In this document: positions 1-64,000 of the stretch, one piece after another
How positions within the stretch are numbered: the first letter of the stretch is position 1
Layout: every line of letters begins with the position of its first letter
Made by a program: the position numbers and the translations under genes
The notes under the pieces: generated by a model
Told to the model about the DNA's origin: nothing
Databases searched by the model: none
Seen by the model: the letters and a program-made list of their open reading frames with translations, nothing else
DNA from: a virus
Lineage: Duplodnaviria; Caudoviricetes
DNA: 64,000 nt
Direction: 5' to 3' (one strand)
Virus record (IMG/VR): IMGVR_UViG_3300017700_000449
Location: 6,470-70,469 of that record

Positions 1-67
1 AGGTGATCTCCTCGGCGCAAAGGTGGTGCCGGACGTGGGTGGCGTAGGTTTTCTCGGGCTGGTCCAT
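1..67 (-). CDS. 5' end of a hypothetical gene running off the left edge (MDQPEKTYATHVRHHLCAEEIT...)
   Basis: ATG at 67 on the minus strand with AGGAGA upstream; open to the window edge; candidate TTGACA at 139..134. Confidence 0.35.
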   Translation of the reverse strand, partial: MDQPEKTYATHVRHHLCAEEIT

Positions 68-162
68 GGCTGTTCTCCTGTGAGCATCGTTCCGGGTCGA
101 CCGGCGCGGAACATGCTGCCTATCCTGCGGGGTGTCAACTATCCGTATAGGTCCAGAACGGC

Positions 163-193
163 GAAAGCCCCGCCGGGGGTGGGCGGGGCTTTC
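163..193 (-). terminator. GC-rich hairpin, probable intrinsic terminator after the 282..530 gene
   Basis: 12-bp perfect stem GAAAGCCCCGCC/GGCGGGGCTTTC with 7-nt loop; U-tract weak. Confidence 0.5.
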
Positions 194-281
194 TGGAGGA
201 TACCGAGACTTCACACACTTCAGGGATCGCCCTTCTGGCAGCGAGCCTTGGGCGGAAGCTACGCCCGGTCAGGCCGATCGG

Positions 282-530
282 TCAAGTCGGGTGGATGCGA
301 CGAGTCGCGAAGGCCTTCCCGTCGTGCTCCTTCTTGTCCTCGTCTTTCACATACTCCTCGGTGATGTCGAACGTGCCCTTGGCAGGGTGGCGGAGCCAGA
401 ACGTGTGCTCGCCGGGTCCGCCGTTGTAGTTGCCCTCGATGACCGTCTCCTCAACGGAGCCGTCGTCGCTGCTCTGTCGCACGGTGGTGCGGTACTGGCC
501 GTTCGTCTTGATCGTCACGCTGGTGGTCAT
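282..530 (-). CDS. hypothetical protein (82 aa)
   Basis: Coding-like composition, GAGG SD upstream, same strand as neighbours. Confidence 0.65.
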   Translation of the reverse strand: MTTSVTIKTNGQYRTTVRQSSDDGSVEETVIEGNYNGGPGEHTFWLRHPAKGTFDITEEYVKDEDKKEHDGKAFATRRIHPT

Positions 531-608
531 GATGTTCCCTCGGGTTCAGGTTCGCTTGAGTGCGCCCCTGATATCATAATCGCTCGCGATCAGGGAAACC
601 GGTAGCGA

Positions 609-1550
609 TCAGGTGAAGCCCTTGATCACAGCGCGAGACACGCACCGACAGTTGATCAGCTCGCCGGGGTGGATCCACTGCTTGACGTCGGGGTCGTACC
701 AACCCTTCGAGACTTCATAGGGCTTGCCGCTGTTCGCCTTGTGCGTAGGGCGGGGGTGCTTGCCGCCTCCCGAGTGAACCCACAGCGCGGTGGTGATCCC
801 GAGCTCCTCCTGCCGCGCGCGGTTCATGGCCGACGTCGCCTTGTTGTTCTGGTCGCGCGCGATCAGTTGGGCCCGTCGCTTCGTGACGCCGAAGTTCTTC
901 TCCAGGGACTTCGCGAGCGGCCCGAGGTCGCGGCCGGCCTTGACCGACTGCATGACCTGGACCTCGACGTTCTTCAGGTACTGCTGCGGGATGGATTTGA
1001 TCAGGGCGACGTTCTCGCCGATCGTCGCGTTCAGCACGTCCCGCATGGCGGGCGTCATCTTGAACTCGACCGTGAAGCCGCCCTTTTTGAGTATCCGTTT
1101 CATCTGCGCGTCGGACCGCTTGTGCGCGGCCTTGGCGAAGAACTTGGCCATGTCCTCGGCCGCGCCGTCGAAGGCCTTCAGCCAGCGCTTGGCGAGCCGC
1201 CTGATCGCGAGCGTGAGGATGTTCGCCGGCATGTCATCCATCGCCAGCATCGCCTCAACGTCGGCGACAAGATCGTTCCAGGAGATCACCTCCCCCGACG
1301 ACGAGACAAACCGCTTGCTGCCGTTCGGCGGCCTGACCGAAGGATCCTCGAACAAGTCGACCGCGGCGAAGATCTCAGGCGTCGCGTCCATCGCCATGAT
1401 CGGGGTGTTCTGTCGGTACGACGCCTCCAGCCAGTACGTCACCGATTTGTTCATCTCGGCGACCAGCTTCGTCAGCCGGCGGCGGTACTCGACCTCGAGC
1501 CCGGCGTTCGGCCTGACCGGGGCCAGAGTGACCGTCTTCGGCTTCTTCAT
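609..1550 (-). CDS. phage head morphogenesis protein (MuF / SPP1 gp7-like)
   Basis: RAQLIARDQNNKAT, WVHSGGGKHPRPTH and HPGELINCRC motifs typical of MuF; lies downstream of portal. Confidence 0.9.
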   Translation of the reverse strand: MKKPKTVTLAPVRPNAGLEVEYRRRLTKLVAEMNKSVTYWLEASYRQNTPIMAMDATPEIFAAVDLFEDPSVRPPNGSKRFVSSSGEVISWNDLVADVEAMLAMDDMPANILTLAIRRLAKRWLKAFDGAAEDMAKFFAKAAHKRSDAQMKRILKKGGFTVEFKMTPAMRDVLNATIGENVALIKSIPQQYLKNVEVQVMQSVKAGRDLGPLAKSLEKNFGVTKRRAQLIARDQNNKATSAMNRARQEELGITTALWVHSGGGKHPRPTHKANSGKPYEVSKGWYDPDVKQWIHPGELINCRCVSRAVIKGFT

Positions 1551-1750
1551 CGCTGAAGCATCTCCTCGATCATCGTCATCCAGACCGCCGCCGCTTTCGT
1601 GGCGCTGATCCCGTACTTGTCGGCCGCGGCGGCTACCGCGTGCTCGGTCGGAACGTACATCGAGAGGATGACCTGCGCTGACAGCACGGGCATCGGCTTC
1701 CCCGCGTGCTCGACTATGACGCCGGCGACGCGCTTACCCATCTCGCTCAT
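1547..1750 (-). CDS. hypothetical protein (67 aa)
   Basis: ATGA overlaps with both neighbours. Confidence 0.6.
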   Translation of the reverse strand: MSEMGKRVAGVIVEHAGKPMPVLSAQVILSMYVPTEHAVAAAADKYGISATKAAAVWMTMIEEMLQR

Positions 1751-1998
1751 GGATCAAGGTCTGCCGCGCGCTGCTGCATCTCGCCGTAAACCGTGCGGAC
1801 TCGGTCGAGCCGCTCGTTCATGTCGAGGCGCGTGGCCTGCAGCGGCTTCCCGCTGTCGAGATCCCGCACCATGCGGTCGAACACATCGGCGACCGCTTTG
1901 AAGTAGGCGGCGTTCACCGCGCGCTGCAGGATCGTCTCGTTTGACATACCAGGAGCGTTGCCGCCTGATCCGCCAACTTTCAGCTCGTCATCAACCAT
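1747..1998 (-). CDS. hypothetical protein (83 aa)
   Basis: Overlap-coupled in the head operon. Confidence 0.6.
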   Translation of the reverse strand: MVDDELKVGGSGGNAPGMSNETILQRAVNAAYFKAVADVFDRMVRDLDSGKPLQATRLDMNERLDRVRTVYGEMQQRAADLDP

Positions 1999-2275
1999 TA
2001 TCGCCTCCCTGAAACGAGGCGGCCGACGAAGCCGGCGAGCCCTCCCGTTCGTCGCGCTCCCCCGGCGGGTTGTTCCCTCCGGTCATGTCGCGCAGCGCGT
2101 CGTCGAGATCCTTCATGTCCTTCTCGGCGGCGGTCAGCGAGGCTTCGTGCTTCTCGAACACGTCGTTCGCGCGGCTGTCGAACCGATCGACGCGCAGCGC
2201 GAGATCGTCCGCTCGGGCGTCGAACTTCTTTCTGGTCTCGGCCACCCGCGCGGCGAGGGCTTGGAATTTGTTCAC
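1991..2275 (-). CDS. hypothetical coiled-coil protein (94 aa)
   Basis: GTG start, helical heptad-like sequence, in operon. Confidence 0.6.
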   Translation of the reverse strand: MNKFQALAARVAETRKKFDARADDLALRVDRFDSRANDVFEKHEASLTAAEKDMKDLDDALRDMTGGNNPPGERDEREGSPASSAASFQGGDNG

Positions 2276-2278
2276 GGC

Positions 2279-2482
2279 TCAGTCCTCCAGGTCGCTGTAG
2301 TCTTCCTCGTAGGCGTCGGGCGGGACGATGTTCGGGCCCGTCTCCTCGTCGTCCTCTCCCACCTCGTTCAGGCCGTCCTCGCCCATGCCGGGGGGAGGGG
2401 CGTCCTCGGTTCGCTCGGCGAAACCCGCGAGGACCTCCTCGTCGGTCGGGACGCCTTCCTGTTTCTTCTTAGAGCCGGCCAA
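2279..2482 (-). CDS. small very acidic protein (67 aa)
   Basis: TTG start overlapping the portal-ART 3' end with GGAGG upstream; D/E-rich. Confidence 0.55.
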   Translation of the reverse strand: MAGSKKKQEGVPTDEEVLAGFAERTEDAPPPGMGEDGLNEVGEDDEETGPNIVPPDAYEEDYSDLED

Positions 2483-5400
2483 AGTTCACCTCCTCCAGGA
2501 CGATCTTGTTGTCCTTGTTCGAGACCACCTTGAAGCGCGTGCCGGCCTTGAACAGGACCTCGGCCTCGCTCGGATAGTGCGACAGCTTCGAGATGTCCCG
2601 GCCCGTCTTGCCCTTCACCTCGAACCGCGTGTTGCCTCCGAAGCCGGACGCAGTGCTGGTGCTCGTGAACCCGCGCTCCTCGATGATCATGCCGGGCTTA
2701 TACATCGCGACTTGTTCGGGCGATAGCGTCGCCCCGCGGCGGGTGACGCCCTCGTACTTCGGCATAGTTTCGAGCGCCTGGTTGAGCGAGGCGGCGAACT
2801 TGTACTGCTCCTCGGTCATCAGGCCGGCGCGCAGCTGCTTGTTTACCTCTCGATAGTACGAGCCGCTGTAGGCCATGACCTGCGCGGCGCCGCCGGGGGT
2901 CATCTTGTCGTAGGCCTTGCCGAGGGTCTTCAGCTTCTTGGCCGCGGTATTGATCAGGGCCGTCGCGTTGCCGCTGAGGATCCCGTTCAGCGCCTCGTAG
3001 TGTTCCTTGGCCTCGGGGCTGTTCAGGGACTGCTCGAAGTCGGCCGCCTCCTGCTTCGCCTTGGCCTCGGCGATCTTCTGCGACTCGCTGGCCGCGTTGG
3101 CCTGCTTGACGTAGTTCTCCGAGACCTCGAAGTTCTTCTCGACCGTCTTGTGGTGCGACTTCGCGATCGCGGCCTTCTCCGCCGGCGTGAGCAGGTTGTT
3201 CGCGGTGGCCGCGGTGCCGCCCATCTGAGCGACTGCCTTGATCTTCTCCTTGGCGATCGTCTCCGGGTTCTTCATCGCCTCAGCGCTGAAGCCCTTGGTG
3301 TTTTCGTTGAACTTGTCGAAGATTGACTTGATGTGCGTGGCCGCGGCGTCGTTCTTTGATGCGGCGACGGTCGCGGCCATGCCCGGGTTTTCCTTCAGGG
3401 CTTGCTCGGCGACCTTGGCCGTGACGGACTTCTCGGCCTTATCGTTTTTCTCGTTCTCCTTGATCGCCGGGGCGGTGGCCGAAACGTGCTCAGGGTCTAG
3501 CTTCAGATCCTTCTGCTGCTTCGTCGCGTTGTCGAACAGCTTCTCCAGCTGCTTCTTCGCTTTGTCGTCGCCCGCGGCCGCGGCGGCGTTGAAATCGTCG
3601 GACAGCTTGTTCTTCACCGCGGCGAGGGCGTGGAACAGATGGGTCTTCAGCGCGGTCTTCTGCACCTCGCCCAGGCCGTTCGCGTCGGCGCCGTCGATCA
3701 GCTTCTTCAGCATGTTCCGATAGTGAGTGCCGGACTTCGGCGCCTTGCCGAGGTAGTAGGCGGCGGTGGCCTGGAAGTCGGCCTTGTCGCCCTTGCCGGT
3801 CTCCTTCCACAGGCCGCCGAACGCGGAGACGGCCTTCTTCGTCGCCTCGCCGGCCTTGGCCTCGCCGGAGCTGCTCGACCCGCCGCCCGAGCCGAACTTG
3901 CCGTCCGGCGCGCGCGGGTGCTTCGACTCGTCCCACTTCGCCTCGTCCAGCGCTACCCGGTCAGGCGCGCCTGAGACGAGAAAAGGGACCACGCCGTCCT
4001 TCGCCGGCGCGTCCTTCCCGGCAGGAGGGTTCTTCGGGGCTTTGCCGTTGGCGGGCGGCGTGTTCTCGCCGTCGTCGCCCTCGTCGTCACCTTCGCCGCC
4101 CATCATGGGATCTTCCGGCGGTTCGGGGACGTCCTCGACGTCGATCGAGGTGTAGCCCATCTCCGGGTCGTCGGCGATGCGCCGGCGCTCCTCGAGCGGA
4201 TCCAACACGCCGCCGTCGATCAAGATCTGCCCGGTCTCGGCCTCGATCTTCTTGACCTCGGCGCGCTCCTTGTCGGACAGCGACCACAGCGGCTCGAAGG
4301 AGAACGTGATCTCGGGGTCGACCTCGTTGAACAGCGAGAGCTGGATCGCGTCGATCACCACCTTCAGCGGATCTCGGAAGATGTTCTCCTGAGCCGCGCC
4401 GATGAAGTCGTAGAAGATCCTGACCTCGGCCTCGGACGAGGCGTTCAGGCCCTTCGGCTGCAGCCCAAGGAGGATGGCCACCGGGATCGACGACACCGAC
4501 GCCATCTGCTCCTGAGCCTGCGCCTGGAGAGCGTCGAGGGTGCCGAGCGGCGTCGAGATGTTGAAGAACTCCTCTGTGTCCTTGTCCAGGACCATCGAGC
4601 CGCTGTTCGTGCGGATCAGGTTGAACAGCTCCATCCGGTCGATGATGCCGCCGTCTCCGCCCTCGCCGGCGCCCGCCTGGAGGGTCGACGCCATGTTCGT
4701 GTAGACGCCGCTGACCGAGAACGACTCGATCAGGTCGCAGACCGCCTGTCGCGTGCGCAGCCAGTTGTCGACGTAGGGCTTCGCCATCTGCGTCATGGCG
4801 AGACCGCCGAACGCGTAGGCGGGCTTCAGGATGTCCGGGACCTCGCGCCCGACCATCGTCAGGAACCGCGAGCAGTGGACCGGCGTCGCCATGACGTACC
4901 AGATCGACGGCTTGTACCAGTCGGGGGCGAGGGGGTTGGTCGAGTTGTACTGCTGCGGGTAGGCCCACATCGGCTCGACGTTGCGCACCGCGCGCAGCTC
5001 GAAGCGGGAGTTCACCTTCTGCTTGCTGACGCGACCGTTGAAGCTGATCGGCGTGACAAGCTCGGTGCTGTCGACCTTCTCGTCCTTGCGTCCGACGTCG
5101 AGGAAGATGTGGCCGCGGCCGAAGCCGCCGTCGTGCTCGGCCGCCACGCGGAAGGCGTCGCGGACCTTCAGCTCGGTCATCCGCTTCCAGATGTCCTTGA
5201 TCTTCGCGCCCTTGGCCTCGGCGCGGGCTTTCTTCTCCGCGTCGTCCAGCTCGCCGTCGACGTCGGACGTGACCTCGAGCTTGATCCACTTGCGGGTCAT
5301 CTCGGTCGCGACGCGCTCGACGATCTTGCGATACTCGGGGCGCTGCGTCAGCTCGGCGAGGTACGGGTAGCCGAGGAACGTCGTCCCTTCCGCGAACTGC

Positions 5401-5732
5401 GTCCCGCCTCCCCAGGCCCAACTGTTCAGCGCGTCGAAGCCGCCTTCGACGTTCTCGTACATCTCGTCCATGGCCAGCTTCTGGCCTTTGGGGAGGACGC
5501 CCGGCGCCGGCTGGAACGGGGTGAAGACGCTGACGCGCTGCTGCTGGTCGGTCTTGCGCTGGATCTTGCGCTTTGCGGCCGACAGCGTCTTGCTGCCGAT
5601 GTTCATCGGCGCTTTGGCTTTGGCGGTCGGCTCCTCGGCCACCGGCTGCTCGCCTCCGTCGAGGTAGGTGGTGATCCCCTTCAGGATCTCCTTGGTGGGG
5701 TCGCTCGCGCGCTTGGTGCGGTTGACCGTCAT
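2469..5732 (-). CDS. portal protein (DUF1073 / anti-CBASS Acb1-annotated family type) fused to a C-terminal ADP-ribosyltransferase domain
   Basis: N-half has GYPYLAELTQRPEYRKIVE..EMTRKW, SSIPVAILLGLQPKGLNASSE, FSFEPLW; C-terminus has YSGSYYREVNKQLR..RRG..GFTSTS..PSEAEVLFKAGTRFKV (R-STS-ExE); follows TerL. Confidence 0.9.
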   Translation of the reverse strand: MTVNRTKRASDPTKEILKGITTYLDGGEQPVAEEPTAKAKAPMNIGSKTLSAAKRKIQRKTDQQQRVSVFTPFQPAPGVLPKGQKLAMDEMYENVEGGFDALNSWAWGGGTQFAEGTTFLGYPYLAELTQRPEYRKIVERVATEMTRKWIKLEVTSDVDGELDDAEKKARAEAKGAKIKDIWKRMTELKVRDAFRVAAEHDGGFGRGHIFLDVGRKDEKVDSTELVTPISFNGRVSKQKVNSRFELRAVRNVEPMWAYPQQYNSTNPLAPDWYKPSIWYVMATPVHCSRFLTMVGREVPDILKPAYAFGGLAMTQMAKPYVDNWLRTRQAVCDLIESFSVSGVYTNMASTLQAGAGEGGDGGIIDRMELFNLIRTNSGSMVLDKDTEEFFNISTPLGTLDALQAQAQEQMASVSSIPVAILLGLQPKGLNASSEAEVRIFYDFIGAAQENIFRDPLKVVIDAIQLSLFNEVDPEITFSFEPLWSLSDKERAEVKKIEAETGQILIDGGVLDPLEERRRIADDPEMGYTSIDVEDVPEPPEDPMMGGEGDDEGDDGENTPPANGKAPKNPPAGKDAPAKDGVVPFLVSGAPDRVALDEAKWDESKHPRAPDGKFGSGGGSSSSGEAKAGEATKKAVSAFGGLWKETGKGDKADFQATAAYYLGKAPKSGTHYRNMLKKLIDGADANGLGEVQKTALKTHLFHALAAVKNKLSDDFNAAAAAGDDKAKKQLEKLFDNATKQQKDLKLDPEHVSATAPAIKENEKNDKAEKSVTAKVAEQALKENPGMAATVAASKNDAAATHIKSIFDKFNENTKGFSAEAMKNPETIAKEKIKAVAQMGGTAATANNLLTPAEKAAIAKSHHKTVEKNFEVSENYVKQANAASESQKIAEAKAKQEAADFEQSLNSPEAKEHYEALNGILSGNATALINTAAKKLKTLGKAYDKMTPGGAAQVMAYSGSYYREVNKQLRAGLMTEEQYKFAASLNQALETMPKYEGVTRRGATLSPEQVAMYKPGMIIEERGFTSTSTASGFGGNTRFEVKGKTGRDISKLSHYPSEAEVLFKAGTRFKVVSNKDNKIVLEEVNFGRL

Positions 5733-7060
5733 GACGCGCGCCGCCGGCCCATGGCGCGAGCTCGCAGGAGGACTGAACTGTTGACCTTCATCGGGAGCCT
5801 CGCGTGAGATTTGTGTTCGACAGCGAGCGCCAGCGACATGACGCAGTCGTCGTGGAACCCTTCCGGCGCGGAATATCGCACACCGGTCCTCGTATATTCA
5901 AACTCGAACTGCTCAAGCTCTTGCCTGATCGGTCCGTCGGGGAAGCCGACCTCGCCCTTCTGGATGGCGACGGCGAGGCCTTCCATCAGCCGCTGCTTGG
6001 ACGCCGCGGTGGTGGTGTAGCCCTCGTAGCGAGAGCCGGGGGTGTCTTTCTGCAGGCGTTCCAGCACGGGATCGCCAACGCCGTTTTCTTCGACGAGCGC
6101 CGGGGTTGTCTTCACGACTCCCGCGACGCCCTTGTAGATCGACTCCCAGGAGGGAGCGCCGCCGCCCGATCGGAAGAACCGACAGACGCGCCCGTAGAGG
6201 TCCAGGCCGGTCGCGACGGTGTAGTCGAGCTTGCGCGCGACGTCGATGCCGAACACGACGGGCTGCGATTCGACGATGGCGGGGAGGACGCACTTCTTGA
6301 TGTGCTGCAGGCCGAACGGGTTTCCGCCGTCGTCGGACGGCTCGGCCAGATACAGTTCCCTGAACACCGCCTCGGGTAGGAGGCGCTCGGCGTCGTCGAT
6401 CTCCTCTTGGTCGAGGACGCCCGCGGCGACGGCGTCGATCGCGGTGATCTTGTGGAAGCCGATCGACGGGTCGTCGCCTTTCTCGCCCTTGCGCGCGATC
6501 TGGTAGAACCAGTTCTTGCGGCCCTTCACGTTGCCGATCAGGCGGATCTGTCCGCGCGTGGCGGTCAGGGTCGAGCGCACGGCCCACCAGGCAGGCTCCT
6601 TGACGCGGGAGGCCTCGTCGATCACCGCGGCGTGCACGTCCTCGCCGTAGAGGCTGTCGGGCTTGTCGGCGGACTTGAACCAGATGATCGCGCCGTTGAT
6701 CAGCGTGATCGTCTTCAGCGTGAGGTTCGCGGTACCGACGTCGGGCGGGATCGCGCGCAGGCAGCGGCGGAAGGCGATGTCGGCCTGTCCGGACACCGGA
6801 GCGACCCACCAGAAGTTCTGACCCTCCCGGCCGTACAGCGCCTTCTCGAAGATCCACGCGATGCAGCCGGCTGTCTTGCCGGCCTTGGTCGAGGCCTCGA
6901 TGGCGGAGTAGCGCTTCGGGTCGAAGATCGCCGCCATCTGCTTCGGGTAGAGGTGCGGCCGCTCGTATTCGAGCAGGTAGTCGTCGATGTCGATCTCGGC
7001 GCCGACGGATCCGAACTCGGGCGGGCGCTCAATCTCGTCAACGACTTCCTCGGTCAGCAT
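5729..7060 (-). CDS. terL: terminase large subunit
   Basis: Walker A STKAGKT, Walker B AVIDEAS, nuclease motifs FGIDVARKLDYT and HDDCVMSLALA; start chosen at ATG 7060. Confidence 0.92.
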   Translation of the reverse strand: MLTEEVVDEIERPPEFGSVGAEIDIDDYLLEYERPHLYPKQMAAIFDPKRYSAIEASTKAGKTAGCIAWIFEKALYGREGQNFWWVAPVSGQADIAFRRCLRAIPPDVGTANLTLKTITLINGAIIWFKSADKPDSLYGEDVHAAVIDEASRVKEPAWWAVRSTLTATRGQIRLIGNVKGRKNWFYQIARKGEKGDDPSIGFHKITAIDAVAAGVLDQEEIDDAERLLPEAVFRELYLAEPSDDGGNPFGLQHIKKCVLPAIVESQPVVFGIDVARKLDYTVATGLDLYGRVCRFFRSGGGAPSWESIYKGVAGVVKTTPALVEENGVGDPVLERLQKDTPGSRYEGYTTTAASKQRLMEGLAVAIQKGEVGFPDGPIRQELEQFEFEYTRTGVRYSAPEGFHDDCVMSLALAVEHKSHARLPMKVNSSVLLRARAMGRRRAS

Positions 7061-7515
7061 ACACCTATCTCCCGCTCGGAAAGACGACGCATCCAACGGC
7101 GCTTAGGTTCGGTGTTCTTCGCAGGACTTCGCGGGCGGGACGGTCTGTTCCATTCTTCGCCCCTCGTTGACCCCATCTCGACAAAGCCCGCAGCTCTCAG
7201 GGACACGCCCGGTTCTTCTGGCAAAGTGTAGGTCCACGCTTCGTCGTAGCCGAGGGCCTTGGCTGCTCGGCACAGAGCGCCGTACAGCATCGAGCATGCG
7301 TTCGGGCTTCCTGTCGTCGCCACCCTGTCGATGACGATGCGCCCTGATCCTTGCCAAGCCCGGCTCGGGTTTCCTGCTATGGCTACGCCGACGCAGACAC
7401 CGTCGTCGTCGACCACTTTCGCCGCGAACAAGCCCCCGACCACGACAGGGAGGTGGCGATGCCACAGTTTCACCTGGAGCGCGGCGGCCGAAACGGTGCA
7501 GGGCGCAACACGCAT
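7054..7515 (-). CDS. XF1762-family / Mom-like GNAT-fold DNA modification protein
   Basis: WHRHLP..VGVAIAGNP..IDRVATTG..NACSMLYGA..RAAKALGY..TYTL..E.GVSLRAAGF pattern. Confidence 0.7.
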   Translation of the reverse strand: MRVAPCTVSAAALQVKLWHRHLPVVVGGLFAAKVVDDDGVCVGVAIAGNPSRAWQGSGRIVIDRVATTGSPNACSMLYGALCRAAKALGYDEAWTYTLPEEPGVSLRAAGFVEMGSTRGEEWNRPSRPRSPAKNTEPKRRWMRRLSEREIGVC

Positions 7516-7520
7516 GTCGA

Positions 7521-7961
7521 TTATTTCACCGGGGAAGTAGGTGCCGGATCAGGCAGGTTGTTCCATTCCTTGACCGTCATGACGAAGGGCGCTCGACCCG
7601 GTTTGCGCGCCATCACGTAACCGTCGCAGTGGGTCATGAACCGACCTTCGCCACCGCCCAGGTTGGGCGGGAGGACCTTGCGCAGCGGCGGGCTGACGAC
7701 GGTCACGGTGCCGGCAGCGCCTCCCTCGCGGCGGTAGATCTGGACCGCGAGGTCAGGGTCCATGCCTTGCTTCTCGGCGCCGGCGCGGATCGCGGCTTCG
7801 ACGTCCTCGGCCGCGCGACGCATCAGCGTCACCGCCTGCGCTCCGTCAGCCTCGTTCGCCGCGCGCAACAGCCTGACCGCCTCGCTAATCCTATTCTCGT
7901 TCGGTTGGTCGGTGGCGCCGTAGGGAGCGATCTTCAGACCGCCGTTCGTTCCGTCCGTCAT
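7521..7961 (-). CDS. hypothetical protein (146 aa)
   Basis: ATGA overlap with terS, coding-like. Confidence 0.65.
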   Translation of the reverse strand: MTDGTNGGLKIAPYGATDQPNENRISEAVRLLRAANEADGAQAVTLMRRAAEDVEAAIRAGAEKQGMDPDLAVQIYRREGGAAGTVTVVSPPLRKVLPPNLGGGEGRFMTHCDGYVMARKPGRAPFVMTVKEWNNLPDPAPTSPVK

Positions 7962-8479
7962 TTGCCGGTCGCTTTCTTCTTCGCCGGCGTCGCCTTCTTC
8001 GGCTGCGGCATGGGGATGACCTGTCCGTCGATAACGCGGCCGGCGTGGCGAGATCCCTCGAACACGTCGAGCGTGAAGCGTTTCTTTCTCGGCAAGCCGG
8101 CGCCTGGTGCTGCAGCTGGCGCCGGCACGTTAATCGCGCGGAACGACGGGCGCTCGTACGGGATCAGGTCGGCAGCGACCTTCACCGTCAACCGCGCCCA
8201 CTTCTCGAACTTGTGTTCGTCGGGATCTCGACCTGCCGGGACAGGCGCGCCTTTCGGTAGCGGCTGGTGGTAGGCGGCCATGCCGGCGAACAGTTCCATG
8301 AACTCGCGCAGGACCTCCTCAGACATCTTCCGACCGGGCTCGCCCTTGACGGCTGCCGCCGCGCGGTCAGCGTCTTCGACGATGCGACGCGCCAGCATCT
8401 CGGCGTGATCTGTCGCTTTGTTCGGCGTGCCGAGTTTGCGACCACCGCGACGCTCTCCGGGTTTGGAACCTGACGGCAT
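7958..8479 (-). CDS. probable terminase small subunit
   Basis: N-terminal GSKPGERRGGRKLGTPNK motif typical of TerS, A..LIPYERP motif; upstream of TerL. Confidence 0.7.
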   Translation of the reverse strand: MPSGSKPGERRGGRKLGTPNKATDHAEMLARRIVEDADRAAAAVKGEPGRKMSEEVLREFMELFAGMAAYHQPLPKGAPVPAGRDPDEHKFEKWARLTVKVAADLIPYERPSFRAINVPAPAAAPGAGLPRKKRFTLDVFEGSRHAGRVIDGQVIPMPQPKKATPAKKKATGK

Positions 8480-8530
8480 CAGCCCCCCTGAGATTTTCTG
8501 GGAAATAGCAAAGTAGGGCGCGCAGCACGT

Positions 8531-8707
8531 TCAGCCATTGGAACCCCGGAATGTTTTCCGAGCGAGGGAACTGATGAAGTGTCGGTTTGGTGCCGCCATG
8601 ACATGGTTGACGTAGACGCGGTCTGAAAGGGCGATGTGGGTTTTGGGGAACAGTCGGGCGTAGCGCGCCGATGGGCGGCGCTTCGACGTCGTCTTGCGGC
8701 TTGGCAT
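8531..8707 (-). CDS. small basic hypothetical protein (58 aa)
   Basis: GGAG SD before ATG 8707; on the operon strand. Confidence 0.35.
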   Translation of the reverse strand: MPSRKTTSKRRPSARYARLFPKTHIALSDRVYVNHVMAAPNRHFISSLARKTFRGSNG

Positions 8708-8837
8708 TGCTTGCTCCGTGCGTTCGGCTTGGGACCGTCTCACTCCTACGCGGCGGGCTCCGCCCGCGCAATGGGGGAGGGCTTCGCCTCGCAGAGCCAA
8801 GGCTCAGGGTTGGGTGGTTGGCTTACAGGGCATCTGC

Positions 8838-8919
8838 GCACGGTCAGGCGTTTCGGGGGTGCGATTCCAGGGCGGTCGAGCAGGGCCGATCAAATAGAAT
8901 ACGGATGCACGGTCAGGCG
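8838..8919. repeat. 13-bp direct repeat GCACGGTCAGGCG x2
   Basis: Identical copies at 8838..8850 and 8907..8919 in an intergenic region. Confidence 0.75.
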
Positions 8920-8948
8920 GTTAAGGGGTGTGAATCAAATGGGCGCAA

Positions 8949-9146
8949 TCAACCGGCCTTGATGGCCTCGAACGCGCGCTCGAGGAAAGCCTCGCGGGCT
9001 GGCTCGGTCAGGTCTTCCCACCGCTGTCGCACGAAGGGAGGGAACGTCGCGTCCATCTCGGCGTGCAGCCGCTTGGCGTCCTGCACGATGTCGGACCACG
9101 CTTCGGCGTGCAGGTTTCCGACCTCGAACAGATCCCGCGCGGTCAT
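8949..9146 (-). CDS. hypothetical protein (65 aa)
   Basis: ATGA overlap with the upstream gene. Confidence 0.6.
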   Translation of the reverse strand: MTARDLFEVGNLHAEAWSDIVQDAKRLHAEMDATFPPFVRQRWEDLTEPAREAFLERAFEAIKAG

Positions 9147-9418
9147 CGCTTGGCGAACCGACCCGCAACCATTTTGGCGAGCGCCTCGACCACACCGTTG
9201 TCCTTGAACTTGGTGAGGTCTGGCATCTCATCGGCATCCGGGTTGTCCAGCAGGTCTGCCGCCGTCATCAGCGCCGCGGCCACGATGCAGACCTTCATCT
9301 TCTCGCCGTCGAGGCTTCCCAGGCGTTCGGTCGCGCCGGCGATGAACAGCTCGGCCAGAGCCTGCACGTCCTCCCGGAAGACCGCGACCTCGTAGTTTAG
9401 GGGTTCGTTAACCGGCAT
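9143..9418 (-). CDS. hypothetical protein (91 aa)
   Basis: AGGA SD, coding-like. Confidence 0.6.
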   Translation of the reverse strand: MPVNEPLNYEVAVFREDVQALAELFIAGATERLGSLDGEKMKVCIVAAALMTAADLLDNPDADEMPDLTKFKDNGVVEALAKMVAGRFAKR

Positions 9419-9646
9419 CGCGCATCCTGACTTCCGTTCGACCTGCCTGACTTAGACACCAAAAACGGAAGCGGTGAAATGGATCTGAAATTAATTCCTC
9501 GACTTTGGTGCCGCTGCGGGGCTCCGCGCCTCCCCTGTGGCTGCTGCCATGCCGGGTGCGCATGCCCCGACCACGCGCCGCACGAAAATAATTTTGAAAA
9601 AAGTGCGCAGCGGGCATGGACAGGCGCACTGACCCGCAGCATCAAA

Positions 9647-9662
9647 CCTATACGCTGAGTTT
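9647..9662 (-). promoter_or_regulatory. 16-bp recurring motif AAACTCAGCGTATAGG
   Basis: Matches copies at 136..151, 22095..22110 and 28481..28496; lies in a divergent intergenic region. Confidence 0.5.
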
Positions 9663-9682
9663 ACCCCATGAAGGAGGACGAG

Positions 9683-9823
9683 ATGTTCGCTCACACCAAG
9701 TTGTCGCCGACCTTCTTCACGGTCCGCCGCTTCTGCCTTCACGCCCTGTTCTGGACCCTCGCGTTCGCCGGGTCTGGCGCCCTGATCGTCGTCCTGTTCC
9801 TCGCCTACCTCGGAGTGATCTGA
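9683..9823 (+). CDS. small membrane protein (46 aa)
   Basis: Strong AAGGAGG SD; hydrophobic ALFWTLAFAGSGALIVVLFLAYLGVI; TGATG coupling. Confidence 0.65.
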   Translation: MFAHTKLSPTFFTVRRFCLHALFWTLAFAGSGALIVVLFLAYLGVI

Positions 9824-9909
9824 TGAAAAAGTTTCTGCAAAGCGACGAAGCCCTGTCGCTCGTCGTCGCCCTGGGCGGCGTTTTCTTCTTCGTGACGGTG
9901 ATCCTGTGA
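9823..9909 (+). CDS. membrane mini-protein (28 aa)
   Basis: MKKFLQSDEALSLVVALGGVFFFVTVIL; coupled at both ends (TGATG, GTGA). Confidence 0.55.
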   Translation: MKKFLQSDEALSLVVALGGVFFFVTVIL

Positions 9910-10142
9910 CCAGCAAAAAGCCTCCTGTCTCGTTCCGCCTGACGCTGAAGCGCGACGCCGTCATCGCCCTCGCCAAAGCGCCGAAGAAGCCGTTCATCTT
10001 CATGCCGATGATCGCCCGCCCGGACGGCGGGGCCGACGTCGCCGTGAGCATCAGCATCGCCGACCAGCTCATGACCGCTGCGAGGCCGCGCGAGAACCTG
10101 TCCGACACGGTGCTGCGCATCCTGTCCCTGACGAAAGCCTGA
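9906..10142 (+). CDS. hypothetical protein (78 aa)
   Basis: GTGA overlap, coding-like. Confidence 0.6.
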   Translation: MTSKKPPVSFRLTLKRDAVIALAKAPKKPFIFMPMIARPDGGADVAVSISIADQLMTAARPRENLSDTVLRILSLTKA

Positions 10143-10147
10143 GCGAG

Positions 10148-10372
10148 ATGGTCGACGTCTGCCACACATGGTTTCCCTACGGCTCGATGCCCTACATCAG
10201 CCTTCAGGGTTACACCTGCGCGACGGTGCGCACCGAGGCCTCTCCGAACGGTCGCTTCATGTGGCAGTTCCGCAAGGTCGTCGGGTACTGCGACACGGTC
10301 GAGGAGGCGAAGGACATGGTCGAGTCCGGCGCCGAGTTCTTCCAGACCTTCCGACGCAACCCTTGGGGCTGA
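10148..10372 (+). CDS. hypothetical protein (74 aa)
   Basis: In operon, coding-like. Confidence 0.6.
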   Translation: MVDVCHTWFPYGSMPYISLQGYTCATVRTEASPNGRFMWQFRKVVGYCDTVEEAKDMVESGAEFFQTFRRNPWG

Positions 10373-10376
10373 CGCC

Positions 10377-10718
10377 ATGCTGATCGACCTGTTCCTGTTC
10401 AACCCGCTCGCCGCCATGTTCGCTTCGACGCCCGCGCTGGCGCTGGTCGCATGGGTTCTGTCGAGCCGGCGTCGCCGCACCATCCTCGCGTGCCTGCTGA
10501 TCCTGTCGCCCGGCACGCCCCTGTTTCTGGCCTCGTTCGTCCTGACCGTGGCCCGTCTTCTGGTCTGGTGGCTGACCAGGAAGATGCCGAACGCAGCCGC
10601 CATGTCCCGAGCCTTGGTCAGGCTCGAGAACGAGATCAACAAGGAGGTCACCACCCATGAACCAGATCAGCACGATCGCTCGAAAGTTCTGCGCTTTCCA
10701 CAACGAAGGCCTGTCTAA
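10377..10718 (+). CDS. hypothetical membrane protein
   Basis: Two hydrophobic segments; 3' end overlaps the next gene by 62 bp. Confidence 0.5.
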   Translation: MLIDLFLFNPLAAMFASTPALALVAWVLSSRRRRTILACLLILSPGTPLFLASFVLTVARLLVWWLTRKMPNAAAMSRALVRLENEINKEVTTHEPDQHDRSKVLRFPQRRPV

Positions 10719-11238
10719 GGGACAGCGCATGATGATCGAGGACGGTATGCCCGCCGCCCTCATCCTGACGGACGAACAGCGCCGGGCAGCGCGCAACCTC
10801 ACCACCGCACTAACCCCACCCGTCGAGACCGTGAAACAGCGGCTCGCGCCACCGGAGACCGAAGAAATGAAGAAGCTCGCCGCCGCCGCCAAGAAGGCCG
10901 CAACGAAGAAGAACATCCACATCCCGAAAAAGCCGAAGAAGACCGCCGTCCAGGCGCGTCGCGCGGTCGCGCCGAAGGTTTCGTCGCCTAAGAACGCGAA
11001 GACCGCAGCCCGCACGAAGGTTCAGGCCGCGCAGGCCGGCGTCCGGATCTCGGGCAAGGACATCGGCGACGCGACCTGTGTGGCCGGCGGGATCACGATG
11101 GCGGATCTCGTCAAGCGTTTCGGGATCGAGGCCCACCCGATGCGCGCGAAGATCCACTACGCGAAGCACAAGCTCGGCTACGTGATCGAGCACAGGGACG
11201 GCGCCTACCACGGCACGGCTCCGAAGGTGGGGGGCTGA
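10657..11238 (+). CDS. Lys/Ala-rich protein with C-terminal HTH-like domain (DUF3489-like, tentative)
   Basis: AAGGAGG SD; KK/AK-rich linker; GITMADLVKRFGIEAHPMRAKI..KHKLG. Confidence 0.55.
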   Translation: MNQISTIARKFCAFHNEGLSKGQRMMIEDGMPAALILTDEQRRAARNLTTALTPPVETVKQRLAPPETEEMKKLAAAAKKAATKKNIHIPKKPKKTAVQARRAVAPKVSSPKNAKTAARTKVQAAQAGVRISGKDIGDATCVAGGITMADLVKRFGIEAHPMRAKIHYAKHKLGYVIEHRDGAYHGTAPKVGG

Positions 11239-11242
11239 ACCG

Positions 11243-11527
11243 ATGGGAGCGAACTTTTGCGACTACGTTTTCACCGCCGCCAACCTGAATGAAGCGACCG
11301 AGAAAGCCCTCAAGCATCAGGAAGCTGAATGCTACGAGAACGGGCACGGCACCTACGGCGGGCACCTCGGGACGGTCAAAGGCGTCGACCCTGTCACCGA
11401 CCGGCGTTTCGCGTCTGTCGACCTCGCGCGTGCCTACGCCGAGGAAGCTCACGGCAAATGGAGCGAGCCTCTGCTGATGCGGTGCGACGGCGACACATGG
11501 GTCCTCGCTGGACACATGCCGTCATGA
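11243..11527 (+). CDS. hypothetical protein (94 aa)
   Basis: ATGA overlap with the deaminase; YENGHGTYGG pattern. Confidence 0.65.
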   Translation: MGANFCDYVFTAANLNEATEKALKHQEAECYENGHGTYGGHLGTVKGVDPVTDRRFASVDLARAYAEEAHGKWSEPLLMRCDGDTWVLAGHMPS

Positions 11528-11979
11528 GCGGAGCCCCCTTCGACATGACTTGGATGCAGTTCGCGGCAGCCGCCGCGAGCTCGTCCGACCCCGGCCGCAA
11601 GGTCGGCTCCGTCATCGTGAACGAGTTCGACGAATGCCTCGGGACGGGCTGGACGGGCGTTCAGCACGAGCTGGGCGTCCAAGCCCTGTCCCACCGTCTC
11701 GCCCGGCCGGAGAGGTATCTCTGGTCCGAGCACGCCGAGAGACGGGCCATAGGGGAGGCCGCGTCGAAAGGGTTCGCCACCGCGGGCGCGACGATCTACG
11801 TGACGTGGTTCCCCTGCATGGACTGCGCGCGGATGATCGTCGGGTGCCGGATGAAGGAGCTGGTCTACGGACGAGAGCCGGACCTGTCCGACCCCAAGTT
11901 CGGGGAGGACTTCAAGCGCGTGAAGCCCCTGCTGACCGAGGCAGGGATCAAGTTCAGGTGCGAGCCGTGCCCGGAGTGA
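11524..11979 (+). CDS. dCMP deaminase-like (cytidine/deoxycytidylate deaminase family)
   Basis: S.DP..KVG..IV, HAE and PCMDC zinc motifs. Confidence 0.9.
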   Translation: MSGAPFDMTWMQFAAAAASSSDPGRKVGSVIVNEFDECLGTGWTGVQHELGVQALSHRLARPERYLWSEHAERRAIGEAASKGFATAGATIYVTWFPCMDCARMIVGCRMKELVYGREPDLSDPKFGEDFKRVKPLLTEAGIKFRCEPCPE

Positions 11980-12419
11980 AGCCGCTCGTCATCGGCCAAG
12001 CGCCGAGCAGCTCGTCGAACCCCGACTGGCCGCTGTCCGGTAGATCCGGGCGGCGGCTGGCCGCGCTGTGCGGCGTCGAGGAGGCCGACTTCCTGGACGC
12101 GTTCGACAGGGTGAACCTGATCCCCACGTTCCCGGGGAAAGCGGGGAAGGGCGACGCCTTCCTCATCGATGAAGCGCGCCGATCGGCTCAGATCGTTCGG
12201 CACATGCGCCCGCGCTCGGTCATCCTGCTCGGCGACAACGTGAGGCGCGCGTTCGACGTCGTCGAGGGCGCGCCACTGTTCAGGTGGTTCAGGCTGGGAC
12301 CGCACCGCGCCGCGATCGCGCCGCACCCTTCAGGGGTTTCTCGATGGTGGAACGAGGAGGAGAACGTGTCGCGCGCGCAGGCTTTTTGGCGCGTGCTGGC
12401 AACAGGATCTCGTCCCTGA
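11976..12419 (+). CDS. uracil-DNA glycosylase-superfamily protein
   Basis: VIGQAP motif 1, ILLG, HPSG..RWWN motif 2; GTGA-coupled to the deaminase. Confidence 0.72.
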   Translation: MKPLVIGQAPSSSSNPDWPLSGRSGRRLAALCGVEEADFLDAFDRVNLIPTFPGKAGKGDAFLIDEARRSAQIVRHMRPRSVILLGDNVRRAFDVVEGAPLFRWFRLGPHRAAIAPHPSGVSRWWNEEENVSRAQAFWRVLATGSRP

Positions 12420-13743
12420 TCGCCTCGGCGATGTGCTTCATCATCACCGGAGGGACGGAGTTTCCGAGCCGCTCCCACTGCTGCGCGTAGGACCCTTTCA
12501 GCACGAAGTCGGGCGGGAACGCGCAGATCTGCTTCAGCTCGTCGATCGTGAACCGGCGCTTGCTGGTCACGCCCTCGCCGTTGCGAGTGTAGATCTCGCC
12601 GGGAGGGTTCAGCCCGTTGCCCGAGCTGGGCCCGGTACCGATGGTCGCCGCGGGCTCGTCCGGCGACGACACCACCACGTTCCCGAACCCGCCTCGACCT
12701 CCGACCCCGGTGATGGTCTCGACGCTCAGATCTCCCGGCCTGTTCTTTACGGTCGGGCTCGGCTTGTCGGTGACGTCGCCCTGAGAGGTGAACTTTCCGT
12801 TCGTCTCGTGCACGACCTTGTAGTGGTGCGAAGCGTTGCCGCCCTTGCCGACCGTGATCGTGGGACAGGGCTTGTCGGTCACGTCGCGGGCGCCGGCGAA
12901 CGTCCCGGAGCCGCCGGTGTCGTGGATCACCTTGGGCCCGTCTTTGACCATGATGTGGTGCGGCGTGGTGACGATCGTGGCGCTCGGCCGGTCGATCATT
13001 TCGCCGGCTGATTTGAAAGCTCCCTGCATGTCGTGAACGGCGCTCGACAAGTGCGGAAGCGCATCCCTGACGCTGTAGCGGTAGGGCAGAGGAACGGGGA
13101 ACACGGGTTCGCCGGGGATGTCGTCGCGCACGCCCACGAAGATGATGCGCTGCCTCGCCTGCGGCACGCCGAGCCACTGAGCATCAAGCAGTTGCGCCTG
13201 GACCCGGTACCCGACCTTCAGGCGCTTCAGGATCTCGAGGAAGTAGCCTTTGGCCGCGCCCTTCACTAGGCCCGACACGTTCTCCGCCACGAACACCCTC
13301 GGCATCAGCTCGTCGCGCAGCCGGCAGTACTCGAAGAACAGATCCTCGTTCTTCTGCGCGGCGCCGTGCTCGTAGTGCTTGTCCTTCCCCCATCCCTTCT
13401 CGCGCTGTCCCGCGGTTGAAAAGGCCTGGCAGGGAGGCGAGCCGTCGAACACGTCGAGCTCGCCCGGCTTCAGCTTCACCTGCTTCAGGATCTCTGCGCC
13501 TTTGAGCAGCTTGATGTCGCGCCCGTCGATCTGCGTGTAGTCCGCCTTGTTCGCGGCGTAGCTTTCCTGCGCGACCGGCACGAACTCGTTGGCGAGGAGG
13601 ACTCGGTACCCAGCCATCCGGTACCCGGTCGAGCTGCCCCCTGCACCGGCGAACGTCGAGACGACGGTCAGGCCGTTCCACGGGATCTCGCGGATCTCGC
13701 TCAGGAGCGGGACCCGGTAGGGCGGCTTGGCAGGATCGGTCAC
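12289..13743 (-). CDS. dcm: DNA (cytosine-5) methyltransferase with expanded variable region
   Basis: Motifs FAGAGG, GSPPCQAFS, ENVSG, PQARQRIIFVG, RLGNSVPP; GTG start overlaps the ParB stop. Confidence 0.92.
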   Translation of the reverse strand: MTDPAKPPYRVPLLSEIREIPWNGLTVVSTFAGAGGSSTGYRMAGYRVLLANEFVPVAQESYAANKADYTQIDGRDIKLLKGAEILKQVKLKPGELDVFDGSPPCQAFSTAGQREKGWGKDKHYEHGAAQKNEDLFFEYCRLRDELMPRVFVAENVSGLVKGAAKGYFLEILKRLKVGYRVQAQLLDAQWLGVPQARQRIIFVGVRDDIPGEPVFPVPLPYRYSVRDALPHLSSAVHDMQGAFKSAGEMIDRPSATIVTTPHHIMVKDGPKVIHDTGGSGTFAGARDVTDKPCPTITVGKGGNASHHYKVVHETNGKFTSQGDVTDKPSPTVKNRPGDLSVETITGVGGRGGFGNVVVSSPDEPAATIGTGPSSGNGLNPPGEIYTRNGEGVTSKRRFTIDELKQICAFPPDFVLKGSYAQQWERLGNSVPPVMMKHIAEAIRDEILLPARAKKPARATRSPPRSTIEKPLKGAARSRRGAVPA

Positions 13744-14339
13744 GACTTCTTGCCTTTCTTCGATGCGCGCGGCGCCTTCGGCTCCGGCTCCTTCGGCGGC
13801 GACGACGAGCCGCTCCAGCGATAGCTGCACTTCGGACACTGATGCTCGGTCGGGATGTCCTCGCCGTACGACTGGAAGCCCGTCGGCGGCGCCGGCGTCG
13901 TGGTCGTCATGTAGGAGACCAGCGAGGCCTGGTCGAACCCGGTCAGCGACAGCGGATACTCCAGGCGCTTCAGTTCGCCCAACTCCAGCTTCAGGAGATC
14001 CTTGTCCCACCCGGCCAGCGCGCTCGCCTGGTTGTCGGCGATCACCATCGCGCGCTTCTGCGACTCGGTCAGGCCGGGGCGGACGATCGTCGGGATCTGC
14101 GCGTAGCCGAGCTTTTTCATCGCCATCACGCGACCGTGGCCGGCGAGGATCATCCCGTTCTCGTCGACCAACGCCGGCTGCGTGAAGCCGAACTCCTTGA
14201 TCATCGAGGCGAGGACGTCGACCTGGTCGGGCGTGTGCGTGCGGGGGTTGCGCGGGTACGGCTTCAGGTCGTCGACCTTGCGCATGACGATCTTGTTCGC
14301 GGTGAAGCTGTCGGTAGTCGTCGCTGGCTGTCTGGCCAT
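13740..14339 (-). CDS. ParB/Srx N-terminal domain protein with C-terminal CxxC zinc ribbon
   Basis: LKPYPRNPRTH..IKEFGF..LAGHGR; HQCPKCSYRW. Confidence 0.85.
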   Translation of the reverse strand: MARQPATTTDSFTANKIVMRKVDDLKPYPRNPRTHTPDQVDVLASMIKEFGFTQPALVDENGMILAGHGRVMAMKKLGYAQIPTIVRPGLTESQKRAMVIADNQASALAGWDKDLLKLELGELKRLEYPLSLTGFDQASLVSYMTTTTPAPPTGFQSYGEDIPTEHQCPKCSYRWSGSSSPPKEPEPKAPRASKKGKKS

Positions 14340-14400
14340 GTGCTGCCTCGGTTGGGGTTGACCTGCGATCGGTCGTAGCCGGGCGGCGGCGCGCTGTCTA

Positions 14401-14534
14401 CCTGAGACCGTCGTACATCCGGACGTCTCAGGCGCCAGCCTCAAAACGACAACGACGCCCGACCGAAGTCGAGCGCCGAAGGGTCGTCCCATCCGTTCAC
14501 AAGGAGGAGCGGGAAGCGCCATGAAACTTCCCGC
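14401..14534 (-). ncRNA. candidate structured 5' leader RNA
   Basis: Three stems: 14509..14534, a cUUCGg hairpin at 14460..14471 within a larger stem, and 14401..14432; downstream of a promoter match. Confidence 0.35.
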
Positions 14535-14541
14535 CGAGACC

Positions 14542-14572
14542 GATGTAGCACGAGAGGGACGATCGGGGTCAA
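14542..14572 (-). promoter_or_regulatory. sigma70-type promoter
   Basis: TTGACC-N17-GCTACATC matches the Caulobacter-type housekeeping consensus (TTGAC...GCTANAWC). Confidence 0.55.
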
Positions 14573-14583
14573 CATAAATCGCG

Positions 14584-14680
14584 GTGACGCGGAACAGTGA
14601 CGCGACCGGTGACGCCGATCAGGCGGTGACGCGAAAACGACTAAGTGTCTGTTTTATCAAACAACGTCGGCGCGTCACCG
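14584..14680. repeat. GTGACGC iteron-like cluster 1
   Basis: Direct copies at 14584, 14597, 14609 and 14626; inverted copy at 14672..14679. Confidence 0.7.
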
Positions 14681-15048
14681 TTTTTATTCAGCCGTCGCTC
14701 TTTGATGCCGGCGGCTTTCATGGGCGCGTCGTAACGAAGGTGGCAGCCTTGGCAGCCGTGCAGCAGGTTCTCGTCCCGACAGTCTTCCGGCGTGTGGTTG
14801 AGGTGCATCACGGTCAGCACAACCCTGTAATGGCCGGACCTCGACTTGGTGTTGTGGATCAACTGACCGTTCACCCTTTCGCAGCGAGGCGCTTCATCGC
14901 CCGGAGCCAGCTCCTGCCGGCGATTGTGAACGCGTCCGCACTGCCCGGTGCACTCGCATCTGTTGCCGGACCGTTCCCGGATGCGCGGCACCACCTCGGT
15001 CTTCCAGTTGGCCGGGTACCGCGCGCGGTTTTCTGGTCGGATCGGCAT
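14641..15048 (-). CDS. HNH-like protein
   Basis: MPIRPENRARYP..RSGNRCEC..VLTVMHLNH..DENL..CQGCHLRYD. Confidence 0.75.
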   Translation of the reverse strand: MPIRPENRARYPANWKTEVVPRIRERSGNRCECTGQCGRVHNRRQELAPGDEAPRCERVNGQLIHNTKSRSGHYRVVLTVMHLNHTPEDCRDENLLHGCQGCHLRYDAPMKAAGIKERRLNKNGDAPTLFDKTDT

Positions 15049-15148
15049 CAGGCCTCCTGGGCGTCCCTGTTAGCGGTGACGGCCCTGACGTAGGCGCCGG
15101 CGTTCGCGTGGGCGGTGACCACCCAGGTCGCCTCGTGGACCTTCCCTG

Positions 15149-15505
15149 TCAGCCCCACAGGACCAGAGCGAGAACGTGGGGATCGATCCCGAACGAGCGC
15201 CAGAACTCCATCTCGTCCATGGTGTGCTGCTCGGCGTGGTGTGCTTGGCAGAGCGGGAGCGCCCACCTGTCGTCCGGCTTCTGCTGCATGCCCGGGAGCG
15301 GCTCTTTGCCGTGCAGGGCGCTGCCGGCGCGCAGGTGCGCCGCCTGGATGTCGCTCGCGAAGAACGAGCCTTTGGCGTCGCCCGTCGCGCAGCACGGACA
15401 GATCAGCTTGCGCAGGAACGCAAGATGGGCGGGTTTCTCCTCGCGCGGGGTCTTGAACGGCTTCAGGCGGCTTTCCCAGCCTCCCTCGGGGACGATGCGG
15501 GCCAT
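15149..15505 (-). CDS. DUF968-like / HNH-type zinc protein
   Basis: HLAFLRKLICPCC..AAH..KPDDRWALPLC..HH..QH..FW. Confidence 0.72.
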   Translation of the reverse strand: MARIVPEGGWESRLKPFKTPREEKPAHLAFLRKLICPCCATGDAKGSFFASDIQAAHLRAGSALHGKEPLPGMQQKPDDRWALPLCQAHHAEQHTMDEMEFWRSFGIDPHVLALVLWG

Positions 15506-15705
15506 CAGATAGTCACCTCGCGAAGAACGTCTATCACCTCGGCAAAATGGTGCCCGTCCTCGCTGCGCAGCCCGACGAAGTCCCACGTAGCGACGCCGTC
15601 GCCGTCACCTGAAAACCCGGTGAACCGCGCCGGCTGCCATTCGGGTTGCGCCCCTTCGACGCTCACAAACACCCAGTAGTAGGAACCCTTTTTCTTTTCA
15701 GACAT
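15505..15705 (-). CDS. hypothetical protein (66 aa)
   Basis: TGATG coupling at both ends. Confidence 0.55.
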   Translation of the reverse strand: MSEKKKGSYYWVFVSVEGAQPEWQPARFTGFSGDGDGVATWDFVGLRSEDGHHFAEVIDVLREVTI

Positions 15706-15965
15706 CACGACCTCCCCTTGCAGTTCATGGCGATCGATCGCGGGTCGTCCGCTCTGCCGGCCACCGTGACGAGCGCAGTGAACCTGCAGTCGTCGCAGAC
15801 CACGGAGTAGGTGCCGACGCCGGGCGCCGGGTAGGGAAGACCGAAGCCGCAGTACGGTTTCGCCTTGTCCTCGACGACGGACAGGTCGACGCCTCGCGGA
15901 TGGCGCGGGTCGGCGGGGTTCTGCGCTTTCCGGCCGCTGTCGTTGAACTTCACGGTGATGGTCAT
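15705..15965 (-). CDS. hypothetical Cys-containing protein (86 aa)
   Basis: GGAGG SD; coupled to the downstream gene. Confidence 0.6.
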   Translation of the reverse strand: MTITVKFNDSGRKAQNPADPRHPRGVDLSVVEDKAKPYCGFGLPYPAPGVGTYSVVCDDCRFTALVTVAGRADDPRSIAMNCKGRS

Positions 15966-15974
15966 GATGCCTCC

Positions 15975-18485
15975 TCAAAATACGGACGAGTCGTCGCCCA
16001 TGTCGGTGATCTCGCGCCCTGTCGCCTGGTCGACGATGGGCTTGGTGTCTTCTTTCTTCTTCGGCGGCGGCTTGGGCCAGTGGATCCCCTTGCCGAACAC
16101 GCGCTTCCCGGTCGGCCAGACGAAGTGCAGCATGCGCTGTTTCTCGCCTTCCTCTGGCTTGTGGTCAGGGTCGGGCATCTCGGCGATGCCGATGATGTTG
16201 TAGGGCAGGAGCGCTTCGCGGAATCGTTTCGTCTGCGCCACGATCTTGTTGCGGTATTTGACGCCGTCCTCGCCTTCCTCCTGCGGGATGATCTTCTTGT
16301 ACTCGATGCCGAGGTCGCGCCAGTGGATGACGAACCCGACGCCCGACAGACCGAGCGCCGCCGGCGGCACGATGGCCTTCGGCCCGTCGATCACCTTCAG
16401 CAAGGTCTTGAACAGCGCCGCGTTGTTCTCGGTCAGCATGAAGCCCTCGGGGCGGTCCTTGCGCTCGTCGCTCGCCATGCTCTCAGGGACGTGCTGCGCG
16501 GGCTCGACCGACGCCATGGACGTGATGTCCTCGCCGTCCTCGTCGACGCCGAGCACCACCTTCTGCAGGACGAACTGCCACGAAAGGCCGTCGTCGCCCT
16601 CGCGCTGCTTGTTCACCTTCACCCGGCGCAGCACGCGCCCGCTGTCGTCGCGCTTCTCTTTGGTGCCCGGCTTGCCGCCGTGTCCGCCGTCCTCGAACAC
16701 GCGCTCGACCAGGAGCGCCGCCTCGATGTTGTTGAAGAAGATCTCGTTGCCGCGGTGCTTGCCCTCGGCGTTCGTGTGCCCGACGATCCAGAGCGGACAG
16801 CCTGTCTTCTCCTTCACGATCGCGTAGTTGTTCATGATCTTGTTCAGATCCTCGCTCTTGATCTCGCTGGATCCGCGCGTCGCCGCGTTGTGCGTGTCGA
16901 TCACGGTGGCGGCGAGCGGGAGCTTGAACCGTTCGGCGATCTTCAGGATCTCGTCGGCCAGACCGATCGCGTTCTCCTCGTCGGCGTAAAGGTTCGGCGG
17001 CCTGGTCAGCCACGCGAAGGAGTGGAGATCCTCGACGGTCTTGCCGTGGTGCTTCATGTAGGCGCGCAGGCGGTTCTCGAACCCGGTCGCGCCCTCGTAG
17101 GTCAGGTAGACGAAGCCGCCGGGCACCACGCGCTTGCCGGCGAACTGCTCGCCGTCGTGGCAGTGCATCACCATGTCGAGCGTCTCGAACGTCTTCCCCG
17201 ATCGGCTCGGGCCCATGATCAGGAGGTTGTCCTCCATCGGCACGATGCCCTTGATCCGCCACGGGTAGGCCCGGACCGCGGCCCCGAGGTCGCGCGCTGT
17301 CTTCGCGCCGTACTTCGACTCGTACGGCTTCGGCGTCCAGGGCGGCAGCTCGTCCACGATCTCGAGGAGCTGGTCGCGCGTGCCGCCGCCGCGATCGCGC
17401 CAGTCCTTGACGTCGTCCTTCGGCCGGCAGTCGGACCAAACGTCCTTGAAGTTCAGCGTCCGCACGCCGGCGCCGACGGCGGTCAGCATCGCGGCCAGCT
17501 TGTCGGCCCGCTCCGACCCGGCCCTGTCGTTGTCCTTCAGGATGACGACGTCGCGCGCGCCGCGGAAGAACTCGGCGCAGCGCTCCGTGAAGTTTCCGGC
17601 GCCGCCGCTGTTCGTGGTGGCGATCAGGCCCCACTCGGTCAGGACGTCGACCTTCGCCTCGCCCTCGGGCAGGAATATCGTGCGCTGATCCTCGCGCGGC
17701 ACGCGCAGCTCGGCGGCGACCTCCAGCGAGTTGTAGAGCCAGTGCTCGACCGGCTTTGCGTCCTCGAAGAACCGACGCTCGGTCAGCTTCCACGCCGCGA
17801 AGTTCTCCTCGTTGAAGCGGATCCACATGCCCTTGTAGAGCATGAACTCCTGCGGGTGGCCGCGACCGTCCTCGGTGCTGAGAGCCCATATCCAGGCGGT
17901 GCCGTCCGGCGTCGGCCGGCGCTGCATGAACGTTTTCCAGGGCTTCCCGTCCTTGGTCAGGTGCCACGAACCGTCCTCCAGCTTCTTCTGGCTGCGGACG
18001 GTCTGGTAGATCAGCGCGCCCGCTTCGTCGTAGTAGTTCCACTCCTGGACGATCTCGTTTTTGCCTTTCGGCTTTTGAGAGTCGCGACGAGACCCGCCGT
18101 CGCCATCCGATGAAGGACGCGCGTCTCCGCCTGTCCCCTGCTGAGGCTTGGGTGCGCTCGCATCTCTCTTTCGATCAGATGAACCCACAGTTCGTCCGGA
18201 GTCGTCGGCGAGCGCGACGCCCGCCATGTCCGCGAGCTCCTTGACCGCGTCGACGAACGTGTAGCCTTCGTGCTGCTGGAGGTAGTCGAAGCAGTCCCCC
18301 GCTTTGTCGGACCCGCCATTGCCGAACTCCTTGAAGATCTGTTTGCTGTCGTTGATCGTGAAGGACGGGTTGTCCTCCATGACCATCTCGTGCCCCTGTT
18401 TGCGCAGCCTGTGCCGCCGACCGATCAGGTCGGACAGCTTGATCCGGTCGCGGATCTCTTGGAGGTCGCTCTCCCTAAACTTCAT
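15975..18485 (-). CDS. primase-helicase (DnaG-like N-domain + TOPRIM + RepA/AAA_25 helicase)
   Basis: PEGE..VD and DND TOPRIM motifs; GPSRSGKT Walker A; IDT Walker B; VGHTN, RG. Confidence 0.88.
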   Translation of the reverse strand: MKFRESDLQEIRDRIKLSDLIGRRHRLRKQGHEMVMEDNPSFTINDSKQIFKEFGNGGSDKAGDCFDYLQQHEGYTFVDAVKELADMAGVALADDSGRTVGSSDRKRDASAPKPQQGTGGDARPSSDGDGGSRRDSQKPKGKNEIVQEWNYYDEAGALIYQTVRSQKKLEDGSWHLTKDGKPWKTFMQRRPTPDGTAWIWALSTEDGRGHPQEFMLYKGMWIRFNEENFAAWKLTERRFFEDAKPVEHWLYNSLEVAAELRVPREDQRTIFLPEGEAKVDVLTEWGLIATTNSGGAGNFTERCAEFFRGARDVVILKDNDRAGSERADKLAAMLTAVGAGVRTLNFKDVWSDCRPKDDVKDWRDRGGGTRDQLLEIVDELPPWTPKPYESKYGAKTARDLGAAVRAYPWRIKGIVPMEDNLLIMGPSRSGKTFETLDMVMHCHDGEQFAGKRVVPGGFVYLTYEGATGFENRLRAYMKHHGKTVEDLHSFAWLTRPPNLYADEENAIGLADEILKIAERFKLPLAATVIDTHNAATRGSSEIKSEDLNKIMNNYAIVKEKTGCPLWIVGHTNAEGKHRGNEIFFNNIEAALLVERVFEDGGHGGKPGTKEKRDDSGRVLRRVKVNKQREGDDGLSWQFVLQKVVLGVDEDGEDITSMASVEPAQHVPESMASDERKDRPEGFMLTENNAALFKTLLKVIDGPKAIVPPAALGLSGVGFVIHWRDLGIEYKKIIPQEEGEDGVKYRNKIVAQTKRFREALLPYNIIGIAEMPDPDHKPEEGEKQRMLHFVWPTGKRVFGKGIHWPKPPPKKKEDTKPIVDQATGREITDMGDDSSVF

Positions 18486-18506
18486 TCCAGTCTTCTCCCG
18501 CCGCCA

Positions 18507-19094
18507 TCAAGCAGCGAACTTGTCGAGTTCTTTTCCGAAGCCGGCCCAACCCGGCCTACGCTGTCTGCTGTAAATGTCGGCCCTTCGCCAGCCCGGAGTT
18601 AGCCTTTCGAAGTGTTCGTACACCTCGTCTGGCTTTCGGCTGTGCTCGCGCGCGAGCCCTTCGATTTCGACGCCCTCCGACGACTCGATCAGGTTCTTGA
18701 TCGACCTGCCGCGCAGTTTGTTTCTGCCTTTCGTGGCTATGATGAAGGGCTCGCAAACGCTGCGCATGACGTGCCCCGTCCCCCATCGCAGCTTTCCGTT
18801 CTTGGTGCGCTTCGACCACGCTCCGCCGGTCTGGATGCGCAGCCCCCACACGTTCTCGACGATCATGTGCTGCTTGCCGAACAGCGGCCACGTGCACCAG
18901 ATGACCGCGGCCCCGCCGTCGTGCAGCAGGTCGGCCACCGGGAGCGAGTAGATCTCGTCCCAAGTCTGCGTCTCGTAGTGAGCGTCGGGAGACTTCTTCT
19001 TGCCTTTGTCCGACCACGTCGACCACGGCCACGCAGGGTCGATCATGACGAAGTCAAAGGACCGAGGCTTCAGCGGGGCGAACGCGAAGCTCAT
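18507..19094 (-). CDS. MT-A70 family (Ime4-like) amino-methyltransferase
   Basis: FDFVMIDPAW, HYETQ, HSRKPDEVY, IYSR...GW..FG pattern. Confidence 0.85.
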   Translation of the reverse strand: MSFAFAPLKPRSFDFVMIDPAWPWSTWSDKGKKKSPDAHYETQTWDEIYSLPVADLLHDGGAAVIWCTWPLFGKQHMIVENVWGLRIQTGGAWSKRTKNGKLRWGTGHVMRSVCEPFIIATKGRNKLRGRSIKNLIESSEGVEIEGLAREHSRKPDEVYEHFERLTPGWRRADIYSRQRRPGWAGFGKELDKFAA

Positions 19095-20134
19095 GACGTT
19101 TCCTTCATGAAGAACCCGAGCTTCTCGTAGGGGACGATCTGCAGCTTCATCTGTCGCAGGCTCTGGTTCAGGCCGTAGATCATGTCCTCGACGGCGGTGC
19201 CGCCGCGGGAAACGCCGGCGACCTGCGCCAGCTTCTCGACCCCGAGGCAGCCCTGACCCATGAGGTTGTGCATGTGCTGCGCCAACCGAGCCTCGGCGAT
19301 CGGGAGCGTCAGCTTCATGCCGTTGTGCTCGAACGCTTCGTGCGTCTGAGCCTTGGTCGGCCTCTGCGACGCCGCGAACTTTTCCCGCGCTTCGTCGAGC
19401 TGCTCGGGCGTCAGCTTCGCCGTCGGGACAGGCTTGACCGTCTTCATCGGCGGCGGCCTGTGCTTCCCGGCGGCGATAGCTTTAGCCAACCGCGACGTCC
19501 CCATACCTCTCGGCGCGTTCGGGTTGGCGCCGACCTCTCGACCCTTCTCCGTCAGGGTCATCTTGCCGTCCTGGTCGCGGACCACCCGGCCCTCGTTGAC
19601 GTAGCGGTAGAACTCGGGAGCGATCTGGTTGAACGACACCCCGGGCCACCAGCGGTCGCGGATCTTCTCGACCAGCAGCGTCGCGGTCAGGCCGTCGGAA
19701 GGTCCTTCGCGCAGCGTCTCGTAGACCATCTGGTAGGTCGTGGGGATGTCCGCCGGCCGTGGCACCAGCGCGTGTGCCTTCGCTTTCACGGGATCTTTCC
19801 TGTCCTCCCTGTCGGCGCGGGTCTGCATGCGCTTCAGAGACGCCTCGCTGACCGGCACCCTTTTGCTTTCGTCAAAGGATGAAGAACCGGCGAACTCCGC
19901 CGCGTCGGGAAGCGCGGCGACGGCGTCGGCGACGCCCTCCGGCCACTCCTCAGATGGCTGCGACGTGAACGCGGCGCGACCGTGTCCCACGTTTTTCTCG
20001 CCGTACAGGATCAGGAGGTCGCGCAGCAGCTCCTCCTTCAGCTTCATCGCAGGCACTTCGGACAGCGCGATCTGGACGCGCACAAGCTCGCCTCGCGCGC
20101 TGGACAGAAACTGTTTGGTCGCTTCCTCGGTCAT
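19091..20134 (-). CDS. hypothetical protein with winged-helix-like segments
   Basis: In replication operon with ATGA overlaps; wHTH-like LTATLLVEKIRDRWW. Confidence 0.6.
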   Translation of the reverse strand: MTEEATKQFLSSARGELVRVQIALSEVPAMKLKEELLRDLLILYGEKNVGHGRAAFTSQPSEEWPEGVADAVAALPDAAEFAGSSSFDESKRVPVSEASLKRMQTRADREDRKDPVKAKAHALVPRPADIPTTYQMVYETLREGPSDGLTATLLVEKIRDRWWPGVSFNQIAPEFYRYVNEGRVVRDQDGKMTLTEKGREVGANPNAPRGMGTSRLAKAIAAGKHRPPPMKTVKPVPTAKLTPEQLDEAREKFAASQRPTKAQTHEAFEHNGMKLTLPIAEARLAQHMHNLMGQGCLGVEKLAQVAGVSRGGTAVEDMIYGLNQSLRQMKLQIVPYEKLGFFMKETS

Positions 20135-20454
20135 CGTTTCTTGCCCTTCCATTTCCTGTCTTCTTCGGCCTTCTTTTCCAGATCCTGCTGCTCCAGCGAC
20201 TCGATCAGCATGCGAACGTCGCGCATCATCAGGTACTCTCGAAGCCACCCCTGCGACATCTCGGGACCTTCCATCCTGTAACGGTGCTGGATCATCGAGA
20301 TCCTGCCGATCGCGTGGTCGTAGATCCTTTCCCGGCGATCTACCTTCATCAGCTCGGGGTATTTCTTCCGAACCATGTCAGCCAGAGCGTCGCCTGCCCC
20401 TATCTCCTGCGGAGTTTCGTCGGGCGCCTGTCCGTCCTCGATCTCGTTGCTCAA
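20131..20454 (-). CDS. hypothetical protein
   Basis: TTGA/ATGA overlaps with neighbours. Confidence 0.55.
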   Translation of the reverse strand: MSNEIEDGQAPDETPQEIGAGDALADMVRKKYPELMKVDRRERIYDHAIGRISMIQHRYRMEGPEMSQGWLREYLMMRDVRMLIESLEQQDLEKKAEEDRKWKGKKR

Positions 20455-21080
20455 AGCGGGATGTCCTCGTCGTCGCCTTCGACCCACCGCGCCTCGGCAG
20501 GCTGCGCCTTGATCGCAGGTCGTCGCGTGCGGGGAGGCATCGGCACCGGCCTGGGCGCGCCGTCGAACCCGCGCTTGAACGCGCCGTAGGCGGCGATCAG
20601 ATACGCCTCGGCGCGCTGATGGTGATACTTGAACTTCAGGTCGGGAGCGACGAGGGGAAACTGCTTGATCACCAACTGGCGACCGACCTCTTTGCTGGCC
20701 TTGCCACCCTCAAGCCCGAAGTGTCGCTTCCAGCTCGAGGAGGCGACCATGGTGTAGGGGATGTCGAGGCAGGCCACGATCGACTTGATCGCGAAGAACG
20801 CTCCCCCGAACCTGAACAGCGACGTGCCGCCGAACTTGACGTCCTCGCCGGTCTTCTCGTCTTTGCCGGGGCGAGCGTTGACGATCTCGATGAACGCGTG
20901 ATCGGGCCTGAACGACCAGATCAGATCGCGGAGCATCGCATATTCGATCTCGCGAAACTTCTTGTCTTTGGTGATCTCGGTGGTCGGGATGTCCGCGACC
21001 ACGGAGACGTTGCTGACCTCGTCGGTGAAAAGGCCGACGGCCCCGCTGATGCCGGGGTCGATGCCGAGTATGCGAACCAC
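20451..21080 (-). CDS. ruvC: RuvC-like Holliday junction resolvase
   Basis: ILGIDPG, FIE, WKRHFGL, RAEAYLIA. Confidence 0.85.
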   Translation of the reverse strand: MVRILGIDPGISGAVGLFTDEVSNVSVVADIPTTEITKDKKFREIEYAMLRDLIWSFRPDHAFIEIVNARPGKDEKTGEDVKFGGTSLFRFGGAFFAIKSIVACLDIPYTMVASSSWKRHFGLEGGKASKEVGRQLVIKQFPLVAPDLKFKYHHQRAEAYLIAAYGAFKRGFDGAPRPVPMPPRTRRPAIKAQPAEARWVEGDDEDIPL

Positions 21081-21113
21081 GAAAACCTCCTGCTGGCGGG
21101 ACGACCAAGCCCC

Positions 21114-21596
21114 TCAGTTCGGCTTCCCCGAGGTCGGGCCGCGACCGATACGGCTGAGATTAGCATCAGCTTTGTCGGCCAGCGCTTGAACGTGTGCCGA
21201 CGCAGAGGACGGGGCGGCCGCGCTGGCGCCGGGCTGTCGAAGGTTGCGCGGCCGAAGGTCCGTCTCCCCTTCCGGAGTGCCTGCGGCGTCGCCGGTCACG
21301 CGCAAAAGGTCCTTGTTTTCGCCCCAGGCGCGCTCGCAGTAAATTTCAAAATGAAAGCGAAACGCTTCGCGAGCGACAGGATCCATTTTTTCCAGTCTGC
21401 AGAACACGCCGTAGGCGCCCTTGTGCAGCTTTTCGTTTTCGACCGCGTCGGCGATCAGCTCGCCTTTTCGGACGCGAGCGTTCTTGATGGTGTTGTCAGC
21501 GTTGAGGACTTTGCCGTGCAGGTCTTTGAACTTCTGCGGCTTGATCGCCTCGTGCGACGTCTGATCGTCGCGTTCTTCCTGGACAGTTTTTGACAT
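21114..21596 (-). CDS. possible GapR/DUF2312-like DNA-binding protein
   Basis: First gene of the replication operon; helix pattern ..ADAVENEKLHKGA..RLEKMD..Y resembles GapR-like phage proteins. Confidence 0.4.
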   Translation of the reverse strand: MSKTVQEERDDQTSHEAIKPQKFKDLHGKVLNADNTIKNARVRKGELIADAVENEKLHKGAYGVFCRLEKMDPVAREAFRFHFEIYCERAWGENKDLLRVTGDAAGTPEGETDLRPRNLRQPGASAAAPSSASAHVQALADKADANLSRIGRGPTSGKPN

Positions 21597-21898
21597 GCTG
21601 CTCCCTCGAAAGTAACGGCCCCCGCGAAAGAGCGACCTGTCGGCGGGGGCCGTCGTATGCTGCGGGACCGGACGCCTTGGCGGTGAACGGAGGCAGCAAT
21701 CTGGTGAAGGGAAGAACAGGTCGCTTTCCGCCTATGGTCCCGAACGGCGAGTCAGTCAACCGGTTTTCTGAACGGCTCGGACGAAGAGCAAGCGCCCTAG
21801 CGCGCGCGGTGATCTAGGCACTGTAGAGGAGGAAAACGCTTGAAGCGTTTCCCCCTGAACCATCAACTCCTGCGTTTCAAGGCCGCGCGCGAAAGCCC

Positions 21899-22026
21899 TG
21901 TCACCATTTTCGCGACGGCCTGTCAACGGTGACGCGAGGCGGTGACGGACGGGTGATTTCCCCGGTGACGGTGACGTCACGGCGGCCATGTCTTTGACGG
22001 GACAGGGCGAACCGGCGCGTCACCGC
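21899..22026. repeat. GGTGACG iteron-like cluster 2 in the major divergent intergenic region (candidate origin/operator)
   Basis: Direct copies at 21928, 21941, 21964 and 21970; inverted copies near 21899 and at 22017..22026. Confidence 0.65.
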
Positions 22027-22094
22027 TCCCTTGATCGGGGTCGATAATTTTCCCCGACTTTTTCGTGAGGGAACAGAAAACGCTGGACGACACC

Positions 22095-22110
22095 AAACTC
22101 TGCGCATAGG
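22095..22110 (+). promoter_or_regulatory. 16-bp recurring motif AAACTCTGCGCATAGG
   Basis: About 50 bp upstream of the first early gene; matches three other intergenic copies. Confidence 0.5.
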
Positions 22111-22162
22111 TGTCGTTCTCAGCGACGCTCTCCTGGCGTCGAACAACAGAGGAAAACTGCTC

Positions 22163-23248
22163 ATGCGAAACGGACGTTCCCTTCAGGATCTGGCGGCCGA
22201 GATCGATCGCCGCGCCAACAACAAATCGGACCTGGTGGTCAGCACGAAAAACCTGATCATGGACCCGGAGACCGCCGGCCTGCGGATCGGTGACGCCCGG
22301 TTCTACGGCGTGAACGGCATCGCCCACGGCCAGATCGGGGCGCACCTGGAGATCCCGACGAAATACTACGACAAGATGCTGCGCGAGGACAAAGCCCTCC
22401 TGTCGTCGAACGTGAACGCGTGGTTCGAGAAGTACCCGGTTCCTCGGATGGTCCGCACGCTGGACAACACGGCCCGCGCGTTCCTGTCCGACAAGTTCTC
22501 GCCCGACATGGAGAACGAAGATCTGGCCGAGGCCGTCCTGCCGGTGCTGCTGGACATGGACCTTGCGATCATGTCCTGCGAGATCACCGACCGCCGTCTC
22601 TACATCAAGGCCGTCGACAAGAAGGTCGAGCGCGCCCTGAAGCAAGCGAACGCGAAGTTCGGGGACGGAGGCCACACCATCGTCCGCATCCAGTCGCCGG
22701 CGATCACGATCTCGAACAGCGAGGTAGGGATGGGCGCGCTGTCTATTCAGGGCGGCGTCTACGACGGGTTCTGCTCGAACCTCGCTTCCTTCGGGGAACG
22801 GTCGATGCGCCGGGCCCACGTTGGCCAGAAAACCACGATCGCTGAAGGCGAGCTCTACGCGATGCTGTCCGACAAGTCGAAGCGCCTGAACAACGCCGCG
22901 CTCTGGTCGACGGTCCGCGACGTCGTGCGCGCGGTGTTCGACCGAGCGAAGTTCGACTCGCTCGTCGACAAGATCGAAGGGACGCAGGCCGACACCATCG
23001 ACGGCGACGTCGTCAAGGTCGTCGAACTGTCGAGCAAGCGACTCGGTTTGCTCGAGGCCGAGGGCAAGTCCGTGTTGAAGCATCTGATCGACGGCGGCAG
23101 CGCGACCCGGTTCGGTCTCTACAACGCAATCACCCGGATGTCGCAGGACGTCGAGTCCTACGACCGGGCGACCGAGCTGGAGCGCATCGGGGCGCAGGTG
23201 ATCGAACTACCGAAGTCAGACTGGAAAGTTCTGGCCGAAGCTGCCTGA
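22163..23248 (+). CDS. DUF932-family protein
   Basis: VRTLD..ARAFLSD, ISNSEVGMGAL..CSNL, TRFGLYNAITR; AGAGG SD before ATG 22163. Confidence 0.78.
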   Translation: MRNGRSLQDLAAEIDRRANNKSDLVVSTKNLIMDPETAGLRIGDARFYGVNGIAHGQIGAHLEIPTKYYDKMLREDKALLSSNVNAWFEKYPVPRMVRTLDNTARAFLSDKFSPDMENEDLAEAVLPVLLDMDLAIMSCEITDRRLYIKAVDKKVERALKQANAKFGDGGHTIVRIQSPAITISNSEVGMGALSIQGGVYDGFCSNLASFGERSMRRAHVGQKTTIAEGELYAMLSDKSKRLNNAALWSTVRDVVRAVFDRAKFDSLVDKIEGTQADTIDGDVVKVVELSSKRLGLLEAEGKSVLKHLIDGGSATRFGLYNAITRMSQDVESYDRATELERIGAQVIELPKSDWKVLAEAA

Positions 23249-23338
23249 CACTCAGATCCGGCGGTTTGTTGTGAGCTGACCGGCGACTCGGCGGGACGGC
23301 GCGAATGCCTCCCGCCTCTTTTTACCGACGAGGGCTTC

Positions 23339-23509
23339 ATGGGCGAACGCAAGATGGGACCGCGCGAGGCGCAACTGTTCGCGATGCGCGAGTCTCGGTA
23401 CCGCCGAGCGCAGGCGATGAACGCCGCCGCCGAGCCGGCGCCCAAGCTGAAGAAGATCGCGAAGAAGACCGCGAAAAAGAAACCGAAGAACAAAAAGGGG
23501 AAGACCTGA
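23339..23509 (+). CDS. small Lys-rich protein (56 aa)
   Basis: GAGGG SD; TGATG coupling to the next gene. Confidence 0.5.
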   Translation: MGERKMGPREAQLFAMRESRYRRAQAMNAAAEPAPKLKKIAKKTAKKKPKNKKGKT

Positions 23510-23856
23510 TGTGGATCATGTTGAACAACGCGTTTCTGTCGATCGTCAGCAAGGACTGCGGGCCGGGCGAACTGCTCGTTCGGGCTCGCCGCGAAGGAGA
23601 CATCGAGCGTGTCTTTCCGGAAGCTGTCGTCACCCAATACACGAAGTCGGACTACCTGTTCCGCGCGGTGGTCTCTCGTCGCGACGTCGACGCCGCCATG
23701 ACTTCGAGCCTGGACGACATCGACTACCCCAACTTCAAGAGCAGCGTGGTCGAGAACGATCTGCACGACGCCTACCTGAAGGTCTGGACCGTGATGGCGG
23801 CCTTGCAGCCGACCGAGCCCTACACCGGCAAGAAGCGGAAGGTCGCCAAGCGATGA
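23509..23856 (+). CDS. conserved-looking phage hypothetical protein
   Basis: MWIMLNNAFLSIV..LLVRAR..DY.FRA..DYPNFK. Confidence 0.7.
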   Translation: MWIMLNNAFLSIVSKDCGPGELLVRARREGDIERVFPEAVVTQYTKSDYLFRAVVSRRDVDAAMTSSLDDIDYPNFKSSVVENDLHDAYLKVWTVMAALQPTEPYTGKKRKVAKR

Positions 23857-25178
23857 ACATGCACGTCCCTGCTTTGCAGCGCAGCCTGCCTGACGTGGTC
23901 GCCGAATACGACCTGAAGTTCGCCGACATCGACGCTGCGATCGAGCGGTTCGAGCGCGCGGGCTTTGACGCGAAGAACGCGTCGCAGGTCGGTGGTACTG
24001 TGACGGCGATCTCGCTGGACGTCGGGCACCTTCACCGGCGAACGATGCAGGACAGCCTCCTTCGGTCGGCGTGGATGCACGTCTACAAGGGCCTGAACAT
24101 CGAACTGATCGCCACGGCGCGAGACAGGAAGCTGTTCGAGCAGTCTATGGAGAAGCCGGCTCCCTTCACCTTGGAGAACATCAAGGCGACGTTCGGCCGC
24201 TACATCCTGGACCCGCGCGGCAACATCCTGCGAGGACTTGCCGAGACGTTCTGCGCGCTCGACCAGGCGTACCGCAGCCACGAGAAGATGAAGATCGGCG
24301 TCTCCGGTCTGCCGAAGCGGATCGTGCTGTCGAACGTCGCGGGCTACGGGTCGTGGGGACGCGAGCGGCTGGTCGACGTCCTGAACGCGCTCGCCTCCTA
24401 CCGCGGCGAGCCGCTGATCGAGCACGGCGACATGAAGCCCGTCGACGACCTTCACAGTTATTTCAAACCGTCCGCAGGACAGGCCGTCATCCGAGGCCTG
24501 ACCATCAAGAAGTTCATGAACGGCAACGCGCACCTGATGTTCAACCAGGCGGCGCTGCGCGACATCAACCGCGCGCTGGCGGAATACTACGGCGACGTCC
24601 TCGCCGACTGCCCCGAGGAGCGGCCGGCGAAGCAGACCTCGACCGAGGTCAGCAAGGACCTCGCGTTTTACCCTACGCCTCAGTCAGCCATAGAGTGGAC
24701 GATGGGTCAGATCTCGCGCCGTCACGGGAGCGACGCCCTGCGCAACAAGAAGACGCTGGAGCCGTCGTGCGGCGACGGTCGCTTCATGATCGAGCTGCAG
24801 CGAAAGGGCGCCCACGTCGTCGGCTTCGAGGTCGACGTCGGCCGCGCAGGCCAGTGCCGGCAGAAGGGGCTGCGCGTTTCGTGCGTGAACTTTCTTGCGA
24901 CGGCTCCGTGCGGCACCTACGACGCGGTGGTGATGAACCCGCCGTTCGCCGGCAGGCACTACGAGAAACACGTTCGGCACGCCTATGCTTTCCTGAAGCC
25001 GGGCGGGCACCTGTTCGCCATCTTGCCCGCGACGGCGGTCGATCACGGCCTGCTCGACGATGTCGGGGTCAGGTCTCGCTGGAGCGACTCGCCGTGGGAA
25101 CATCTGCCGGTCGGGTCGTTCAGCGAGAGCGGCACGAACATCAACACCGTCCTGTTCAGCGTCACGAAAGGAGCCTGA
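23853..25178 (+). CDS. DUF4942-like domain + class I SAM N6-adenine/N4-cytosine methyltransferase
   Basis: FYPTP, LEPSCGDG, VVMNPPF, ESGT motifs; N-terminal KKFMNGNAHLMF. Confidence 0.85.
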   Translation: MNMHVPALQRSLPDVVAEYDLKFADIDAAIERFERAGFDAKNASQVGGTVTAISLDVGHLHRRTMQDSLLRSAWMHVYKGLNIELIATARDRKLFEQSMEKPAPFTLENIKATFGRYILDPRGNILRGLAETFCALDQAYRSHEKMKIGVSGLPKRIVLSNVAGYGSWGRERLVDVLNALASYRGEPLIEHGDMKPVDDLHSYFKPSAGQAVIRGLTIKKFMNGNAHLMFNQAALRDINRALAEYYGDVLADCPEERPAKQTSTEVSKDLAFYPTPQSAIEWTMGQISRRHGSDALRNKKTLEPSCGDGRFMIELQRKGAHVVGFEVDVGRAGQCRQKGLRVSCVNFLATAPCGTYDAVVMNPPFAGRHYEKHVRHAYAFLKPGGHLFAILPATAVDHGLLDDVGVRSRWSDSPWEHLPVGSFSESGTNINTVLFSVTKGA

Positions 25179-25180
25179 CC

Positions 25181-25606
25181 GTGGTCGCATACTCGTTCAA
25201 GGAACGCTTCGTCGCCCCCATCGAGGTCGGGCTCGGTCGCGAGATCACCGGGCCGACGACGGTCGACTTTCCGGCGCCGAAGCTTCAGACCATCCGCGCG
25301 CACGGCAAACGCCGACACGCGCGTCCCGGCGAGATCCTGCAGCTTTACTACGCGATGCGGACCAAGCAGTGCCGACTGATCGGTGTCGCGAAGTGCACCG
25401 ATGTCCTGCCAATTATCATCTGGCCGCAGACCGGGGCGATCATGCTAGACGGAAAGCTGCTTACGTCTCGACAGCTCAATCGGTTCGCGCAGAGCGATGG
25501 CTTCGTCAGCATCATCGACATGATGGCATTCTGGCAGGAGGAGCATCCCGGCGACAAGTTCGAAGGTGTGTGCGTTCGCTGGGAGCCGATCAACGGGGAG
25601 CCGTGA
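25181..25606 (+). CDS. ASCH/PUA-like domain protein
   Basis: YSFKERF..KLQTIR..RPGEILQLY..RTK..FAQSDGF. Confidence 0.7.
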   Translation: MVAYSFKERFVAPIEVGLGREITGPTTVDFPAPKLQTIRAHGKRRHARPGEILQLYYAMRTKQCRLIGVAKCTDVLPIIIWPQTGAIMLDGKLLTSRQLNRFAQSDGFVSIIDMMAFWQEEHPGDKFEGVCVRWEPINGEP

Positions 25607-25607
25607 C

Positions 25608-27140
25608 GTGGCGCACCGCTGGGCAGCCCCCGAGGTCATAGACCACACACAGACCATCAGGCGCTGCGTGAAGTGCCCGATGCTGAAGATATCCCGGCAC
25701 GAGCCGGATAACTGGCCGCAGCATTGGTACGAGTACGACCGATGCGACGGGACGGGGAGGGTTCATTCCGAGACGGTCCCCGAATGCACGGGCGTGGTCG
25801 CGCCCAAACAGGAGAAGAAAGCCGTGGGTAAAGCACCGAAGAAGGCAGCTACAGAACCCCCGAAGGAGGACGCGCCGCTCAGGCTCGTCGAGCTCAGGGT
25901 CGAGAACTTCCGTAAGCTGAAGGCGGTTCGTATCACCCCGGACGGCGGCCTGTTCACCGTGTCCGGGCGCAACGAGCAGGGCAAAAGCGCCGTGCTCGAC
26001 TCGGTCTACACGGCGATCGGCGGGAAGAAGTATTTCCCGGCCACGCCCATCCGCACGGGCGAGGACAACGCCGAGATCATGCTCGACTTCGGCGGGCTGA
26101 AGATCACCCGCACGATCTGGCGGAAGGAGGACGGCGCCATCGACCACAAGGTCGTTCTGCAGTACGCCGACGGCAAGCGCGCAGCCCGACCGCAGGACGT
26201 CCTGAACGAGCTGCTTGGATCCCCAATCGCCGACGACCCGCTGGCGTTCTCGAAGATGAAGCCGAAGGAGCAGTACGACCTGCTGAAGGGCTTGGTGCCG
26301 AACGTCGACTTCGACGACATCGCCGCGCGACGCGCGGATCTGTACGAGACTCGCACGCAGGTCGGCCGCGAGTTCGAGCGCCTGAAAGGCGCGGTCCTGT
26401 CCATCGCCGTGCCGCAGAACGCCAGAACAGAGGCGATCGACGTGTCGGCGCTGGCCGCGAAGCTGCGCGAGGTCGGGGAGTACAACGCCGCGATCGAGCG
26501 ACGCCGGGACGGGCGCGAGGCAACCGCTCAAAACATCTCCGACAATCTGGACGAGATCGACCGGATCGAGGCGAACATAAAAAACCTGCAGGTCGCCATC
26601 GCTTCGCTGAAGCAGACGAACGGGGAGCTGCAGGCCAAGCTCGACAACGCCGAGCCGCTGCCCGACCTGATGGACGCCGCCGTCATCGAGCAGGAGATCG
26701 CCCAGGCCGACGAGTTGAACAAAGGCTACCGCGCTCGGACCGACCGCGACGCGAAGATCAAGGAGCGGGACGACAAGGAAGCCGAGTACGAGGATCTCAG
26801 CAAGCAGATCGTCGCCGTCGACCAGGAGAAGGCGGACGCGATCGCTGCGGCCAACCTCCCGGTCGAGGGCCTGTCCTTCGGGGACGAACAGATCCTGCTC
26901 GACGGGCTGCCGTTCGCGGACGCGTCGACCGCGCGCAAGATCCGCACGGCCACGGCGCTGCTGATGGCGATGAAGCCCGAGTTGCGCGTGCTGCTGGTCC
27001 GCGAGGGCTCGCTCCTGGACCCGGACGCCCGCGCCGCGCTCGAGGCCGACGCCGAGGCGAACGGGTTCGTGGTGCTGATGGAGTGTGTCGGCGCCGGCGA
27101 CGGTTCGGGCATCGTCATCGAAGACGGGGAGATGGTCTGA
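25608..27140 (+). CDS. SMC/RecN-like AAA ATPase with N-terminal Cys-rich extension
   Basis: LRVENFRKLK, GRNEQGKSAVLD Walker A, long coiled coil, LLVREGSLLD C-terminal motif. Confidence 0.85.
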   Translation: MAHRWAAPEVIDHTQTIRRCVKCPMLKISRHEPDNWPQHWYEYDRCDGTGRVHSETVPECTGVVAPKQEKKAVGKAPKKAATEPPKEDAPLRLVELRVENFRKLKAVRITPDGGLFTVSGRNEQGKSAVLDSVYTAIGGKKYFPATPIRTGEDNAEIMLDFGGLKITRTIWRKEDGAIDHKVVLQYADGKRAARPQDVLNELLGSPIADDPLAFSKMKPKEQYDLLKGLVPNVDFDDIAARRADLYETRTQVGREFERLKGAVLSIAVPQNARTEAIDVSALAAKLREVGEYNAAIERRRDGREATAQNISDNLDEIDRIEANIKNLQVAIASLKQTNGELQAKLDNAEPLPDLMDAAVIEQEIAQADELNKGYRARTDRDAKIKERDDKEAEYEDLSKQIVAVDQEKADAIAAANLPVEGLSFGDEQILLDGLPFADASTARKIRTATALLMAMKPELRVLLVREGSLLDPDARAALEADAEANGFVVLMECVGAGDGSGIVIEDGEMV

Positions 27141-27142
27141 CC

Positions 27143-27379
27143 ATGGCGACCAAGGAACGGTTCGAGTTCAAGCCGGGCGACGAGGCCCACATCGAGAAGA
27201 TCTCCGGCGCCTACCGAGACGCCCTGCTGACCGTGGTCGGGGAAGGCGGTCTGTCCTACGTGAACGCGGCCGAGCATCTCGGCGTCGCGGTCGGCACGGT
27301 CAAGAGCCGGGTCAACCGGGCGAAGGAGGCCATCCTGAAGCTGCGCGCGAAGGCCGTCGAGACCGCGGCGACCGAGTAA
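27143..27379 (+). CDS. stand-alone ECF sigma region 4 protein (EcfG-like)
   Basis: GLSYVNAAEHLGVAVGTVKSRVNRAK HTH; no region 2. Confidence 0.8.
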   Translation: MATKERFEFKPGDEAHIEKISGAYRDALLTVVGEGGLSYVNAAEHLGVAVGTVKSRVNRAKEAILKLRAKAVETAATE

Positions 27380-27466
27380 AGCTGGGGACGACGCTCGCCG
27401 GGGCTGGCCGACTCGCCCCGGCGGGGACTACCCGCTTCACCCGGTCTAACACCCGGGGAGAGCGAG

Positions 27467-27661
27467 ATGCAGGACATGATCAGCGAGATCTGCGACGTCA
27501 TCAACGCGGACGAGGCCATGGACGTGAACGGGAAGATCGCCGCGCTCGGCGCGGTGTTCGAGGCCATCCTGAAGACCGAGGTCGTCCCCACGTTTCACGC
27601 CCAGGCCATCGACAACTTCACCCACCTGTTGCGCCGTCGAGTGGGCGTGACGATCAACTGA
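27467..27661 (+). CDS. hypothetical protein (64 aa)
   Basis: GGAG SD, coding-like. Confidence 0.55.
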   Translation: MQDMISEICDVINADEAMDVNGKIAALGAVFEAILKTEVVPTFHAQAIDNFTHLLRRRVGVTIN

Positions 27662-27667
27662 GGCACC

Positions 27668-27919
27668 ATGAGCAAGCTGAAGAAAGACAAGGACGGCAAC
27701 GAGCAGGTGAAGGAGACCGCGCTGTTCCTCGCCAACATGGCCGCGAGGATACCGCCCCGGATCCAGATCGGCGCCTACGCCGTGCTGCTGTCGTCCACCA
27801 TCGCGTCGTCGATCAAGCCCGAGGACCGGGAAGAACTGTTCGACGAGCTCGTCAAGAACATGCGCCACCAGATCAAGCAGGTCGGCATCAAGGATCGAAA
27901 GGTCGAGGACAATGGCTAA
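27668..27919 (+). CDS. hypothetical protein (83 aa)
   Basis: GAGG SD. Confidence 0.6.
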   Translation: MSKLKKDKDGNEQVKETALFLANMAARIPPRIQIGAYAVLLSSTIASSIKPEDREELFDELVKNMRHQIKQVGIKDRKVEDNG

Positions 27920-28124
27920 GACCATCACCAACGCGGACGTAGGCGCGCGAGTCCGCGCCGCGAGAACGAAGGCCGGCATGTCTCAGCGACAGATGGGCGA
28001 GGCTATCGGCGTGACCGACCAGGCCGTGGGCCTGTACGAAAAAGGAGCGCGCGGTCTGAGCGTGATGATGCTCTACAAGATCGCGCGAGCGACGAAGGTG
28101 AAGCCAGAGGAGTTGCTGCCATGA
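27912..28124 (+). CDS. XRE/Cro-CI helix-turn-helix regulator
   Basis: RVRAARTKAGMSQRQMGEAIGVTDQAVGLYEKG. Confidence 0.85.
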   Translation: MAKTITNADVGARVRAARTKAGMSQRQMGEAIGVTDQAVGLYEKGARGLSVMMLYKIARATKVKPEELLP

Positions 28125-28453
28125 ATGCCCCCACCACCTCGCCCGAGCCGGATGCGGTGAGGGAGGCGCTGGAAACGTCCGAGCGTTTGCATCGCTACCA
28201 CAACAACCTTCCCGAAGCAGAACTATGCAGCAAGGCCCTCGCCGCCCTCAGCGCGCCAGTAGCCGGGGAAGTGCCCGAGCCGGATGCGGTGAGGAAGGCG
28301 TTGGCAAATCGCATATCTTCTTCGGCCAAATGGTGGAGCGAAACACATGGCCGCGAGAACGCGACGATCATGGACCTGACGCGGGAGGAGCATGATTTGA
28401 TAATCGCCGCCCTCAGCGCGCCAGTAGCCGGGGGCGGCGACAAAACCACCTGA
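28121..28453 (+). CDS. modular two-cassette protein (PEPDAVR..ALSAPVAG x2)
   Basis: ATGA overlap; in-frame tandem units. Confidence 0.6.
   Translation: MNAPTTSPEPDAVREALETSERLHRYHNNLPEAELCSKALAALSAPVAGEVPEPDAVRKALANRISSSAKWWSETHGRENATIMDLTREEHDLIIAALSAPVAGGGDKTT
28141..28433 (+). repeat. A-X1-B-A-X2-B repeat (22-bp A, 30-bp B)
   Basis: A identical at 28141..28162 and 28273..28294; B identical at 28239..28268 and 28404..28433. Confidence 0.85.
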
Positions 28454-28480
28454 CATCCTGTTTTCCGGCTGGTCATCGGC

Positions 28481-28496
28481 AAACAGATCGTATAGG
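28481..28496 (+). promoter_or_regulatory. 16-bp recurring motif AAACAGATCGTATAGG
   Basis: 36 bp upstream of the exonuclease gene. Confidence 0.5.
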
Positions 28497-28532
28497 ACCG
28501 ACCTTGGTCTAACCGTTCACACACTGGAGAAA

Positions 28533-29627
28533 ATGATGCCAAAAGCAGCATCGACGACGCCTGCCGCCATCAAGCCTGCACCCGCTGAGAAGCCGGTCGA
28601 ACTGAAACTCCCCGACGGAATCTACCTCGGCCTGGACGAGGATCGGTACCACGCCGACTCGGCCCTCGGTTCAAGCAACATCCGCGATCTGCTGAAGGGC
28701 GCGAACCTGTACTGGTTCAAATCGTGGATGAACCCGAAGAAGCCGAAGGACAAGAAGACCGACTCCAAGATCCTCGGCTCCGCGACGCACAAGCTGCTGC
28801 TCGAAGGGTTCGACGCGTTCAGCGCGATCTACGTGCGAGGCCCCTACACCGAGGCCGACGAGCACCTGTCCTCGGCTGAAAAAAGTGCGCTGACCAAGGC
28901 CTCGAAAGCGAAGTTGTACGAAGGTCAGTATCTGCTCAAGGGCGACGACTACGACTTCGTCATGAGCTGCAAGGACGTTCTCGACGCCGACCCCGAGCTG
29001 CATGGCTGCCTCGACAACGGCCCGAGCGAGGTTTCGATCTTCTGGACCCGACCGGACGGCGTTCGCTGCAAGGTCCGCCTCGACAAGCTGAAGATCGGCG
29101 GCATCGGCGACATCAAGACCATCGCCAACGAGCGCGAGCGCGACCTCGAGGTCGCCTGCATGCTCGACATCCACACCTACCGCTACGACATCCCGGCAGA
29201 GCATTACAGCGAGGGCCGCCGGCAGATGGCGGCGCTCCTGAAGGCCGGGAAGGTGTTCGGCGGTACCGAGCCTTTCGGGAAGCCCTACCTCGGAGACGAC
29301 GTCAAACTGAAGGGCACGCAGACCTACAGCCCCGACGAGGTCGCTGTTCTCGAGTTTCTGAAGAAGTGCGTCGAGCGCAAGAGCTTCGGCTTCCAGTTCG
29401 TCTTCATACCGAAGACCGGGGCTCCTGACGCTTGGTCGACCGTGATCACTTCGCACCCGGAGAACCTGTTCACGCGCGGCGCTAAGATGGACATCGAGAC
29501 GGCGATCGGTCGCTACAAGGCGGCGCGCGAGCAGTTCGGCACGGACCAGCGCTGGCTGCCGCGCAAGCCGGTCGAGGAGCTCGACATCAACCGCATGCCC
29601 TTCGGCTTCGGCCGGGTGACTGGCTGA
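28533..29627 (+). CDS. PD-(D/E)XK exonuclease VIII-like (DUF3799/RecE-type)
   Basis: YHAD..LGSS, GSATHKLLLE, EVSIFW..CKVRLDKL..DIKT. Confidence 0.85.
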   Translation: MMPKAASTTPAAIKPAPAEKPVELKLPDGIYLGLDEDRYHADSALGSSNIRDLLKGANLYWFKSWMNPKKPKDKKTDSKILGSATHKLLLEGFDAFSAIYVRGPYTEADEHLSSAEKSALTKASKAKLYEGQYLLKGDDYDFVMSCKDVLDADPELHGCLDNGPSEVSIFWTRPDGVRCKVRLDKLKIGGIGDIKTIANERERDLEVACMLDIHTYRYDIPAEHYSEGRRQMAALLKAGKVFGGTEPFGKPYLGDDVKLKGTQTYSPDEVAVLEFLKKCVERKSFGFQFVFIPKTGAPDAWSTVITSHPENLFTRGAKMDIETAIGRYKAAREQFGTDQRWLPRKPVEELDINRMPFGFGRVTG

Positions 29628-29632
29628 AACAA

Positions 29633-29653
29633 TCGGGGCGCCTCCCGCGCCCC
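29633..29653 (+). terminator. hairpin after the exonuclease gene
   Basis: CGGGGCGC/GCGCCCCG stem followed by TAGTTGTTCT; boundaries approximate. Confidence 0.4.
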
Positions 29654-29765
29654 GTAGTTGTTCTGCGTAGCGCGCTGCGCAGAGGCCGAGGGCAGGGAGC
29701 GTCTGATTAGGCCCGGACAGACTAGCATCCCTGCCGTTTTTTCAACGCACGACGGAGGAAACATC

Positions 29766-31352
29766 GTGAGCAACCAGTACGACGAGAACGGCCCTATCCT
29801 CGACAGCGAGACCGGCGAGATCATCGCGGTCGAGCCCACCGGCGGTTTGCAGCCGGTCATCACCGCCGAGATCAACCAGGCGGTCGCCACCGCGCACAAG
29901 TACCCGCGACGCCGGGATCAGGAGATCATCAACGAGATCACCGGCCGCGCCACCCTGGACGAGGACATCGCCGCAGAGTGCAGCTATTCCCTGAAGCGCG
30001 GCAACAAGCAGATCACCGGCCCGAGCATCCGGTTCGCTGAGATCGTTCGCGCGTCCTACGGCAACATCCGCGTCGCCTCGCGCTTCGTTGCGCTCGACAT
30101 GGCCGACCCTGAGCGCGCCGCCGTCATCGTAGAGGCCGTGGCCCTCGACCTTCAGATGAACCAAGCGGAGATCATCCCCAACCGTCGCAGCATCATGACG
30201 TCGGGGACCAACGGCAGGAAGCCGCAGATCTACTCGGCCGACATGATCAACATGACCGTGAACGCCGCGTCGTCGATCGCGCGCCGCAACGCCATCCTGT
30301 CCGTGGTCCCGAAGGTCCTCTGGCAGGGCGGCTACCAGCGCGTCATCAAGGTCCTGATGGGCAACGCCGACACGCTGATCCAGCGCCGCGAGAAGATGAT
30401 CGAGGCGTTCGCCCGGTTCGACGTCACGCCGGAGGCGCTCTTTCAGGCGCTCGGCGTGGTGAACGTGTCGGAGATCAAGGTCGACCACATGCCGGCGATG
30501 GTCGGCATGCTGACCGCCATCAAGGACGGCGAGCAGATCGACTCCGTCCTCGGCCGCGGCGGCGTGACGGAGCGACCGAAGTTTCAGGGCGCCGGCAACG
30601 TTTTGAAGGACACCCCGGATCAGGTCAGCGAGACCATCGCGAAGAACGCCGACGAGGCCACGCAGGGCGCCCAGGCAGCTGCAGCAGCACGCGCCGCCCC
30701 CAAGGAGGAAGCGAAGTCGGAGCCGCGGCGCACCGCGGTCAACCCCGACGACCGGTTCAACGGCGACGCCAAGGATTTCGCCTCGGCCGACTTCGTGATC
30801 AGCCGGTCGGGCAAGATCCTGAAGGACCGCGGCGAGCAGCCGAAGTTCATCATCGACCAGCGGTTCGACCGCGGCGACAGCGGGAAGGACGACCTGTTCA
30901 GCTCCTACGACGAGTGGACCGGCATCTGCACCTCCAACAGCGTGGCGACGGAACTCGGTCAGGAGTGGAAGCAGCCCGACGTTCAGGGGAGCGAGGACGA
31001 CGCTGTTCGCTCGCAGGGCAGCCAGCCCGACGGCGACGAACGGCCAGCGGGGGCTGCTGACGAGCCTGCCAAGACCGCCGACACGCGACAGCGCGCTCCT
31101 GAAACCAGCGCGTCCAGCAAGCCGGCTGCGAGCCGTGGGGCTGCTCCGCCCCCGAAAGGCCTGACGTTCGACGGCCCTGAGGGCTACATCAGCCACATGC
31201 GGGACACTTTCGACCGCGCGACCAGCAAAACCGCCATCAACGAGGCGTGGAACGGAACCCGCGAGGACCGCAAGGAGCTGCTCGGCCTGGACGAGATCGA
31301 CGCCCTGACCAAGGAGCGCGACGACGCCCTCAAGCGTTTCGCGAGGGCGTGA
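29766..31352 (+). CDS. probable ssDNA-annealing/recombination protein with low-complexity C-half
   Basis: AEINQAVATAHKYPR, GPSIRFAE motifs; follows the RecE-like gene. Confidence 0.6.
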   Translation: MSNQYDENGPILDSETGEIIAVEPTGGLQPVITAEINQAVATAHKYPRRRDQEIINEITGRATLDEDIAAECSYSLKRGNKQITGPSIRFAEIVRASYGNIRVASRFVALDMADPERAAVIVEAVALDLQMNQAEIIPNRRSIMTSGTNGRKPQIYSADMINMTVNAASSIARRNAILSVVPKVLWQGGYQRVIKVLMGNADTLIQRREKMIEAFARFDVTPEALFQALGVVNVSEIKVDHMPAMVGMLTAIKDGEQIDSVLGRGGVTERPKFQGAGNVLKDTPDQVSETIAKNADEATQGAQAAAAARAAPKEEAKSEPRRTAVNPDDRFNGDAKDFASADFVISRSGKILKDRGEQPKFIIDQRFDRGDSGKDDLFSSYDEWTGICTSNSVATELGQEWKQPDVQGSEDDAVRSQGSQPDGDERPAGAADEPAKTADTRQRAPETSASSKPAASRGAAPPPKGLTFDGPEGYISHMRDTFDRATSKTAINEAWNGTREDRKELLGLDEIDALTKERDDALKRFARA

Positions 31353-31663
31353 TGGCGTTCAGCATGGACAGGGACGCCCTGTCGGGACTCCGGATGAAGA
31401 TGCAGACCATGCTTCACGACCCCGCGGTGCCGAGCAAGTACTCGACCGACCTGTCGACTGTCATGAGGTACCTGGACGGCGTCGCGTCGGACATTCGCCG
31501 CGAGGCGATCTTCAAGGCCGGCGCCGATACGGGCGTTCTTCAGGCCGGCGACATCCTGTTCGAGGGACATCCTCTCGGCAGCATGGAGCGCTGCACGTTC
31601 TACGACGGGCACGCCTCGACGCATCCCGGCTTCAAGAACCCCTATCGGTCGGGAGGGCGCTGA
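31352..31663 (+). CDS. hypothetical protein
   Basis: TGATG couplings at both ends. Confidence 0.55.
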   Translation: MAFSMDRDALSGLRMKMQTMLHDPAVPSKYSTDLSTVMRYLDGVASDIRREAIFKAGADTGVLQAGDILFEGHPLGSMERCTFYDGHASTHPGFKNPYRSGGR

Positions 31664-32874
31664 TGGATTGGTCCCCTCAACAGGACGCGGCCCTCGAAAA
31701 GGTCCGCCGCTGGCTGTCCGCCGAGTCGTGGCTCGACGGCGGCAGCAAGAACCAGATCTTTCGCCTGTTTGGGTACGCCGGGACGGGCAAGACCCCGCTG
31801 GCGATGACGATAGCCGACATGGTCCAGGGAGAGGTCCTGTTCTCCGCCTTCACCGGCAAGGCCGCGCTGGTGATGCGCAAGAAGGGCTGCTGGAACGCGT
31901 CGACGATCCACTCGCTGATCTACAAGCCCCGCCGCGAGAAGCGCGACGGGGACGAAGACGACGGCGTGCCGGCGTGGCAGATCAACCCGGAGAGCGCGGT
32001 GAAGTATGCCTCGCTCGTCATCGTCGACGAATGCTCGATGGTTGGCGAGGAGCTGGCGCGCGACCTCCTGTCGTTCAACACGCCGGTCCTGGTGCTAGGC
32101 GACCCGGCGCAGCTTCCCCCGGTCGCCGGCGCCGGCTTCTTCACCGACGCCGAGCCTGACGTGATGCTGACCGAGATCCACCGGCAGGCCGCCGAGAACC
32201 CGATCGTGCGTATCGCGACGCTGATCAGGACGGGCGGGACCCTGGTGGTCGGCAACCACGTCGGGCCGACGAAGGGAACGGGCGTGTCGATCATCACGCG
32301 CGACAGGCTGCAGAGGAAGTCTGAGATGGGAGCAGGACAGATCCTGTGCGGGAAGAACGACACCCGCGTCACGATCAACCGGCGGATCAGGAAGGGCCTC
32401 ATGGACGACGGCCTGCTGCCGAGGGGCGACGACACGCCCGTCGAAGGCGACCGCGTGATCTGTCTGAAGAACAAACGCGACCGCGGCCTCCTGAACGGCG
32501 GCATGTGGGAGGTGAAGGAGATCCTCGACAGGATGCCAGAGGCGAAGAAGCCCGGGCGCCGGGACGTCTCGTTCCTCGAGCTGGACTCGCAAGACGACAT
32601 GGGGATCAGCCACGTCAAAGTCCCGCACGCGTTCTGGTTCTGGAACAACAGGCCGAACGACCTTCGCCTTCCGTCCGGCCTGTCCAGGCAGAACCATGAC
32701 GAGTTCGACTACGCCTACGCCGTGACCTGCCACAAATCGCAGGGCTCGCAGTGGGACAAGGTCCTCGTCTTCGACGAAAGCCGTGTCTTCGGACGGGAGG
32801 ACGACAGCATCCCCGCCCGCTGGCTCTACACCGCAGTCACCCGCGCAGCCGAAGCGCTGATCGTCGTCGTTTGA
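31663..32874 (+). CDS. Dda/RecD2-like SF1B helicase
   Basis: GYAGTGKT, IVDECSM, GDPAQLPPV, YAVTCHKSQGSQW, YTAVTRA. Confidence 0.92.
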   Translation: MDWSPQQDAALEKVRRWLSAESWLDGGSKNQIFRLFGYAGTGKTPLAMTIADMVQGEVLFSAFTGKAALVMRKKGCWNASTIHSLIYKPRREKRDGDEDDGVPAWQINPESAVKYASLVIVDECSMVGEELARDLLSFNTPVLVLGDPAQLPPVAGAGFFTDAEPDVMLTEIHRQAAENPIVRIATLIRTGGTLVVGNHVGPTKGTGVSIITRDRLQRKSEMGAGQILCGKNDTRVTINRRIRKGLMDDGLLPRGDDTPVEGDRVICLKNKRDRGLLNGGMWEVKEILDRMPEAKKPGRRDVSFLELDSQDDMGISHVKVPHAFWFWNNRPNDLRLPSGLSRQNHDEFDYAYAVTCHKSQGSQWDKVLVFDESRVFGREDDSIPARWLYTAVTRAAEALIVVV

Positions 32875-32885
32875 AGGAGGAAGCC

Positions 32886-33269
32886 GTGAGCAAAGACGTC
32901 AAGACCTACCCGATCCACAAGTCGTTCGAGGAGATATGCAACCCCGACAGGTGGACGACCGTGTCCAGCCAGAGCATCTTGCGGTCGGCGTCCAAGCTGG
33001 TCGACGCCGTGGTCCAGGGGTACGAGACCACGGTCGAGCGAGCGATGATACATCACGGCCACATCAAAGAGGGCGAGAAACTTCCCGAAAGCACGACCGA
33101 CTCGTTCCTGACGGTCCTCCTGATCGGCGTCGCGAGCTACGCCGCGGCCGACGCCAGCATGCGCGGGAAGCAGTTCAGCGCCACCGAGTTCGCGAACCTC
33201 GCTCGTAAGGTCGGCGGCGTGGCGGAGAAAGAACAGGAGAGCGTCGAGGCAGAGGTGGGCATGTCATGA
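32886..33269 (+). CDS. hypothetical protein
   Basis: AAGGAGG SD, GTG start. Confidence 0.6.
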   Translation: MSKDVKTYPIHKSFEEICNPDRWTTVSSQSILRSASKLVDAVVQGYETTVERAMIHHGHIKEGEKLPESTTDSFLTVLLIGVASYAAADASMRGKQFSATEFANLARKVGGVAEKEQESVEAEVGMS

Positions 33270-33502
33270 GCCAGCGCAAGCGAACTGACGTTGAGTTCAA
33301 CATGGGGAAAGTGCTTCGCGTCGAGGAGCGCTTCAAGTCCACGCACGTCCGCGGCGCCGGCAAGGACGCCGTCATGGGCGAGGTTTCGATCGGTCACTTC
33401 GTCCTGCTCGACAACGGGACGTCGCTCGGCTTCGGCGAGTTGGTGCCCGATTGCCAGCCCGGCGACAGCCTGGTGATCTCTTTCCGCCGGGTGCTGCCGT
33501 GA
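33266..33502 (+). CDS. hypothetical protein (78 aa)
   Basis: Overlap-coupled at both ends. Confidence 0.6.
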   Translation: MSQRKRTDVEFNMGKVLRVEERFKSTHVRGAGKDAVMGEVSIGHFVLLDNGTSLGFGELVPDCQPGDSLVISFRRVLP

Positions 33503-34209
33503 AGATCCGGTGCATCGACACGGAGACGACGGGCATGCCGTCCGACCAGGAGCGCGCGCACGCGCTCGTCGAGGTCGGCTGGTGCGACCTGACCGACGAC
33601 TTCGTCGGAAACCCACACGGCGAGCTCGTCAACCCCGGGCGCCCGATACCGATCCCCGCGCGCGCTGTTCACCACATCAGCGACGAGGACGTGGCGGACG
33701 CCATCTCCCCGACCGAGGCCTGCATGATCCTGAACGACGGCGATCACGAGTTCGTCTGCGCTCACAACGTCGACTTCGAGAAGCTGTTCGTCGGGATCGG
33801 AGAACGGCAGTGGATCTGCACCTACAAATCCGCGCTGCGCGTCTGGCCCGAGGCTCCCGGCCACAAGCTGGCGGAGCTGATGTATTTCCTTGAGGTCGAC
33901 AAAGATCCTGACTTTTTCAAGGGACTCGCGCAGCCGCTGCACCGCGCAGCCCCCGACGCCTACGTCTGCGCTTTCGTGCTGCGAAGGATGCTGAGAGAGG
34001 CTTCGCTGAAGGACATCCTGAAATGGTCGAGCGGCCCGGCGCTGCTCCACATGTGCTTCATGAAGAAGCACGCGAACAAACCGTGGTCGCAGGTCGCGCA
34101 GGACGACCCGGAATACATGCTCTGGATCGTCAACAAAAGCGACGTGAAAGACAAGGACATCCGAGCGACGTGTCGCTACTGGCTGCGCCTCAAAGGCCAC
34201 ATCACCTAA
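33499..34209 (+). CDS. DEDDh 3'-5' exonuclease (exonuclease X / DnaQ-like)
   Basis: IDTETTG, AHNVDFE, HRAAPDAY. Confidence 0.9.
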   Translation: MKIRCIDTETTGMPSDQERAHALVEVGWCDLTDDFVGNPHGELVNPGRPIPIPARAVHHISDEDVADAISPTEACMILNDGDHEFVCAHNVDFEKLFVGIGERQWICTYKSALRVWPEAPGHKLAELMYFLEVDKDPDFFKGLAQPLHRAAPDAYVCAFVLRRMLREASLKDILKWSSGPALLHMCFMKKHANKPWSQVAQDDPEYMLWIVNKSDVKDKDIRATCRYWLRLKGHIT

Positions 34210-34276
34210 GCATCGAAGCCCGCTCCCGGCGGAACGTAACCGCCTCAACACCACCCACCACGACGGAGAGAACAGA

Positions 34277-36163
34277 ATGCCAACCATCGAGAAACAGGCC
34301 ACCGCGACTATGGTCCCGCTCGGGAAGCTGCAGCCGGCGCGAGGCACGAAGTACGACGTTCGCAAGGGCGGCAACGGCGACATCAGCGAACTGAAGGCGT
34401 CCATTAAGTCGATGGGCTTGCTGATTCCGCTCGCGGTCAAGACCGAAGGCGAGAAGCTGATCGTCGTGGCCGGCAACCGCCGCCTCGCCGCGCTGCAGGA
34501 AATATACAAGGACAAACCGAACACGCTGATCCAGACGGTTTCGGCCGACGAGTTCAGCGGCGACACTCGCGTGCTGGCTATGGCAACGAACATCGTTCTT
34601 CCGCCGCACCCGATCGAGCGCTACGAGGTGATCTCCGCGCTGGTGAAGGAGGGCATGACCCCGGCCGAGGCGCAGGAGCGGTTCGCCCTGTCCGACAAAG
34701 TCTTTCGCCAGACGATGCGCCTGGGCCAGCTCGCGCCGGCGATCATCGAGGCGTATCGCTCCGGCGAGATCGACGGCGAGACCGCCCGCGCGTTCGCGCT
34801 GACCGAGGACGTCAAGGCGCAGGCTAAGCTCTACACTCTGCTCAAGCGCAACGCTCACAACGGTCGCATCGCCGCCTACACCGTCCACCAAAAGCTGGCG
34901 GGCAGCCACGAGACCGGAAAGCTGGTCGCGTTCGTCGGCGTCGAGACCGTCGCGGCCGCGGGCATCCTCAAGAGCGAGGATCTGTTCGGCACGCGCCACG
35001 ACGTCACCGACCAGGCCAAGCTGAAGAAGATGGCCGAGGACAAAATGAACGGGCTGATCGGCGCCCTCACGACAGCCGACACCGCGACGGGCGGATGGGG
35101 CTGGGCCGCGGCCGAGGAAGACCTCGGCAACGACCGCTATTATTACGGGCGCGAGGAGCCGGCCAGCAAAGGCAAGCCCACCGCGGACGAAAAGGACGAG
35201 ATCGCCAAGATCGCCGCCGCTCTGAGCAACGCTCCGGAGGACGAGGACGACTGGTCGGCGGAGCAGCACGAGATGCACCGGCGCCACGGCTACCTCGAAA
35301 CTCTGATCAGGAACCGGGGGTTCACCGCCGAGCAGAAGGCGCGGTCGGGCTGCATCCTGTCGATCGACCACGACGGAAACCTGAAGATCGAGTACGGGCG
35401 CACGAAGCCCAAGCCGTCGAACACGTCGACGACGTCGAAGTCCGACGCTCCCGCGAAGAAAGACGTCGCGAAGAAGCCGGGCGAGGTCGCGGTGATCAGC
35501 AACAGGCTCGCCGAGCGCATGTCCACCGGACTGCAGGAAGCCGTCGCCGGTATGCTTCAGCACGACCCTCGCCTAGCCGTCGCCGCTCTGGTCGCCGCCT
35601 TCGCGAGCGGCGGAAAGGTTCTGAACGTCAGGGTCGGCAACGGATCTGCCGGAACGGACAAGGACTTCATCTCCGTGTTCGAGGGCACGAGCAAAGCGAC
35701 GATGAACGAGCTGGCGTCCATGCTGATGAAGGTCGCCACGTCGGCGGTCAACATCGTCACCTTCAACGCCGAGAAGGTGCCGCTGCGCGACGAACCTGCG
35801 CTCGCTGCTCTGCTGGCTGCCATGAAGCCTGCCCTCGTGAACGCCGAGATCCGGCGAACCTTCGAGTACGAGGATTACTTCAACTCGATCAGCGTGGCCG
35901 GAATCGCCGACGCAGTCAGGACCGCGCAGGGCGACGCTCCAGGCGACAGCACGGCGAAGATGGCGAAGAAGAACGCGGTGCAGTTTGCGCTTCAGACTGT
36001 GCCCGGCACCGGGTGGCTTCCGAAAGAGCTGCGATCGGTTCACTACGACGGGCCGGTCGAGGCGGTGCCAGCGAAGAAAGCGAAGCCGGCGAAGGCTCCC
36101 GCGAAGAAGGCGGCGCCGGCGAAGAAGGTCGCCAAGAAGGCGGCGAAGAAAAAGGCCAAGTAG
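34277..36163 (+). CDS. parB: ParB/RepB/Spo0J-family protein (long form) with histone H1-like tail
   Basis: VRK..ISELKASIKSMGLLIPL, VVAGNRRLAAL; PAKKA repeats at the C-terminus. Confidence 0.85.
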   Translation: MPTIEKQATATMVPLGKLQPARGTKYDVRKGGNGDISELKASIKSMGLLIPLAVKTEGEKLIVVAGNRRLAALQEIYKDKPNTLIQTVSADEFSGDTRVLAMATNIVLPPHPIERYEVISALVKEGMTPAEAQERFALSDKVFRQTMRLGQLAPAIIEAYRSGEIDGETARAFALTEDVKAQAKLYTLLKRNAHNGRIAAYTVHQKLAGSHETGKLVAFVGVETVAAAGILKSEDLFGTRHDVTDQAKLKKMAEDKMNGLIGALTTADTATGGWGWAAAEEDLGNDRYYYGREEPASKGKPTADEKDEIAKIAAALSNAPEDEDDWSAEQHEMHRRHGYLETLIRNRGFTAEQKARSGCILSIDHDGNLKIEYGRTKPKPSNTSTTSKSDAPAKKDVAKKPGEVAVISNRLAERMSTGLQEAVAGMLQHDPRLAVAALVAAFASGGKVLNVRVGNGSAGTDKDFISVFEGTSKATMNELASMLMKVATSAVNIVTFNAEKVPLRDEPALAALLAAMKPALVNAEIRRTFEYEDYFNSISVAGIADAVRTAQGDAPGDSTAKMAKKNAVQFALQTVPGTGWLPKELRSVHYDGPVEAVPAKKAKPAKAPAKKAAPAKKVAKKAAKKKAK

Positions 36164-36226
36164 ACATCGTCGGGGCGGCGTGGCATGCGTCGCCCCGGTC
36201 CCATCACTCACTGACGGAGGAACGTC

Positions 36227-36856
36227 GTGGTTTTCAAATCTCCCCTCGCATGGCCGCAAGGCTACCCGAAGACGACGTCGCGCAAGCTGGCGCAGTTCGG
36301 CGCCAAGCGAGACAGCGGAATGGGTTTCCGCAGCCTGAACATCCAGGAGGCCACCAAGCGCCTGCGCGAGGAGATCGCGCGCCACGGCGTGCGCGATTTC
36401 GAGGAAGACATCGTCGTCTCAACGAACCTGAAGGTCGGCGTCAGCGGCCTGCCGCGCAGCGACCAGGGCGAACCGGGCGACCCCGGCGTGTCCGTCTATT
36501 GGGAGACGCGGGACGGCAAGAAGCGCAACATGGCGATCGACATCTACACCCGCGTCGCCGACAACATCGCCGCCGTTGCGGCCACCCTGGAGGCCATGCG
36601 CGCGATCGAGCGTCACGGCGGCAAGGTGATCCAGGACAAGGCCTTCGCCGGGTTCGACGCGCTGCCGGCGCCGGACACCTGCTGGGAGATTCTGAACATG
36701 AATCTTCTTCCTGAGCATCAGCGCACGAAAGAAGTCGTTGTGAAACACTTCAAGGAGCGGGCAGCGCAGACGCTCGACCACCGCGGGATGCCGATCGACA
36801 TGGGCGCGCTCGTCAAGGCGCGCGACGAAGCTCTCGCCAAGATCCGCGGCGAGTAG
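36227..36856 (+). CDS. phage 'J-domain-associated' protein with degenerate J-like C-terminus
   Basis: PLAWPQGYP..DPGVSVYW..MAIDIY..NIAAVAATLEAMRAIERHG..AFAGF.ALP, CWEIL; no HPD. Confidence 0.7.
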   Translation: MVFKSPLAWPQGYPKTTSRKLAQFGAKRDSGMGFRSLNIQEATKRLREEIARHGVRDFEEDIVVSTNLKVGVSGLPRSDQGEPGDPGVSVYWETRDGKKRNMAIDIYTRVADNIAAVAATLEAMRAIERHGGKVIQDKAFAGFDALPAPDTCWEILNMNLLPEHQRTKEVVVKHFKERAAQTLDHRGMPIDMGALVKARDEALAKIRGE

Positions 36857-36912
36857 GGACCGGGCGCGCGCGGCGGATCACGTTCCTCCGTCTCTGCCGC
36901 GCGCCAACCCGA

Positions 36913-36944
36913 GAGGGGTCGGGACGGGAGAAACCCGACCCCTC
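36913..36944. other. strong intergenic hairpin
   Basis: 11-bp stem GAGGGGTCGGG/CCCGACCCCTC. Confidence 0.55.
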
Positions 36945-36973
36945 GACAATTTCCGTTCACAAAGGAGCGACAG

Positions 36974-37399
36974 ATGCCGAGCTACCACGACCTGCACGTC
37001 ACCACCGCGAAGATCCCCCGGACGTCGATCTTCAGCCTTCCCTTCAGCTACGACGTCCGCTGCTGCAGGACCGCCGGCTGGCAGCTCTGGCAGCTGCACG
37101 GCGCCGGCAACGAGGAGCTGCTCGCCGGCGAGTACGACAACGGCGGGCTGCGCCTGGACGTCGGCGGCGCGATCATCTGCGACAGCCTGGACCCTTTCAT
37201 GGAGCGGTCCTCCTTCCCCTTCCTCAGCATCGCCCGGCGCCGAAGCATCCCGTACGGCGAGGTCGTGCGTTTCGTGCAGGGCCTCGACATCTGCCCATCG
37301 ATGTCGGTCGACATCACCTTGCTAGACTGGCAGCAAGAGGCGGTCGCCGCATGGTCTGCCGAACGTCGCCGGCGGGTTGCCGTGGAGCAAGGGATCTGA
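36974..37399 (+). CDS. hypothetical protein (141 aa)
   Basis: AAAGGAG SD. Confidence 0.6.
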   Translation: MPSYHDLHVTTAKIPRTSIFSLPFSYDVRCCRTAGWQLWQLHGAGNEELLAGEYDNGGLRLDVGGAIICDSLDPFMERSSFPFLSIARRRSIPYGEVVRFVQGLDICPSMSVDITLLDWQQEAVAAWSAERRRRVAVEQGI

Positions 37400-37638
37400 T
37401 GCCGGCCGGCCACGTAAACAAAAAGACCGTCAACCTTCGCCCGCTGACGACGAACATGAAGCTCGTCTTGGCCGACCTGATGCGTGAAGGTGCGATGCAT
37501 CAGAGTCGCGCCAGCCAGTCCGACAAGAACGTGCTTCGCGCGCTGATCGATCGCGGCTACGCGGATTGGTCGATCGAGACGGCGTGCTACACGTCTACCG
37601 AAGCTGGCGAGGATGCCCTCATGGAGTCGAGAGCATGA
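37399..37638 (+). CDS. hypothetical protein (wHTH-like)
   Basis: TGATG coupling; LRALIDRGYA. Confidence 0.55.
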   Translation: MPAGHVNKKTVNLRPLTTNMKLVLADLMREGAMHQSRASQSDKNVLRALIDRGYADWSIETACYTSTEAGEDALMESRA

Positions 37639-37877
37639 CGATCAAAAAAGACGGGAATTTCCACGTCATCTATTGCGACGAGTGCCCCGAGGACATCGAG
37701 ACACAGCAGGCCAATTTCGACGCTGCCCGCAACATGGCCGCCAAGGCCGGCTGGCGGTCGTTCATGGGGCCTGACGATAAATTGGCGAACGCCTGTCCGG
37801 CGTGCGTCGAGACCTACCGCCACAGGCAGGCGGCTACTCGCAATGACCGCGACACTGAGGCGGGAGGTCGCGCATGA
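37635..37877 (+). CDS. small zinc-finger protein
   Basis: CDEC..GW..CPAC. Confidence 0.65.
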   Translation: MTIKKDGNFHVIYCDECPEDIETQQANFDAARNMAAKAGWRSFMGPDDKLANACPACVETYRHRQAATRNDRDTEAGGRA

Positions 37878-38071
37878 GCTACGACGATCCTCTGCTCTAC
37901 GGTTGCCAAGGCTATGTCGATATGACGCCGAAGAAACCGGCAAAGCCGAAGAACATTATGATCTCGCTTGAGACGGCAAAGTTGGCACTGTCAGCCATTC
38001 GCGCCAGTCAAGAGCGCGATTACTACCACAATTTCGCAGAAGCCCAGAGAGAACTGGAGCGCAAGCTATGA
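37874..38071 (+). CDS. hypothetical protein (65 aa)
   Basis: ATGA overlaps; lower GC. Confidence 0.55.
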   Translation: MSYDDPLLYGCQGYVDMTPKKPAKPKNIMISLETAKLALSAIRASQERDYYHNFAEAQRELERKL

Positions 38072-38325
38072 AGTGCCCGCGATGTAAGAGGCTTGAAGTG
38101 GTCGCCCCGCGCCTGATGACTGACGACGACGGCAAAGACCATATCGCCCGATGGTGCCCGGACTTTGATGGCTGCGGCTTTGATCAGAGCCGACCGGCAC
38201 AGCAATCCGATTATAATTCCGGTCCGGCAGTGTGGGAGATTCCACACGAGCACGATGCGGAACTGCAAGCCGCGCTCAAACTGGTGCGATCGAAGGGGTA
38301 CGCGCTCCCGGGAGACAAGGCATGA
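38068..38325 (+). CDS. hypothetical CxxC protein (85 aa)
   Basis: MKCPRC..WCPDFDGC; ATGA overlaps. Confidence 0.55.
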   Translation: MKCPRCKRLEVVAPRLMTDDDGKDHIARWCPDFDGCGFDQSRPAQQSDYNSGPAVWEIPHEHDAELQAALKLVRSKGYALPGDKA

Positions 38326-38522
38326 CAGAGATTAAGAAGGGCGACCGCATCTCAACCAAGTTCGGCGAAGGCGTCGTGACCGACGACTATTGGGCCTACA
38401 AAGATCGGTACAGCGTCAAGCTAGACAACGGGAGCGAGTTTGATCTCGGCGCGAGCGCGATGCGTCCTCTTGAGGGCACCGCGCTTACGGTCAATGCGCG
38501 CGCAACCACGGAGACTGAGTGA
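38322..38522 (+). CDS. small SH3/KOW-like protein
   Basis: IKKGDRISTKFGEGVV..YSVKLDNG. Confidence 0.55.
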   Translation: MTEIKKGDRISTKFGEGVVTDDYWAYKDRYSVKLDNGSEFDLGASAMRPLEGTALTVNARATTETE

Positions 38523-38770
38523 TGCCGGCGCCGATCCGCATGACAAAAGAACAGATGGCGGAAGGTTTCGCACGAGGCCGGACGCTGACCCAAGAGGAGT
38601 GGGCCAACCCCGCGGAAATCCAGTGGATTGACGAACTGATAGCCGAAGGCCGCGCGCGGGCTGAGCCTTGGGCCTATCACCCGAACTTTCAATGCGAGAA
38701 GCGGAAAGTCACGGGTATCGCGTTGTTTGGGGACAACGAAACCACCACCGGCCAACCGGCCAAAACCTGA
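38519..38770 (+). CDS. hypothetical protein (83 aa)
   Basis: GTGA overlap. Confidence 0.55.
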   Translation: MMPAPIRMTKEQMAEGFARGRTLTQEEWANPAEIQWIDELIAEGRARAEPWAYHPNFQCEKRKVTGIALFGDNETTTGQPAKT

Positions 38771-38780
38771 AGGAAGAACC

Positions 38781-39068
38781 ATGAAGACGCTACGAACCAT
38801 CATGCTCGGCGCCGTCGCCGCAGCCTCCCTGCTCGCTGCCCCGGCGATCGCGCAGACCATCGGGCCCGAGAAGTACACGCTGACCCTGACGCCGCTGGAA
38901 GCCAACGCCGTCGGCGTGGCCCTGATGCGCCAACCCTACGGCGAGGTCGCCGACCTGATGAACAAGCTGAACGACCAGATCAAGAAGCAGAACGAAGCGG
39001 CCGGCGCACCTGCGACCCCGGCGGTGCCGACGCCGGCGCCTCGACCGCCCGACGCTCCGAAGAAGTGA
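38781..39068 (+). CDS. small exported protein with signal peptide
   Basis: MKTLRTIMLGAVAAASLLAAPAIA-QTI; AAGGA SD. Confidence 0.65.
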   Translation: MKTLRTIMLGAVAAASLLAAPAIAQTIGPEKYTLTLTPLEANAVGVALMRQPYGEVADLMNKLNDQIKKQNEAAGAPATPAVPTPAPRPPDAPKK

Positions 39069-39085
39069 TCTTGTTGCTCTGAACG

Positions 39086-39112
39086 AAACCGCCCTTAACC
39101 GGGCGGTTTTTT
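39086..39112. terminator. bidirectional intrinsic terminator between the convergent early and late arms
   Basis: AAACCGCCC-TTAACC-GGGCGGTTTTTT. Confidence 0.85.
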
Positions 39113-39606
39113 CATGTCGCGATCGGCGCCTGCATCATGAACGCGAGGACCAGGCCGGCGAAGACGAGGATCGCGACCGAGATCCCGATGCTGATCCACC
39201 GGCGGGGCGGGACCCTGTCGTTCAGACCGCCCGGCGCGGCGAGGTGCAGCACCGCGGCGATGACGCTGGTGAACAGCGCGTAGCTGACGATGTCGGACTC
39301 GAGAAGCCACTCGGGCTTTCCCATGATGCGCCAGATCATCGACCAGGTCCTGATGATGACGATCGAGAACCCGCCGCAGAAGATCCCGAGCGCGAGGATG
39401 TCGGCGCGGTCGAGCGGCCTGTCGTCCATGAGGATGATGATCACCGGGGGAAGGTAGGCGACGCACACGCCGACCCACAGCGCGACCAGCGCGAAGTTCA
39501 GGACCACGATCAGATCGGTGGCGTTGGTCAGTAGCGCGACCGATGCAAACACCACGTTCGGAACCACGAAAAGCCAGACGAACCGCGTCTTCAGCAAGTA
39601 GGACAT
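39112..39606 (-). CDS. multi-TM membrane protein at the end of the lysis cluster
   Basis: 4-5 hydrophobic helices. Confidence 0.7.
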   Translation of the reverse strand: MSYLLKTRFVWLFVVPNVVFASVALLTNATDLIVVLNFALVALWVGVCVAYLPPVIIILMDDRPLDRADILALGIFCGGFSIVIIRTWSMIWRIMGKPEWLLESDIVSYALFTSVIAAVLHLAAPGGLNDRVPPRRWISIGISVAILVFAGLVLAFMMQAPIAT

Positions 39607-39609
39607 CGC

Positions 39610-39807
39610 TCAGGTTCGCTCCAGAAGCTGGTCGTAGGTTTTGCGAAGGCTGGCCGTCTGCTGGCTGATCATGCCGGCGAGGATGTTGCTGTCGCGGCGC
39701 GCGTCGCTGGCGACCTTCTCAACGGCCAGAACCCGACGCTCTCGGATCTCTGCCTCTTTGACGGGGAGGAGGACCATCCTCCGGAGGAACTTCACAAGCG
39801 GGTGCAT
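39610..39807 (-). CDS. hypothetical protein (65 aa)
   Basis: TGATG-coupled to the upstream gene. Confidence 0.55.
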   Translation of the reverse strand: MHPLVKFLRRMVLLPVKEAEIRERRVLAVEKVASDARRDSNILAGMISQQTASLRKTYDQLLERT

Positions 39808-40079
39808 CAAGCATTTTCCCCGTCCTTGAGGTACTTCTGCAGCCGGAGGTTCACCGCCGCCAGTTGGGCGTCCGCCGCGACCGCGATCCCATGCACCTGC
39901 TTCAGCGAGTCCGCGCAGGCTCGGGCCGTCTGGCCGTTGGCGATACCCTCCTCGACCCGCTTCTCTTGGATCGCATCGTTGCGCAACAAAAGCCATCGGA
40001 TCGCGTACCCCTGGATCACCACCAAGGCCCAAGGGCCGTACTTCGCCAAAACTTCCGCGAGGCCAGCGACTTCGTTCAT
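39807..40079 (-). CDS. putative holin-like single-TM protein
   Basis: N-terminal hydrophobic YGPWALVVIQGYAIRWLL followed by coiled coil. Confidence 0.5.
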   Translation of the reverse strand: MNEVAGLAEVLAKYGPWALVVIQGYAIRWLLLRNDAIQEKRVEEGIANGQTARACADSLKQVHGIAVAADAQLAAVNLRLQKYLKDGENA

Positions 40080-40097
40080 AGCCGGCCTCGCCCCGGT

Positions 40098-40421
40098 TCA
40101 CGTCTTGCTTGCTGCGTCGTCTTCCGCGAGAGCTGCTGCGGCGGCGTCGTCGAAGTCCTGGTCGAGGATCTTCTCGGCTTCCTCGAGCTTGTCGAGCTGA
40201 TCCATCAGCGTCGACGGATCAGACTTCAGCGCGACGATCACGTTCTGAACGATCGGCTTCAAGTCCTTGTACTCCTTGGCCACGATCGGCGCGGCTTCCG
40301 CGACGAAAGCGACCGCCTTCGTGATGAAGGTCGCCTTGCTGTCGCCGATCAGCTTGGAGAGCGACGGGAGCGCGGCCTGCAGCAGGCTGACGCCCAAAGG
40401 GATGATCTGTTCCAAGTTCAC
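40098..40421 (-). CDS. hypothetical amphipathic protein (lysis cluster)
   Basis: GTGA overlap. Confidence 0.6.
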   Translation of the reverse strand: MNLEQIIPLGVSLLQAALPSLSKLIGDSKATFITKAVAFVAEAAPIVAKEYKDLKPIVQNVIVALKSDPSTLMDQLDKLEEAEKILDQDFDDAAAAALAEDDAASKT

Positions 40422-40864
40422 GGCTTCGCTCCGGTTGTTGCCGCGCTCGCCGCGGTGTACGTCGCGATCATGCCCCGGATCGAGTCGATCGACTGCACGA
40501 GGGCGTTGTAGAGCCCCGCCTTGCCGAGCTTGCCGGGGTTGTCGCGAAGGAACTGCTGGAGGTCGTCGCGGGCCTGACGCCCCGTCTTGATCGAGGCGAT
40601 CAAGGTCTTCGTGTAGTCAGGGTCGCGGCACAGCGGACCGTTCTCGCCGGTGCAGCGCTTCAGCCGCAGATAGTTCGTCGCCGTGACCTGGACGGCGTCG
40701 AACGCGTTGCTGGCGATCAGGACGGCCTCGGGTGACACCGTGAGGTCCTGGACCGCGGCGTTCGCCGTGCTGACGAACTGAGCCGTCTCGACCAGCTTCG
40801 CGCAACCGCCTAGAGCGAGCGCGACGCCGAACACCGCGGCTGAAAATCGATAGTTGAACTTCAA
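40418..40864 (-). CDS. lipoprotein in lysis cluster (possible spanin-function component)
   Basis: Lipobox LALGG-C after hydrophobic signal. Confidence 0.65.
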   Translation of the reverse strand: MKFNYRFSAAVFGVALALGGCAKLVETAQFVSTANAAVQDLTVSPEAVLIASNAFDAVQVTATNYLRLKRCTGENGPLCRDPDYTKTLIASIKTGRQARDDLQQFLRDNPGKLGKAGLYNALVQSIDSIRGMIATYTAASAATTGAKP

Positions 40865-40865
40865 G

Positions 40866-41264
40866 CTAACCTCCTGCTTTGACGACCTGGTCGCTGGTGG
40901 TCTTGTCCACCAGGGACTGGTCCGTGACGTGGATGGGGTCGACGACCTCGGGGAGAGACGCTGCCGCGTCGAGCAGCGCCGCTTTCGCGTCCTGGCTGCC
41001 GTTCGCTGCGTCTAACTTGACTGATGCGATCTGGTTCGTGGGGCTGGCCGCGTTCACGCCGCGGGCGGTGTTGTAGAGGGCAACGAGCCCAGCAGCGAGA
41101 ATGACGAGGGTGTTTGCCGTTTCGCCGAGCTGCGTGATCGCGCGCTGCGCTTGCGAGAGGTCGAAGCCCTTCGCCTGGAGACCGAAGATGGTGAAGGACG
41201 TGGCCACGATGACGCCCATGTAGCGGGTCGCGGTGTCCACCTGTTTCTTCGTCGGGAGCCACAT
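40866..41264 (-). CDS. putative holin (Pam3-gp28-like)
   Basis: Two hydrophobic helices; directly after the endolysin. Confidence 0.5.
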   Translation of the reverse strand: MWLPTKKQVDTATRYMGVIVATSFTIFGLQAKGFDLSQAQRAITQLGETANTLVILAAGLVALYNTARGVNAASPTNQIASVKLDAANGSQDAKAALLDAAASLPEVVDPIHVTDQSLVDKTTSDQVVKAGG

Positions 41265-41338
41265 GGGCCGGATCTCCGGTTGATGCTGATCGACCTAGCA
41301 CCAACCGGAACGGGAACGCACGAAAAAAGTGCGGTTCC

Positions 41339-42181
41339 TCACGCTTCGTTCGACGAGACCTTGCCCGTGCTGGTGATGATCGGCAGGTGCGACATCCCGA
41401 TCTTGTCGGGCATCGGCACCCCGGCCGGCCACCAATAGCCCTCGTTCAGCCGGGACACGGCGAACGGCGCGATCGTCACGGCGTCCGACTGGTTGCCGCC
41501 GACGCCCATCACGTTGCCGTGCTGATCCTTGCCGCCGACGATGGTGATGTGCCCGCCGCCGTCCCGAAGCATCGGCGCGAACGCGCCCACGGCGGGGCCA
41601 GCGAGGCGCACGGCGGGCCAGCGGTGCCCGAGACGCTTCTGCATGCGGTCGGCGTTGAAGTCGAGCGCCCACAGCGTCTCCGTACCCTCCAGACCGACCT
41701 TCGTGAGGACGTGGTTGGCGAACAGCGCGCACCAAGGGATCGAGTCGTGGGTGTAGGCCTTGGCGATGTCGCCGCCCTCGGCCTTCGCCCAATCGATGAT
41801 GACCGGGTTGTTCTTGGCGCCGGCGAACTCCTTCGTGCCGACCAGGGCGATGCCGGCCTCGAGCCAGAGAGGGCGCTGGATCTGTGCGGCCGGGATCTGG
41901 ATGCTGTCCGAGATGTCGATGATCGCGCCGGTCGACCCGGGCTTCACCTTCGACACCGCGACATCGATCGCCTTCGCCGTGTTGGTGCCGACCACGCCGT
42001 CGACCAGAAGGCCGGCCGCGCGTTGGAAAGAGCGGACGGCGGTGTTCGTGGCCGACATGAAGTTGCCGGTGCCGGTCAGTTTGTAGCCGATCGCCCGGAG
42101 TCCGAGCTGGATCTGTTGAACAACAGGGCCTGACGATCCCTGCCGATAAAGTTTTGCGCCGACTACGGATGCGATGCTCAT
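41339..42181 (-). CDS. endolysin: peptidoglycan-binding domain + NlpC/P60-CHAP-like (TIGR02594-type) domain
   Basis: AVRSFQRAAGLLVDGVVG; IPWCALF; GGHITIV; GGNQSD. Confidence 0.88.
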   Translation of the reverse strand: MSIASVVGAKLYRQGSSGPVVQQIQLGLRAIGYKLTGTGNFMSATNTAVRSFQRAAGLLVDGVVGTNTAKAIDVAVSKVKPGSTGAIIDISDSIQIPAAQIQRPLWLEAGIALVGTKEFAGAKNNPVIIDWAKAEGGDIAKAYTHDSIPWCALFANHVLTKVGLEGTETLWALDFNADRMQKRLGHRWPAVRLAGPAVGAFAPMLRDGGGHITIVGGKDQHGNVMGVGGNQSDAVTIAPFAVSRLNEGYWWPAGVPMPDKIGMSHLPIITSTGKVSSNEA

Positions 42182-42195
42182 GTTTTTCTCCGTTG

Positions 42196-43299
42196 TCAGG
42201 GCGCGAGGATGTCGGCGAGGATTGCGTCGACGTGGGTGGAGTGAATCGCGTGCATGGTCTTATCGGGATCAACGAAGATGCGGAGCGAGCCAAAGCCATC
42301 GCGCCCGGCTCGCAGTTTCAGCCAGCCTGCGAATCCGTTTACGGCAGCGCTCTTGAAGCAACAGGAATCGCCCCCGTTGTAGAGCAGCCGCGCGCGGCGG
42401 TTCGGCAGGCCTGCGGCATCGACGGTGCCCATCAAATACAGATCAGGATAGTCGATATTGAGCTGCTTGATGCCAGCGTATTGTTCCCAATCACCCTCAT
42501 TGACGACGCGACTCGCAAATGGAACAGATCCGGCAATCGCATAAGAGTGAGTGATGCGCGGGTCGATCGCCGCCATCACCGTGGTTGTCCATCCGCCGCC
42601 GGAAATGCCCGACATGATCACCTTGCTGTAGCTGCGCAGCGACAGCGCATAATCAATGCTGGCGCGGACCGGATCGAGGAAATAGCGCAGCGGGGTGCCG
42701 GTCGGCGGAGTGTGCAGCGGCAGTGTGCCGAGTAAATCATGCAGAGGGAGGCTGCTCGGTGTCGCGTAGCCGAGATAGGCGGCAAACTGCGCGTTCTCGC
42801 CGCTGAGCGGCATTGACGACAGGATCACATCGCAGCCGAGCGTGGTGACGATGCGACGAACGAAGGCTTTCGTCTCCGGCACCGGCGCGTTGGTCGGATC
42901 GGGGACCGCCGGCGCAAAGTATCCCTCGCCATGACCGCCGTTGTGAATGTAAAGGCACGTCGAACCGGCAAAGGTCGAGAAGTGCGTGCGCGCCACGACG
43001 CCGACGCTATCCGGGCCACCAAAGCGGAAATACCAGCCCAGCCAATGCGTGGAGGCGGGTGCCTGGCCGTAGAACGCGACGGCGTTTCCGCCATAGAGAT
43101 TACCGTCGAAGGTCGCCATCTCAAGAGGTCCAGCGCTGCCCGAGATGGTGGAGATCATCGCGAGCCGTACGGCCGGGACCGCCGACGGGCCGGTCAATCG
43201 AGTCTCACCGAGTGGAGCGCTTCGATTTAGCGCAGATTGCGCTTGCGCCCCCATCGAGATCATCGACAGGAGCGCAACAAATACCAGCTTCTTCAGCAT
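42196..43299 (-). CDS. signal-peptide alpha/beta hydrolase (esterase-like)
   Basis: MLKKLVFVALLSMISMGAQA-Q; nucleophile elbow GISGGG; candidate Asp (GGDSCC) and His (MHAI). Confidence 0.7.
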   Translation of the reverse strand: MLKKLVFVALLSMISMGAQAQSALNRSAPLGETRLTGPSAVPAVRLAMISTISGSAGPLEMATFDGNLYGGNAVAFYGQAPASTHWLGWYFRFGGPDSVGVVARTHFSTFAGSTCLYIHNGGHGEGYFAPAVPDPTNAPVPETKAFVRRIVTTLGCDVILSSMPLSGENAQFAAYLGYATPSSLPLHDLLGTLPLHTPPTGTPLRYFLDPVRASIDYALSLRSYSKVIMSGISGGGWTTTVMAAIDPRITHSYAIAGSVPFASRVVNEGDWEQYAGIKQLNIDYPDLYLMGTVDAAGLPNRRARLLYNGGDSCCFKSAAVNGFAGWLKLRAGRDGFGSLRIFVDPDKTMHAIHSTHVDAILADILAP

Positions 43300-43309
43300 A
43301 CGATTTCCT

Positions 43310-45388
43310 CTACGGGACGCTGCAAAACTCATAGACGTCGATACGACCTGGAGCGCCCGCACCTCCGTTCGCCGCGGCCGTGGACTGGGTGATGCTAGCA
43401 CCACCGCCACCGCCACCGAAACCTGTAGCCGCTGTTCCGTTGCCTGCCAAGACAGGAGTGACGGCGCCGCCGCTCGCAATGCCGCCAGAAGTCCCGCCCG
43501 TGCCAGTGATAGCGCCGTTCGGATAGAGTGCGAGAGCCGTTCCGCCCGGCGATCCGCTGGCGACAGAACCGACAACGCCGCCGCCGAGGCTTCCGTCGCC
43601 TCCTGCCCCTCCGCGATACGTTCCGTTCACGGATGAAGTCGCAAACGTTCCACCGAACCCACCGCTCGCTGCTAAAAGAGATCCGAAGCTAGTAGTGCCT
43701 CCGGTCCCACCGACCGCTCCACCGACACCGCCGGCGCCGCCGCCACCGATCGTCATAGTGATCGGAGTTGCGGCCGCGATCTGTGCTGCGGTCAGAAGAC
43801 TTTCAGCGTAGCCGCCGCCACCACCGCCACCGCCGAGACCGAACGTGCCGGCCGAAGAAGCTGGTGACCCGCCACCACCGCCACCGCCCGCCCTAGTCCT
43901 GACCAGAACGCTATTGAGCGTTGTGCACGACGTTGCGAATGTGCCGTTAGCAGTGATGGCCTGAGACTTCACCGCTCGGACTAGACCCGTCGCGATCGGA
44001 ACTCCGCTGTCCTGGATGACGGTCCCGCTCGTCCCGCTGAAGGTTGAGATGTTGCCGCTGACCGAAGATGCAGGGCCGGATACGTTGCCGCTGCCAGCAG
44101 GCGTGGCCCATATCCCGTCGCCGCGCCAGAACGTAGAACTGCTCGCGCCCGTCCCGCTGTTCAGGTTGGTGACGGGAAGGTTACCGATCACGTTCGCAAG
44201 AGGAATGCCGGTGATATTGGTCCCGACTCCTGAGGAGGGCGTTCCCAGGGCACCGCCGGCGAAATACGCCGCGCCCGTGCCCGTCTCGTCAGTCAGGGCC
44301 GCGCGCAGGTTGGCGCTTGACGGTGTTGCGAGGAACGCCGCAACGTTCGTTCCGAGGCCGCTGACGCCGGTCAGGATCGGAAGCCCGGTGATGTTGGTCG
44401 CGGTCCCCGACAGCGGCGTCCCGAGGGCTCCGCCGTTGACGACAGGGCTGCCAGCAGACCCCACGTTGATCCCGAGCGCCGTTCCTACGCCGGTGCCGAG
44501 ACCGGAGATCCCGGAGATCGGCAATGCGGTGCCGTTGGTCAAGTTGATGGACGCAGGAGTCCCCATGGACAGGCCGTTGGGGAGTACCGAGGAGATCGAC
44601 GGCACGCCAGAACCGGAAGTGACGAGCAGGCCGTTGTTCGCTGTCGCAAGGTTTCCAAGGTTTCCGCCGTTGTTGAACAGGAGGCCGTTAACCGTTCCGC
44701 TGGCGATCGACGTGGCCCCGACCGTGATGGCACCCGCAGACGCGATGATCGTGCAGCTTGCCCCGAGGGTGCAGGGCACGCTGTTGACTGTGACCGTCGG
44801 GCTGACGAGGTCAGCGTTCTTGACCAGGCCCGTCGCGGTGAAAGACGTGGTGATCGTCGCCCCGGCGCCGAAGGTCTGGAGTCCCGACCACGCGTTGGCC
44901 GTGGCGAGATTGACGCCGAGGTTGCCGCCAGCGGCGGTCAGCGTCGAGTTGAAGTTGAGAGCGTAGTTGGTGGACGATGTTCCCGGGAACGTCACCGCGA
45001 GAGGAGACGTTGCGGTGAAGCTGCCGGCGGTCGGGCTCGACAGCGGTCCGACCGTGACGCCGCCCGTTCGCAGGAAAAGACCAGCTCCAGTCAGCCACAT
45101 GTCGCCGTTGTTCGGCAGCGAAGGTGCGACTCCGGTCTGGAAGTTAAGGCTGGCCGCCGACGATCCCGACGCGGCCAGCGTCAGCTTGCCGGTCATGAAG
45201 CCGCCGGCGACGTTCAGCGGAACGAAGTTCAAGACGTCCTGCTTGCGCGCGAAGTAGCTATTCCACTGCGCCGCCGTTGGCACCTGACCCGTGATCAGGT
45301 TCGGCGACGACTGCGACAGCGCCGGCGCCGGCGCGAGCATGAGGACCGACAGGGCGAGTGACGCGAGGAGCGCGCGGATCTTGTCCAT
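43310..45388 (-). CDS. tail fibre-like protein with Gly-rich C-terminal domain and N-terminal signal peptide
   Basis: G/T/S/N-rich beta repeats, GGGGGG tracts; [26 protein letters not shown]. Confidence 0.75.
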
Positions 45389-45392
45389 AGTT

Positions 45393-46175
45393 TCAGGCCT
45401 GCTTGTTTAGATCGGGGATCTGGTACTGGTCGACCGTGTCAACGGTCAGGTCTTCGATGTCGTGCAGTGCCTGCGCTGCGTTGCGGGATATCGCGACGTC
45501 GACCGCCTCTATGCGAAGGTTTTCTTCAAGAAAGTCGTTTTCTTCCGGCGTCCTGAGCGCCGCGACTTCTTTTTTCACGTCGACGACTTGAAGCTCTGGC
45601 CTCGGAACCGAGGATGCAGCTTCGGCAACAGGGTCTTTTATGATCCCCACCTTCGCTGCTGCGCGAGTCACGATACCGGGGCCGTTGCCAACGATGGCCG
45701 CGACCCTGTCGCTGTATTTTTGAATATCTTCCCTGAACTTGGCCTCGACCTTGGACGCTACCTGCTGGGAGCGCAACAAGTCTGCTGCGGCTATGTCGGA
45801 CGCCATCATCTCGCGTAGAGGGCGTTTGTTGACGGGCAGCACCGCGTTTCGAGCTTCGGACTCGGCCTGCAGAAGCCTGCGCGCAAGATCTTGTTTTTTG
45901 ATAGCAAGAATCTGCTCGGGGGTGGGGTCGTCGTCCTCCACGACGTAGATAGCGATCCCGTTTTCGTCGACGGCGGACGCGACCAGCGGGTTCGGCGCTT
46001 CCGGCTTAGGGCACGAAACCCACCGTTCGACATCGGGGATGCTTGGGTTCTTGGCGTCCTCGGCAACGCGCTTCTCCCTGGCGATCCAGTCGGTCAGTTC
46101 TTTTGCGTGCGCAGCCACGGCCAACTCGAAGCCGGGGTTTTCGCGAACGAACGATTTCTTAACAGAGAACGTCAT
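45393..46175 (-). CDS. possible tail fibre assembly protein
   Basis: Helical and charged; lies between two fibre genes. Confidence 0.5.
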
Positions 46176-46182
46176 TTGGACC

Positions 46183-47340
46183 TCAGAGCTTCTGCAGCCA
46201 GTCGACCACTGCACTGCGACAGACCGTGTTGTGCGGCGTGCTTGATCCCGACGCCTGGGTGGTGAACCCATGAACGTGCAAGGCGCTTTGCCCGCCGGTA
46301 ACGAACGAGTAAAAATGACCGTGCTCAACACTGACGGCATCTACAGTGATGGAAACACCGGTGGCTCCGGTGGGAGATAGGGCGGACGAATCTCCCTGTG
46401 AGTAATTACGGTCGGAGTAACCAGGGACTCTCCCGTTGTGCGCGTGCGGGTTTCCAGCGTTCATCCCGCCAGTGGTCCCGCTTCCCGAATGTGTGTGGGT
46501 GGTGCTTTCTACGCCGGTTGTGCCGGTGTGAAAATGCGATCCGTTTTCGTCAACCGTCAAAGCGTGGCGGTTTTCTCCGACCAGTGAACCTGTCACCGTC
46601 GCGCTTCCTGATATGACAGGAACACCGGCCAGCCGACCCGACGCCCCATCGTTTCCGATCATTCCCGCGCCAGACATGTCGTAAACCTGAATCGGTTTAA
46701 GGGCGTTGAAGTCGGCCAGCGCGTTCGCGCCGCGACCGCCCGTCACCGGACACTGAGCGTTGGAAAATTTGTTCCACGTCTTCACGTAGAGGAAAACCGC
46801 CTGTGCCGAAGCAAACGTGGCCGGCGAACCGGCGGCGCCGATGGTCAGTCCGGCGCGGGCGACGATCCACCCGTCGCGCGGATCTGAAGGGAACAGGTTT
46901 CCGATGACGTCGCCGGTCCTGTATCCGAACGAAGGCTCCACCCACCCGGCGCCGAAAGCGTCCGGGTCGCTGACGTTGTCATCGATCGTGCTCATCCACA
47001 GCTTGCCCGGGACGATGGCCGACCGGATGATCGCTTCCGCCGGGTATCCGCCCGAGCCGGTGGCGAAGTCTGCGTCGTAGTAGACGGGACCGCCGACCGA
47101 CAGCCACCTGTCCCAGGACGTCGTCTGGAACATGATCCCGTTCTCGTCCTGCCCAAATGGCGGGATGCCGCCCGCGTCGATCGGCTGCATGTTGCGCGGA
47201 ACGAAGCCGTCGGTGAGCGAGGCCCGGCCGGGGTTGGTGCCGATCTGCGACTCGACCGGGATCTGCGAGATGTAGGGAGCGTCGGCGAACGCCGCGAACG
47301 GGATCGGAAACTTGGCTGGAATGTCGATTTTTTTCATCAA
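46183..47340 (-). CDS. baseplate-anchored tail fibre/collar protein
   Basis: FPIPFA..RASLTDGF..GGIPP.G.D.NG N-terminus; HxH repeats (HFH, HTH, HAH, HVH) in the C-half. Confidence 0.8.
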   Translation of the reverse strand: MMKKIDIPAKFPIPFAAFADAPYISQIPVESQIGTNPGRASLTDGFVPRNMQPIDAGGIPPFGQDENGIMFQTTSWDRWLSVGGPVYYDADFATGSGGYPAEAIIRSAIVPGKLWMSTIDDNVSDPDAFGAGWVEPSFGYRTGDVIGNLFPSDPRDGWIVARAGLTIGAAGSPATFASAQAVFLYVKTWNKFSNAQCPVTGGRGANALADFNALKPIQVYDMSGAGMIGNDGASGRLAGVPVISGSATVTGSLVGENRHALTVDENGSHFHTGTTGVESTTHTHSGSGTTGGMNAGNPHAHNGRVPGYSDRNYSQGDSSALSPTGATGVSITVDAVSVEHGHFYSFVTGGQSALHVHGFTTQASGSSTPHNTVCRSAVVDWLQKL

Positions 47341-48002
47341 ACCACCTGGACGATCGTCGCGGACACGCCGCTCGGCTTGGGCAGCACGCCCGTCTGAGAG
47401 AGGATTGCCAGCTCGACCGGCTGGAGGATGAACTCGAACGTGTAGGTCATCGTCATGTCCTGCCCGTCAGTGCAATAGCAGTTGCCGCGCCCCGGAAACA
47501 AGCTCCTCAAGATCTTGTTGATGCTTGGGATCGACCCGTCCGACACGTTCGCGAACGCTTTGGCGAGGATCAGGGTGCGGTAGGCGTCATCCGGAAGGTC
47601 GAAGTTCGTCGACAGCTTGTCTCCGACGTAGAACGGCGCGACGTTGTAGGGCTTCGCGCTCAGGTCGGTCGCCTCGTTGAAGCCGAAGTAGTCGCGGTCG
47701 CCCGACACCTGAAGCGTTCGCGACACGCCGACGATGCGCCCCCATATGTCGAGGCCGACCCCGGTCGCCGTGTCTACGTTCCAGATGCTGTCGAAGAAGG
47801 CGTCCATGTTCGGAGTCTGGTCCTCCGACATGTAGAACGACCAGATCAGATACGTCAGGATGTCGCTGTTCGCGTACTGGCTGATGATGGTCTGCCGATA
47901 TTTGAACGGAGCCGACTTCCCCCCGATCGGCGTGATGCCGATGACGAAACTTCCGATGCCGCCGCTGATCGCGTCGTCCGCTGGATAGGGAGGCCCGCTC
48001 AT
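47337..48002 (-). CDS. baseplate wedge protein (DUF2612-like)
   Basis: [36 protein letters not shown]. Confidence 0.82.
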
Positions 48003-49432
48003 GACTGCAACGCCACTATGATGTCGGAGGCGGCGATCGTCGGCACCTGGTCGATGTCTACGTCGACGGAGTTGTTGATGCCGCGAGACGCCTTGATCGT
48101 TCCGGACGGCACCGTCTGCGTGTTGTTGATGAAGTATGTTCCAGCGCCTCCCGTCCCGGTCCCGAGCGACGTGATCCGCGTACCCGTAAGAATGCTGCTC
48201 CCGACGTTCGACAGCGTCTGTCCGACCGCCAGCGTTCCGGCCGACACAGACGTCACGGTCAAGGTCAGTCCGGAGATAGACCCGACGAACGTTGCCTGCG
48301 ACTGGTTCTCTGAACCGATGGTGATGGATACGATCTGAGCCCACGACCCAAGCGCCGCGATCGGCGCATAAAACCTGCTGGCGTAAATTGTAGACCCGAT
48401 CCGCGCGCGCTGACCTCCGTCGGCGCCGGCGAACGCCGCGATGATCGCTCCCTGAACGAGCTCGGCCACGTTGTCGGGGACCTGGGCGTTGTTGACCAGC
48501 TTGACTTCGTAGAGGATCGGCAGCGATCGCGGGATCTCGTATTTGACCTCGTACTGCGGGTAGGGGAACGAGTAGCCCGAGAAGTTGTCGATGATCGTTT
48601 CGGTGGTGTTTCCGTTGTAGGCGCAGCCCGGAGCCTTCTTCGTCCAGATAGCCAGCGCAACGTCTTGCGGAAGGCCACCCACCGCGGCGACGTAAAGTGA
48701 CTTCGGCGCGAGCGTGAAGCCGCCGATGGTCAGCGGCGTGGCGTTCACGTTCTCCGTGACGTAGGCGTCCAGGACGTCCTCGACCTGCAGCACGGCGCCG
48801 AGGATCGAAGGCATGGATCCTCGGGAGTTCAGCGCGACGGAGGCCTGGCGCCGAGCCTCGAACTCGCTCCGGCTCTCGACCTCGTTGCCGACCACGCCGT
48901 CGACCAAGTTGATGATGCTTTCCCAACCGTTGATCGACTTGTAGATCCTGTTCAGAGATCCGTCAGGGCAGGGGATGGCGCCGTTCACCGTGTTCGCGAA
49001 CTGCACCGTGACGCTGCCGCCGATCGGGATCACCGCCTCCTCGGTGGACTGGTAGATGTTGCCGTCCATCGCCTGGGCCAGCGTGCCGACCGGAAGAACG
49101 ACGCCGGTCAGCCCGCTGCAGACCGCTTGGACGACCGTCGGCTGCGACGAGTTTCGCTCGAGGTTGTAGATCCGGCCGATGGCGTCCTGCATGCGCCCCT
49201 CGGCATAGGCGGGGTCGACCTGGTTGGTGTACTCGACGAACGTGTCGTTCGCGTTGCCGATGATCGCGGCGAGGCTCGACGCGAGCTGTCCTTGCGGAGT
49301 CTCCAGCGACGGGTTCAGCCCGCCGCCGAACGCGTCGTTCATGTCCTGCATGACGCCGGCGACGATCGCGGATTCCGGCGGGGCGGTGAAGCCGCGAGGT
49401 CCGAAGGACGGTTTCGGAACGTTGCTTGCCAT
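47999..49432 (-). CDS. baseplate J-like protein
   Basis: [34 protein letters not shown]. Confidence 0.88.
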
Positions 49433-49433
49433 C

Positions 49434-49784
49434 TCAGAACCCCGCCGCGGTCACGTTGCCGCTCTTGTCCGTCACCTGCACCTGACCGCGCACCTGACGC
49501 CCCTCGACGCTGGAGATGAAGCAGACAGCTTTCACCACGCCGGGGACGGTCATCGCGGCCTGCGCGAACTTCGCCTTCATCAGAGCCACCTTGCGCGGCT
49601 TGCCGAGGAAGTCCTTGAAGTAGGGGACGCCCTTCGACTTGTCGTACCAGAGCTCGCCCTGGAACAGCCGGATCGCGCTGGCCGCGTCCTGCGCGAGCGA
49701 GTAAGGCTCGCCGGCGACCGCCCAGTTCCCCGAGACGTCCAGGACGAAGTCCCACTCCACGGTGTCGAGCAAAAGGGTCCTCAT
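49434..49784 (-). CDS. baseplate gp25/W-like protein
   Basis: WD..D..GN.A..Q....[11 protein letters not shown]...GVPY. Confidence 0.78.
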
Positions 49785-49831
49785 GGCGCGGGACCGTACA
49801 TGGTGATGGTGCCTCGCCGCAACGTTCTCAT
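49781..49831 (-). CDS. 16-aa mini-[19 protein letters not shown] (translational relay candidate)
   Basis: Exactly fills the gap with ATGA overlaps at both ends. Confidence 0.4.
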   Translation of the reverse strand: MRTLRRGTITMYGPAP

Positions 49832-50562
49832 GGCTGCGCCGGCGTCGTGACCGCGAACGCTCCCTGAGCCGTGTGGCGATGGCTGGCGAGATCGATCGCA
49901 CCGGCCTTGACCGAGGCTCCCTCAACGGCGCCCGTGGTCTTCAGCGCGCCGGCGTAGGTCGCGCCGTTGGTGCCGAGCAAAGATCCGGACAGTTGCACGT
50001 TCTGGCTCGCTATCAGGAGCCCGGTGACGGTCAGGCGGTCGATGGTCCAGCCGTCGGCCTCGGTCGACTTCAGCGAGTGGCCGCCCTTCGCCTTGATCTC
50101 GATACCGCCATCGACGAACTCGATCGACTGTTCGACGTCGCCGTTCGCGAACCCGCCGAGGTAGACGCCGTCCGAGGCGCTGAACTTCCGGCTCGAGGAC
50201 GGCGGCGCGGCGGCCTTCGTCGACTTCACCGCCGAGATGTCCCTGTCGCAGCAGAGCAGGACCCCGACGTCTTTCTCGGCCGGCGTTCCGACGACCGCGT
50301 TCTTGCCCCACTGGAGCTGAGTGTAGGGGATGCCGAAGATCTTTCCCTGGTCGGTCGCGTTTCCGTTTCCGTCGACCAGTTTGACCAGAGGGAGGACGTC
50401 GACGGTCTTCGCGTCCTTGTTTACCGCCACGACCTGCACGGCCTTGACCGTCGACATCCCGGCCATGATCTGACGGATGATGAACTCGGTCGCGTTGTAC
50501 TCGCTCGACGAGTTGACGGGGCTTTGCTGGCCGTAGCCGGCCTGGTTGTCGTCCGCCATCAT
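49828..50562 (-). CDS. baseplate central spike (gp138/gp45-like)
   Basis: TVDVLPLV, GDxG-like DVGVLLCCDRDIS, SASDGVYLGG, HRH tip motif. Confidence 0.82.
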   Translation of the reverse strand: MMADDNQAGYGQQSPVNSSSEYNATEFIIRQIMAGMSTVKAVQVVAVNKDAKTVDVLPLVKLVDGNGNATDQGKIFGIPYTQLQWGKNAVVGTPAEKDVGVLLCCDRDISAVKSTKAAAPPSSSRKFSASDGVYLGGFANGDVEQSIEFVDGGIEIKAKGGHSLKSTEADGWTIDRLTVTGLLIASQNVQLSGSLLGTNGATYAGALKTTGAVEGASVKAGAIDLASHRHTAQGAFAVTTPAQP

Positions 50563-51449
50563 CGCTGCACCGGCGCTGGATACTTGGGATTGTAAGCCAT
50601 CATAGAGATCTCCCATTTGCCCTTCGGCACGAGGCTTTCGAGGTCGTAGTCCATCGCGTAGACCACCCATTCGCCGCACGCCGGCTGGAGCCTGCTCTCC
50701 ACCTTGATCTTCCCGTTGAAGCCGATCGAAGGGTTGAAGATGCTGCGCAGGGCGATGCCGTAGGCCGTGTAGGACGGGTAGCCGATCATCCCCGTCTCGG
50801 GAGAGATCAGCGGCACCGCGCCGCCGCGAGATCCGTTCTTCGGCCAGATCGCGAGCTTGCCGTTGTCGATAGTCCCCTCGATGTTCGCGTCGCGCTTGAT
50901 GGCGTCGAACTGCGTCTTCGGAGATCCGGGGTAGTAGGGGTTCGACAGCTTCGCCGTGACGCCGTTGTTCTCGAAGTAGAGCCCCATCTTGCCGGCGAGG
51001 TCGGCCATCATCACCGCGACGTCGCCAGATCCCTGGTTGCTCGTCACCGGGGTCGGCACCGTGGCGTCGGGAAGGCCCGTCTGCGCGCTGATGCGGAAAG
51101 CTACCTGCGGGGAGGCGTTGTGGTCGGCGTAAGCGGACAGGATGTAGCCCTGAAAGACGGTGGACAGACCGTCCTCGTCGCCGGCCTGCACGACGATCGA
51201 GTTCTTCGGCACCAGGTTGATCTGCACGCCGAGGGTCGAGAGCTGGTTCATCTTCGACTCGGACATGCCGTAGATCGTGATGTCAGCGGTGGAGTCGGAC
51301 GGTCCGCCCGCCTTGTTGACGCGGCAGGACGTGCGCAGCCCGGACAGCGTGACCGTGTTTCCGCCGCCCTCGAACTGCGGCTGCTGCGTGTTGCTGCCGG
51401 ACGGGGCGAGCGAGATCGTGGTCTCGATCAGGCGTTTCTTGAAGCTCAT
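50559..51449 (-). CDS. baseplate hub protein
   Basis: TADITIYGMSES, IVVQAGD..VFQG, ISPETGMIGYPS. Confidence 0.82.
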   Translation of the reverse strand: MSFKKRLIETTISLAPSGSNTQQPQFEGGGNTVTLSGLRTSCRVNKAGGPSDSTADITIYGMSESKMNQLSTLGVQINLVPKNSIVVQAGDEDGLSTVFQGYILSAYADHNASPQVAFRISAQTGLPDATVPTPVTSNQGSGDVAVMMADLAGKMGLYFENNGVTAKLSNPYYPGSPKTQFDAIKRDANIEGTIDNGKLAIWPKNGSRGGAVPLISPETGMIGYPSYTAYGIALRSIFNPSIGFNGKIKVESRLQPACGEWVVYAMDYDLESLVPKGKWEISMMAYNPKYPAPVQR

Positions 51450-51775
51450 GTCGTCACCTGCTCGACCTCGGCGGGGGTCAGATAGACCAGCAGGTAGCGA
51501 TCGCCGAAGCCCTCGTAGTTCGGGTCCGTGCCGAGGCCTTTGTCGTCGGTCTGCAGGTCGAAGAACGTGAAGTCCCCGGTGAAGCCGAGGGACAGGTCGC
51601 GCACCAGCCTGTTCAGGTTCTGGCACTTCACGCCGCCGATGATCAGCACGTTGTCGGCGTAAAGGTCGAGGAACACGCCGTAGAACCGCTGGTAGACGTT
51701 GATCTGGCAGCTCTGGTTCTCGATCTGCACGCTCAGGGTCTGCGACGGGACCTTGCGCAGGGGGATGGTCAGCAT
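51446..51775 (-). CDS. baseplate protein
   Basis: IPLRKVPSQTLSVQIENQ pattern; position. Confidence 0.72.
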   Translation of the reverse strand: MLTIPLRKVPSQTLSVQIENQSCQINVYQRFYGVFLDLYADNVLIIGGVKCQNLNRLVRDLSLGFTGDFTFFDLQTDDKGLGTDPNYEGFGDRYLLVYLTPAEVEQVTT

Positions 51776-51782
51776 AGCGCCC

Positions 51783-52400
51783 TCACTGCACGTCGGTGTT
51801 GAAGAACGAGGCCGGGGCTTTGAACGGCTGCGCCTGGACGGTGCCGTTGTTCGTCTGCGCCGCGCCGCTCGGCGCCTTCGTGTCGCTGAACGCGGCCTGC
51901 GCCGTGACGCTGATCTGCTGAAACCAAACGTCGACCGATATCAGGCCGGCGCCCGCCTGCGCGGTCCGCCTGTAGTCCTGCTGCTCGAAGTTGACGCTGG
52001 TGTAGATCTTCTCCGGCGTGACGACGTCGTAGAGCTCCAGGTCGCCCATCACCGACGCGATCGAGTCGAGGAAGACCGTTCGGTCCGACACGTTGCCGCC
52101 GCCCGAGAACCGGACCTTCACGCTGAACGGTGTCTGGACCTTGTCATAGTTCTCGAACCCGCCTTCCTCGATCGGATAGTCGGCGATGACCCACCGCTCC
52201 TTGAACTCGAGCGCGACGACGTTGTCCGCCAGCACGACCTGCTCGCCGTTCAGGAAGACGCCCCACTCGGGCCCGCCGTAGCCGAACACGAGCGACAGCG
52301 CGTCGTCGACCAGCAGGGCGATGTCCTCGATGGGACGCAGCGCGTCGCGCAGCAGAGCCGGAACGCCGGGGACGTCGGGGACGAAGGGAAATAGCGCCAT
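51783..52400 (-). CDS. tail tube initiator/baseplate protein
   Basis: IADYPIEEGGFENYDKV, YDVVTPEKIY. Confidence 0.78.
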   Translation of the reverse strand: MALFPFVPDVPGVPALLRDALRPIEDIALLVDDALSLVFGYGGPEWGVFLNGEQVVLADNVVALEFKERWVIADYPIEEGGFENYDKVQTPFSVKVRFSGGGNVSDRTVFLDSIASVMGDLELYDVVTPEKIYTSVNFEQQDYRRTAQAGAGLISVDVWFQQISVTAQAAFSDTKAPSGAAQTNNGTVQAQPFKAPASFFNTDVQ

Positions 52401-52401
52401 G

Positions 52402-53841
52402 TCACTGTGGTCCGCTGTTCGCGTTGGCCGCGCGGCTCTGGTTGCGCGTCAGCTCCTCCCGGATGTCTCCGCCGATCTGGCGGCCGTCGGCGCCGGGCTG
52501 CGTGTAGACGTTGAGCTGCTGGACGGTGGTGCCGGCGCCGCCTGACGCGCCTCCCTGCGGGATGCCGGCGAACTGTCCGATCCCGTTGTTGCGCGCGCCG
52601 TACCAGTCGGCCCAGCCGCGGCCGGAGGTCGCCGCGTACTTCAGGGCGTACTCGATGCCCTGCTTCTCGGTCTTCGGGTCGGAGGGGTCCAGGCCGGTGT
52701 CCTTGGCGAACATGTCGCCCAGGCTCGGCTTGCTGGTCTTGCTGCGGTTGAGCTGGAAGGCGCCGTACGACTTCTCGCCGGGTACCGTGCTGACGAAGTT
52801 GTTGAAGCCCTCGGTCTTCGAGACGCGCAGCGCGACCTCGGGGTCGATCCCGTTCTTGCGCGCGACCTCGCGAATGAAGGCTGCCTTCTCTTCCTGCGAG
52901 GTGAACGCGCCGCCTGCGGCCGCAGGCGCGCTAGGCGTCGCGCCCGACGCGTCCGACCCGACCTTGTAGCGTCGGCCGTCGTAGGCGCTGGTTCGATAGC
53001 CGTCCGTCTCCGTTTCGACGCCGCTGGTGTTGCCGGTCCTCATCTTGTTGAAGAACGACTTGCCCGCGTCGATCGTGCCGAATACGAAGCGCATCCCCAT
53101 CTGCTGGCCGGCGACCATCATGCCGTTCCAGCGGCGCTCCAGCGCGGTCGCGTCGTCGACGTTCTTCTGCGTGAGGCCGCTGATCTTCGCCAGCTCCTCC
53201 CGCACGCGGGCGCTGCCCTGCATCAGGAGGTCGATCGAGGCCGGGTCGAGACCGAGCCGTCGACCGAGCAAGCCGGCCTGAGCGCGACCGTCCGGGCCGC
53301 GGTCCGCGATGTTCTTCAGGTTGTCCGCGAGGTCGAACAGGCTCTGCTCGACGCCCTTGTTGATGTCGATGATCTTGCCGCCGGCGGTCGAGATCGCGCG
53401 GAAGTCTGCGATCATCGGCGAGACGATGCCGACCTTCCAGCCGGCGAATGCGTCGGACAACGTCGTGAACGAGTTCGCCATCGAGGCCGCGTCGCCGCCG
53501 AACACGCGCGCGACGCCCTGCCACTTGGAGACCGTCGTCGCGTTCTCGCTGATGCTGCGGGTCAGGCGGCCCACGCCGGCCGCGGCGGTGATGGTCTCGG
53601 TGGCGAAGTTGACCATGAACTTGCCGGCGCCGAGCGCGCCCAGGAAGACCGTCGCCTGTCGCGCCATGCCGCCGAGCGACGTTCCGACGTTCGAGACGGT
53701 CTTGTCGACGTTCTGCGCGCGGCTCTCCAGCTCGTCCTGGCTTTTCTTGAAGCCGTCGACCGCCTTCTTCTGGTTGGCGTTGAACTTCGTGGGGTCGAGA
53801 CCGAGCTCGACGACGAAGGAGTCGATGACCGTTGCCGCCAT
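52402..53841 (-). CDS. tape measure protein with C-terminal lysozyme/transglycosylase-like domain
   Basis: MAATVIDSFVVELGLD; helical body; ALRVSKTEG..YGAFQL..W. Confidence 0.82.
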   Translation of the reverse strand: MAATVIDSFVVELGLDPTKFNANQKKAVDGFKKSQDELESRAQNVDKTVSNVGTSLGGMARQATVFLGALGAGKFMVNFATETITAAAGVGRLTRSISENATTVSKWQGVARVFGGDAASMANSFTTLSDAFAGWKVGIVSPMIADFRAISTAGGKIIDINKGVEQSLFDLADNLKNIADRGPDGRAQAGLLGRRLGLDPASIDLLMQGSARVREELAKISGLTQKNVDDATALERRWNGMMVAGQQMGMRFVFGTIDAGKSFFNKMRTGNTSGVETETDGYRTSAYDGRRYKVGSDASGATPSAPAAAGGAFTSQEEKAAFIREVARKNGIDPEVALRVSKTEGFNNFVSTVPGEKSYGAFQLNRSKTSKPSLGDMFAKDTGLDPSDPKTEKQGIEYALKYAATSGRGWADWYGARNNGIGQFAGIPQGGASGGAGTTVQQLNVYTQPGADGRQIGGDIREELTRNQSRAANANSGPQ

Positions 53842-53842
53842 T

Positions 53843-54082
53843 TCATCGCTCCTTCTTGGGTCGAGGTCTGTTGATCCAGTCGACCATTAGGACCTCCGCG
53901 ATGTCGACGCAATCCTCGACCGACAGAACGGTGTCCAGCTCGTACTTCGTCGCCATCCGCGACGAGAGCGCGATGGCGATCAGTCGGGGGACGTTGGGGT
54001 AGTCGACTTTTGCGGGTCCTGTTTCTTCCGAGCGGGCTTCTGCGGGGACCGCTGGGAGAGCCACTCTTTCAAAGTAAAACCC
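53843..54082 (-). CDS. -1 frame extension of the tail assembly chaperone (G-T-like)
   Basis: Open -1 frame from slippery G GGT TTT to stop 53843; AIALSSRMATKYELDTVLSVED. Confidence 0.65.
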   Translation of the reverse strand, partial: GFYFERVALPAVPAEARSEETGPAKVDYPNVPRLIAIALSSRMATKYELDTVLSVEDCVDIAEVLMVDWINRPRPKKER

Positions 54083-54471
54083 AGGTGGAGATGGAGGACC
54101 TCCAGCCTCAAGAAGATGCGTGTGTCGGTCTCCTCGATGTCGGTTTCCAGCAGCGAGCGCTCGCCGCCCGCCTCGGCCGAGTACTGAACGCAACCCATCA
54201 TCTCGTCCATGAGGGGTTCGAGGTCCTCGAACTTGGACTCCGACAGCGCGGCGAAACCATAGAGCGCGAAGCCGACCATCCCCATGCTCGCGATCTCGGG
54301 CGGGATCTCCTTGCCGGCGCGCGCGATCGCGAGGTACGCGCGCGCAGCCCACTTCTCGGCCTTCGACGCCGGCAGCTCCGTGAGCAGGTAGCGACGACCG
54401 ATGTCGCGGCTGGCGGCGCCTTTCGCGGTGTTGTCCGCGGTGATGACGATCGTTTTTTGTTTGCGTGCCAT
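53980..54471 (-). CDS. tail assembly chaperone
   Basis: RDIGRRYLLTELPASKAEKWA; lies between tube and tape measure. Confidence 0.8.
   Translation of the reverse strand: MARKQKTIVITADNTAKGAASRDIGRRYLLTELPASKAEKWAARAYLAIARAGKEIPPEIASMGMVGFALYGFAALSESKFEDLEPLMDEMMGCVQYSAEAGGERSLLETDIEETDTRIFLRLEVLHLHLGFTLKEWLSQRSPQKPARKKQDPQKSTTPTSPD
54076..54082 (-). promoter_or_regulatory. programmed -1 frameshift slippery site GGGTTTT
   Basis: X XXY YYZ heptamer in correct phase (codons 131-132). Confidence 0.7.
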
Positions 54472-54472
54472 G

Positions 54473-54901
54473 TCAGGTCGGCGACGGAGAGATCCGCTCC
54501 CATGTGATCTCGTGGCGACGTGGTTGCAGCGTTCGCTGCGCGTCGGGAGACGGTTGCCACGAGGTCAGAAACCCTTTCGTCATCGTGAACTTGCTCTGGA
54601 TGCTCTTGAGCAAGACGACCGCGTCGGCGGGGAGCGACTCGCCTTCCGCGACGTTGGCCGCGCGCCAAGCGTCGAAAATCCGGTTCGACTCCGAGTCGGC
54701 CATGAGAGAGTAGTTCTGCTTGACCGACACGAAGACGAAGCCGGCGGACAGGCGCCCGTCGACGCCCATCATCGTCTCGGTCTCGGCGAGGGGGTCGGTG
54801 CCGAACACGTTGTCGGCGCTGAACCCCTGAAGCTGAACGGGCGCCGGGAAGACCAGCGGAATGTTCAACATGATGACCGCGTTGGATGCGGTGATTGACA
54901 T
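54473..54901 (-). CDS. tail tube protein
   Basis: SITASNA..LQGFSADN..MGVDG.LSAGFV; follows sheath. Confidence 0.82.
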   Translation of the reverse strand: MSITASNAVIMLNIPLVFPAPVQLQGFSADNVFGTDPLAETETMMGVDGRLSAGFVFVSVKQNYSLMADSESNRIFDAWRAANVAEGESLPADAVVLLKSIQSKFTMTKGFLTSWQPSPDAQRTLQPRRHEITWERISPSPT

Positions 54902-54911
54902 GGTCGTCTCC

Positions 54912-56645
54912 TTACTGGACCGCGATGCTCGCGAGGTTGATCTGCTGGACGGCCTGTCCGTCGACGTACCAGAAGGTCATCGGCGGCGAGCCGCGGGCCT
55001 GCCGAACCTCGGGCGTCGCGTCGAGGATCTGGAGATACCAGCCGCGCGTGCTCAGGGTGCCGGCGATGTCGCGACCGGCCTGAGCGTTCACCGCGGCGAC
55101 CTGGCTCGAAGACAGCGTGACGCCGGGGCGGAAGACGCCGAAGCTCAGGCCCTGGTTGATCACGTCGGACAACGAGGACTCGATCTTCGCGTAGCCGGTC
55201 GAGTTGTAGGGGATGGCCCGGCTGTTCACGAGCAGGCTGACCAGCGCGAGCTGGATGCTGTTGTTCAGCCAGATCTGGTTCACGTAGCTGTCGAGCCACT
55301 GGAAGTCGCCGCTGACCGTGCCGTCCGCGAGGAAAAGGAAGTCGTCGTTCGCGGTCGCGTAGGCTCCGTAGTAATTGTAGCCGTTGGCGAGGAGGTTGTT
55401 CGCGACGTTCTCGTCGGAGACCGACGCCACCAGACCGTCCTGCGAGCGGAACTTGAAGGTGATGCGACCGTCGGTCTGCTGGAAGTCGATCGACGCGATC
55501 GATCCCAGGACGAAGGCCGCATGGTTGCGGTCCTGATCTTCCCACAGCGCTACCGTGCCATTGTAGTCCGCGGCGCGCACCTGATAGCCGAAGCTGGCAG
55601 TCGCCGGGATCTGCGCGGCCGGGGCGGCGTCTGTGTCCCAACCGACGTAGCAGAACCGCTTGTTCGTCCCGTTCACCCACGCGGCGAAAGCCAGCTTGTT
55701 CGCAAAGCCGCTCGAGTCCGGGTTGAAGGTGGTCGAGAACGAGGCCCAGTTCTGCGTCTGCTGCACGAGCGCGGCCATGAAGGCGGCCGGCACCGCGGCG
55801 TTAGCTCCGGGCGACAGGATCGCGCCGGTGGACTGCGTCATCTTCAGCGAGGTCGCGACCGAGCCGCTGGCGTAGTTGATGGTCGAGTCGTTGCCCGTCG
55901 TTCCGGACGAGACGACGAACGAGGTCGTCACCGGGTCGAAAGAGACGGCCTGGGCGTTGGCGGTCATCGCTTCGGAGGAGATAGTCTGCGAGTTGTTCAC
56001 GGTGTAGGTGCCGGGGCCGCCCACGCCCGTTCCGAGCGCGGTGATGTAGGTGTTGTCCGCGATGCCCACGCCTTTGACCACCTGACCGACGTCGAGCAAG
56101 CCGCTGTCCACCGCCGAGACCGTGAGCTGCGTTCCAGCGATCGCGCCGGTGAAGGCCGCGACCTGAGCGCCGCTGATGCCGAGCGCCGCGGCGAGGATTA
56201 GCGCGGCGTTCGAGAACGAGGTCGCCGTCGACAGATCCGGGGTGCCGTTCTTGGCGACGCCGTCGATGGTCACGGCCAGCGGGCCTGAGATCGCCTGCAG
56301 CTGCGCGAGCGTCATGGCCGAGACGTTGCCGCCTCGAAGGTAGGCCGCGACGTTCGACCGGTTGTACTGAGTGAACAGGATGGCGCCGGGCTTCTTGTTC
56401 GAGTTCCTGAACCCACCGAAGTAGCCTGAGCCCTTGTCGACGCCGCCGCCGGCGAAGATGGCTTCCGGCGACGAAGCGCCGAAGTAGGAGCGGACGGCCG
56501 CGGCGCTGGTGAACCGCGCCACCGTGCCGATCGGGACTCGCGTGCTGTCCGTCAGGACCATGCCGTTCAGGTCGAGAGCTGAACCGCCCGCGCTCAGGAC
56601 GTTCGGCGTGACGTTGACGACCACATTGGCCGGGATCGTGCTCAT
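54912..56645 (-). CDS. tail sheath protein (DUF3383-like)
   Basis: IPANVVVNVTP, TQNWASF, FKFRSQDGL, WLDSYVNQIWLN, GWYLQI. Confidence 0.9.
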   Translation of the reverse strand: MSTIPANVVVNVTPNVLSAGGSALDLNGMVLTDSTRVPIGTVARFTSAAAVRSYFGASSPEAIFAGGGVDKGSGYFGGFRNSNKKPGAILFTQYNRSNVAAYLRGGNVSAMTLAQLQAISGPLAVTIDGVAKNGTPDLSTATSFSNAALILAAALGISGAQVAAFTGAIAGTQLTVSAVDSGLLDVGQVVKGVGIADNTYITALGTGVGGPGTYTVNNSQTISSEAMTANAQAVSFDPVTTSFVVSSGTTGNDSTINYASGSVATSLKMTQSTGAILSPGANAAVPAAFMAALVQQTQNWASFSTTFNPDSSGFANKLAFAAWVNGTNKRFCYVGWDTDAAPAAQIPATASFGYQVRAADYNGTVALWEDQDRNHAAFVLGSIASIDFQQTDGRITFKFRSQDGLVASVSDENVANNLLANGYNYYGAYATANDDFLFLADGTVSGDFQWLDSYVNQIWLNNSIQLALVSLLVNSRAIPYNSTGYAKIESSLSDVINQGLSFGVFRPGVTLSSSQVAAVNAQAGRDIAGTLSTRGWYLQILDATPEVRQARGSPPMTFWYVDGQAVQQINLASIAVQ

Positions 56646-56655
56646 CTAATCTTCC

Positions 56656-57192
56656 TCACTGTGCGGGGAACTCGGCTTCGACGCTCTTGATGCCGATCGC
56701 GAGCTCGGTGGCGGACTGCTGCGGGAACGCGACGACGGGATTCGCTTGCAGCGAGATCTCGACGATCCATCGTTCCTCGTACTGGCTTTCGCCGTTCGAC
56801 GAGAACGGCATCTGCTTGGGGTCGTTGGCGTAGAGGGGGGAGACGCCTGGGTGGTTCTTCTCGAACCATTCGGTGGCGTACTCGCCGCGCGTCATGGTCG
56901 TGATGATCTGGCAGAGGTTTCCGCCGTCGGGCCCGTGGATGTCGATCTGGTAGTCGAACTGCGTCGCCTGGGTGGCCGCGCTGATCTGGTCGAAGGTGTC
57001 GTGCTCGGTGACGTTCGTCGCGAGACGCATGCGCCGGATTGGCGTCATGAGGATGAAGTCGGGACCTTTCGGCTCGGGGACGCGGTTGTCCTGAGCCTGG
57101 ACGACCTCCAGACCGACCGGGACCAGGTCGAGGAGGTACGCGCGCAGCGCGGTCACCACGTCGTCCTCGCTCGGGGTCACTGTAAGCGGCAT
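56656..57192 (-). CDS. tail completion/terminator protein
   Basis: QAQDNRVPEP, QIDIHG, PLYA, YEERW..LQANP. Confidence 0.78.
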   Translation of the reverse strand: MPLTVTPSEDDVVTALRAYLLDLVPVGLEVVQAQDNRVPEPKGPDFILMTPIRRMRLATNVTEHDTFDQISAATQATQFDYQIDIHGPDGGNLCQIITTMTRGEYATEWFEKNHPGVSPLYANDPKQMPFSSNGESQYEERWIVEISLQANPVVAFPQQSATELAIGIKSVEAEFPAQ

Positions 57193-57261
57193 TTCGGGGC
57201 GGTCCTGCGTTCCTGCCGCTGATCGGTAGCAGAACCGCGCATCGAAACGCAATCTTTTGCG

Positions 57262-57777
57262 TCAGAGCGGCTGGATGGCCGCCCCGTAGACCACGGCGCC
57301 GTTGCCGAGCGCGGTCAGGATGTTTCCGAGGATGGCCAGCGACAGGATCGAGCTGCGGCACCCGATGACGCCCTGCGTGGTCGACAGCGAGATCCAGTTA
57401 CACGTCAACTGCGAGGTGGCGAAGCCCGGGTTCAGCACGGCCGGGTCGGCCAAGGGCTGCGGCGTGACGGCGAAGGCCGTCGACCAGTTGATCGTGCACT
57501 GCCCCTGTCCGCCCGCGATCGTGCAGTTGCCGGCGCGGTACCGAGCCGGGCGGGGCGCGTCGGCCCTCATGTAGTCGGGGCTACTCCCTACCGCGCCGGT
57601 GGTCGTGTCCGTGGGAGGGACGCTGCTAGCCGGCTTCGGCATCGCCGCCATGATGGAGCTTTGAAGCGCGGTCAGGTCTGACGCCGTGACGCCGGACGAG
57701 AAGTTCGTCGACTGCGCCGCTGCCGCACCGGTCCAGATCAGGGCCGCGGCGAAGGCGAGGGAGGCGAGGATCTTCAT
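57262..57777 (-). CDS. signal-peptide virion-module protein
   Basis: MKILASLAFAAALIWTGAAAA-Q; beta-rich with Cys. Confidence 0.65.
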   Translation of the reverse strand: MKILASLAFAAALIWTGAAAAQSTNFSSGVTASDLTALQSSIMAAMPKPASSVPPTDTTTGAVGSSPDYMRADAPRPARYRAGNCTIAGGQGQCTINWSTAFAVTPQPLADPAVLNPGFATSQLTCNWISLSTTQGVIGCRSSILSLAILGNILTALGNGAVVYGAAIQPL

Positions 57778-57797
57778 GAAGGATCTCCGTTGTTTTC

Positions 57798-58352
57798 CTA
57801 CTGCTGGTAACCGAACGCGTTGACGTTCACCCCGGTTGCAGCCGCCGCCGCGGTGGTGGCGACGGTGATCGCCGCGTTCGCAGCGTTGGCCGGAACGCAC
57901 GGGGTGAACGTTCTGGTCAGGAACACGCCGCCGGCGGACGAACTCATCCGGTAGGTGAACGTGGTCGGCCCCTTCAGGCCGGCGACCGTGACCGTGATCG
58001 CGTCGGTGCCGCCGATCGCAGAGACGTCGAAGCCGCACACGTAGCTGGTCTTGGCCGCCGCCGCCGGGATGGTGGTCGACACGACGCCTGTGGTCCCGCT
58101 CGCGGCGCTCGCCACCGGCACCGCGCTCGAGGAAGGCGTCACGCCGCCGCTCGACGGAGGACAGTTCACGCCGGCCGCGTCCCTCGGCACCGCGACGCCG
58201 GACGCGTTGATGCACATGTCCACCGTGCCGATCACGGTCTTGCCGTCGGTCTGCGTCTTGAACTCGTTTCCGGTCGAGATCTGCGCGCGGGCGGGCGAGA
58301 TCGACAGGAGCGCCAGCGAGGCGAGGATCAGGAGCTTGGAAGTCGTCTTCAT
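57798..58352 (-). CDS. signal-peptide virion-module protein
   Basis: MKTTSKLLILASLALLSISPARA-Q; beta-sandwich-like. Confidence 0.65.
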   Translation of the reverse strand: MKTTSKLLILASLALLSISPARAQISTGNEFKTQTDGKTVIGTVDMCINASGVAVPRDAAGVNCPPSSGGVTPSSSAVPVASAASGTTGVVSTTIPAAAAKTSYVCGFDVSAIGGTDAITVTVAGLKGPTTFTYRMSSSAGGVFLTRTFTPCVPANAANAAITVATTAAAAATGVNVNAFGYQQ

Positions 58353-58747
58353 GGTGCTGTTTCCGGGTTTTGGAGTGTGAGAGCTACTTTTCCCCACGGT
58401 CCCCACTGTTCGAGGACGTGCACGCAGAGCCATTCGTCGCCCTCGGGGAACGTTCCGGTCGGGAAGACGACGACGTCGCCTCCTTTCCGCGCGACGCGCA
58501 CCAGGCCGAAGATGCTTCCGTCGAAGTAGGCGGCGCGCATGACGCCCTGGATGTTCAGGCCGTCCAGGTGCTTGATCTCGCCGGGCGACAGGGCTTGCAC
58601 CTGAAGCATGAGCTGCCTGTCCTCGTAGGTCGGAACGCGCTTGCCGTTGGGCTGGACGGTGTAGCCGGTGCTGCGCTTCAGCGTGGCCTGGACGTCCGGG
58701 TTGATGAACTGGATGGCCGGGTTGACGACCGCGCGCAGGTTCACCAT
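58349..58747 (-). CDS. head-tail joining/closure protein
   Basis: MVNLR..NP..QVQAL..HLDGLNIQG..GGD..W. Confidence 0.75.
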   Translation of the reverse strand: MVNLRAVVNPAIQFINPDVQATLKRSTGYTVQPNGKRVPTYEDRQLMLQVQALSPGEIKHLDGLNIQGVMRAAYFDGSIFGLVRVARKGGDVVVFPTGTFPEGDEWLCVHVLEQWGPWGKVALTLQNPETAP

Positions 58748-59040
58748 CGGCGACGCCTCGCGTTCGGGCGCGGGCGAAGGGGGATGATTCCGCTGTGCGC
58801 GTCGATCGGGTCGCGGTCGATCAGGAGGTTCTTCAGCGCCTCCTTGCGCACGCCCTCGGCGAGGCACGCGTCGAGGCGAGGATCCTGCGGGTCGAGTCGG
58901 ATCTCGTCGTTGCCCGGCACCGGTCGGATGGCGAGGATCTGCGACAAGATCGGGTAGGCGAGGATCTGGATGGGCGCTTCCGCCAAGGCCTGGCGCGTGA
59001 GCGGACCGAGCCGCTCCATCGCGTCCATCTCCTCGTTCAT
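58741..59040 (-). CDS. hypothetical protein
   Basis: Coding-like, overlaps the downstream start; start uncertain. Confidence 0.5.
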   Translation of the reverse strand: MNEEMDAMERLGPLTRQALAEAPIQILAYPILSQILAIRPVPGNDEIRLDPQDPRLDACLAEGVRKEALKNLLIDRDPIDAHSGIIPLRPRPNARRRRW

Positions 59041-59171
59041 GGGGACGACGCCGCGTCGGCCGACCTGACCGACCGCGTTGTTCAGTTTGTGAATGACCGC
59101 TCTCGCCACGACGTTCCCTCCGGACCGAACGACGCTTAGCACCGCGCGCGGCGAAACGCATCTATTTCCGA

Positions 59172-59738
59172 TCAAGGCGCCGGGGCGTTGCCTTTGACGC
59201 CGGCCTCCGTCACCTCGAAGTCGACGGCGTTCAGCATCTCGCCGCGATCGATCAGGGGCTTGGTGGACGCGCCGTAGTTCGTCTTCCCCTGAGCGACGCG
59301 CTGGCGGGCCTCGGCGACCGTCTTGCCGGTGACGACGAGGCTCTGGTCCTGGGAGCGCATGCCGCGAAGCATGACCGTGACGGGGGACAGGGGTGGATCG
59401 TAGGTGTCGACGATGGACTGCTGAAGCTGTCCTTTGACGCCGGCGCCGACCTGGTTGAGCGTGAGGTTGGCGTTGTAGTCGTTGTCGACCAAAAGGTCGG
59501 CCGTCGCCTTCGGCCACTCCGGGGACTTCTCTTTGACCATGTTCGAGAAGTAGGGGCGCGGCGGGATCTTCGCGCGCGGCGCCCCGAAGTTCTGGATGGC
59601 GGCGACCATCGGGATCGACGTTCCGTCTGAGAACGTCGACCCTTCCAGGAAGCCGACCTTCAGGGTCTTCTGCTTGCCGAGCCGGTTAGAGATCCTGTTC
59701 AGGATCGTCCGAGCCTTCGCGCCCCATGTTTTCGCCAT
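59172..59738 (-). CDS. neck protein (HK97 gp10-like)
   Basis: LKVGFLEG..VAAIQNFG..IPPRPYF, KPLIDRG. Confidence 0.82.
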   Translation of the reverse strand: MAKTWGAKARTILNRISNRLGKQKTLKVGFLEGSTFSDGTSIPMVAAIQNFGAPRAKIPPRPYFSNMVKEKSPEWPKATADLLVDNDYNANLTLNQVGAGVKGQLQQSIVDTYDPPLSPVTVMLRGMRSQDQSLVVTGKTVAEARQRVAQGKTNYGASTKPLIDRGEMLNAVDFEVTEAGVKGNAPAP

Positions 59739-60063
59739 CCTGCCGCTCTCGCTCGTTCTGCTGGATCTCCTCGGTCGGGATCGCGCTCACGATGCCCCGG
59801 TCGACCAGATCCTTGTTGTTGGCCGCCCACGCGTCCCAAAAGGCCTTGTCCACGCCCTCGGCGCTGCCGCGGACCTCGATCGGGCCGACCGGGCCCATGT
59901 TCGCGGCCATGCTCGGCTTGCCGTCGCGTCCGAGGTGGTTGTTCAGGACGATCCCCTGAGCGAGGGCGCACGTCACCGTGACGGTGGGGCGCTTCTGGTT
60001 CTCGGCGTCCTTGGCTTCGTCTGCTGCCGTGCGGCCGGTGTCGAGGTGGTTTTCGCCGTCCAT
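59686..60063 (-). CDS. paralog of the post-capsid protein at 61450..62070
   Basis: VTVTCALAQGIVL..GVDKAFWDAW...N. Confidence 0.65.
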   Translation of the reverse strand: MDGENHLDTGRTAADEAKDAENQKRPTVTVTCALAQGIVLNNHLGRDGKPSMAANMGPVGPIEVRGSAEGVDKAFWDAWAANNKDLVDRGIVSAIPTEEIQQNERERQDGENMGREGSDDPEQDL

Positions 60064-60143
60064 GTCTTGTTCCTTCCGGGTTTCAGGTGGTGAGAGAACC
60101 CGGAAGGGCTCGTATGTTTCCGGGTTCCCGTAGATCGACCGTC

Positions 60144-60187
60144 AAACGGGCGTCAGGATGGCCAGAGAAGGCCTTCTGACGCCCGTT
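60144..60187 (-). terminator. long hairpin after the 60191..60943 gene
   Basis: AACGGGCGTCAG/CTGACGCCCGTT stem. Confidence 0.5.
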
Positions 60188-60190
60188 CGT

Positions 60191-60943
60191 TCAGGACGGG
60201 TCCTTGGGCTCGGTAGAGCTGGCATCGTTGCCGCTGGCGCCGTTCTCGCCGGGAACGGGCGTTTCCGGCGCCGGGGCGGGGTGGTCGGCGCCGAGATCAG
60301 GGTCCGTGACGTCCAAAGCGGTCATGAGACCGTCGATCTTCGTCTCCAGAACGTCGACGCGCCCGGTCAGGGCCGTTTCGTCGCCGTCGCCCTTCTCGGC
60401 CTCGACCAGCACGCGCAGTTCGTCGATCCGGTCCTGGATCTCCTTGCGGAACGCGGTCTGGTCGCCTTCGCCGGTCTGCAAATCATTCAGGCGGGCGGCG
60501 AGGATGCCACTTTCCTCCTGAAGGGATCCGATCTTTTCGTCTCGCGACGCCATCGCCTCGTTGAAGTGGCCGTCGAGGTCCGCCTGGCTGATGCCGGCGC
60601 CGCCGCCGAGCGAGGTCGAGCCCAGCGCTTCCTGGACGAGCTGCTTCACGCGGTCCTCAGTCAGGGTGGCGCCGGGATCTTGCGCGGCCGGGATCATCGA
60701 CGGGTCGAAGGTCGGGCGGTTCTTCAGCTCGGCGACGTCGGAGACCAAGCTGTCGATCGCGGCCATCCGCTCGTGGATGTTCGGGATCTCGTCGCGGAGC
60801 TTGCGCAGCTCCTCGAAGTCCGCCAGCGCGTCCGCGCGCTGCGCTTCGTTCGCGACGTTCATCGGGTTGTCAAGGATGATCTCCATCCGGCGCTTCAGTT
60901 CAAGCAGGGCAGGCATTTGCTTGGCGATCTGGTCGATGTCCAT
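60191..60943 (-). CDS. acidic coiled-coil hypothetical protein
   Basis: GAAGGA SD; heptads. Confidence 0.7.
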   Translation of the reverse strand: MDIDQIAKQMPALLELKRRMEIILDNPMNVANEAQRADALADFEELRKLRDEIPNIHERMAAIDSLVSDVAELKNRPTFDPSMIPAAQDPGATLTEDRVKQLVQEALGSTSLGGGAGISQADLDGHFNEAMASRDEKIGSLQEESGILAARLNDLQTGEGDQTAFRKEIQDRIDELRVLVEAEKGDGDETALTGRVDVLETKIDGLMTALDVTDPDLGADHPAPAPETPVPGENGASGNDASSTEPKDPS

Positions 60944-60968
60944 GTTTCGTTCCTTCGGGGTTAAAAGC

Positions 60969-61436
60969 TCAGAACCGTCGTCGATATCCGCCGGGGGTCG
61001 CCCCGACGTTGCGACCCGAGCCGAAGCGAGTCGGGCCGCGGATGTAGCGGGCGGTGCGGAAGGCTGCCGTCGCCTGCCAGTAGAGAGCGCCCCAAGGTGT
61101 CTGCAAATACCACGCGGCGCTCTCGCTACCTGTGAACTCCGTCGACACCGAAACGGATCCCTCGCTCGCGCTGCTGACGCGGCCGACCAGACCGGACGCA
61201 GCCTGACCGTTGGACCCGACGCCGATCGCCGCCATATGGGCGACCAGCAGGTAGAGGAGGCGCTTCAGCTTGTCCGGCTCGCTGGCGTAGATCGACCCGT
61301 CGTTGCGAAGGTAGAAGTCGCCGGCGAGGTCGAAGTAGTTCTGCGCGACAGGCTCGGTCGTCACCGCCGGCGGAACGTTGAACATCGGATACTTCGAGAT
61401 CCATTCCGCGTAGTTGAAGGTGACGAACTGAGCCAT
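60969..61436 (-). CDS. head-tail adaptor (DUF4054-like)
   Basis: YPMF, LLVAH, GRVSSASEGSVSVS, W.QTPWG..YW. Confidence 0.85.
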   Translation of the reverse strand: MAQFVTFNYAEWISKYPMFNVPPAVTTEPVAQNYFDLAGDFYLRNDGSIYASEPDKLKRLLYLLVAHMAAIGVGSNGQAASGLVGRVSSASEGSVSVSTEFTGSESAAWYLQTPWGALYWQATAAFRTARYIRGPTRFGSGRNVGATPGGYRRRF

Positions 61437-61449
61437 GTGGTGTCTCCGG

Positions 61450-62070
61450 TCAGACGGTGCGCGCCGCGGCCTTGCGGTCGGCGGGGCCGATGTCTTCGAG
61501 GTTGGGGTTCGCAGCCTTGCCCGCGCGCGGGTCGTTCTTCTGCGCCATGGGCTCGAGGCCGTTGCGCGCGTCCGTCATGTCCTCGGCCTTGTCGTCGGCG
61601 TCGGCCTTGGTCTTCATGCACCAGATCAAACCGGCCTTGATGACGGGAAGCTCCTGGTTCTGCTCCCACCACGTCTTGAAGAACTTCGCGTCGACGTTCT
61701 CGGTGAGGGCGAAGTCCGTTCCGGTGATGGTGAACTTCGGTCGCTTGTTCGCCGGCACGGCGTAGCCGTAGACGCGGATCTGCTTGCCGACCGGCCGCAT
61801 GATCTTGGTCTTTCGCTGTCCGCCGCCGAGCAGGTTCTCGTACTCCTCGCTCTCCTCGAAGATCCGGAGGATCAGGCCGCTCGGCATCTTGCACGCGACA
61901 GTCACGACCCCGGTGTCCGGGATGTCCTTGCTGGCGCGGATGGCGGGGGAGGCGACGGATTGAGAGATCTTCGCACCGGGCTCGTCGCTCGCTGTGCGGA
62001 CGTTCTTGGCCGCGACCTTGGCGGCGGCGGTCTCTGCGCGACGGGTTTTCTCGGCTCGGGACAGGGTCAT
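61450..62070 (-). CDS. virion structural protein downstream of the capsid
   Basis: VTVACKMPSGL..ALTENVDAKFFKTW..GL.P. Confidence 0.72.
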   Translation of the reverse strand: MTLSRAEKTRRAETAAAKVAAKNVRTASDEPGAKISQSVASPAIRASKDIPDTGVVTVACKMPSGLILRIFEESEEYENLLGGGQRKTKIMRPVGKQIRVYGYAVPANKRPKFTITGTDFALTENVDAKFFKTWWEQNQELPVIKAGLIWCMKTKADADDKAEDMTDARNGLEPMAQKNDPRAGKAANPNLEDIGPADRKAAARTV

Positions 62071-62122
62071 AGGGTCTTCCTCGTTTCAGGGTAGGGACGA
62101 GACCCTTGTCGCAGAAGACGAA

Positions 62123-62143
62123 GGGGTGGCACAAGGCCACCCC
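62123..62143 (-). terminator. intrinsic terminator after the major capsid gene
   Basis: GGGGTGGC/GCCACCCC stem followed by TTCGTCTTCT. Confidence 0.6.
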
Positions 62144-62172
62144 GACGAGTTTTTGATGCTACGACCCGAGGG

Positions 62173-63264
62173 TCAGATGCCGATCATCGAGACGATCGCG
62201 ATCGGCATGCGGATGATGGTGCCCCACGTGCCGCCGGTGATCTTCTGCTTGTAGCTCGACAGGTCGGCGATCAGGCGGTGCATGCGCATCTTTTCGTTGA
62301 ACGCCGCGAATCCGGTCTGCTGGCCCTCGATCTCGGTGGCGATCAGCTGCATGAAGTTGCCGCCGACGACGCCCTGCGGGTTCGAGAGGGACTGAACACC
62401 GTACTGGACCGCGTCGACGATGCGGATGTTCGGGAAGTTCTCCTTCAGGAGCTTGTAGACGTTCAGGCCGAAGCTGTTGGTCTGGTTCAGCGCGACCTTC
62501 GAGCCCGGGGAGAGCGCCAGCACCATCTTCGTGTCGTTGTTGACCAGGCCGCCCGACTGCTGGACGAGCTGGTAAACGAGCGCGAGGATGTCGCTGTAGA
62601 TCTCGTTCGCGGTCGCCACGACCACGCCGTTGTTGTTCACCCACGCGTTGCCGCCACCGGCTTTAGGAGCCGGGGTCAGAGCCGCCTGCAGCGTCGGGTC
62701 GTTCAGGATGCCGTAGTTCTGGAGGCCCTGCACGCCGAAGAAGTAGGTCGAGTTCTGGTAGCGGTTCATGATCGTGGCGGCGGACTTGTTCAGCTCCGTC
62801 ACCCAATTGATCTTCGCCACGCCCGCGCGGTCGAGCTCGAGGTCGCCGTACTCCTCGATCGTCTGATAGAGGTATGCCTGGCGCTGCGGCCAGTTGGCGT
62901 TAACGGTGACGTGGCCGTTGTTGTTGAAGTCACCGTAGCTGGAGACCTCGCCGGCGTGTTCGATCACGCCGAACATCGCGGTCTGGTCGGTCCAGTCGCC
63001 CTTTTTCTGCTCGCCGAAGATCTCGGCCGCCTTCGTCGGCGTGAACAGGATCTCGAACACCTGCGGGTCGATCATGGTCGTGAGGAACGCGGGGATGCCC
63101 GAGTTCGGCGCGGTCATGAGCTGAGGCTGGGCGTCCATCGCGATCGCGGCGTTCCGCGCGTAGCCGTCCGGGATGTACTGCTGCACGTCCGGAAAGATCG
63201 CGCCGAGCGCCTCGAACTGGTGGCGGTCCGAACCCCACTGCGAGATAGCTTCTTGAAGGTTCAT
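62173..63264 (-). CDS. major capsid protein (DUF2184-like)
   Basis: AMDAQP, KKGDW, E..GEVSSYGD, YFFGV.GLQNYG.LNDP, GTWGTIIRMP. Confidence 0.92.
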   Translation of the reverse strand: MNLQEAISQWGSDRHQFEALGAIFPDVQQYIPDGYARNAAIAMDAQPQLMTAPNSGIPAFLTTMIDPQVFEILFTPTKAAEIFGEQKKGDWTDQTAMFGVIEHAGEVSSYGDFNNNGHVTVNANWPQRQAYLYQTIEEYGDLELDRAGVAKINWVTELNKSAATIMNRYQNSTYFFGVQGLQNYGILNDPTLQAALTPAPKAGGGNAWVNNNGVVVATANEIYSDILALVYQLVQQSGGLVNNDTKMVLALSPGSKVALNQTNSFGLNVYKLLKENFPNIRIVDAVQYGVQSLSNPQGVVGGNFMQLIATEIEGQQTGFAAFNEKMRMHRLIADLSSYKQKITGGTWGTIIRMPIAIVSMIGI

Positions 63265-63331
63265 CGTGTCTTCTCCTGTCAGGGTTCGGAGCCGCTCGGC
63301 GTCCGACCGATTGCTTTGGTCAGCCCGCGAC

Positions 63332-64000
63332 TTAGCGGAGCGGTCGCGAGGTCATCTTGAAGATGTCGCCGACGGCGGAAGGCGAGGCGACCCACCACTT
63401 CGTCTCGACGAAGGTCGAGGACGCGATGGCGGTCGACGCGACGACCGTGTTGTTGTCGACGACGTAGGTGCCGAGCCCGCCGGTGGTGCCGGTGAGCTGC
63501 TGTCGGATGGTGGTGCCGGCGACGACGTTGGTGCCGCTGATCGCCTGACCGGGCCCGAAGGTGCCGGTGCCGGTGATCGTGCCCGCGACGGTCAGAACGC
63601 CGTAGGTGCCGGAGATCGCGGTCGACGCCACGGACTGGCCGGGGATGTCGACGGAGTAACGACCCTTGCCGCCGACGGCTTCGCCCGCGAGGAGCGGAAG
63701 CATCTGCGCGGTGATCTTCGTGCCCGAGGCGACGCCGGTGCCGGAGATCGTGGTGCCGGGGACGATGGTGCCCGAGGTCGTGGCCGTGACCGTGAGCAGG
63801 TTGTCGACGAGGGCGCCGGTGAACGAGTTCGTCGCGGCGGCGATCGAGGACGTGGCCGCGCTGGCGCCGCCGAGGGGCGAGCCGGCAGCGGCGCAAGCGG
63901 CCGAACCGTCGGACACGTTCGCGAACACCTTCTGGCCGACGTAGCCCGGGGTCGAGCCGCGGTTCTTGACCCAAAAGTCGCCCGCGTCGTGGACCGTGCA
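63332..64000 (-). CDS. head decoration/minor capsid protein (5' end outside window)
   Basis: GDFWVKN..GQKVFA..DG; ETKWWV; immediately upstream of the capsid gene. Confidence 0.8.
   Translation of the reverse strand, partial: CTVHDAGDFWVKNRGSTPGYVGQKVFANVSDGSAACAAAGSPLGGASAATSSIAAATNSFTGALVDNLLTVTATTSGTIVPGTTISGTGVASGTKITAQMLPLLAGEAVGGKGRYSVDIPGQSVASTAISGTYGVLTVAGTITGTGTFGPGQAISGTNVVAGTTIRQQLTGTTGGLGTYVVDNNTVVASTAIASSTFVETKWWVASPSAVGDIFKMTSRPLR

Follow-up and report, generated by a model that had tools for sequence, protein, structure and literature searches.

Results

A portal protein that ends in an ADP-ribosyltransferase

The DNA analysed here, called the window, is a stretch of 64,000 nucleotides that makes up most of the 70,469-bp record of a complete, uncultured contractile-tailed phage. 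The window is not a prophage region; the virus record is complete and carries 123-bp terminal repeats. Within the late head gene cluster, a portal domain and an unrelated enzymatic domain, an ADP-ribosyltransferase (ART), share one polypeptide (Table 1). The gene lies between the gene for the large terminase subunit (TerL) upstream and MuF and head genes downstream. The TerL stop and the ATG of the portal–ART gene overlap as ATGA, and the two genes are translationally coupled.

Table 1. Features of the portal–ART locus and of the head genes considered with it. Positions are those of the window unless prefixed.
Feature	Position	Strand	Basis or remark
Portal–cargo gene, whole	2469..5732	-	Single ORF, 1087 aa + stop
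LAMDE, aa 86–90, candidate maturation site near portal N-terminus	5463..5477	-	
Portal domain PF06381 (Phage_portal_3/DUF1073), aa 123–500	4233..5366	-	Pfam 248.4 bits vs cut-off 33.8, E 1e-73
Acidic/Pro/Gly-rich linker, aa 546–596	3945..4097	-	Translation
Junction motif VALDEAKWDESKHPRAPDGKFGSGGG, aa 593–618	3879..3956	-	Candidate protease site A-L-D, then [FW]xExxHPRxxxG[KQ]F core
Two basic Ala/Lys-rich helical bundles, aa ~649–751 and ~770–937	2898..3815	-	AlphaFold2 pLDDT 85–86
R-S-ExE ART, aa ~946–1087	2472..2897	-	PF03496 + PF01129
Catalytic Arg R999, second R of TRRG	2736..2738	-	R in 220/221 homologous ART domains; codon checked
S1024, first Ser of STS	2661..2663	-	S in 220/221 homologous domains; codon checked
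ExE, E1056-A-E1058 (SEAEVL)	2559..2567	-	E in 218/221 and 221/221 homologous domains; codons checked
Acidic ORF, 67 aa, pI 4.05, candidate cargo partner	2279..2482	-	TTG start after GAGGAGG Shine-Dalgarno; 14-nt overlap with portal–ART stop
TerL	5729..7096	-	phrog_2 + Terminase_6N; directly upstream of portal–ART gene
MuF (PF04233) head protein, 313 aa	609..1550	-	Separate gene without toxin domain; two A-M-D sites
Major capsid protein	62173..63264	-	phrog_264; IAMDA aa 41–45 at 63130–63144 (translation-checked)
Prohead (head maturation) protease, Nudix+DUF2213 fusion	G000:779-2707		

A sequence-only reading of this DNA had described one uninterrupted ORF composed of a portal half, an acidic and proline-rich linker, an Ala/Lys-rich helical region and an ART. 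This description was borne out. The frame is open over the whole gene on the minus strand with a GC3 of 0.86–0.97 in each 100-codon block, which indicates a single coding frame, and the segments preceding the ART were recovered by PF06381, by translation, and by pI and composition. The idea that two separate genes were wrongly joined during assembly or gene calling is effectively refuted by the continuous frame and uniform GC3, by the completeness of the genome with its terminal repeats, and by relatives. A full-length homologue with 74% identity exists on another virus contig (L003), the same architecture is present in more than 100 independent metagenomic portals, and 109 of the best 120 matches, which come from many samples, have the same ART at the C-terminus.

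The portal domain also matched the portal family phrog_146 (E 6e-99), and the closest solved portals are gp19 of E217 and Pa193 (E 7e-33 to 1e-32). With the NCBIfam model TIGR01555 (HI1409 family, hypothetical equivalog) the score was 86 bits, below the cut-off of 196, indicating a related protein that is not a member. In the E217 and Pa193 portals, the barrel at the C-terminus extends into the head, and cryo-EM does not resolve residues 529–765 (PMC10329688; PMC11456595). In PB1, this portal tail is an InPase domain. At the other end of the Pa193 portal, the first 93 aa are missing from both the density and LC-MS (PMC11456595). Judged by this homology, cargo attached to the portal C-terminus, as the ART is here, should sit inside the capsid.

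We next considered the ART, which exceeded the Pfam cut-offs for both PF03496 (37.7 bits, cut-off 23.4) and PF01129 (34.2 bits, cut-off 22.3) and matched the Tre1-type chains 6dre_B and 6drh_B with an E-value of 1e-15. Structure prediction had been suggested as a check for an ART fold, and this fold was found. The AlphaFold2 model has a mean pLDDT of 86 and aligns with 6drh_B in Foldseek with E 3e-10, a target TM of 0.81–0.83 and an rmsd of 2.3–2.9 Å. Foldseek returned 108 PDB chains at E ≤0.001, all of them ARTs among the matches listed. The catalytic R (TRRG), STS and ExE named in the earlier reading are intact; R999, S1024 and E1056/E1058 are in register with the R, STS and ExE of 6dre_B and are conserved among the 221 homologous domains. 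From its sequence, the domain is apparently an active ADP-ribosylating enzyme of the arginine type.

The helical region before the ART (aa ~649–937) consists of 19% Ala and 15% Lys, has a pI of 9.1, and its bundles are partly conserved in relatives. Searches with aa 640–945 gave nothing specific in Pfam, PHROGs or NCBIfam, scores of at most 0.78 in the ESM Atlas, and E-values above 0.25 with Foldseek against BFVD. A VIA-wide structure search, in which the first bundle was covered and the second barely probed, gave generic helical bundles only (Z ≤8.6).

The portal/cargo border and A-[ML]-D sites

The linker region (aa 540–604) has a pI of 4.1 and, in the part that was folded, pLDDT is below 50 at aa 590–597. 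The sequence at the border between portal and cargo, VALDEA-KWDESKHPRAPDGKFG, is conserved; the stretch ALDEAKWDESKHPRAPDGKFG that had been picked out in the earlier reading is aa 594–614 when checked against the translation. In related portals, the [FW]xExxHPRxxxG[KQ]F sequence (HPR core) marks borders between modules, with 0–3 copies in each protein; in stand-alone ART homologues it lies 17–75 aa from the N-terminus. A search for loci related to one such stand-alone gene, P0136, found none. The core occurs once in the genome of the present phage, and we therefore rejected the idea that it tags the phage's head proteins in general. Our literature search found no description of the HPR core or of the A-[ML]-D motif, including among capsid-targeting motifs and DUF2213 cleavage sites; the core string retrieved unrelated acronyms only.

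The tripeptide A-[ML]-D is found at the portal/cargo border, close to the N-terminus in both the capsid protein and the portal, and flanking the Nudix domain. In four head proteins it occurs 8 times compared with 1.7 expected (binomial P 0.001), where the statistics are partly circular because the pattern was defined after some instances had been seen. In the rest of the proteome there are 11 occurrences compared with 10.1 expected. Of 123 related portals, 114 have an A[MLQ]D in the stretch of 80 aa that precedes the RPEYR landmark. The PB1 portal has VAMDS at aa 73–77, and the capsid proteins of PB1 and Pa193 have SAMDS at aa 61–65. The deposited chain of the E217 capsid protein begins at N66, two residues after the A-M-D tripeptide (PMC10329688). 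A strict A[MLQ]D no more than 14 aa upstream of the HPR core was seen for just 35 of 174 cores in relatives, and the closest relative (P0002) is without A[MLQ]D at its first junction. No peptidase domain (zincin-like MPTase) was found inside the portal–ART protein with Pfam at E ≤1; a separate DUF2213 protease gene is present.

Cargo in related portals

This portal family carries swappable cargo that includes ART, Nudix, Acb1, InPase, TopoIB, kinase and other domains. The earlier reading had proposed a survey of relatives for variable C-terminal domains on the same portal. Relatives do have other cargo, but in near relatives it is the ART that stays fixed at the end, and the variable modules are inserted before it. 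Relatives chain Acb1 (anti-CBASS), Nudix and GNAT domains ahead of the same ART, which fits with an early counter-defence cargo. Among INPHARED records, coverage of the protein did not exceed 46%, so matches there are to the portal part only, and the search revealed no cultured phage that carries this ART cargo. Scanning bacterial genomes with the single protein gave two distant portals only.

Fusions of phage ART, Nudix and 2H domains to portal or MuF proteins have been described, with the portal-fused forms named and an enrichment in myoviruses noted (Iyer et al., 2022; PMC9503650). The claim that the ART is carried on the portal rather than on MuF therefore holds as to the fusion itself, MuF being a separate gene, but not as a new idea. 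The fusion exists as described, but metagenomes contain many such cases, and it is already in the literature and not new in kind. What the present analysis adds is the survey of swappable cargo on the same portal family, the enrichment and placement of A-[ML]-D, and the acidic ORF after ART-bearing portals.

A small acidic ORF follows ART-bearing portals

The acidic ORF at 2279–2482 has no match to known families. In L003, L004/L005 and L007, the portals with an ART are followed by acidic ORFs that have a PGMxxGxLNxV stretch in common; most relatives without cargo have the MuF gene directly after the portal. When the four small ORFs downstream of the portal–ART gene were used in tblastn, the first three recurred in the closest relative only, with the second also found weakly in one other locus. 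The motif shared by the first, acidic ORF was visible only by direct alignment. Based on this recurrence, we rejected the four ORFs as a conserved group of immunity genes. Immunity through an ARH or macro domain was also rejected, because ARH (PF03747) and macro domains are absent from the genome.

These results bear on whether the protein is a polymorphic antibacterial toxin like the MuF toxins, released at lysis or serving a lysogen, with the coupled acidic ORF as its immunity protein. The conserved position of the acidic ORF would be consistent with this, as would the small immunity genes adjacent to the characterised MuF-ART Bxa (PMC11699363) and the fact that, among solved structures, the antibacterial T6SS toxin Tre1 comes closest to the ART. 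We nonetheless think it improbable: no tyrosine integrase or serine recombinase/resolvase was found in the complete genome, leaving no temperate sign, MuF is encoded separately without a toxin, and the ART of near relatives is not a variable tip. The lack of an integrase, a resolvase, ARH and a macro domain fits better with a lytic take-over enzyme than with a toxin/immunity pair.

Discussion

Our preferred explanation, which we hold to be probable though far from certain, is that a portal–cargo precursor is packaged, cleaved and ejected to ADP-ribosylate the host, in line with the literature model for packaged and injected effectors (PMC9503650; PMC5512222). The protein would be a portal precursor with built-in cargo, in which a portal fold (~aa 1–545) is followed by the acidic linker, the junction motif, the basic helical module and a Tre1-like, arginine-specific mono-ADP-ribosyltransferase. 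Because portal C-termini face the capsid interior, a cargo of ~52 kDa would be built into the procapsid, in up to twelve copies with one per portal subunit. The DUF2213-type protease, itself fused to Nudix, most likely cuts at A-[ML]-D sites such as VALD at aa 593–596, before the HPR core. A cut there would free a cargo with the KWDESKHPR...GKF motif at its new N-terminus. The freed enzyme may then exit together with the DNA when the phage infects a cell, and modify arginines of host proteins by ADP-ribosylation, either for takeover or for counter-defence.

The cargo could instead remain covalently attached to the portal, with no ejection at all. The helical module would then bind or organise the end of the packaged DNA as the barrel of P22 or E217 does, and the ART would act only in the procapsid or on packaging partners (terminase, DNA). 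The cargo is indeed helical and, with a pI of 9.3, basic; the barrel of the E217 portal makes contact with DNA, the longer C-terminal tail of that portal is invisible and not shown to be cleaved (PMC10329688; PMC11456595), and action on the packaging apparatus has been raised as an alternative (PMC9503650). However, an ExE arginine-type ART needs NAD+ and protein targets, neither of which is expected in a filled capsid, and the Acb1, Nudix and TopoIB domains at the same position in relatives make sense in host cytoplasm only. Together with the candidate protease site at the portal/cargo border, this makes a tethered cargo rather unlikely.

It is also quite unlikely that the ART, still within the uncleaved precursor, acts at a late stage in the producing cell, ahead of assembly or while it proceeds, with fusion to the portal ensuring only timing and dosage. 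The gene is in a late operon and coupled to TerL, and T4 ModA and ModB provide examples of ARTs that are not packaged (PMC5512222), but the attachment of the ART to a structural protein at the end that faces inward, an arrangement recurring in hundreds of phages, argues for packaging, and the junction motif is kept in stand-alone homologues.

Packaging followed by release at infection may also extend beyond this phage. We tentatively suggest, as a possibility that we would not yet call likely, that PF06381 portals are polyprotein precursors that act as stoichiometric cargo racks. The DUF2213 protease would cut A-[MLQ]-D at the N-termini of portal and capsid protein and at each [FW]xExxHPRxxxGKF junction, giving twelve copies each of programmable early effectors (ART, Nudix, Acb1, InPase, TopoIB and others). 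The HPR core at the new N-terminus would be a shared signal for retention or ejection, and in the producing cell the acidic ORF would chaperone or inhibit the basic cargo. If true, this would be a general route for loading the capsid that is distinct from both the CTS/scaffold-core route of T4 and carriage on MuF.

When a phage enters a cell, the enzymes packaged in its head are the first to act, but few besides T4 Alt have been studied by experiment. Metagenomes are rich in cargo fused to portals, with hundreds of clusters (ART, Nudix, Acb1, TopoIB, InPase). For the present locus, the predictions are a cut near D596, a free Tre1-like ART of ~52 kDa and a small acidic partner. This reasoning extends to the PB1-like Pseudomonas phages, which are cultured and have cryo-EM structures in which the unresolved portal tail is the InPase.

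Comparison with known systems

Tre1, a T6SS effector from Serratia proteamaculans, modifies arginine on FtsZ. It is the best match to the phage ART in both sequence and fold (PDB 6dre, 6drh) and has the same R/STS/ExE, with an identity of 28% that is insufficient to infer the target. Tre1 is delivered by PAAR/T6SS and is paired with the ARH-type immunity protein Tri1, whereas the phage protein has a portal at its N-terminus and no PAAR domain, and the phage has no ARH gene.

As in the present phage, the portal- and MuF-fused effectors and polyvalent proteins described previously place an enzymatic effector on a head protein in the terminase–portal cluster and are predicted to be packaged and injected (PMC5512222; PMC9503650). 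Those studies are computational only and do not include the junction motif, the A-[ML]-D sites or the acidic partner ORF found here. The present protein lacks the zincin-like processing peptidase expected of a polyvalent protein, and R-S-E ARTs of the Alt/VIP2 type are reported to be absent from genuine polyvalent proteins (Iyer et al., 2017; PMC5512222).

T4 Alt likewise belongs to the R-S-E ARTs; it is a head-packaged enzyme that the prohead protease trims and that is injected along with the DNA (PMC5512222). However, Alt is a free protein, loaded through an N-terminal capsid-targeting sequence and cut by gp21 at LxE, whereas the present ART forms a covalent part of the portal precursor, and the protease of this phage belongs to another family (DUF2213). 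The MuF polymorphic toxins (Jamet et al., 2017; PMC5576092), including Bxa (PMC11699363), also have an arginine-specific ART on a head-assembly protein beside the portal gene, with small ORFs after the toxin gene. In the present phage, by contrast, the carrier is the portal, MuF is a gene of its own, and there is neither a sign of lysogeny nor an ARH immunity gene.

The portals of Pbunavirus (PB1 gp18; E217 and Pa193 gp19; PDB 8fvh, 9b41) likewise belong to PF06381 (E 1e-32). Like the present phage, these are myoviruses of 65–70 kb with a DUF2213-type protease. Their portals are ~765 aa long and have a C-terminal cargo domain after a linker with an A-L-D tripeptide, as here. The cargo in Pbunavirus is an InPase (PF18823) without the HPR core, whereas in the present phage it is an ART with this core.

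A portal protein that ends in an ADP-ribosyltransferase

The sequence-only reading had described one uninterrupted frame of 1087 aa, and the gene, called portal-ART here, is a single ORF. GC3 is 0.86–0.97 in every 100-codon block, which indicates that a single frame is used across the gene, and its ATG shares the bases ATGA with the TerL stop codon. That the fusion is an assembly artefact is effectively excluded. PF06381 (Phage_portal_3) covers aa 123–500 (E 1e-73, Pfam) and PHROGs concur on a portal. Within aa ~938–1080, PF03496 (ADPrib_exo_Tox, 37.7 bits) and PF01129 (ART, 34.2 bits) both score above the curated Pfam cut-offs. The segments picked out earlier were all found, namely an acidic/Pro linker, ALDEAKWDESKHPRAPDGKFG, an Ala/Lys-rich helical region, TRRG, STS and SEAEVL, and the coordinates of the linker, junction stretch and catalytic codons were verified by translation.

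In sequence searches, the last 193 aa were closest to 6dre_B/6drh_B (E 1e-15), chains of the Tre1-type T6SS toxin whose R, STS and ExE align with those of the phage protein; XopAI, Vis, ExoS/T and SpvB came next. An AlphaFold2 model of aa 590–1087 (mean pLDDT 86.4) yielded the anticipated ADP-ribosyltransferase (ART) fold. Its best Foldseek matches were again 6drh_B and 6dre_B (target TM 0.81–0.83, rmsd 2.3–2.9 Å), and all other hits listed were also ARTs. Identity to Tre1 is only 28%, so the target of the phage enzyme is not readable from Tre1. Among 221 homologous ART domains collected, R999 and S1024 are each kept in 220, E1056 in 218 and E1058 in all; because these residues are kept, the enzyme looks active. 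ARTs of the ExE subclass are arginine-specific, and the phage enzyme should be so too. The model also contains two confidently predicted helical bundles (aa ~649–751 and ~770–937) in the middle region, which has a pI of 9.1. Folded by itself, this region gave generic helical matches only in structure searches, and an ESM Atlas search with it gave no match.

The portal C-terminus is predicted to face the capsid interior

Among solved portal structures, gp19 of two PB1-like phages, E217 and Pa193, comes closest (E about 1e-32). Both proteins are 765 aa long, with residues 94/97–528 modelled and no density for 529–765, and their C-terminal helical barrel points into the head (PMC10329688, PMC11456595). 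The gp18 portal of PB1 (P0290) has a C-terminal InPase domain (PF18823, aa 639–757, E 2e-43), which in the PB1-like portals falls inside the stretch that lacks cryo-EM density. Since the PB1 tail is an InPase, cultured relatives already bear cargo on the inward-facing portal C-terminus. By homology, the ART would lie inside the capsid. Portals are dodecamers, from which we infer twelve cargo copies per virion, as had been proposed from the sequence. A main rival to a packaged effector is that the enzyme has a late role inside the producing cell.

Portal cargo is varied and mobile

A whole-protein search returned 999 long relatives, and a homologous ART terminates 109 of the best 120, nearly always at the extreme C-terminus. 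When scoring used the portal part alone, which frees the search of ART bias, and the long portals returned (at least 597 aa) were re-ranked on their portal BLAST score, an ART was present on 63 of a comparable top 119. In this portal-only survey the portal carries ART, Nudix, InPase, topoisomerase IB, Zeta-toxin-like kinase, histidine phosphatase, ddrB-ParB, GNAT or anti-CBASS Acb1 domains. Modules also occur in chains, with up to three copies of the junction core described below: portal-Acb1-Nudix-ART in the metagenomic relative P0102, portal-Acb1-...-ART in P0171 and portal-GNAT-...-ART in P0144. On a FastTree phylogeny of 173 portal domains, some short rows of which are possibly truncated genes, ART presence changes at least 39 times versus a shuffled mean of 49, which argues that cargo is very mobile relative to the portal. 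With the ART domain alone as query, 3271 representative clusters matched at E ≤ 0.001, including stand-alone proteins of 300–550 aa. No cultured phage with ART cargo on its portal was found in INPHARED. In another relative, P0027, a Hint_2 (intein-like) domain interrupts the portal domain at aa 493–581.

A junction motif and a candidate cleavage code

The ALDEAKWDESKHPRAPDGKFG stretch belongs to a motif of ~25 residues, (A)x-D-[ED]-A-x-[FW]-x-E-x-x-H-P-R-x(2-5)-G-[KQ]-F-x-x-G-x-G-G, with an HPR core. Related portals have zero to three copies, always where a cargo module begins; in the closest relative (P0002, 74% identity) two copies flank one additional module, and the genome of this phage has one occurrence. 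The core also lies 17–75 residues from the N-terminus of 15 stand-alone ART homologues. The motif is not restricted to portals, because in one relative (L015) a Nudix...protease polyprotein has the core at about aa 560, between Nudix and protease. We found no description of the motif in the literature searched.

Directly before the core is VALDEA. A similar sequence, AMDRA, stands once on each side of the N-terminal Nudix domain of the head maturation protease (PF09979 DUF2213, phrog_2229); this Nudix-protease is a second enzyme fused to a head protein in the same genome. A[ML]D, a pattern picked after instances had been seen, occurs eight times in the 2405 aa of four head proteins versus 1.7 expected from shuffles; the remaining 82 predicted proteins have 11 instances where 10.1 are expected (binomial P 0.001). 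Allowing Q, the head proteins have 12 versus 2.3 expected (P 6e-5). The sites are placed as maturation cuts would be expected, which makes them candidates for cleavage.

Relatives have similar sites. A[MLQ]D occurs within 80 aa before the RPEYR landmark in 114 of 123 related portals. The capsid proteins of PB1 (gp24) and Pa193 have SAMDS at aa 61–65, the tripeptide ending two residues before N66; the deposited E217 capsid chain starts at N66, and cleavage of the 65 residues before it has been raised as a possibility (PMC10329688). In the PB1 portal, VAMDS lies at aa 73–77 and EALDD between barrel and InPase, with its EALD at aa ~590; of the Pa193 portal, nothing was observed for residues 1–93 (PMC11456595). 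These data suggest that A-[ML]-D is a candidate recognition code of DUF2213 prohead proteases, of which we found no description in the literature. A strict A[MLQ]D lies 14 aa or less upstream of only 35 of 174 HPR cores, although background windows have one in just 2.3% of cases. A second main rival is that cargo stays tethered to the portal in a non-ejected role.

Locations of genes and candidate cleavage sites
Feature	Location	Strand	Remarks
portal-ART	window 2469-5732	-	1087 aa
MuF	window 609-1550	-	PF04233, without toxin domain
acidic ORF	window 2279-2482	-	67 aa, pI 4.05; TTG start six bases after GAGGAGG
related acidic ORF	L003:10755-10958		all four acidic ORFs: 66-84 aa, pI about 4.1-4.4
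related acidic ORF	L004:5342-5596		
related acidic ORF	L007:11209-11409		
Mom-like ORF	window 7054-7515	-	153 aa; phrog_1384, E 3e-21
Nudix-DUF2213 protease	G000:C1:779-2707	-	equals L002:779-2707; complete record, outside window
GNAT acetyltransferase	L002:2494-2934	-	phrog_3810, phrog_1249; outside window
PB1 gp18 portal	L041:1112-3421		
Nudix...protease polyprotein	L015:12751-15219	+	
A-[ML]-D, capsid protein aa 41-45	window 63130-63144		
A-[ML]-D, portal aa 86-90	window 5463-5477		
A-[ML]-D, portal/cargo border aa 593-597 (VALD, aa 593-596)	window 3945-3956		
A-[ML]-D region	window 1380-1400		inside MuF gene
A-[ML]-D, both flanks of Nudix domain			
A-[ML]-D, C-terminal region of protease			

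Genome neighbourhood and a small acidic ORF

The virus record is complete (70,469 bp, with 123-bp direct terminal repeats), and the window covers most of it; it is not a prophage region. The phage is a myovirus with genes for sheath, baseplate hub and major capsid protein. On the minus strand, TerL is followed by portal-ART, four small ORFs, MuF, several unknown genes, a GNAT acetyltransferase, the Nudix-DUF2213 protease and the capsid genes. The GNAT, in the head module between MuF and protease, may be another packaged enzyme. An ORF resembling a 'Mom-like DNA modification protein' lies 5' of TerL and overlaps its start, in the place expected of the small terminase subunit.

The first small ORF after portal-ART is acidic and overlaps its stop codon by 14 nt. 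Where portal genes on the relatives' contigs L003, L004/L005 and L007 bear an ART, small acidic ORFs with a common PGMxxGxLNxV stretch start at the stop codon or overlap it, an association seen in a small sample (three to four independent loci). Most relatives without cargo have MuF within ~20–35 nt after the portal. The acidic ORFs gave no match to known families; the product of the phage's ORF could inhibit the basic cargo or act as its chaperone. A toxin/immunity pair of the MuF-toxin-like type is the third main rival. The complete genome has one ART domain only, and no tyrosine integrase, serine recombinase, ADP-ribosylhydrolase or macro domain was found in it.

Comparison with known systems

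As the best explanation, we consider it fairly probable that the portal is made as a precursor bearing an effector inside the head, that the prohead protease would free this effector and that it would then exit together with the DNA. The general idea and the exact portal-ART architecture are already in the literature. The polyvalent-protein concept has been laid out (PMC5512222), and fusions of ART, Nudix and 2H domains to MuF or portal have been described, with packaging in the head and injection predicted (PMC9503650). Portal-ART thus belongs to a kind already described from computational analysis. To this the locus adds three leads, namely the candidate A-[ML]-D cleavage code, the HPR core at the junctions and the possible partner encoded by the acidic ORF. 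Of characterised systems, T4 Alt and the MuF-ART Bxa (PMC11699363) come nearest to portal-ART.
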